IMG/VR virus record: IMGVR_UViG_3300045988_001082
Coordinates: 1-6,551 of that record
From: a virus
Direction: 5' to 3' (one strand)
Length of the DNA stretch: 6,551 bases
Numbering within the stretch: position 1 is the first letter of the stretch; every line of letters starts with the position of its first letter. The notes below the pieces were generated by a model. That model made no database searches and had not been told where the DNA came from. It saw nothing but the letters and a program-made list of their open reading frames with translations. The position numbers were made by a program, and so were the translations under genes. Below are positions 1 through 6,551 of this stretch, one piece after another.

Positions 1-36
1 CGCATCAAACGTAGCGTCAAAAATGTTTTGTGCCAT
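1..36 (-). CDS. VP1: Duplicated 5' end (first 12 codons, MAQNIFDATFDA) of the VP1 gene, an artefact of the circular permutation
   Basis: Position 36 corresponds to 6460 (offset 6424). The sequence is identical to the VP1 start region at the other end of the window. Confidence 0.8.
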   Translation of the reverse strand, partial: MAQNIFDATFDA

Positions 37-127
37 TAAATTGAGGTTTAATTGTTAATGAATCTACCTTTTGCTGAGTAGTTTGTTGAGAATCTTGTTT
101 TGAATTAGAATTTTTCCAAAACACAGA
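1..127. repeat. Terminal direct repeat: bases 1-127 are identical to 6425-6551. This is circular-permutation redundancy of a 6424-nt circular genome, not an att site.
   Basis: Direct comparison shows every base of 1-127 equals 6425-6551. The repeat carries the VP1 start codon (36 = 6460) and the 3' end of the 71-aa ORF, so it is coding sequence duplicated by linearising a circle. Confidence 0.9.
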
Positions 128-232
128 CATAGACGCAGTACAAGATTGCACTGTAAGAGCAGTAATCACACCAATAATGAATGTAGAAATAAGCTGTACA
201 AGCTTAATCCACTGGGTAGGAGTAATTTTCAT
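17..232 (-). CDS. Hypothetical small membrane protein, 71 aa, with one predicted transmembrane helix (IKLVQLISTFIIGVITALTV) and a polar Q/S/T-rich C-terminus. Its 3' end overlaps the VP1 start by 20 nt.
   Basis: An ORF in the track. Its start is coupled to the upstream ORF by ATGA. It is the last of the coupled small-ORF chain and ends inside the VP1 5' end (also seen as 6441-6551 at the other end). No homology is recognised. Confidence 0.45.
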   Translation of the reverse strand: MKITPTQWIKLVQLISTFIIGVITALTVQSCTASMSVFWKNSNSKQDSQQTTQQKVDSLTIKPQFNGTKHF

Positions 233-393
233 AATTTTTCAAGAATTAATAAAACATCATAACCTATATTAGCATCCTGCAATAACTTACGAAAACGTTC
301 AGCAGATGAAGGACGGCTAAATATACCAAGACTTATGATAAATTCTTCTTGAAGATTTTCTCTTTTAATGAATTTTACACTAGTTTTATACAT
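229..393 (-). CDS. Hypothetical small protein, 54 aa (MYKTSVKFIKRENLQEEFIISLGIFSRPSSAERFRKLLQDANIGYDVLLILEKL). It is the C-terminal two-thirds of the 92-aa track ORF (229-507), restarted at an internal Met.
   Basis: Its ATG (393-391) lies 1 nt after the TAA of the 59-aa ORF. Its TGA overlaps the next ATG as ATGA (229-232). The alternative model is the full 92-aa ORF, whose N-terminal 38 aa are strongly hydrophobic but overlap the 59-aa ORF out of frame. Confidence 0.35.
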   Translation of the reverse strand: MYKTSVKFIKRENLQEEFIISLGIFSRPSSAERFRKLLQDANIGYDVLLILEKL

Positions 394-394
394 A

Positions 395-574
395 TTAATA
401 CATTTCCTTAAAGAATGAAACATGAAACACATTTTGAGAATTAGATAAACGGCGAGCATAAGCACGAGCGTCATTAATAGACATTTGAGTTTTCTTGCGA
501 TACTCATGAGGCTTCAGTTGGCCAGATTTAGGGTCACGCCAAGCAATTTCAAAAATAAATGTGTATTTATTCAT
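395..574 (-). CDS. Hypothetical small basic protein, 59 aa (MNKYTFIFEIAWRDPKSGQLKPHEYRKKTQMSINDARAYARRLSNSQNVFHVSFFKEMY)
   Basis: The start overlaps the stop of the 57-aa ORF (ATGAATAA). It ends with a TAA that lies 1 nt before the next ATG. The composition is protein-like. It competes with the 92-aa alternate-frame ORF 229-507 in the track. Confidence 0.4.
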   Translation of the reverse strand: MNKYTFIFEIAWRDPKSGQLKPHEYRKKTQMSINDARAYARRLSNSQNVFHVSFFKEMY

Positions 575-739
575 GATACCAATTATTTAATAAAAATTCA
601 GGACATATACCAACAATAGTAGCGCCAGATTTAGAGCTAAAAGCATCAGCAATAGAAATAGCATCCGATAAAGATTCAACGTCAACACGAACATTGTCAT
701 AACCAAGAGTCGAACAATAAAAAATAATATACTTTTTCA
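566..739 (-). CDS. Hypothetical small protein, 57 aa (MKKYIIFYCSTLGYDNVRVDVESLSDAISIADAFSSKSGATIVGICPEFLLNNWYHE). It is below the track cutoff and was found by hand translation.
   Basis: It is the first ATG after an in-frame stop. Its stop overlaps the next ORF's start as ATGAATAA. The composition is protein-like. The coding sense has a TAtcTTTG motif upstream (780-787). Confidence 0.4.
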
Positions 740-779
740 TAACACATAAATTAAATTAGTATTCCTTTTTCTTACACTA

Positions 780-787
780 CAAAGATA
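780..787 (-). promoter_or_regulatory. Candidate Bacteroidetes-type -7 element TAtcTTTG (coding sense), 40 nt upstream of the first small ORF (start at 739), just after the VP4 stop
   Basis: An exact TAnnTTTG match in the 93-nt spacer between the VP4 stop and the small-ORF cassette. No convincing -33 TTTG is present. Confidence 0.25.
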
Positions 788-832
788 AGGATTATATTGT
801 TAATAAAGTGTTAATTGATTATTAAATCTAGC

Positions 833-2188
833 TTAAATCTTCTCTTTTCTATAATGTTTATACATTTTCTCACGAACATCGTAAGAGGCTTTCTTAATAT
901 TAAGCTCTTCACGCATAGCCATACGGGCGTTAATAGCGGCCTGTTGGAGAGCATTCATTTGCAATGATTTTTCATGCTTCAGGACTTGAGAAGAATCAAA
1001 AAACACAAGAGCAGTAGAAAGACAATCAAGCGCATAAGAAAATGCTTTATAATATAGATCCTCATAAACAGTCTGTGAACAGAATTGAGGAAGATAATAT
1101 TTTATGAATGTATCATTTATAACAGTTTTATAAGGGTTATAATACGGAGTTTTGCCAGTCATACGAACGAGGCGAAGATATTCCTCAGGGTAAGTAAACT
1201 TAAACGATAGTTTGTATTGCTTATGAAGATAACGAGCAACTTCAAACCAACGTACAGTATCCTTAAAGTGTTTAATAAAATTAGGGTCATAGCACATTGA
1301 GGTAGAAGGCATAAATTTCATTCGATAGTAACGAGGCAGCATAGTAGTAAGAGATTGACCGGTATATATATTGATAACAGACATATCACATGTATCGGGC
1401 TGTTGTTCATAGAAGGCGCGAAGTTGTTCAGCATAAGCAGAACCAATACCACCGTTTTTGCGAGAAGCAAGCATAAATGTAGGGTTCATACCTTCAGGGG
1501 CACACTCACGTTTACCCATGTATTTCATGACATAATTGATACCACCATTAATAACAGGAACACAATAAGCAAAACCAATAGACCTAGTAACAGGTGATCC
1601 ATCAGGATTGTACTCACCAGTAGGACGACGCCAGCAGCTTTCAATGAGCGTAAGTCGCGAGTATGCGGTTTCGAAGTTATCAGGGAAATTCCATAATATA
1701 ATATGATAGTGAGGACGTTTAGACCAATGTCCGTACTCAGAAACTGCAATATAGCGAAGGTTATGAGAAATACCACGTCTATCCAGTTTAGTACGAAGGC
1801 GTTTAAAAAAGAGTTGGATTTCTTCGGGAAAGACTCCATTTTTCGGTAGATGTTCATTGTTGTAAGTAAGAGTTATAAAATAGGCTTGTTTATTAGAGGT
1901 ATATGATTCACAGAGGGCACGAAATGACCATTGCTGGGCCTTCTTTTCATTACAAAGAGCACATTTGTTACAGGGAACAATCAAAAACATTGGAAATGTT
2001 TCGCCAGTAGCAGGATTTACAATAGTATATTTATCAATATTGTTTTTATTGACATGGTTTTTATTCACATGAAGAACGGAGCCGTGATATACTCCGGAAG
2101 GCATTGTAAACGTACGATACTTTTGTATCAACTTAGAGGCATGTGGATGCCAAATTACTTTCGGGTCTTCGCAGTAGATATTATTCAT
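833..2188 (-). CDS. VP4: Rolling-circle replication initiation protein (VP4; phiX174 gene A superfamily, HUH endonuclease), 451 aa
   Basis: Motif I is FITLTY (aa 104-109, nt 1862-1879). Motif II is HUH, HYHIILW (aa 160-166, nt 1691-1711). Motif III has two catalytic tyrosines, YVMKYMGK (aa 219-223, nt 1520-1534). There is also a CNKCALC (CxxCxxC) cluster at aa 73-79. This is the typical Microviridae Rep architecture. Confidence 0.9.
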   Translation of the reverse strand: MNNIYCEDPKVIWHPHASKLIQKYRTFTMPSGVYHGSVLHVNKNHVNKNNIDKYTIVNPATGETFPMFLIVPCNKCALCNEKKAQQWSFRALCESYTSNKQAYFITLTYNNEHLPKNGVFPEEIQLFFKRLRTKLDRRGISHNLRYIAVSEYGHWSKRPHYHIILWNFPDNFETAYSRLTLIESCWRRPTGEYNPDGSPVTRSIGFAYCVPVINGGINYVMKYMGKRECAPEGMNPTFMLASRKNGGIGSAYAEQLRAFYEQQPDTCDMSVINIYTGQSLTTMLPRYYRMKFMPSTSMCYDPNFIKHFKDTVRWFEVARYLHKQYKLSFKFTYPEEYLRLVRMTGKTPYYNPYKTVINDTFIKYYLPQFCSQTVYEDLYYKAFSYALDCLSTALVFFDSSQVLKHEKSLQMNALQQAAINARMAMREELNIKKASYDVREKMYKHYRKEKI

Positions 2189-2318
2189 AATAAATAGTTT
2201 TAGCGGACGGAAGCCGCACTTTGAGCAAATCGTAACTTTTCCGGTGGAAATAAATCACAGATTTAGAAGGTGTGTCAGTTACTACATACTTATCGAGTTA
2301 CGGCGGTACGATTTTGGA

Positions 2319-2350
2319 ATAAATCGTGAAAAGCCGGGGGACACCCGGCT
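2319..2350 (-). terminator. Candidate intrinsic terminator. A GC-rich hairpin (stem agccggg 2332-2338 with cccggct 2344-2350, 5-nt loop) is followed on the coding strand by TTTTCACGATTTATT.
   Basis: A perfect 7-bp GC-rich stem lies 6 nt after the VP2 stop codon (2356-2358). The T-run is on the minus strand, which is the transcribed sense. It sits between the structural module and the replication gene. The U-tract is short (4 T then C), so confidence is only moderate. Confidence 0.4.
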
Positions 2351-2355
2351 AATCA

Positions 2356-3243
2356 TTAACGGAATCCAATTGGAGACATAGACTTTCCAAGGAAACCACC
2401 TTTTTGCAGAGAAGTTGTAGCACCAGCAAATTGACCAACGGCAAACGAAATAGAATTAATCCAAGTTGTAGCAACATTAGTAGCGCGTTCAGTTGAGTCC
2501 CAGTTTTTAGCCTGATCAAAATTGAATTTAGCATGCTGATTCGAGATATCAATACCCGTTTGTCTGTATAACTCTGTCATAGTCTGTTCACTAGCCAACA
2601 TACCTTGCTTCTTTTGCATATAAGTAGACGCATTCAGGTTCATTACACGAGCCAACTGGGTAGCCATCATGTCTTGCACTTCAGCAGCATTAAGAGCAAT
2701 ACGAGAATTGCTCTCTTTCATCTCCTGATATGTCTTCTTACACAAGAGTTCGAATTCCTGAGAACGCAAGTACCTATCAAATTTCATCTGAACTATCTTC
2801 TCATCTATTTCATGCTGTTGAGACTTCATTGTATTAATACGTTCACGAGCTTCAGCCATGGCAACGTCAATTTCTTGAAGTTTCTTAGCAGCTACTTCAG
2901 CTTCCGCATGATTTAACTGTCCGAGCTCATGATTCACATAGATAGTTGAGTTATTGAGCTCAATATCACTTTCAGTACGAGCCTTACGCAGTAAATAATC
3001 AGCTGTAAGTAAACTTTCTTCAGTATCCGTTTTCTTACTCTGCGATTCAGCAAGACGAGCTTGAGCAGCTTTCAATCCAGTATCAGCAGCAATTTGCGCA
3101 GTCTGTCCGTAAGTATTCGTAGGTATCACATTAAACCGAGGTGTAGGAGCTTGTGCAGGAGCTTCAGGAGCAGTTGCATTTCCTATATCACCACGAGAGT
3201 ACATTAAATCCGGATTTAATCCGGCGTCTTTCAAACGTTGCAT
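2356..3243 (-). CDS. VP2: DNA pilot / minor capsid protein (VP2, H-like), coiled-coil body, 295 aa. It probably continues from the 3231-3506 ORF through a +1 frame change.
   Basis: Long Q/E/K/A-rich predicted coiled-coil (AEAEVAAKKLQEIDVAMAEARERINTMKSQQHEIDEKIVQMKFDRYLRSQEFELL...), as in the H/VP2 pilot proteins. It starts MQRLKDAGLNPDLMY, which I recall as resembling a conserved VP2 block (K-x-AGLNP-x-L-x-Y). In this frame a TAA lies 8 codons upstream of the ATG. Confidence 0.7.
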   Translation of the reverse strand: MQRLKDAGLNPDLMYSRGDIGNATAPEAPAQAPTPRFNVIPTNTYGQTAQIAADTGLKAAQARLAESQSKKTDTEESLLTADYLLRKARTESDIELNNSTIYVNHELGQLNHAEAEVAAKKLQEIDVAMAEARERINTMKSQQHEIDEKIVQMKFDRYLRSQEFELLCKKTYQEMKESNSRIALNAAEVQDMMATQLARVMNLNASTYMQKKQGMLASEQTMTELYRQTGIDISNQHAKFNFDQAKNWDSTERATNVATTWINSISFAVGQFAGATTSLQKGGFLGKSMSPIGFR

Positions 3244-3506
3244 CTGGCAGCAGGTGAATTGTAAGAGTTATTTTTCTCATACATTTGTTCAATCCATTGC
3301 TGTTGTGCGAGACGTTCTTCACGAGCGAATTTACTTTCACGCTCGAATGCTTCAGCGGACTGCTTACGATTACTTTTATTTCCGAAAAAGCTACTGATAG
3401 CAGATATGGCGGCACCTCCGATGCCGCCAATTACTGTACCTAAACCTGGGGAAATAGCGGAACCAAGAGCAGCACCAGAAGCAGCACCAGCACCAACATT
3501 TGCCAT
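3231..3506 (-). CDS. VP2: N-terminal segment of the DNA pilot / minor capsid protein (VP2, phiX174 H-like): a glycine-zipper-rich hydrophobic N-terminus, 91 aa
   Basis: MANVGAGAASGAALGSAISPGLGTVIGGIGGAAISAISSFFG resembles the Gly/Ala-rich transmembrane N-terminus of phiX174 H (MFGAIAGGIASALAGGAMSKLFGGG). The ORF ends 13 nt inside the next ORF, in another frame. Confidence 0.6.
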   Translation of the reverse strand: MANVGAGAASGAALGSAISPGLGTVIGGIGGAAISAISSFFGNKSNRKQSAEAFERESKFAREERLAQQQWIEQMYEKNNSYNSPAARCNV

Positions 3507-3508
3507 AA

Positions 3509-3832
3509 TCAGTTGTTTTGAGGATTAATATACTTATCACCGAATTTCTTCTGACGAAGAACTTGCAGAGCTTTACGCTGGGAAGCTTTTTCCATTTCCC
3601 AGGCAGTAGCCATATCCATATCACGGCGGAATTGAGGATCTATATTCCAAGAGGCATCACCATTAACGTCAATAAAATTTACATTCATAGGTGAAACGGG
3701 AATACCACGTTTTGCCATTTCAGCTACTTGTTGAGGTGTTAAACCTAGATTAGGTTTAGTTCTTTCAAAATCTTTTTGTACATCAAAATTACATTCAACA
3801 GATTTGTAATCCGGTTTTGTATTTCTAGCCAT
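3509..3832 (-). CDS. Hypothetical protein, 107 aa. Its position immediately upstream of the pilot-protein gene makes it a candidate internal scaffolding protein (VP3-like), but this is unproven.
   Basis: An ORF in the track with a balanced, protein-like composition. Its stop is 2 nt before the next start (TGA tt ATG). No Shine-Dalgarno sequence is present. The function is inferred from position only. Confidence 0.5.
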   Translation of the reverse strand: MARNTKPDYKSVECNFDVQKDFERTKPNLGLTPQQVAEMAKRGIPVSPMNVNFIDVNGDASWNIDPQFRRDMDMATAWEMEKASQRKALQVLRQKKFGDKYINPQNN

Positions 3833-3860
3833 AATTGTATAATTTAAAAGTTTACATTAC

Positions 3861-3894
3861 GCAACAAAGTTGCTATTAATTTGCGTTTCACGCA
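3861..3894. other. Two small stem-loops 40-60 nt upstream of the 107-aa ORF start: gcaac-aaa-gttgc (3861-3873) and tgcg-tttca-cgca (3882-3894)
   Basis: A perfect 5-bp and a perfect 4-bp stem read directly from the sequence. Their function is unknown; they might be ssDNA structural signals or an operator. Confidence 0.4.
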
Positions 3895-3932
3895 GAGGGA
3901 AAATACTTTTCCCTTTTAATCTTACGATATTG

Positions 3933-3940
3933 CAAAGGTA
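3933..3940 (-). promoter_or_regulatory. Candidate Bacteroidetes-type -7 promoter element TAccTTTG (coding sense), about 100 nt upstream of the 107-aa ORF. An aTTG lies 21 nt further upstream (weak -33).
   Basis: Matches the TAnnTTTG consensus of Bacteroidetes sigma-A promoters. The -33 TTTG is only partial. No Shine-Dalgarno sequence is present upstream of any gene in the window. Confidence 0.25.
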
Positions 3941-3969
3941 GGTATGTGCGCGCGACAAGTCCAATGAAC

Positions 3970-4033
3970 CTAGTACTAATAATTGATTAAATATTATAAC
4001 AAGGTTCTAATATTTAACAATTATTACTACTAG
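3970..4033. repeat. Imperfect inverted repeat. Arm ctagtactaataattg (3970-3985) pairs with arm caattattactactag (4018-4033) at 15/16 positions. A nested 7-bp inverted repeat, ggttcta (4003-4009) with tagaacc (4031-4037), competes for the second arm.
   Basis: The reverse complement of 4018-4033 is ctagtagtaataattg, one mismatch against 3970-3985. The reverse complement of 4031-4037 equals 4003-4009, and this pairing extends to about 9-10 bp with one bulge. Confidence 0.7.
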
Positions 4034-4097
4034 AACCCTTGGAGCAAGTCACACACACATGCCTTAAAGATGCAATGTCGGAAGAAAAAAGAAAAAA

Positions 4098-4259
4098 TTA
4101 TTTTCTAGGAGTACAGAGCTCATAAACAGCAAGTGAGGCATATTTAGAAGACAAAGACGTGTAATAATCTACCATTTCATCATAAGTCATACATTTAAAT
4201 TCCTCAACAAACGGTTTATAAACATCAATAGAATACCTAAACAAATAATAATTTCTCAT
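4098..4259 (-). CDS. Hypothetical small protein (53 aa: MRNYYLFRYSIDVYKPFVEEFKCMTYDEMVDYYTSLSSKYASLAVYELCTPRK). It is below the 60-aa track cutoff and was found by hand translation.
   Basis: Its ATG overlaps the VP1 stop as TAATG (1-nt overlap at 4259), a classic translational-coupling arrangement. The composition is protein-like and it ends with TAA at 4098-4100. No homology is recognised. Confidence 0.4.
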   Translation of the reverse strand: MRNYYLFRYSIDVYKPFVEEFKCMTYDEMVDYYTSLSSKYASLAVYELCTPRK

Positions 4260-6460
4260 TAGTCCAAACGAGGTATCGCAACACGGCTGATTGGTAATCG
4301 GGCGGTAGCATTAAACTTCACATAACCGAAAATTTTATCCGTGTACTCGGTAACGCTGAATACCTGATTAACCGTATCAGAGTCAACGAGTAAAAACTGT
4401 TGGCCAAGTTGAGGTAATCCGGAGAACACACGAGACATAATGAAATTTTTCATGTTAGTACGGAACAAGCCGTGCGCGCTATCATACTTAGCAACATATT
4501 CATACCATGGACGTTGATAACCGAATGTTTTATTCAATTGATTAGTACTGTCATTTGCAACAATATTCATTGGGCAAATTTCCTTATACGTAACAGGTTG
4601 GAAGCCGATACGGTCAAATTCCGGTTGATAGTGATCTAACAGACCGTTATATATAAAATCTTTAGGCAACAATTGCGTATAAATAGGTACAGGAGTCACA
4701 GTTAACAAACCAATAATATAAGACTCCTCATCACAGAACACTTCAATATTATTAGATGTAGAACCATAAACTCCAGCAATGCCAGTTTTAGAGCCAAGAG
4801 CTTCAGCATACTGTCCTTGAGAAGATGAGCCTTGTTGATCTACTGTTTGCTCAACAGTACGCATAGACAACTCGCGAGAAATACCTCCAATAAATTCAGG
4901 CATGAGAAGTTCATCAAAACGGATGTCAATATCCCAACGACCTTGCATAATCTGTTTGTATGAAAAACCTTTACGCATGTTAAGTTCCAAGAATTTTTGG
5001 TAAGCATTAACATAACGAAGAGTCTCAATAGTAAATCCAGAACCTTGTTCAGTAGCAAGAGCAGCTAATTCGGCATAAGAATTAATAGCAGTCACAGGCG
5101 TTTTTTCTGATACAGGATCATAATCAACACCTACAAGACGCTCACCATCTTCAGACACTTTATAAGATACACCGTATTTAGAGCCATCCTCATCAACAAG
5201 TACAGTTTGCTTTTGTACGGAGTAAGTTCCATCTTCAGAACGGGTAACAACATCACCTACTGTAAGCCCAACAAGAGGAGCATTCGCGCCTTGTTGCGGA
5301 TTCGGAACAGCGGTGGTTAAAAAATCACGTTCCCAATTACATTGATGAAGCTCATATAACGTAGTGTCGGCACCACCTTTCATGGTCGGAAGCCATTTAT
5401 TATAAACGGGACGACCATTAACTATAAATGGATTATTACGTATGTCACGATAATAAGCATTATAAACAGATTCATAAGCGCGAAAACGATAGGCCAACAA
5501 ACGAGGATTATTGGAACGATTTTCAGTAGCAAACGGATACGTACTATACTGCACATCATTTTGCAAAGCATAATACGTGTAAGTTACATTAAAAGAAATA
5601 TTAGCAAAACTAATAGGAGCAGCAGTATTAGGAGCAGTAACAACAACCATTGGGGTACCTTGGATATTACCCAAACTAGACGGGTCAATAGACGAAATAC
5701 TAAAACCGACAACACCATCAGCAGATTTTTTAAACTCAAGGGGTAAATCAAAACTGTAAGAAGCATCATCGGTAAGAAAAACAAAATAACCTCTTGCACC
5801 GTCAAAAACTCCAGATTGTCCACCAGTGAGGGTTACATCTATGCCAACTTGAGAAGTGGTAGAAGGAATAGGATTCGCAGAACCGCCGGTAACAAAAACA
5901 ATAGTTTGAGTACCATTAGTATTCAAAGAAGTAGTGCATACTTGAGAGGGAATACCGTTATTAGCGCGAATACTACTTATAACCTCAGATAAAACGACAT
6001 CCGTAACAGAACGAGAATTAACAGCGCAAGGTTTATCATGTAAAGTAGTAGTTAGAGAAATACGAGTTCCAAACGTAGGTAAACCTAAATAATCGCCTAA
6101 TGAACCAGTCCGACACATTTGATTAAAACGAAATGAATCAGGCAAAATATAAGGTTCTTCCAAATCATCACGGAAATTCGAAATAAAGTCGGAATAGTCT
6201 TCCCACATGGAACGAAGAGTTACCTTGAAGAAATTAAGACGAGCAAACATACGAGTCTGTACAGGAAATACCATAGGCATAAGTTCGAGACCAAACTCGG
6301 GATTAATACGAAGAGAACCTTTAGCAGGAACAAGCTCACAGAACACAGGAGTAATACGACCGAAATTAGTAGTCAAATTGTTCACATGAGACCAATCAAA
6401 TGAATTTACATCAATACGATTATTCGCATCAAACGTAGCGTCAAAAATGTTTTGTGCCAT
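4259..6460 (-). CDS. VP1: Microviridae major capsid protein (VP1, F-protein jelly-roll family), 733 aa
   Basis: A 733-aa ORF in the provided track. The N-terminus (FDWSHVNNLTTNFGRITPVFCELVPAKGSLRINPEFGLELMPMVFPV...ARLNFFKVTLRSMWEDY) matches the conserved microvirus VP1 pattern (SH...FG.I.P.FC.E.LP...L.P.V.P...FFFV..R..W). Its length is typical of the larger-capsid microvirus lineages. The start codon lies inside the terminal repeat; the first 12 codons are also seen at 1-36. Confidence 0.9.
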   Translation of the reverse strand: MAQNIFDATFDANNRIDVNSFDWSHVNNLTTNFGRITPVFCELVPAKGSLRINPEFGLELMPMVFPVQTRMFARLNFFKVTLRSMWEDYSDFISNFRDDLEEPYILPDSFRFNQMCRTGSLGDYLGLPTFGTRISLTTTLHDKPCAVNSRSVTDVVLSEVISSIRANNGIPSQVCTTSLNTNGTQTIVFVTGGSANPIPSTTSQVGIDVTLTGGQSGVFDGARGYFVFLTDDASYSFDLPLEFKKSADGVVGFSISSIDPSSLGNIQGTPMVVVTAPNTAAPISFANISFNVTYTYYALQNDVQYSTYPFATENRSNNPRLLAYRFRAYESVYNAYYRDIRNNPFIVNGRPVYNKWLPTMKGGADTTLYELHQCNWERDFLTTAVPNPQQGANAPLVGLTVGDVVTRSEDGTYSVQKQTVLVDEDGSKYGVSYKVSEDGERLVGVDYDPVSEKTPVTAINSYAELAALATEQGSGFTIETLRYVNAYQKFLELNMRKGFSYKQIMQGRWDIDIRFDELLMPEFIGGISRELSMRTVEQTVDQQGSSSQGQYAEALGSKTGIAGVYGSTSNNIEVFCDEESYIIGLLTVTPVPIYTQLLPKDFIYNGLLDHYQPEFDRIGFQPVTYKEICPMNIVANDSTNQLNKTFGYQRPWYEYVAKYDSAHGLFRTNMKNFIMSRVFSGLPQLGQQFLLVDSDTVNQVFSVTEYTDKIFGYVKFNATARLPISRVAIPRLD

Positions 6461-6551
6461 TAAATTGAGGTTTAATTGTTAATGAATCTACCTTTTGCTG
6501 AGTAGTTTGTTGAGAATCTTGTTTTGAATTAGAATTTTTCCAAAACACAGA

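What the first reader, a model, noticed from the sequence alone, without database searches (positions are those of the whole stretch)
17..232. 71-aa single-transmembrane protein encoded immediately upstream of and overlapping VP1: candidate lysis or membrane-targeting factor
The 71-aa ORF has MKITPTQW, then a 20-residue hydrophobic helix (IKLVQLISTFIIGVITALTV), then a polar C-terminus rich in S, Q, T and K. Microviruses outside the phiX group have no identified lysis gene. Small membrane proteins that inhibit cell-wall synthesis, such as phiX174 E, are the known microvirus strategy. This protein's size and topology are compatible with that role, and equally with a holin-like, spanin-like or superinfection-exclusion role.
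Basis: inference. Interest (0 to 1): 0.6.

Follow-up and report, generated by a model that had tools for sequence, protein, structure and literature searches.

The report
Conserved small lipoprotein gene before capsid gene
The 71-codon reading frame is a real, strongly conserved gene of gut microviruses that encodes a lipoprotein-type precursor related to the uncharacterised Bacteroidota "smalltalk" peptides, which sit next to cell-wall hydrolase genes, so it is the best candidate for how these abundant phages, which carry no cell-wall enzyme, open their host.

Summary
The ORF is real (window 17..232, minus strand). It has over 1000 close homologues, and a profile search found 90 clusters at 50% identity. 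dN/dS is about 0.13 to 0.14, and in most relatives the gene ends 0 to 3 nt before the VP1 ATG.

It is better described as a lipoprotein precursor than as a plain single-pass membrane protein. It has K2, a hydrophobic core, the lipobox T-V-Q-S-C, and Cys31, which is invariant in every full-length homologue. It is the only one of 100 Met-initiated ORFs in the window that passes the PROSITE-type lipoprotein rule.

At family level, the first 30 residues are homologous to Pfam DUF6486 / NCBIfam "smalltalk protein" (hhalign 95.6%, Cys aligned to Cys). Some microvirus members pass the curated cutoffs. The window protein does not (11 bits).

Bacterial smalltalk genes lay within two genes of a signal-less M15_3 peptidase or Amidase_2 in 6 of 8 contexts examined. 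Sister microviruses carry an M15 peptidase in the same Rep–VP1 slot, and one has a smalltalk mini-ORF directly after it. No genome examined had both the peptidase and the long lipoprotein.

Best reading, by inference only: a lysis effector of microviruses that lack the peptidase. The function is untested. The 71-aa length and the 20-nt overlap with VP1 come from a T-run one base shorter than in relatives; the usual form is 65 aa.

The parts
17..232 (-). Complete CDS of the 71-aa precursor (ATG 232-230, TGA 19-17). The usual form in relatives is 65 aa.
   Evidence: dN/dS 0.13-0.14.
143..232 (-). Residues 1-30: n-region (MKITPTQWIK), hydrophobic core and lipobox T-V-Q-S. This is a predicted SPII signal peptide, homologous at family level to smalltalk/DUF6486.
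   Evidence: PS51257-type rule passed by this ORF alone among 100 Met-ORFs. hhalign of family versus bacterial smalltalk 95.6%, E 1e-8, Met-to-Met and Cys-to-Cys. The window protein itself scores only 11 bits. dN/dS 0.10-0.15. Helix with high pLDDT.
140..142 (-). Codon of Cys31 (TGT), the predicted lipid-modified +1 cysteine.
   Evidence: Invariant in 240/240 close homologues and in every full-length distant member.
38..139 (-). Residues 32-65: conserved polar mature peptide (TASMSVFWKNSNSKQDSQQTTQQKVDSLTIKPQF). Family motif is C-T-x-S-[LM]-S-[VI]-x-K-N-N-x-N-S-x-Q-x-x-x-Q...V-D-S. Predicted to be disordered.
   Evidence: Invariant D57, nearly invariant Q50 and S58. dN/dS 0.13-0.16. pLDDT <50 for residues 46-58.
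17..37 (-). Atypical 6-codon C-terminal extension (NGTKHF) plus stop codon. It overlaps the VP1 start by 20 nt and is created by a T-run one base shorter than in relatives (window about 38-41).
   Evidence: Junction comparison with 12 relatives. Length distribution of homologues.
4259..6460 (-). VP1 major capsid protein gene (733 aa), immediately downstream of the lipoprotein gene on the circular genome.
   Evidence: Pfam Phage_F E 6e-43. PHROG 514.
229..393 (-). Upstream small soluble-protein gene. Its stop overlaps the lipoprotein ATG (ATGA). The probable true start is Met39 of the 92-aa ORF. The hydrophobic N-terminal extension up to 507 is not conserved.
1..127 (.). Terminal redundancy of the circular assembly, identical to 6425-6551. 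It carries the 3' part of the ORF twice.

Best explanation
The ORF encodes a small lipoprotein-type precursor that most likely acts as the lysis effector of this microvirus lineage, whose host is probably in the Bacteroidota.

Proposed mechanism:
1. The 30-residue N-terminus (K-containing n-region, about 15-residue hydrophobic core, lipobox TVQS|C) directs Sec-dependent insertion into the cytoplasmic membrane.
2. Cys31 is diacylglycerylated by Lgt, and the signal peptide is cut off by signal peptidase II.
3. This yields two products. One is a conserved, smalltalk-like hydrophobic peptide left in the inner membrane. The other is a lipid-anchored, disordered polar peptide of about 35-41 aa on the periplasmic side.
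4. One or both products compromise the envelope late in infection. The smalltalk-like part would act in a holin-like, membrane-perturbing way.
5. The conserved tail would provide the cell-wall-directed activity that sister microviruses obtain from an M15 endolysin encoded at the same locus. It might do this by blocking peptidoglycan synthesis or by triggering host autolysins. This resembles colicin lysis lipoproteins, which are small lipoproteins whose cleaved signal peptide is also reported to be active (my recollection, not checked in a paper).

Shown here:
- The gene is real and under purifying selection.
- It has lipoprotein-precursor features with an invariant Cys.
- It is homologous to smalltalk at family level.
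- Smalltalk genes are linked to peptidoglycan hydrolase genes.
- No genome examined carries both this gene and the M15 peptidase.

Inferred, not shown: processing, location, and any lytic activity.

The confidence of 0.5 is for the lysis role. I put about 0.97 on the gene being real and about 0.7 on it being processed as a lipoprotein.
For: Real gene:
- Over 1000 homologues, 90 clusters at 50% identity, dN/dS 0.13-0.14.
- Fixed Met 30 residues before the Cys (31 in one locus).
- The stop lies 0-3 nt from the VP1 ATG in most genomes.

Lipoprotein precursor:
- It is the only Met-ORF of 100 in the window that passes the PS51257-type rule.
- Cys is invariant in 240/240 close homologues and in all full-length distant members.
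- One JGI record names a homologue 'lipoprotein'.

Smalltalk link:
- Family members P0273, P0267, P0283 and P0314 score 37-54 bits against NF033879 (cutoff 24.7). P0273 scores 55.7 bits against PF20096 (cutoff 22.7).
- hhalign of the family against bacterial smalltalk gives 95.6%, E 1e-8.
- P0331-type proteins join a bona fide smalltalk N-terminus to a mature part like the window's.

Lysis context:
- Bacterial smalltalk genes lie within two genes of M15_3 or Amidase_2 in 6 of 8 contexts.
- Those hydrolases, and the microviral M15 peptidases, lack signal peptides.
- Microvirus L094 has an M15 peptidase directly followed by a 28-aa smalltalk ORF.
- Among 18 genomes sampled across the VP1 ranking, 10 have an M15 peptidase in the Rep–VP1 slot, 2 have the lipoprotein and none has both.
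- None of 88 lipoprotein-bearing loci has the peptidase. Nor do four further lipoprotein-bearing genome types fetched later.

No rival in the genome:
- No other conserved small ORF product in the window has a membrane-targeting signal. VP2's N-terminal glycine-zipper segment belongs to the pilot protein.
- No peptidoglycan hydrolase domain is found in any window ORF.

Signal-peptide constraint:
- The signal-peptide part is as constrained as the mature part (dN/dS 0.10-0.15), which suggests it is itself functional.
- L094 and L096 encode only this part, stopping one residue before the Cys position.
Against: - No functional data exist for smalltalk/DUF6486 or for any member of this family. No paper mentions DUF6486, and one paper lists 'smalltalk protein' only in a gene table.
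- The window protein itself does not reach the smalltalk cutoffs (11 bits). The close-clade profile gives only 54.6%.
- The lack of co-occurrence with the peptidase is not significant in the unbiased sample alone (P about 0.18). The larger sample is phylogenetically clustered.
- The lipobox is atypical at -2 (Q, and E or H in relatives). A minority of members have N, K, D or Y at -1.
- Matches to holin families are below threshold (15.7 and 14.1 bits against a cutoff of 27).
- The genome has no endolysin, so a purely holin-like action would not by itself explain cell-wall breakdown.
- An overprinted lysis gene elsewhere in the genome, like phiX174 E, was not excluded.
- The host is not established. 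Only two short contigs in Bacteroidota assemblies were found.
Confidence: 0.5

Rival explanations
1. It is a superinfection-exclusion or receptor-masking lipoprotein, working like T5 Llp or phi80/N15 Cor. The mature lipopeptide would reach the outer membrane and block the phage receptor. This would prevent reinfection and stop debris from inactivating progeny.
For: Small phage-encoded lipoproteins with this role are well known (my knowledge of Llp and Cor). The protein has a lipoprotein signal and a short polar mature part.
Against: No match to any Pfam, PHROG or PADLOC family of that kind. The gene is core and slowly evolving in several lineages whose VP1 has diverged to about 50% identity. 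The bacterial homologues sit beside cell-wall hydrolases, not receptors. Masking a receptor gives no reason for the gene's absence from genomes that carry the peptidase.
Confidence: 0.15
2. It is not processed as a lipoprotein. It would be an uncleaved N-in/C-out single-pass membrane protein: a small class-III-like holin, or an E-like inhibitor acting through its membrane helix. The conserved Cys would serve another purpose, such as a periplasmic disulfide.
For: The helix is predicted through residue 43, across the putative cleavage site. The lipobox is non-canonical at -2, and a minority of members have N, K, D or Y at -1. One nr record calls a homologue 'SPP1 phage holin'. There are weak holin-family matches. 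The N-terminal part is strongly conserved.
Against: Cys sits at the exact end of the hydrophobic core and is preceded by S, A or G in the large majority. It passes the PS51257-type rule. The uncharged core is only about 15 residues in most members (E10/K13), which is short for a stable membrane span. Bacterial smalltalk peptides end 2-8 residues after the same Cys, as expected of a signal peptide with a lipobox.
Confidence: 0.15
3. It only disrupts the outer membrane (o-spanin or disruptin-like), or it serves a non-lytic role such as a signalling peptide or envelope modulator. Lysis would be caused by another, unrecognised gene, possibly an overprinted one.
For: Rz1-type o-spanins are lipoproteins with mature parts of about 40 aa (my knowledge). 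The name 'smalltalk' suggests to me that its curators had signalling in mind. Overprinted genes were not searched for systematically here, and PMC9239249 also omits them.
Against: No i-spanin partner, no C-terminal membrane helix, and no endolysin in the genome. The mature part is not proline-rich and has no further Cys. No other conserved membrane ORF was seen.
Confidence: 0.12
4. It is a chance ORF, or the conservation is a by-product of overlapping genes.
For: The ORF is short and the genome is AT-rich (63% A+T), which yields many hydrophobic off-frame ORFs.
Against: dN/dS is 0.13-0.14, with synonymous divergence up to about 1.3. Overlap with neighbouring genes is only 4 to about 38 nt at the 5' end and 0-20 nt at the 3' end. 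The gene occurs in lineages with different gene order.
Confidence: 0.02

Closest known systems
Smalltalk protein (NCBIfam NF033879) / Pfam DUF6486 (PF20096) of Bacteroidota
   Same: The N-terminal 30 residues have the same architecture in register: Met, K-rich n-region, hydrophobic core, small residues, then Cys. hhalign of the family gives 95.6%. Some microvirus members pass the curated cutoffs. Both are associated with M15_3-type hydrolases: in bacteria and in microvirus L094.
   Different: Bacterial smalltalk proteins are 33-42 aa and end 2-8 residues after the Cys. The window protein carries a conserved tail of 35-41 aa. It scores below the cutoff (11 bits), and its genome has no hydrolase. 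The function of smalltalk is itself unknown.
Colicin lysis proteins / bacteriocin release proteins (Pfam Lysis_col)
   Same: The resemblance is in how it might work. Both are very small SPII lipoprotein precursors with a polar mature lipopeptide of about 28-40 aa rich in S, T and Q. As I recall (not checked in a paper here), the cleaved signal peptide of the colicin proteins is also functional. That fits the unusually constrained signal peptide here.
   Different: No sequence match. The colicin proteins are plasmid genes of Enterobacteria that act through the outer-membrane phospholipase. Nothing of that kind has been shown here.
phiX174 protein E and other single-gene lysis proteins (LysM, MS2 L)
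   Same: A small membrane-targeted protein in a tiny phage genome that lacks an endolysin. Its N-terminal hydrophobic segment is under sequence constraint.
   Different: No homology. This gene is a separate gene, not overprinted. It has a lipobox Cys and a conserved periplasmic tail. E acts from the cytoplasmic side on MraY (my recollection, not checked in a paper here).
Holin-endolysin cassettes, with the M15_3 peptidases of Alpavirinae and gokushoviruses (PMC3394797)
   Same: Same genomic slot (Rep–VP1) as the M15 peptidase plus mini membrane ORF of sister microviruses. The hydrolases lack signal peptides, so they need a membrane partner.
   Different: The window genome has no hydrolase. Holin-family matches are below threshold.
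T5 Llp, Cor and lambda Rz1 phage lipoproteins
   Same: All are small phage-encoded lipoproteins of Gram-negative hosts.
   Different: No sequence match. No i-spanin partner. The gene context and distribution point to lysis rather than receptor masking.

Membership tests
Bacterial lipoprotein precursor (SPII signal; PROSITE PS51257-type rule) | K or R within the first 7 residues, and Cys between positions 15 and 35 | tested here: met
   K2 and Cys31.
Bacterial lipoprotein precursor (SPII signal; PROSITE PS51257-type rule) | Lipobox [LIVMFWSTAG]2-[LIVMFYSTAGCQ]-[AGS]-C, preceded by 6 uncharged residues | tested here: met
   GVITAL-TVQS-C. This is the only one of 100 Met-initiated ORFs in the window to pass. 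236 of 240 close homologues pass; the other four have H at -2 or Y at -1.
Bacterial lipoprotein precursor (SPII signal; PROSITE PS51257-type rule) | The +1 Cys is conserved across homologues | tested here: met
   240/240 close homologues. All full-length representatives have it; it is absent only from truncated or frameshifted fragments. It is one of two invariant columns in A2.
Bacterial lipoprotein precursor (SPII signal; PROSITE PS51257-type rule) | Actual lipid modification by Lgt and cleavage by LspA | not testable with these tools
   This needs palmitate labelling, globomycin treatment or mass spectrometry. SignalP and LipoP were not available.
Smalltalk protein / DUF6486 (NF033879, PF20096) | Score at or above the curated cutoff (24.7 and 22.7 bits) | tested here: not met
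   The window protein scores 11 bits, E 0.28, against NF033879 and has no PF20096 hit. Family members P0273, P0267, P0283, P0314 and P0362 do pass, at 37-56 bits.
Smalltalk protein / DUF6486 (NF033879, PF20096) | Profile-level homology in register (start to start, Cys to Cys) | tested here: met
   hhalign A2 versus A6: 95.6%, E 1e-8. The close-clade profile A1 gives only 54.6%, E 1e-4.
Smalltalk protein / DUF6486 (NF033879, PF20096) | Length of about 30-40 aa, ending a few residues after the Cys | tested here: not met
   This family is 65-71 aa with a conserved tail of 35-41 aa. Bacterial members are 33-42 aa.
Holin (Pfam Holin_SPP1, Phage_holin_10, and others) | Sequence match at or above the gathering score | tested here: not met
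   No hit for the window protein. P0411 versus Holin_SPP1 scores 15.7 bits against 27. P0254 versus Phage_holin_10 scores 14.1 bits against 27.
Holin (Pfam Holin_SPP1, Phage_holin_10, and others) | Encoded next to an endolysin gene | tested here: not met
   No hydrolase in the window. The feature is met for the smalltalk mini-ORF of L094 and for bacterial smalltalk genes.
Holin (Pfam Holin_SPP1, Phage_holin_10, and others) | Forms a lethal membrane lesion when expressed | not testable with these tools
   Requires an experiment.
Colicin lysis protein (Pfam Lysis_col) | Sequence match to the family | tested here: not met
   No hit in the Pfam scans of the window protein and six relatives.
phiX174 E-type lysis protein | Sequence match, and a gene overprinted inside another gene | tested here: not met
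   No Pfam or PHROG hit. The gene is separate, overlapping its neighbours by only 4 and 20 nt.
Llp/Cor superinfection-exclusion lipoproteins and known defence proteins | Sequence match to the family | tested here: not met
   No PHROG, Pfam or PADLOC hit.
o-spanin (Rz1-like) | A partner i-spanin gene (type II membrane protein) that is adjacent or embedding | tested here: not met
   No such ORF is conserved. The hydrophobic N-terminus of the upstream ORF is absent in the sister clade.

The most novel reading that the evidence does not exclude
The gene is a new type of single-gene lysis system: a lipoprotein precursor in which both cleavage products act. The released 'smalltalk' signal peptide would be a minimal holin-like agent of about 30 aa in the inner membrane. 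The lipid-anchored tail of about 35 aa would replace an endolysin by disabling cell-wall synthesis or releasing host autolysins. By extension, the uncharacterised smalltalk/DUF6486 peptides of Bacteroidota would be the membrane partners of the signal-less M15_3 and Amidase_2 hydrolases next to them. That would make them the smallest holin-like proteins known.
Probability: 0.25. Interest if true: 0.8.

Novelty: new variant of a known kind. Interest (0 to 1): 0.6.

Why it matters
How microviruses outside the phiX174 group lyse their hosts is largely unknown. Some carry M15 peptidases, but many, including this abundant gut lineage, carry no cell-wall enzyme.

This analysis turns a 'hypothetical protein' into a specific, cheaply testable candidate: a 65-aa ORF with clear mutants to make (C31S, signal peptide alone, tail alone).

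It also links the ORF to an uncharacterised Bacteroidota peptide family that sits beside peptidoglycan hydrolases. If confirmed, three things would follow:
- A lipoprotein-type lysis protein would be added to the short list of single-gene lysis mechanisms.
- Smalltalk/DUF6486 would gain a function.
- A new envelope weak point in Bacteroidales could be revealed.

Tried and rejected
Searches with no hit:
- Pfam, PHROGs, NCBIfam and PADLOC scans of the window protein gave no significant family. The smalltalk lead came only from sub-threshold NCBIfam hits that were followed up with relatives.
- A profile search of the PDB gave only a designed membrane coiled coil at E 0.44.
- AlphaFold2 gave one helix and a disordered tail, so no fold search was worth running.

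Host assignment:
- A scan of genome contigs with VP1 found nothing.
- A scan with the lipoprotein profile found only two short contigs, one from Chitinophaga silvisoli and one from a Bacteroides MAG. No prophage was found.
- The 12-kb contig carrying a homologue is a head-to-tail concatemer, not a prophage.

- Alignments A2 and A5 were too divergent for the search for related loci.
- Bacteroides phage phiHBP1, the only cultured Bacteroidota microvirus in the literature searched, is a distant relative (VP1 21% identity). It has an M15 peptidase and no lipoprotein, so it offers no experimental system for this gene.

Ideas rejected:
- The hydrophobic N-terminus of the upstream 92-aa ORF was considered as a rival membrane protein. 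It is not conserved in the sister clade and overlaps the 59-aa gene.
- Apart from L094 and L096, the mini-ORFs that follow the peptidase in relatives do not score as smalltalk.

Literature:
- Searches for Microviridae plus lipoprotein, single-gene lysis plus lipobox, smalltalk protein, DUF6486, and Microviridae plus holin found no description of this gene.
Full report
**Observation.** The window is a circular 6424-nt microvirus genome assembled with a 127-nt terminal redundancy: 1-127 equals 6425-6551. All recognisable genes are on the minus strand:
- VP1, 6460..4259, Phage_F.
- A pilot protein (VP2) split into two frames, 3506..3231 and 3243..2356.
- Rep, 2188..833.
- Several small ORFs.

The reported ORF (232..17, 71 aa) is present with exactly the quoted sequence. 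Its stop lies 20 nt inside VP1 once the circle is closed. Its ATG overlaps the stop of the upstream small gene (ATGA).

**It is a real gene.**
- A search of 5.8 billion proteins returned over 1000 homologues, almost all from contigs of about 6.4 kb, the size of a microvirus genome. The best 120 are at least 87% identical.
- A second subfamily is represented by Tortoise microvirus 1 and bajarodmic virus 65.
- A profile search of 1.84 billion cluster representatives found 90 clusters at E ≤ 1e-3.
- Across 65 fetched loci, Nei-Gojobori dN/dS is 0.14 in the window clade and 0.13 in the sister clade, with dS up to about 1.3.
- The start Met is fixed 30 residues before a conserved Cys in all but one locus, where it is 31.
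- In most genomes the stop lies 0-3 nt before the VP1 ATG.
- The 65-aa form is typical: 164 of 240 close homologues. The window's extra NGTKHF and its overlap with VP1 come from a T-run one base shorter than in relatives.

**What the protein is.** The '20-residue helix' ends in T-V-Q-S-C31.
- The Cys is invariant in 240 of 240 close homologues.
- It is also invariant in every full-length distant member. It is missing only from truncated or frameshifted fragments.
- The protein satisfies the PROSITE PS51257-type rule: K in the first 7 residues, six uncharged residues, the lipobox, and Cys at position 31. It is the only one of 100 Met-initiated ORFs of at least 30 aa, in all six frames of the window, to do so.
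- In most relatives positions 10 and 13 are E and K. The uncharged core is therefore about 15 residues, which is typical of a signal peptide rather than a membrane anchor.
- The part after the Cys has a conserved motif, C-T-x-S-[LM]-S-[VI]-x-K-N-N-x-N-S-x-Q...Q...V-D-S, with D57 invariant.
- AlphaFold2 predicts a single helix over residues 5-43 and a low-confidence tail.
- One JGI record names a homologue 'lipoprotein'.

So the product is most simply a signal peptidase II precursor that yields a lipopeptide of about 35-41 aa. Processing itself is inferred.

**Link to a catalogued family.**
- Sub-threshold NCBIfam hits to the 'smalltalk protein' model (NF033879, 29 positions) appeared for the window protein and for relatives.
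- Other family members pass the curated cutoffs clearly. P0273 scores 53.7 bits, P0267 50.6, P0314 44.1 and P0283 36.9 against a cutoff of 24.7.
- P0273 scores 55.7 bits against Pfam DUF6486 (cutoff 22.7).
- P0331- and P0362-type microvirus proteins combine a bona fide smalltalk N-terminus with a mature part, CTATMSVFWKNANSQQKSEQS...MDS. This is plainly the same as the window's CTASMSVFWKNSNSKQDSQQ...VDS.
- Profile-profile comparison of the whole family with bacterial smalltalk proteins gives 95.6% probability, E 1e-8. Met aligns with Met and Cys with Cys.
- The close-clade profile alone gives 54.6%.

The window protein is therefore a diverged, C-terminally extended relative of smalltalk, not a scoring member of the family.

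**Context of smalltalk.** Bacterial smalltalk proteins are 33-42 aa and end 2-8 residues after the Cys. An example is Prevotella sp. HUN102, MKKETWKLVIQLLLSVLTALGTTLGVTSCAGMM. In 6 of 8 distinct genomic contexts, the gene lies within two genes of a peptidoglycan hydrolase:
- M15_3 – HU-HIG – smalltalk.
- M15_3 – x – smalltalk.
- HU-HIG – smalltalk – Amidase_2, with an 18-nt gap, and the same order with a wider gap.
- Smalltalk overlapping the start of an M15-like gene.

These hydrolases, and the microviral M15 peptidases, have no signal peptide. This is the situation in which an endolysin needs a membrane partner.

**Distribution in microviruses.**
- Eighteen GenBank genomes were sampled across the VP1 similarity ranking. 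Ten carry an M15 peptidase in the Rep–VP1 interval. Two carry the lipoprotein immediately upstream of VP1: L090, with a canonical TFGC lipobox, and L097. Six carry neither, and none carries both.
- None of 88 lipoprotein-bearing loci has the peptidase; 58 of these are at least 5.5 kb.
- The same holds for four further lipoprotein-bearing genome types fetched later. One of them has a different gene order.
- The small unbiased sample is not significant on its own (P about 0.18), and the large one is phylogenetically clustered. I treat this pattern as suggestive only.
- Nine of the ten peptidase genomes have a K-rich hydrophobic mini-ORF of 27-34 aa between the peptidase and VP1.
- The L094 mini-ORF scores as smalltalk at 25.7 bits. 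L096, which has no peptidase, has a 30-aa smalltalk ORF scoring 45 bits in the same place.
- Both stop one residue before the position of the Cys. Together with the low dN/dS of the signal-peptide part (0.10-0.15), this suggests the N-terminal peptide is itself a functional unit.

**Mechanism.** My best-supported reading is that this is the lysis effector of microviruses that lack the peptidase.
1. The precursor is inserted through Sec, lipidated at Cys31 and cleaved.
2. The smalltalk-like peptide stays in the inner membrane.
3. The lipid-anchored conserved tail acts on the periplasmic side.

The closest functional analogy is the colicin lysis lipoproteins, which are small lipoproteins whose cleaved signal peptide is, as I recall, also reported to be active (not checked in a paper). 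There is no sequence relationship to them.

My probabilities:
- About 0.97 that the gene is real.
- About 0.7 that it is processed as a lipoprotein.
- About 0.5 that it functions in lysis.

**Rivals.**
- A receptor-masking lipoprotein like Llp or Cor, 0.15.
- An unprocessed single-pass holin-like or E-like protein, 0.15.
- An outer-membrane-only or non-lytic role, with lysis encoded elsewhere, 0.12.
- A chance ORF, 0.02.

**Other candidates in the genome.** No window ORF has a hydrolase domain. The hydrophobic N-terminus of the upstream 92-aa ORF is not conserved in the sister clade, and that gene probably starts at Met39. Overprinted genes were not searched for exhaustively.

**Host.** No prophage was found. 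The long contig is a concatemer. Only two short contigs were found in genome assemblies, one from a Bacteroides MAG and one from Chitinophaga silvisoli. Three things point to Bacteroidota without proving it:
- The homology to smalltalk; the one bacterial member whose organism was named is from Prevotella.
- The gut origin of the contigs.
- The literature on Alpavirinae (PMC3394797, PMC9239249).

The residues after the Cys (T-A-S-M) lack the acidic surface-export signal that I recall being described for Bacteroidota surface lipoproteins. That would predict a periplasm-facing location. This rests on memory and was not tested.

**Novelty.** No paper in the searched library describes this gene, DUF6486, or a lipoprotein-type lysis gene in microviruses. 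Database records call the homologues 'hypothetical protein', with one 'lipoprotein' and one 'SPP1 phage holin'. I rate it a new variant of a known kind: a phage lysis membrane protein or small lysis lipoprotein. It makes a long-standing question directly testable.

Noticed in passing
window 3231-3250 (minus strand): The VP2 pilot gene is split into two overlapping frames (3506..3231 and 3243..2356). The cause is a C-run one base shorter than in relatives: GCTGCCAGATG, versus GCTGCCCA(A/G)ATG in L075, L074 and L001. All six relatives checked keep VP2 in one frame. This is either a defective genome or a homopolymer sequencing or assembly error.
   Followed up: yes
window 33-43: A second homopolymer difference in the same genome. 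A T-run one base shorter removes the usual TAA of the lipoprotein gene and adds six codons that overlap VP1. Variants of 71-73 aa also occur in other datasets.
   Followed up: yes
L094 6059-6145; L096 6290-6382; L095, L098, L099, L101, L103-L106 between peptidase and VP1: Nine of the ten related microviruses that carry an M15 peptidase have a K-rich hydrophobic mini-ORF of 27-34 aa just before VP1. In most it directly follows the peptidase, and in some the stop and start overlap as ATGA. Only L094 scores as smalltalk. L096, which has no peptidase, has a 30-aa smalltalk ORF in the same place. These may be the membrane partners of the peptidase.
   Followed up: partly
L110-L112, L115-L117, L121, L122, L130-L132 (bacterial and metagenome contigs): Bacteroidota smalltalk/DUF6486 genes recur in a cassette with an HU-HIG DNA-binding protein and a signal-less M15_3 peptidase or Amidase_2. 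DUF4248 is sometimes present, and an integrase or transposase is sometimes nearby. The function of the cassette is unknown.
   Followed up: partly
L107 (OM869709) 5730-5930: A genome with neither the peptidase nor the family lipoprotein has an apparently unrelated ORF with a canonical lipobox (..LVSLTSC|TSYRSS..) ending at the VP1 start. This may be an analogous gene, or an off-frame artefact that overlaps the annotated 121-aa ORF.
   Followed up: no
L091 (OL617023) 5797-5946: A 49-aa ORF just before VP1 has one hydrophobic helix and a strongly basic tail (..RRKLQRELKKKKEC). The genome has neither the peptidase nor the lipoprotein. This is another possible lysis peptide.
   Followed up: no
L032 (IMGVR_UViG_3300029371_000047) 270 onward: The lipoprotein ORF is fused in frame to VP1 because the stop is lost. 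This is a single case and is probably an error or a defective genome.
   Followed up: no
L108 (Dulem virus 245, PP511488) 4175-4372; L123-L129: The same lipoprotein family occurs in microvirus lineages with other layouts: between VP2 and Rep, or separated from VP1 by one or two further small ORFs. So the gene is older than, or moves between, these lineages.
   Followed up: partly
window 229-507 and 395-574 (minus strand): The 92-aa ORF overlaps the 59-aa ORF by 113 nt. The conserved part starts at Met39 (ATG 393-391), directly after the stop of the 59-aa gene. The long form with the hydrophobic N-terminus is probably not translated.
   Followed up: partly
P0281 (115 aa): A family member joined to what looks, from memory, like an enolase C-terminus. 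This was not checked and is probably a chimeric assembly.
   Followed up: no

Follow-up and report, generated by a model that had tools for sequence, protein, structure and literature searches.

An apparently split DNA pilot gene in a microvirus genome is a single VP2 gene interrupted by a one-base deletion

Gene order in the window and in described microviruses

The gene order VP1-VP2-VP4 has been described for the Suborder III microviruses (PMC9239249), and in the same study microvirus MAGs were repeatedly assembled with gene-splitting frameshifts, which were treated as assembly problems and patched with Ns (Kirchberger, Martinez and Ochman 2022, mBio; PMC9239249). Among GenBank records, the nearest to the DNA analysed here are rodent and tortoise gut microviruses, namely Rattus norvegicus microvirus (ON840028; 89% nucleotide identity), bajarodmic virus 65 (PQ006744; ~80%) and Tortoise microvirus 1 (MK765551; ~79%). 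Their VP2 genes, which have 79-89% nucleotide identity to our sequence, likewise lie between a 107-aa ORF and the gene for Rep, and the proteins share with it the same Gly/Ala-rich N-terminal segment and the motif NSPxAQMxRxKxAGLNPDL. In all three, VP2 is a single ORF of 378-383 aa, whereas the copy examined here is frameshifted. Bajarodmic virus 65 (XHH68299.1) and Tortoise microvirus 1 (QCS36752.1) have the gene annotated as a "DNA pilot protein" CDS, of 382 aa and 378 aa respectively, and the closest GenBank relative, which is unannotated, has one 383-aa ORF containing ...NNSYNSPAAQMQRLKDAGLNPDLMY....

The window, that is, the whole stretch of 6,551 nucleotides that was analysed, carries every long ORF on the minus strand, in the order VP1, small ORFs, VP2 and VP4 (Table 1), and thus has VP1, VP2 and VP4 on one strand in the order given above. 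Its two ends are an identical direct repeat of 127 nt, and therefore the genome is circular with an assembly overlap; the window represents a complete circular microvirus genome with a unit of 6424 nt plus the 127-nt overlap. The length of the overlap also suggests to us that the sequence was assembled by SPAdes from Illumina-type data. Start/stop overlaps of 1, 4 and 8 nt are found at other gene pairs of the genome. A search for prophage relatives by which a host could be named, among 185,579 bacterial and archaeal genomes, gave none that was confirmed. Separately, a covarying and strongly conserved hairpin of ~175 nt, together with three small hairpins, was noticed in the intergenic region that follows the capsid gene (4104-3861, minus strand). 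This region matched nothing in Rfam; its folding z-score lies between about -9 and -11 for the window and between -6 and -12 across 16/16 loci, and compensatory changes occur in 15 of 87 pairs.

Table 1. Coordinates of the features discussed, numbered from the first letter of the window.
Feature	Position	Strand	Description
Major capsid protein (MCP, VP1)	6460-4259	minus	733 aa; Pfam Phage_F, E=6e-43
53-aa ORF	4259-4098	minus
107-aa ORF	3832-3509	minus
Whole VP2 gene	2356..3506	minus	1151 nt; restored, 1152 nt = 383 codons + stop
ORF-N	3506->3231	minus	91 aa; begins MANVGAGAASGAALGSAISPGLGTVIGGIGGAAISAISSFFG, C-terminus ...NNSYNSPAARCNV*
ORF-C	3243->2356	minus	295 aa; begins MQRLKDAGLNPDLMY
Overlap of ORF-N and ORF-C	3231..3243	minus	13 nt, ATGCAACGTTTGA; from ORF-C ATG (3243-3241) to ORF-N premature TGA (3233-3231)
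One-base deletion site	3246..3247		plus strand GG, against GGG in near-identical and related genomes
Rolling-circle Rep (VP4)	2188-833	minus	451 aa; REP_ORF2-G2P, E=3.5e-18
Several further small ORFs

Two reading frames and one missing base

An earlier note on this DNA, made from the letters alone, had described two ORFs, here called ORF-N and ORF-C, that overlap by 13 nt, with a TAA eight codons ahead of the second start, and all of these elements are present in the sequence. In the frame of ORF-C the TAA occupies 3270-3268, and eight sense codons separate it from the ATG. The change of frame between the two had been given as +1 and needs correction: the first base of the ORF-C ATG is the last base of the 0-frame codon AGA, which places ORF-C in the -1 (=+2) frame, and a continuous SPAA-Q-MQRLK is obtained either when one base is read twice (a -1 slip) or when one base is added to the DNA. 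ORF-N comprises the native VP2 residues 1-88, with a Gly/Ala-rich hydrophobic N-terminus and then a charged helix, and ends in an out-of-frame tail of ~3-4 residues (RCNV). ORF-C comprises the native residues 90-383 and starts at the Met that lies within the conserved QMQRLKDAGLNP motif.

The two frames are separated by the loss of one C from a CCC run, by which the first frame is cut short behind residue 88 and the remainder is shifted into the -1 frame. In the DNA alignment the minus strand of the window reads GCC-AG against GCC-CAG, and the codon lost is that of Gln89. When the C is restored the fusion is 383 aa long and identical to a database protein, P0001, at 383/383 residues, which was the outcome of the proposed comparison of a corrected fusion with related VP2 proteins. 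ORF-N and ORF-C are thus the halves of one ordinary VP2 DNA-pilot gene, and the suggestion that a single pilot gene had been interrupted by a 1-nt indel holds, as the fusion equals P0001 and the gene is intact in near-identical genomes. The continuous block that had been likened to a conserved VP2 motif is likewise found in the relatives, which read through the junction in a single frame. The 13-nt overlap results from the deletion; relatives with an intact gene read these bases as the codons Met-Gln-Arg-Leu-Lys in a single frame.

P0001 is encoded intact on four independent Logan contigs from four runs (SRR3740077, SRR3740078, SRR3740081 and SRR3740082), namely SRR3740078_181 (L004, a complete genome of 6425 nt), SRR3740082_23, SRR3740077_1271 and SRR3740081_8. 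These contigs are 99.96-99.97% identical to the window in nucleotide sequence genome-wide and agree with it in gene order and in their small ORFs, but they read GGG at window 3246-3247, which gives one ORF, where the window reads GG. L004 differs from the window by one gap and by one substitution at window position 6032 (N143 of the MCP in L004, K143 in the window), and L005-L007 show the gap with at most one SNP besides; in these pairwise alignments the deletion is the only gap genome-wide. Since L005 and the window have the same allele at 6032, the deletion is the sole private difference in 6424 nt. The next closest genomes after the four reach at most 95.5% identity, and therefore the window comes from the viral population of the four runs.

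Family membership and the junction among relatives

The profile match, the position of the gene and the hydrophobic N-terminus all assign the protein to the VP2 pilot family of the non-Bullavirinae microviruses. P0001 matched phrog_8689 ("pilot protein for DNA ejection") with E=4e-21 over profile positions 14-270 in one stretch, and phrog_31272 with E=1.7e-14. Searched separately, ORF-N matched positions 14-66 of phrog_8689 (E=1.3e-3) and ORF-C positions 68-270 (E=6e-10), and because these parts adjoin and do not overlap, the two ORFs are pieces of one family domain. A VP2 of this clade is expected to be a single ORF of ~340-390 aa, and the relatives have one of 378-383 aa; in the window the ORF is interrupted behind residue 88, because one base is missing and not because the architecture is different. 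The Gly/Ala-rich hydrophobic N-terminus that had been noticed is borne out by the sequence itself and by the Kyte-Doolittle profile, in which the mean exceeds 1.0 in 19-residue windows starting at residues 1-25. Glycine-zipper Pfam models scored 11-14 bits on this N-terminus (E 0.05-0.3), short of their cut-offs of 24-29. For the putative coiled-coil body, an AF2 model of the intact protein from a shallow alignment of 18 sequences placed long helices at 169-247, 250-317 and 324-369, and is unreliable (mean pLDDT 42, pTM 0.18). A sequence search of the PDB with the pilot protein returned matches at chance level only, with no H entry among them.

Protein H of phiX174 (NP_040713.1) shares the annotated function, that of a DNA pilot for ejection; its gene likewise lies after the capsid and spike genes, and its N-terminus is likewise Gly/Ala-rich. 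Nevertheless, no similarity between P0001 and H was detectable by BLASTP (best E=1.4), and H matches phrog_1471 only, whereas P0001 has no match to phrog_1471 and falls in families 8689 and 31272. Therefore the description of the protein as H-like, which the earlier note had used, holds as a functional and positional analogy and not as a statement of sequence similarity; by sequence, the VP2 of the window and phiX174 H appear to be analogues or very remote homologues and not members of the same sequence-level family.

If the division into two ORFs were a genuine two-gene arrangement, as had been offered among the possible explanations, it should recur in relatives, and it does not. The junction is read through in one frame in 15/15 related loci that contain it, and among the matches listed 120/120 close homologues are 382-383 aa long. 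A search of 1.84 billion representatives clustered at 50% identity gave 7860 matches at E<=1e-3, and nearly all of the full-length ones cover query residues 88-90. At the position of the ORF-C start Met, the related locus L009 has Ile (ATT), and therefore this ATG is not a conserved start. In addition, the break falls inside the most conserved motif of VP2. Neither the exact 91-aa product of ORF-N nor the exact 295-aa product of ORF-C is recorded among 153 billion gene positions, and the deleted junction, searched as an exact and as a degenerate DNA pattern in IMG/VR and in JGI metagenome contigs, gave no match. Several short matches of high identity, from the searches of the representatives and with ORF-N, were considered as a recurrent split and discarded, as their tails proved to be opposite-strand translations (foldback chimeras) or truncations at contig ends; P0132 and P0134 are such chimeras, and in P0132 the homology stops at residue 89.

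Origin of the deletion

The missing base is seen only in the window assembly, so its most likely source is an error in sequencing or assembly, or a dead-end mutant, rather than a new arrangement; we regard it as very probably a sporadic, non-conserved deletion of one base, of one or the other kind. It represents neither a conserved split gene nor a programmed frameshift. In the natural population the product of the gene would be a single protein of 383 aa. Its N-terminus is hydrophobic and rich in Gly and Ala; then follow the conserved ...NSPAAQMQRLKDAGLNP... motif, a linker rich in Pro and Ala and what are predicted to be long helical stretches, and the C-terminal segment is again hydrophobic. 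The virus would make this ordinary full-length pilot protein, and it is the sequence of the window that lacks one C.

Between the two kinds of origin we lean towards a technical one, in sequencing, amplification or assembly; with such an origin, the split would have no mechanism of its own. Three-base homopolymers are weak error hotspots in Illumina-type data, which counts against this reading, as does the rest of the genome: no other frame disruption is found in its 6.4 kb, and therefore the assembly is not error-ridden in general. The split is also unusually clean, as one residue is lost and an ATG lies 10 nt ahead of the new stop. In order to judge this tidiness every single-base deletion in the intact gene was simulated, and a split was called clean when at most 3 residues were lost and a restart ATG lay within 20 nt of the new stop. 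Clean splits arose at ~7% of positions, or 13% when GTG and TTG starts were allowed, and in 2/46 homopolymer runs of three or more. A break as clean as this one, produced by ~4-13% of random deletions, is what would be expected if only tolerable deletions reached the consensus. Nevertheless, such splits were common enough in the simulation that the tidiness is only mildly unusual and provides no argument for selection.

Alternatively, a real mutation may have removed the base when replication slipped on the CCC run in the viral population, and one library may have yielded the variant as its consensus, in which case the genome would be defective. We consider this unlikely, although more probable than any reading in which the split is functional. 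Amplification from few templates, or co-infection with intact genomes, are possible routes by which such a variant could have come to be sequenced. It would produce a truncated N-terminal fragment of 91 aa but hardly any functional pilot protein, if any, and would not propagate independently. The deletion is located in a homopolymer, intact and otherwise identical genomes that could complement a defective one occur in the same set of runs, and the lack of other private substitutions is consistent with a very recent event. Moreover, a complete related genome from an unrelated run (L017, see below) also has a single homopolymer deletion in VP2. On the other hand, a technical error and a real mutation look alike in an assembled sequence, a variant that has lost an essential virion protein should stay rare, whereas the path that an assembler outputs is that of the majority, and no second instance of the deletion came from the product look-ups, IMG/VR or the JGI metagenome contigs.

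It is far less probable, and in our opinion highly improbable, that the split gene is viable, with ORF-N ending at its TGA, ribosomes re-initiating at the ATG 10 nt upstream and the two polypeptides forming the pilot together. The deletion does cost only Gln89 and adds ~3-4 residues, the ATG does fall within the 13-nt overlap, as in a coupled pair, and the genome has the other, shorter start/stop overlaps mentioned above; the low-confidence AF2 model even contains a helix break at residues 83-84, adjoining the junction. However, conservation of two ORFs and of the second start among relatives, which a coupled pair would also be expected to display, is lacking: two ORFs are found in none of them, with all 15 loci and all 120 listed homologues in one frame, the start Met is replaced in L009, and the break lies in a motif that the family preserves more strictly than any other. 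The 20 nt upstream of the ORF-C ATG are 50% A+T, against 70-90% at the other gene starts of the genome. The window has not diverged from the intact genomes, so there is no sign of the split propagating as a lineage. In addition, phiX174 H with N-terminal deletions is reported to be non-functional and to inhibit infection, which counts against two cooperating halves. If the deletion were real and the variant did propagate, it would constitute a natural experiment on the covalent link between the membrane-inserting N-terminus and the tube-forming body, and a viable split would imply that in a microvirus DNA-pilot protein the transmembrane module at the N-terminus is able to act in trans; nothing found here points to such an experiment.

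Programmed -1 ribosomal frameshifting or transcriptional slippage, by which the 383-aa protein would be restored from the deleted template, can hardly be credited: the shift needed is -1, the commonest programmed direction, the stretch from the TAA in the -1 frame to the TGA in the 0 frame permits a fusion product, and a hairpin of 6 bp (CCGGAT-TAA-ATCCGG) is present downstream, at 3224-3210, but the 0-frame codons AAC TCT TAC AAT TCA CCT GCT GCC AGA TGC AAC GTT contain no X XXY YYZ heptamer, a tRNA-Ala on GCC is unable to re-pair with UGC one base back, the hairpin begins ~21 nt past the shift point and not 5-9 nt and simply encodes the conserved AGLNPD motif, two Cs in a row are far too few for transcriptional slippage, and a frameshift is needed or conserved in none of the 15 related loci. 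The programmed frameshift that had been suggested along with a defective gene is thus rejected, for want of a slippery site, of a properly spaced hairpin and of conservation.

A sporadic deletion, in contrast, fits a background class of assembly frameshifts. In the MAGs of Kirchberger et al. (PMC9239249) a core microvirus gene is likewise broken into two ORFs by a frameshift; this particular site is not among them, and in the window the break falls at an in-frame ATG, which gives the tidy appearance of two ORFs. The search with ORF-N also recovered other broken VP2 genes in public assemblies, with unrelated one-base deletions at other sites, of which L017 and L018 are examples from the same VP2 clade. 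In L017, a complete contig of 6554 nt from SRR31464348, a T6 run is shortened to T5 after residue 40, leaving ORFs of 65 aa and 309 aa, and in L018, a SPAdes contig of 1.8x coverage, VP2 carries three one-base deletions and Rep is split as well. For the hygiene of annotation it therefore matters that VP2 be recorded as a single gene in which a frameshift is suspected (383 aa when corrected) and not as two genes, as catalogues built from such assemblies otherwise gain spurious "proteins" of 91 aa and 295 aa.

Circularity of the genome and variation in the capsid protein

The first 127 nt of the window (1-127) are repeated directly and identically at its other end (6425-6551), and the window is therefore a circular genome in which an assembler overlap follows a unit of 6424 nt. 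At 127 nt, this overlap suggests that the sequence came from a de Bruijn assembly with k=127. The near-identical Logan contig L004 carries an overlap of 30 nt and a unit of 6425 nt. The sole substitution between the window and L004 lies at window position 6032 and is non-synonymous, changing codon 143 of the major capsid protein, which reads AAA (Lys) in the window and in a second near-identical contig, L005, and AAT (Asn) in L004. From the comparison of these sequences, the Lys/Asn difference indicates standing variation of the capsid protein inside the same viral population.

A conserved structured element after the capsid gene

Between the end of the capsid gene and orf53 and the start of the 107-aa ORF (orf107) we observed a conserved, structured non-coding element on the minus strand (4104-3861), which comprises one long and three small hairpins (see the table). 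When folded as ssDNA, the 265-nt spacer reached -52.6 kcal/mol, against -20.0 +/- 3.3 for shuffled sequences (z = -9.8). Likewise, the region from the capsid stop to the start of orf107 displayed folding z values of -6 to -12 in 16/16 related loci, a set including genomes with an overall identity of only ~80%. In alignment A3 the conservation of the element is 95%, above that of coding DNA, and RNAalifold returned 87 pairs, 15 of which show compensatory double changes; in Tortoise microvirus 1, a GenBank relative, the sequence of the apical stem has been rewritten and the pairing retained. The sole megablast match of bajarodmic virus 849 to the window, 3859-3947, covers part of this element, and an Rfam search with the element gave no match. 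Our guess is that the element may serve the packaged ssDNA as a complementary-strand origin hairpin, or else act as a terminator or stabiliser of the mRNA 3' of the capsid gene.

Features of the window and of two related loci with interrupted genes
Feature	Coordinates	Strand	Description
orf53	4259-4098	minus	53-aa ORF; 1-nt overlap with capsid stop (TAATG)
Long hairpin	4090-3915	minus	part of 4104-3861 element
Small hairpin 1	3914-3896	minus	part of 4104-3861 element
Small hairpin 2	3894-3882	minus	part of 4104-3861 element
Small hairpin 3	3873-3861	minus	part of 4104-3861 element
orf107	3832-3509	minus	107-aa ORF directly 5' of VP2; 2 nt from its stop to VP2 start
L017 VP2	3768-4918		one base lost from a T run past residue 40; ORFs of 65 + 309 aa
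L018 VP2 and Rep (coverage 1.8x)	1659-2814 / 3007-4363		three deletions in VP2; Rep split 73 + 317 aa

Small ORFs flanking the element

Neither orf53 nor orf107 matched an entry in Pfam or PHROG. The former is found in the window, in L004 and in four related loci (L017, L018, L020 and L022) and is missing from L001, L002 and L008-L016, in which the capsid stop runs directly into the conserved hairpin. This ORF looks like an accessory insertion, some 130-160 nt long, that separates the capsid gene from the hairpin. The spacer 3' of orf53 is ~70 nt shorter in the window and L004 (265 nt) than in the other four loci (333-337 nt). The ORF orf107 is kept in all relatives, labelled 'hypothetical protein' in those from GenBank, and judging by its position it could be a candidate equivalent of the VP3-like internal scaffold, as suggested for Alpavirinae-type genomes (PMC3394797). 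Immediately 5' of this ORF, L001 and L002 harbor an additional G+C-rich segment (...GCGTCAGGGATTG...GCCCGCCCGGACGCCC...), which the window lacks (region 3860-3833, in the 3' part of the spacer).

A palindrome, a hairpin and one-base deletions in or next to the pilot protein gene

Within VP2, the DNA pilot protein gene, the conserved AGLNPD codons contain a perfect palindrome, CCGGAT-TAA-ATCCGG (3224-3210, minus strand), which many relatives retain as CCGGATT-N-AATCCGG through codon choice. Several public 'proteins' of this clade (P0134, P0270 and P0272) are foldback chimeras in which the change of strand falls at the palindrome or close to it, which suggests that the palindrome provokes amplification or assembly artefacts. 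At 6 nt past the VP2 stop codon is a hairpin rich in G+C (2349-2329, minus strand), with the sequence GCCGGG-(5 nt)-CCCGGC and a TTTT tail; it looks like an intrinsic terminator, and was not flagged in the scan because its T-run comprises only 4 T. In other public assemblies of related genomes VP2 is also split by one-base deletions, at sites differing from that of the window, as in L017 and L018, and the 'SFLEI' frameshift of L017 recurs in P0287, a public protein record from another strain.

Follow-up and report, generated by a model that had tools for sequence, protein, structure and literature searches.

A conserved hairpin on the packaged strand of a Bacteroides gut microvirus is a candidate single-stranded DNA promoter

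The window analyzed here, the whole stretch of 6,551 nucleotides (positions 1 to 6,551) of IMG/VR record IMGVR_UViG_3300045988_001082, belongs to a Bacteroides-infecting gut microvirus and carries on its minus strand, at positions 4105-3861, the most conserved part of the genome. We tentatively propose that this cis-element holds a host promoter in a hairpin, at which the host would start copying the incoming strand and from which it would later transcribe the downstream genes. The narrower form of this proposal, in which the hairpin would be a Bacteroidetes-type (-33/-7, sigma-ABfr) single-stranded DNA (ssDNA) promoter that primes complementary-strand synthesis, is put forward with slightly more reserve. 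Such promoters are stem-loops that the host RNA polymerase recognizes and from which the complementary strand can be primed (PMC11541004; bioRxiv 10.64898/2026.01.09.698686), and a tentative link to minus-strand initiation has been made for conserved hairpins of other microvirus clades that show compensatory changes (PMC9865509). In the mammalian gut, few phages are more abundant than the microviruses related to Bacteroidales proviruses, yet almost none of these microviruses has been cultured and their cis-acting sites are undefined. The element is a concrete candidate for ssDNA-to-duplex conversion in Bacteroides.

The minus strand of the window is the viral strand, i.e., the gene-coding, packaged strand with mRNA polarity. 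In the ssDNA minimum-free-energy fold, the larger part of the element forms a single imperfect hairpin of 207 nt and 82 bp (Table 1), the first position of which overlaps the stop codon of a 53-aa ORF. A 251-nt stretch folded at -56.2 kcal/mol as compared with -19.3 +/- 3.1 kcal/mol for shuffled sequences (z = -11.8), and a genome-wide ranking of GC-corrected folding energies placed the hairpin as the strongest ssDNA structure of the genome (-32 kcal/mol per 150 nt; mean, -11.8 +/- 4.5). A previous sequence-only reading had described the region as the only long non-coding stretch of the genome. It is indeed the longest, but not the only one, as further non-coding stretches lie at 2189-2355 (167 nt) and 741-832 (92 nt). 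No ORF of at least 40 aa was found on either strand of the region, and tRNA and tmRNA scans of it returned nothing. Coding potential was rejected; the only ORFs had at most 35 aa with TTG or ATG starts, and close relatives differed by frameshifting indels of 1-2 nt.

Table 1. Features of the element and their positions in the 6,551-nt window.
Feature	Position	Strand	Remarks
Long imperfect hairpin	3899..4105	-	5' arm ~4105-4009, apex ~4008-3996, 3' arm ~3995-3899
Polypyrimidine tract TTTTTTCTTTTTTCTTCC, base of the 5' arm	4080..4097	-	Varies hardly at all among 63 homologs; partner AAGATTAAAAGGGAAAAG in the 3' arm
(TG)5, (CA)5 on the + strand	4050..4059	-	5' half of the putative promoter-spacer duplex; partner 3956-3945
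GTCGCGCGCACA, containing GCGCGCG	3945..3956	-	3' partner of (TG)5
GTTCATTGG with -33-like ATTG	3961..3969	-	Invariant or nearly so in 63 homologs; paired with invariant CCAAGGGTT (4042-4034)
TACCTTTGC, putative -7 box	3932..3940	-	Perfect TANNTTTGY match; core ACCTT (3939-3935) in internal loop
Local hairpin AGGGAAAA-GTA-TTTTCCCT	3896..3914	-	Perfect 8-bp repeat
Mini-hairpin 2, GCGT-GAA-ACGC	3883..3893	-	Invariant in 63 homologs; invariant CTG just before
Mini-hairpin 3, GCAAC-TNT-GTTGC	3861..3873	-	Closing C-G replaced by T-A in 10 homologs; middle loop base variable

The individual features that the sequence-only reading had listed were all found again, namely GCGCGCG (3948-3954), the (CA)5 run, two small hairpins within 3861-3894 and an inverted repeat matching at 15 of 16 positions (3970-3985 with 4018-4033). 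The repeats are nevertheless not separate features but the inner part of the 207-nt hairpin, and (CA)5 and GCGCGCG pair with each other via G·T wobbles. In this duplex, G-C pairs alternate with T·G, and columns 61-70 covary with columns 173-182. A third perfect hairpin, the local hairpin of Table 1, had been missed; it and the base of the long hairpin cannot form at the same time, and it pairs in 97.8% of cells and shows compensatory changes in four pairs. Both mini-hairpins lie 3' of the long hairpin on the viral strand and have 3-nt loops, and the apex loop of the long hairpin is CTT, TTC or TTTC among homologs. GNA and TNT triloops are typical of very stable DNA mini-hairpins and not of selected RNA hairpins; the small hairpins of the element, with their GTA, GAA, and TNT loops, are presumably of this DNA type, a point to which we give little weight.

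We identified 63 distinct homologs of the element; consensus folds were computed on 25 and on all 63 of them, and a profile of the 63 sequences was sufficient for nhmmer searches of the loci. Across the 63 homologs, 98.8% of cells paired versus 37-46% in slid controls, with compensatory changes in 32 of 61 pairs, a level reached by none of 500 shuffles. Missing conservation or covariation of the paired arms in relatives had been named beforehand as counting against a structured functional non-coding locus; both turned out to be very strong, which supports such a locus. The same cannot be said of the two mutually exclusive stem-loops that had been suggested. Although an alternative pairing at 9 of 10 positions (4003-4012 with 4028-4037) does exist, the two stem-loops had no covariation support and broke in divergent homologs: the first alternative stem paired in 85% of cells, only in the clade of the window itself and with two compensatory cells, and the second in 66%, no better than shuffles. 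The viral strand folded more stably than its complement in 63/63 homologs, and 381 G·T cells, a number that could be exaggerated by the C-to-T bias with which ssDNA genomes mutate, were observed versus 4 A·C cells. Selection maintains the structure on the packaged, mRNA-sense strand alone.

The hairpin region folded with equal significance as RNA (z = -11.9) and, the viral strand being mRNA-sense, covariation and G·T bias cannot separate an ssDNA from an RNA structure. Size, covariation and G·U tolerance are all RNA-like, as would be expected if the phage encoded a free-standing structured non-coding RNA with a regulatory or anti-defence role. We consider such an RNA very improbable, since no Rfam covariance model matched the element on either strand at up to E = 1, the hairpin is rod-like without hallmarks of tertiary structure and its small hairpins have triloops. 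Moreover, the sole promoter-like motif lies inside the 3' arm, so its transcript cannot contain the hairpin.

The element is better conserved than the coding sequence that surrounds it. While capsid and Rep identity of the carriers goes down to 20-40%, the element remains at least 61% identical and retains invariant blocks; it was 91% identical in one relative (genome 76%) and 82% in another (genome 74%), and it was also present in genomes otherwise devoid of nucleotide similarity to the window. It usually follows the capsid gene, but in Dulem virus 256, bajarodmic 849, bajarodmic 585, and L052 it stands directly upstream of Rep. Its orientation relative to the genes is constant in all contexts. 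About half of the related genomes are without it; in these, the spacer behind the capsid gene contains a short (CG)n/(TG)n hairpin and no -7 box. In the genome L090, a long but non-homologous hairpin is present that lacks a canonical -7 box, a divergent copy in L113 has TTCCTTTG in place of TAnnTTTG, and in L120 a different hairpin, CCGGCGTATGCCGG, occupies the place of mini-hairpin 2. When the element was compared by blastn with 72,556 plasmids, only short AT-rich chance matches and no plasmid homologs were obtained. A second conserved piece in a genome-wide blastn (84-200) was the coding sequence of a small membrane protein rather than a second non-coding element.

Both putative promoter boxes are located on the 3' arm, in apex-to-base order. 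As judged from the published Bacteroidetes -33/-7 consensus (PMC7366714, PMC12632263), TAYCTTTGC matches the primary-sigma -7 box TANNTTTGY, and it is kept as TAYCTTTG in the 63 homologs. The -33-like box is ATTG, not TTTG, so the full pattern TTTG-N15-25-TAnnTTTG had no match in the window; the short motif TANNTTTG had 11 matches in the window versus approximately 8 expected by chance. The distance from ATTG to the -7 box is 21 nt in 55/63 homologs and 20 nt in the other 8, and the spacer is thus constant in length and covarying in sequence, whereas the apical stem varies in length. In the predicted fold, TTGG of the -33-like box is paired (probability of being unpaired at most 0.02) and the -7 core is open (0.8-0.94). 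Opposite the core is the non-conserved TCTTTA (4070-4065), and the side facing the -7 box was complementary to it in 0/63 homologs; the 5' side of this loop carries 1.13 bits per column compared with 1.66 for the 3' side. With the boxes ordered from apex to base on the 3' arm, the ssDNA itself would be the template, through its 5' arm, and the transcript would leave via the base. The element resembles an ssDNA promoter in having a stable long hairpin on the strand that is single-stranded in the cell, in the use of ssDNA as template with a transcript exiting the hairpin and, as far as sequence and predicted fold tell, in a duplexed upstream box followed by a mismatched downstream box. Four functions had been suggested from the sequence alone. 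Complementary-strand origin and promoter fit best because the structure is specific to the packaged strand and a host-type motif lies in the expected arm and orientation; a Rep nick site is disfavored and a packaging signal is without support. Conservation was equally high outside the boxes, with 1.7-1.9 bits per column in the basal arms and the two mini-hairpins, which implies that the element must have other sequence-specific functions. Bacteroidetes do not use -35/-10 boxes, and a sigma-70-type TTGTTA-16-TATAAT (4020-3993, minus strand) was rejected as a lineage-specific chance match, the apex being different in divergent homologs.

The same boxes could serve a transcription-unit boundary that acts only at the RNA level and in the replicative form, the ssDNA form having no role. 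The hairpin at the 3' end of the capsid mRNA would then be a terminator, an RNase III site or a stabilizer, and the conserved 3' arm would merely carry the promoter and leader of the next operon. We regard this as unlikely, although not negligibly so. In every context the element begins at or within a few bases of the upstream gene's stop codon, and in the element-less relatives the capsid stop is immediately followed by the (CG)n/(TG)n hairpin, which is rich in GC and has wobbles compatible with G·U. The -7 box fits the consensus, the local hairpin, which can form only in promoter-initiated RNA, is also maintained, and the RNA fold is as significant as the DNA fold. Against these points, a stem of approximately 95 bp across a promoter far exceeds what any terminator needs, and an intrinsic-terminator scan of the minus strand predicted no site at the long hairpin, the stem of which is followed by CCCTCTGCG without a T-run. 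A boundary also leaves unexplained why the side opposite the -7 box is never complementary in 63 homologs, why the polypyrimidine 5' arm is invariant and why invariant blocks persist in phages whose proteins share only 20-40% identity and whose upstream genes differ. Bacteroidetes terminators may depart from the consensus, and a terminator-like effect of the long hairpin is possible.

The known complementary-strand origins of microviruses, those of phiX174 and G4, use a primosome or primase and not RNA polymerase, which counts against the promoter model; the G4 origin consists of hairpins and a CTG start. An origin of this type, for the host primase or the PriA primosome, would use the hairpins as SSB-free landmarks, and the promoter motif would be independent or coincidental. 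In its favor, a conserved structure dominates the packaged strand and is specific to it, and an invariant CTG (3895-3893) adjoins the two invariant mini-hairpins (3895-3861) in the 63-homolog alignment. The position after the capsid gene is also that found in phiX174 and G4 (PMC9865509). We still judge this origin type improbable, as the constant spacing of 20-21 nt and the arrangement of a duplexed -33 box with an unpaired -7 box would go unexplained. Furthermore, the L113 copy has neither mini-hairpin 2 nor 3, and hairpin 2 is replaced in L120.

The Rep nick site is probably elsewhere than in the element. The pilot-Rep spacer contains at 2299-2273 (minus strand) a motif similar to the phiX174 origin, TAACTCG|ATAAGTATGTAGTAACTGACAC, of the form AACTYGATA...AACTGACA; the phiX174 motif (CAACTTG|ATA...) was verified in NC_001422. 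The nick is predicted to fall between 2294 and 2293 on the minus strand. AACTYGATA-N6-16-AACTRACA was present in 84 of 119 loci, including relatives without the element, and AACTYGATA had a single match in the window (2299-2291) and none within 3833-4105. By comparison with this much better motif, AATTAATAGCAAC of the element is only loosely like the AT-rich part of the phiX174 origin. The element does stand directly upstream of Rep in Dulem-256-type genomes, but the Rep proteins of its carriers are only 24% identical, which is unexpected for a Rep-specific site, and we know of no microvirus packaging signal. Hence, we give very little credence to the element being the plus-strand origin nicked by Rep or a packaging signal.

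A scan of bacterial genomes for the exact pattern of the element yielded nothing, the pattern being too strict, but a protein-based scan led to Bacteroides prophages, one of them with the element. Related prophages with an intact element are found in Bacteroides chromosomes as L079 (Bacteroides sp. f07, NZ_BAABXI010000001.1; prophage at about 7107-13574 of L079) and L048 (beside gyrA and batD). Microvirus proviruses of Bacteroidetes have dif-like sites on either side and no integrase gene of their own (PMC3091885), and CTX-phi integrates via a hairpin of its own ssDNA genome, so that the element could be conceived as a folded ssDNA attachment site for XerC/D integration. Such a role is hardly credible here. 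The element is whole and internal in both L048 and L079, between the capsid and 107-aa genes, which refutes the attP/dif reading for both prophages. In addition, L079 has flanking 20-nt dif-like direct repeats 6468 nt apart, the right-hand one of which lies in a different spacer, 25 nt after the Rep stop.

For the promoter reading, we infer RNA polymerase binding, priming, promoter activity and start sites as follows. In the injected ssDNA genome, the element would fold into an imperfect hairpin of roughly 95 bp that rebuilds a host promoter as duplex, with the -33-like ATTG base-paired, the 20-21-nt spacer held as a covarying duplex and the -7 box TAYCTTTGC unpaired in the internal loop of the 3' arm, the arm that would not be used as template. 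Host RNA polymerase carrying the primary sigma factor may bind this pre-melted promoter and transcribe the pyrimidine-rich 5' arm in the outward direction, past the hairpin base. From the polypyrimidine tract it would make a purine-rich RNA that is complementary to the viral strand and would prime complementary-strand synthesis; this primer is predicted to start opposite ~4075-4079 and to correspond to the plus strand of the window from there upward (AAUGUCGGAAGAAAAAAG...). In the double-stranded replicative form, the same boxes would work as a conventional promoter and drive the genes that lie downstream, i.e., those for the 107-aa protein, pilot, and Rep in the window and Rep in Dulem-256-type genomes. 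The sense RNA would start near 3929-3926, and its leader would fold into the local hairpin 3914-3896 and the two mini-hairpins.

If this is true, Microviridae would gain their first origin primed by RNA polymerase and Bacteroidota their first described ssDNA promoter, and the element would be a host-adapted cassette moved between microvirus lineages down to 20% capsid identity. Together with the nick motif and the dif-like site after Rep, it would complete the cis-element map of this Bacteroides microvirus group. ssDNA promoters, so far a matter of proteobacterial plasmids and filamentous phages, would be extended to a phylum with a different promoter grammar. The element could also be used as a nucleotide marker by which metagenomic microviruses are assigned to hosts and as a required part for resurrecting these phages or building Bacteroides ssDNA vectors.

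Among known systems, the phiX174 primosome assembly site and G4 ori-c belong to the same virus family and are likewise intergenic hairpins after the capsid gene, recognized by host replication proteins. However, they are short hairpins (44-140 nt) for PriA or DnaG rather than RNA polymerase, have no promoter motif and share no sequence similarity with the element. The hairpins of reekeekee- and roodoodoo-microviruses are, like the element, metagenomic, conserved in nucleotide sequence, marked by compensatory substitutions and tentatively linked to negative-strand initiation, but they measure 13-64 nt, lie between other genes and carry no promoter motif (PMC9865509), whereas the element has 207 nt and host promoter boxes and is common to very divergent lineages and contexts. 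ssoA of rolling-circle plasmids is also a long imperfect, orientation- and host-specific hairpin, exchanged as a cassette between unrelated replicons and using an RNA polymerase primer, as proposed here. Its primer runs towards the loop, whereas the geometry of the element points out through the base; the ssoA hallmarks RSB and CS-6 (TAGCGT) are absent from the element, with no TAGCGT at the apex in any homolog. At the f1/M13 minus-strand origin, intergenic hairpins on the packaged strand mimic a promoter and the host RNA polymerase makes the primer, which is what we propose for the element. f1/M13 differ in phage family, host phylum and sequence, and they have two adjacent hairpins where the element has a single one of 207 nt.

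Frpo/ssi of the F plasmid (Masai and Arai, 1997; PMC11541004; bioRxiv 10.64898/2026.01.09.698686) has no sequence similarity to the element, and its boxes are TTGACA/TATAAT instead of the Bacteroidetes -33/-7 type. As the phage strand is mRNA-sense, RNA made from the single-stranded element could only be a primer and never a messenger. The boxes of the element, given their good consensus match, should also work in double-stranded DNA, while Frpo is reportedly inactivated by conversion to double-stranded DNA. Yet Frpo/ssi and the element are both long imperfect hairpins on the strand that enters the cell single-stranded, with host primary-sigma boxes rebuilt in the stem; in both, the ssDNA would be the template beyond the hairpin and the transcripts could prime the complementary strand, as is predicted here for the element.

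Folding the - strand of positions 4107-3857 as ssDNA gave a single imperfect hairpin of 207 nt (4105-3899, 82 bp) followed by two mini-hairpins, with a fold energy of -56.2 kcal/mol as compared with -19.3 ± 3.1 in shuffles (z = -11.8). No other ssDNA structure in the genome is as strong as this element (4105-3861), which departs from the GC-corrected mean of 150-nt windows by about 5 SD. The features listed in the sequence-only reading, which had proposed region 3833-4097 as a candidate origin or packaging locus, were all found at the coordinates it gave; they are not separate, however, but parts of one hairpin object. Its 15/16 inverted repeat is the inner stem of the long hairpin, and its (CA)5 run (4059-4050; (TG)5 when read on the viral strand) forms a duplex with the GCGCGC tract at 3956-3945, in which G-C pairs alternate with T·G pairs. 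A third perfect hairpin, which it had overlooked, can form in place of the base of the long hairpin. No ORF of note, Rfam match or tRNA was found in the region, which is the longest non-coding stretch of the genome but not the only one, 2189-2355 and 741-832 being non-coding as well.

The window covers essentially the whole of a circular microvirus genome, with terminal redundancy from circular assembly (1-120 = 6432-6551) and a real length of about 6.43 kb. All its genes lie on the - strand, and its nearest records are faecal microviruses from rodents, tortoises and lemurs. Microviridae package the strand of mRNA polarity; the viral strand is therefore the reverse complement of the window. 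The true length of a 71-aa ORF, whose stop overlaps the capsid start in TAATG, is about 65 aa. The pilot gene consists of overlapping ORFs of 91 and 295 aa (3231-3506 and 2356-3243, - strand), compared with one ORF of about 383 aa in relatives; the window genome has a frameshift here or else was misread in sequencing. The 53-aa ORF is found in a few relatives only (L041, L044, L057, L068 and, as a divergent copy, L113; L numbers denote the related loci compared with the window), and in most genomes the element starts directly 3' of the capsid stop codon.

Features of the window, with coordinates in the direction of the strand given
Feature	Position	Strand	Remark
Major capsid protein	6460-4259	-	
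53-aa ORF	4259-4098	-	between capsid gene and element; without family match
Non-coding region holding the element		-	between 53-aa ORF and 107-aa gene
Third perfect hairpin	3914-3896	-	AGGGAAAA-GTA-TTTTCCCT
Mini-hairpin 2	3893-3883	-	GCGT-GAA-ACGC; one of the "two short hairpins" of the sequence-only reading
Mini-hairpin 3	3873-3861	-	GCAAC-TTT-GTTGC; the other of these two
107-aa protein	3832-3509	-	
DNA pilot protein	3506-2356	-	two ORFs in the window
Candidate Rep nick site	2299-2273	-	TAACTCG/ATAAGTATGTAGTAACTGACAC; in pilot-Rep spacer 2189-2355
Rep	2188-833	-	
Small ORFs (n = 4)		-	

Pattern scans of IMG/VR and metagenome contigs yielded a total of 63 distinct copies of the element, one per genome. 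In the 63-sequence alignment, the 61 pairs of the long hairpin and the two mini-hairpins were standard in 98.8% of cells, versus 37-46% with partners slid by 1-3 columns. Both sides had changed at 32 of these pairs (271 cells), and none of 500 shuffles reached any covariation measure. Covariation of the paired arms, which the sequence-only reading had named as a check, is thus strong for the long hairpin; its two competing stem-loops had no covariation support and are broken in divergent homologs. Whole segments covary in the divergent copies L113, where basal GCGCTAC pairs with GTAGCG, and L120, where GAGAATG pairs with GGATTCTC and hairpin 2 is replaced by a different hairpin at the same place. 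The local hairpin 3914-3896 is also kept (97.8% of cells paired, compensatory changes at four pairs), so that the basal 3' arm has two conserved, mutually exclusive partners.

G·T cells numbered 381 against four A·C cells, and the viral strand was more stably folded than its complement in 63 of 63 homologs. The structure is under selection on one strand only, which rules out a double-stranded cruciform as well as a function on the complementary strand. The C-to-T mutation bias of ssDNA genomes may contribute to the G·T excess. The packaged strand thus carries a conserved, covarying, strand-specific hairpin. Since the viral strand is mRNA-sense, an RNA-level structure would account equally well for the covariation and the G·T bias, for example a hairpin at the 3' end of the capsid mRNA with a downstream promoter.

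The invariant 3'-arm block CCTAYCTTTGCAAT includes TAYCTTTGC (3940-3932, - strand), a perfect match to the -7 box TAnnTTTG(Y) of the Bacteroidetes primary sigma factor (consensus from PMC7366714 and PMC12632263), a short motif with 11 matches in the window versus about 8 expected. The invariant GTTCATTGG (3969-3961) places ATTG where the -33 TTTG would stand, 21 nt upstream of the -7 box in 55 copies and 20 nt in 8, and L113 and L120 also have the 21-nt spacing. This spacer is constant in length and covarying in sequence, and the apical stem length differs by more than 10 nt. In the ssDNA ensemble the -33 TTGG is paired (P(unpaired) ≤0.02) and the -7 core AYCTT unpaired (P(unpaired) 0.8-0.94); conservation within the element is lowest on the loop side facing this core (1.13 vs. 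1.66 bits per column). Host-type promoter boxes are thus predicted at fixed spacing, the -33 duplexed and the -7 in a conserved bubble. The basal arms and mini-hairpins are equally highly conserved, so that more than a promoter must be encoded.

Both boxes lie on the 3' arm in apex-to-base order, so the 5' arm, an invariant polypyrimidine tract (4097-4080) plus CGACATTGCA, would be the template if RNA polymerase used the folded ssDNA. Such an RNA, complementary to the viral strand, would exit via the hairpin base and enter the end of the gene upstream. In the modelled fold, this arrangement is what an ssDNA promoter would need in order to prime complementary-strand synthesis. The minus origin of f1/M13 is likewise an ssDNA promoter priming the complementary strand. 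Frpo is another such promoter (PMC11541004; bioRxiv 10.64898/2026.01.09.698686).

After injection, the hairpin would be the main duplex remaining on the SSB-coated genome, and RNA polymerase holoenzyme could bind it as a pre-opened promoter. Transcription of the pyrimidine-rich arm, starting opposite ~4075-4079, would yield a purine-rich RNA priming the complementary strand. Once the genome is in the replicative form, these boxes would drive sense transcription from ~3929-3926 into the genes for the 107-aa protein, the pilot protein and Rep, and the local hairpin and both mini-hairpins would form in the leader of this transcript. The balance tips slightly towards the hairpin being a complementary-strand origin, whatever the priming route. 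The full model, an RNA-polymerase ssDNA promoter and primer that doubles as replicative-form promoter, draws on motifs and predicted folds and is put forward tentatively.

The orientation of the boxes makes the ssDNA the template, and a Bacteroides host fits the ssDNA-promoter reading. Related prophages reside in Bacteroides chromosomes: L079, a prophage of Bacteroides sp. f07, has an intact element right after the capsid gene, and a prophage with this layout sits between gyrA and batD on L048, a contig from a gut metagenome. From such relatives we infer the host of the window's own virus. The element is ruled out as an attachment site, since it is intact in the middle of both prophages and the dif-like repeats of L079 lie elsewhere. 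These 20-nt direct repeats, ACATAATAATGATTATTCCC and ACATTATAATGATTATTCCC, flank the prophage (7087-7106 and 13555-13574, 6468 nt apart), the right-hand one 25 nt past the Rep stop, in agreement with Krupovic and Forterre (PMC3091885). A similar dif-like ACAATATAATCCTTATCTTTG lies 33 nt past the Rep stop in the window (780-800, - strand), overlapping a second TAnnTTTG match (787-780). On L042 (5417-12139), a 12.5-kb low-coverage contig, a microvirus genome that breaks off within the capsid gene adjoins ftsK, bacA, clpP and a GH94 gene of bacterial origin; the contig is either a degraded prophage or a chimeric assembly.

The element is conserved above its flanking genes, its region being 91% identical in bajarodmic virus 65 (genome 76%) and 82% in tortoise microvirus 1 (genome 74%). 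It is also present in Dulem virus 256 and bajarodmic viruses 849 and 585, which have almost no other nucleotide similarity to the window and carry it directly upstream of Rep instead of after the capsid gene, with its gene-relative orientation kept. Among carriers, capsid identity goes down to 20-42% and Rep identity to 24-38%; the element retains at least 61% nucleotide identity and long invariant blocks. Its presence in genomes with very different Rep proteins is as expected for a host-dependent rather than Rep-dependent site. About half of the capsid-related genomes lack it. Such relatives (L078, L080, L088, L092, L094-L105, L110, L111, L115, L118, L121) have a short alternating (CG)n/(TG)n hairpin immediately 3' of the capsid stop (e.g., CGCGCGCGCGC-TTC-GTGTGTGCG), and no -7 box was found in its spacer. 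The same alternating tract, always purine-pyrimidine, also occurs in the element, at the apex in divergent copies and mid-stem in the window. In L090 the site after the capsid gene is taken by a non-homologous hairpin of 230 nt. In most relatives an additional ~70 nt follow mini-hairpin 3 (GCGTCAGGGATTGAAGCGAAAATCC...GCCCGCCCGGACGCCC; e.g., L001 ~1520-1620); this segment would fall between window 3861 and 3833 and is absent in the window, L010, L041, L047 and L054; its GCGTTAGGGATTGCAGGCGAGTAT block also stands 3' of the long hairpin of L090. The product of the gene directly preceding the capsid gene, a small membrane protein (window 36-232, - strand; L052 3447-3644), is 61% identical between the window and L052, with capsid proteins only 20% identical; this protein and the hairpin element are the two modules common to these otherwise unrelated microviruses.

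The hairpin region, for which a Rep nick site had also been considered, is probably not that site, as a phiX174-like motif sits in the pilot-Rep spacer, including in relatives without the element. The first nine bases of this motif match the phiX174 origin CAACTTG/ATA... (longer form CAACTTG/ATATTAATAAC), verified in NC_001422, where it is annotated at 4306. The pattern AACTYGATA-N6-16-AACTRACA occurred in 84 of 119 loci, each time upstream of Rep and on the coding strand, and window 2268-2335 is 85-87% conserved in genomes about 68% identical overall. By this likeness, the motif is the probable Rep nick site. A hairpin, CACGATTT-ATTCC-AAAATCGT, precedes it.

In the searchable literature we found neither this element nor any hairpin or origin described for Alpavirinae-like microviruses, and blastn against 72,556 plasmids gave no homolog. 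Two other microvirus clades have short conserved hairpins, which are the closest precedent (PMC9865509). The element makes the start of replication directly testable in a very abundant, uncultured phage group. Judging from its motifs and modelled fold, its function would belong to the known class of single-strand origins and ssDNA promoters. Sequence-level membership tests place it in neither Frpo nor ssoA, and it differs from the known members of this class in promoter grammar, host phylum and virus family.
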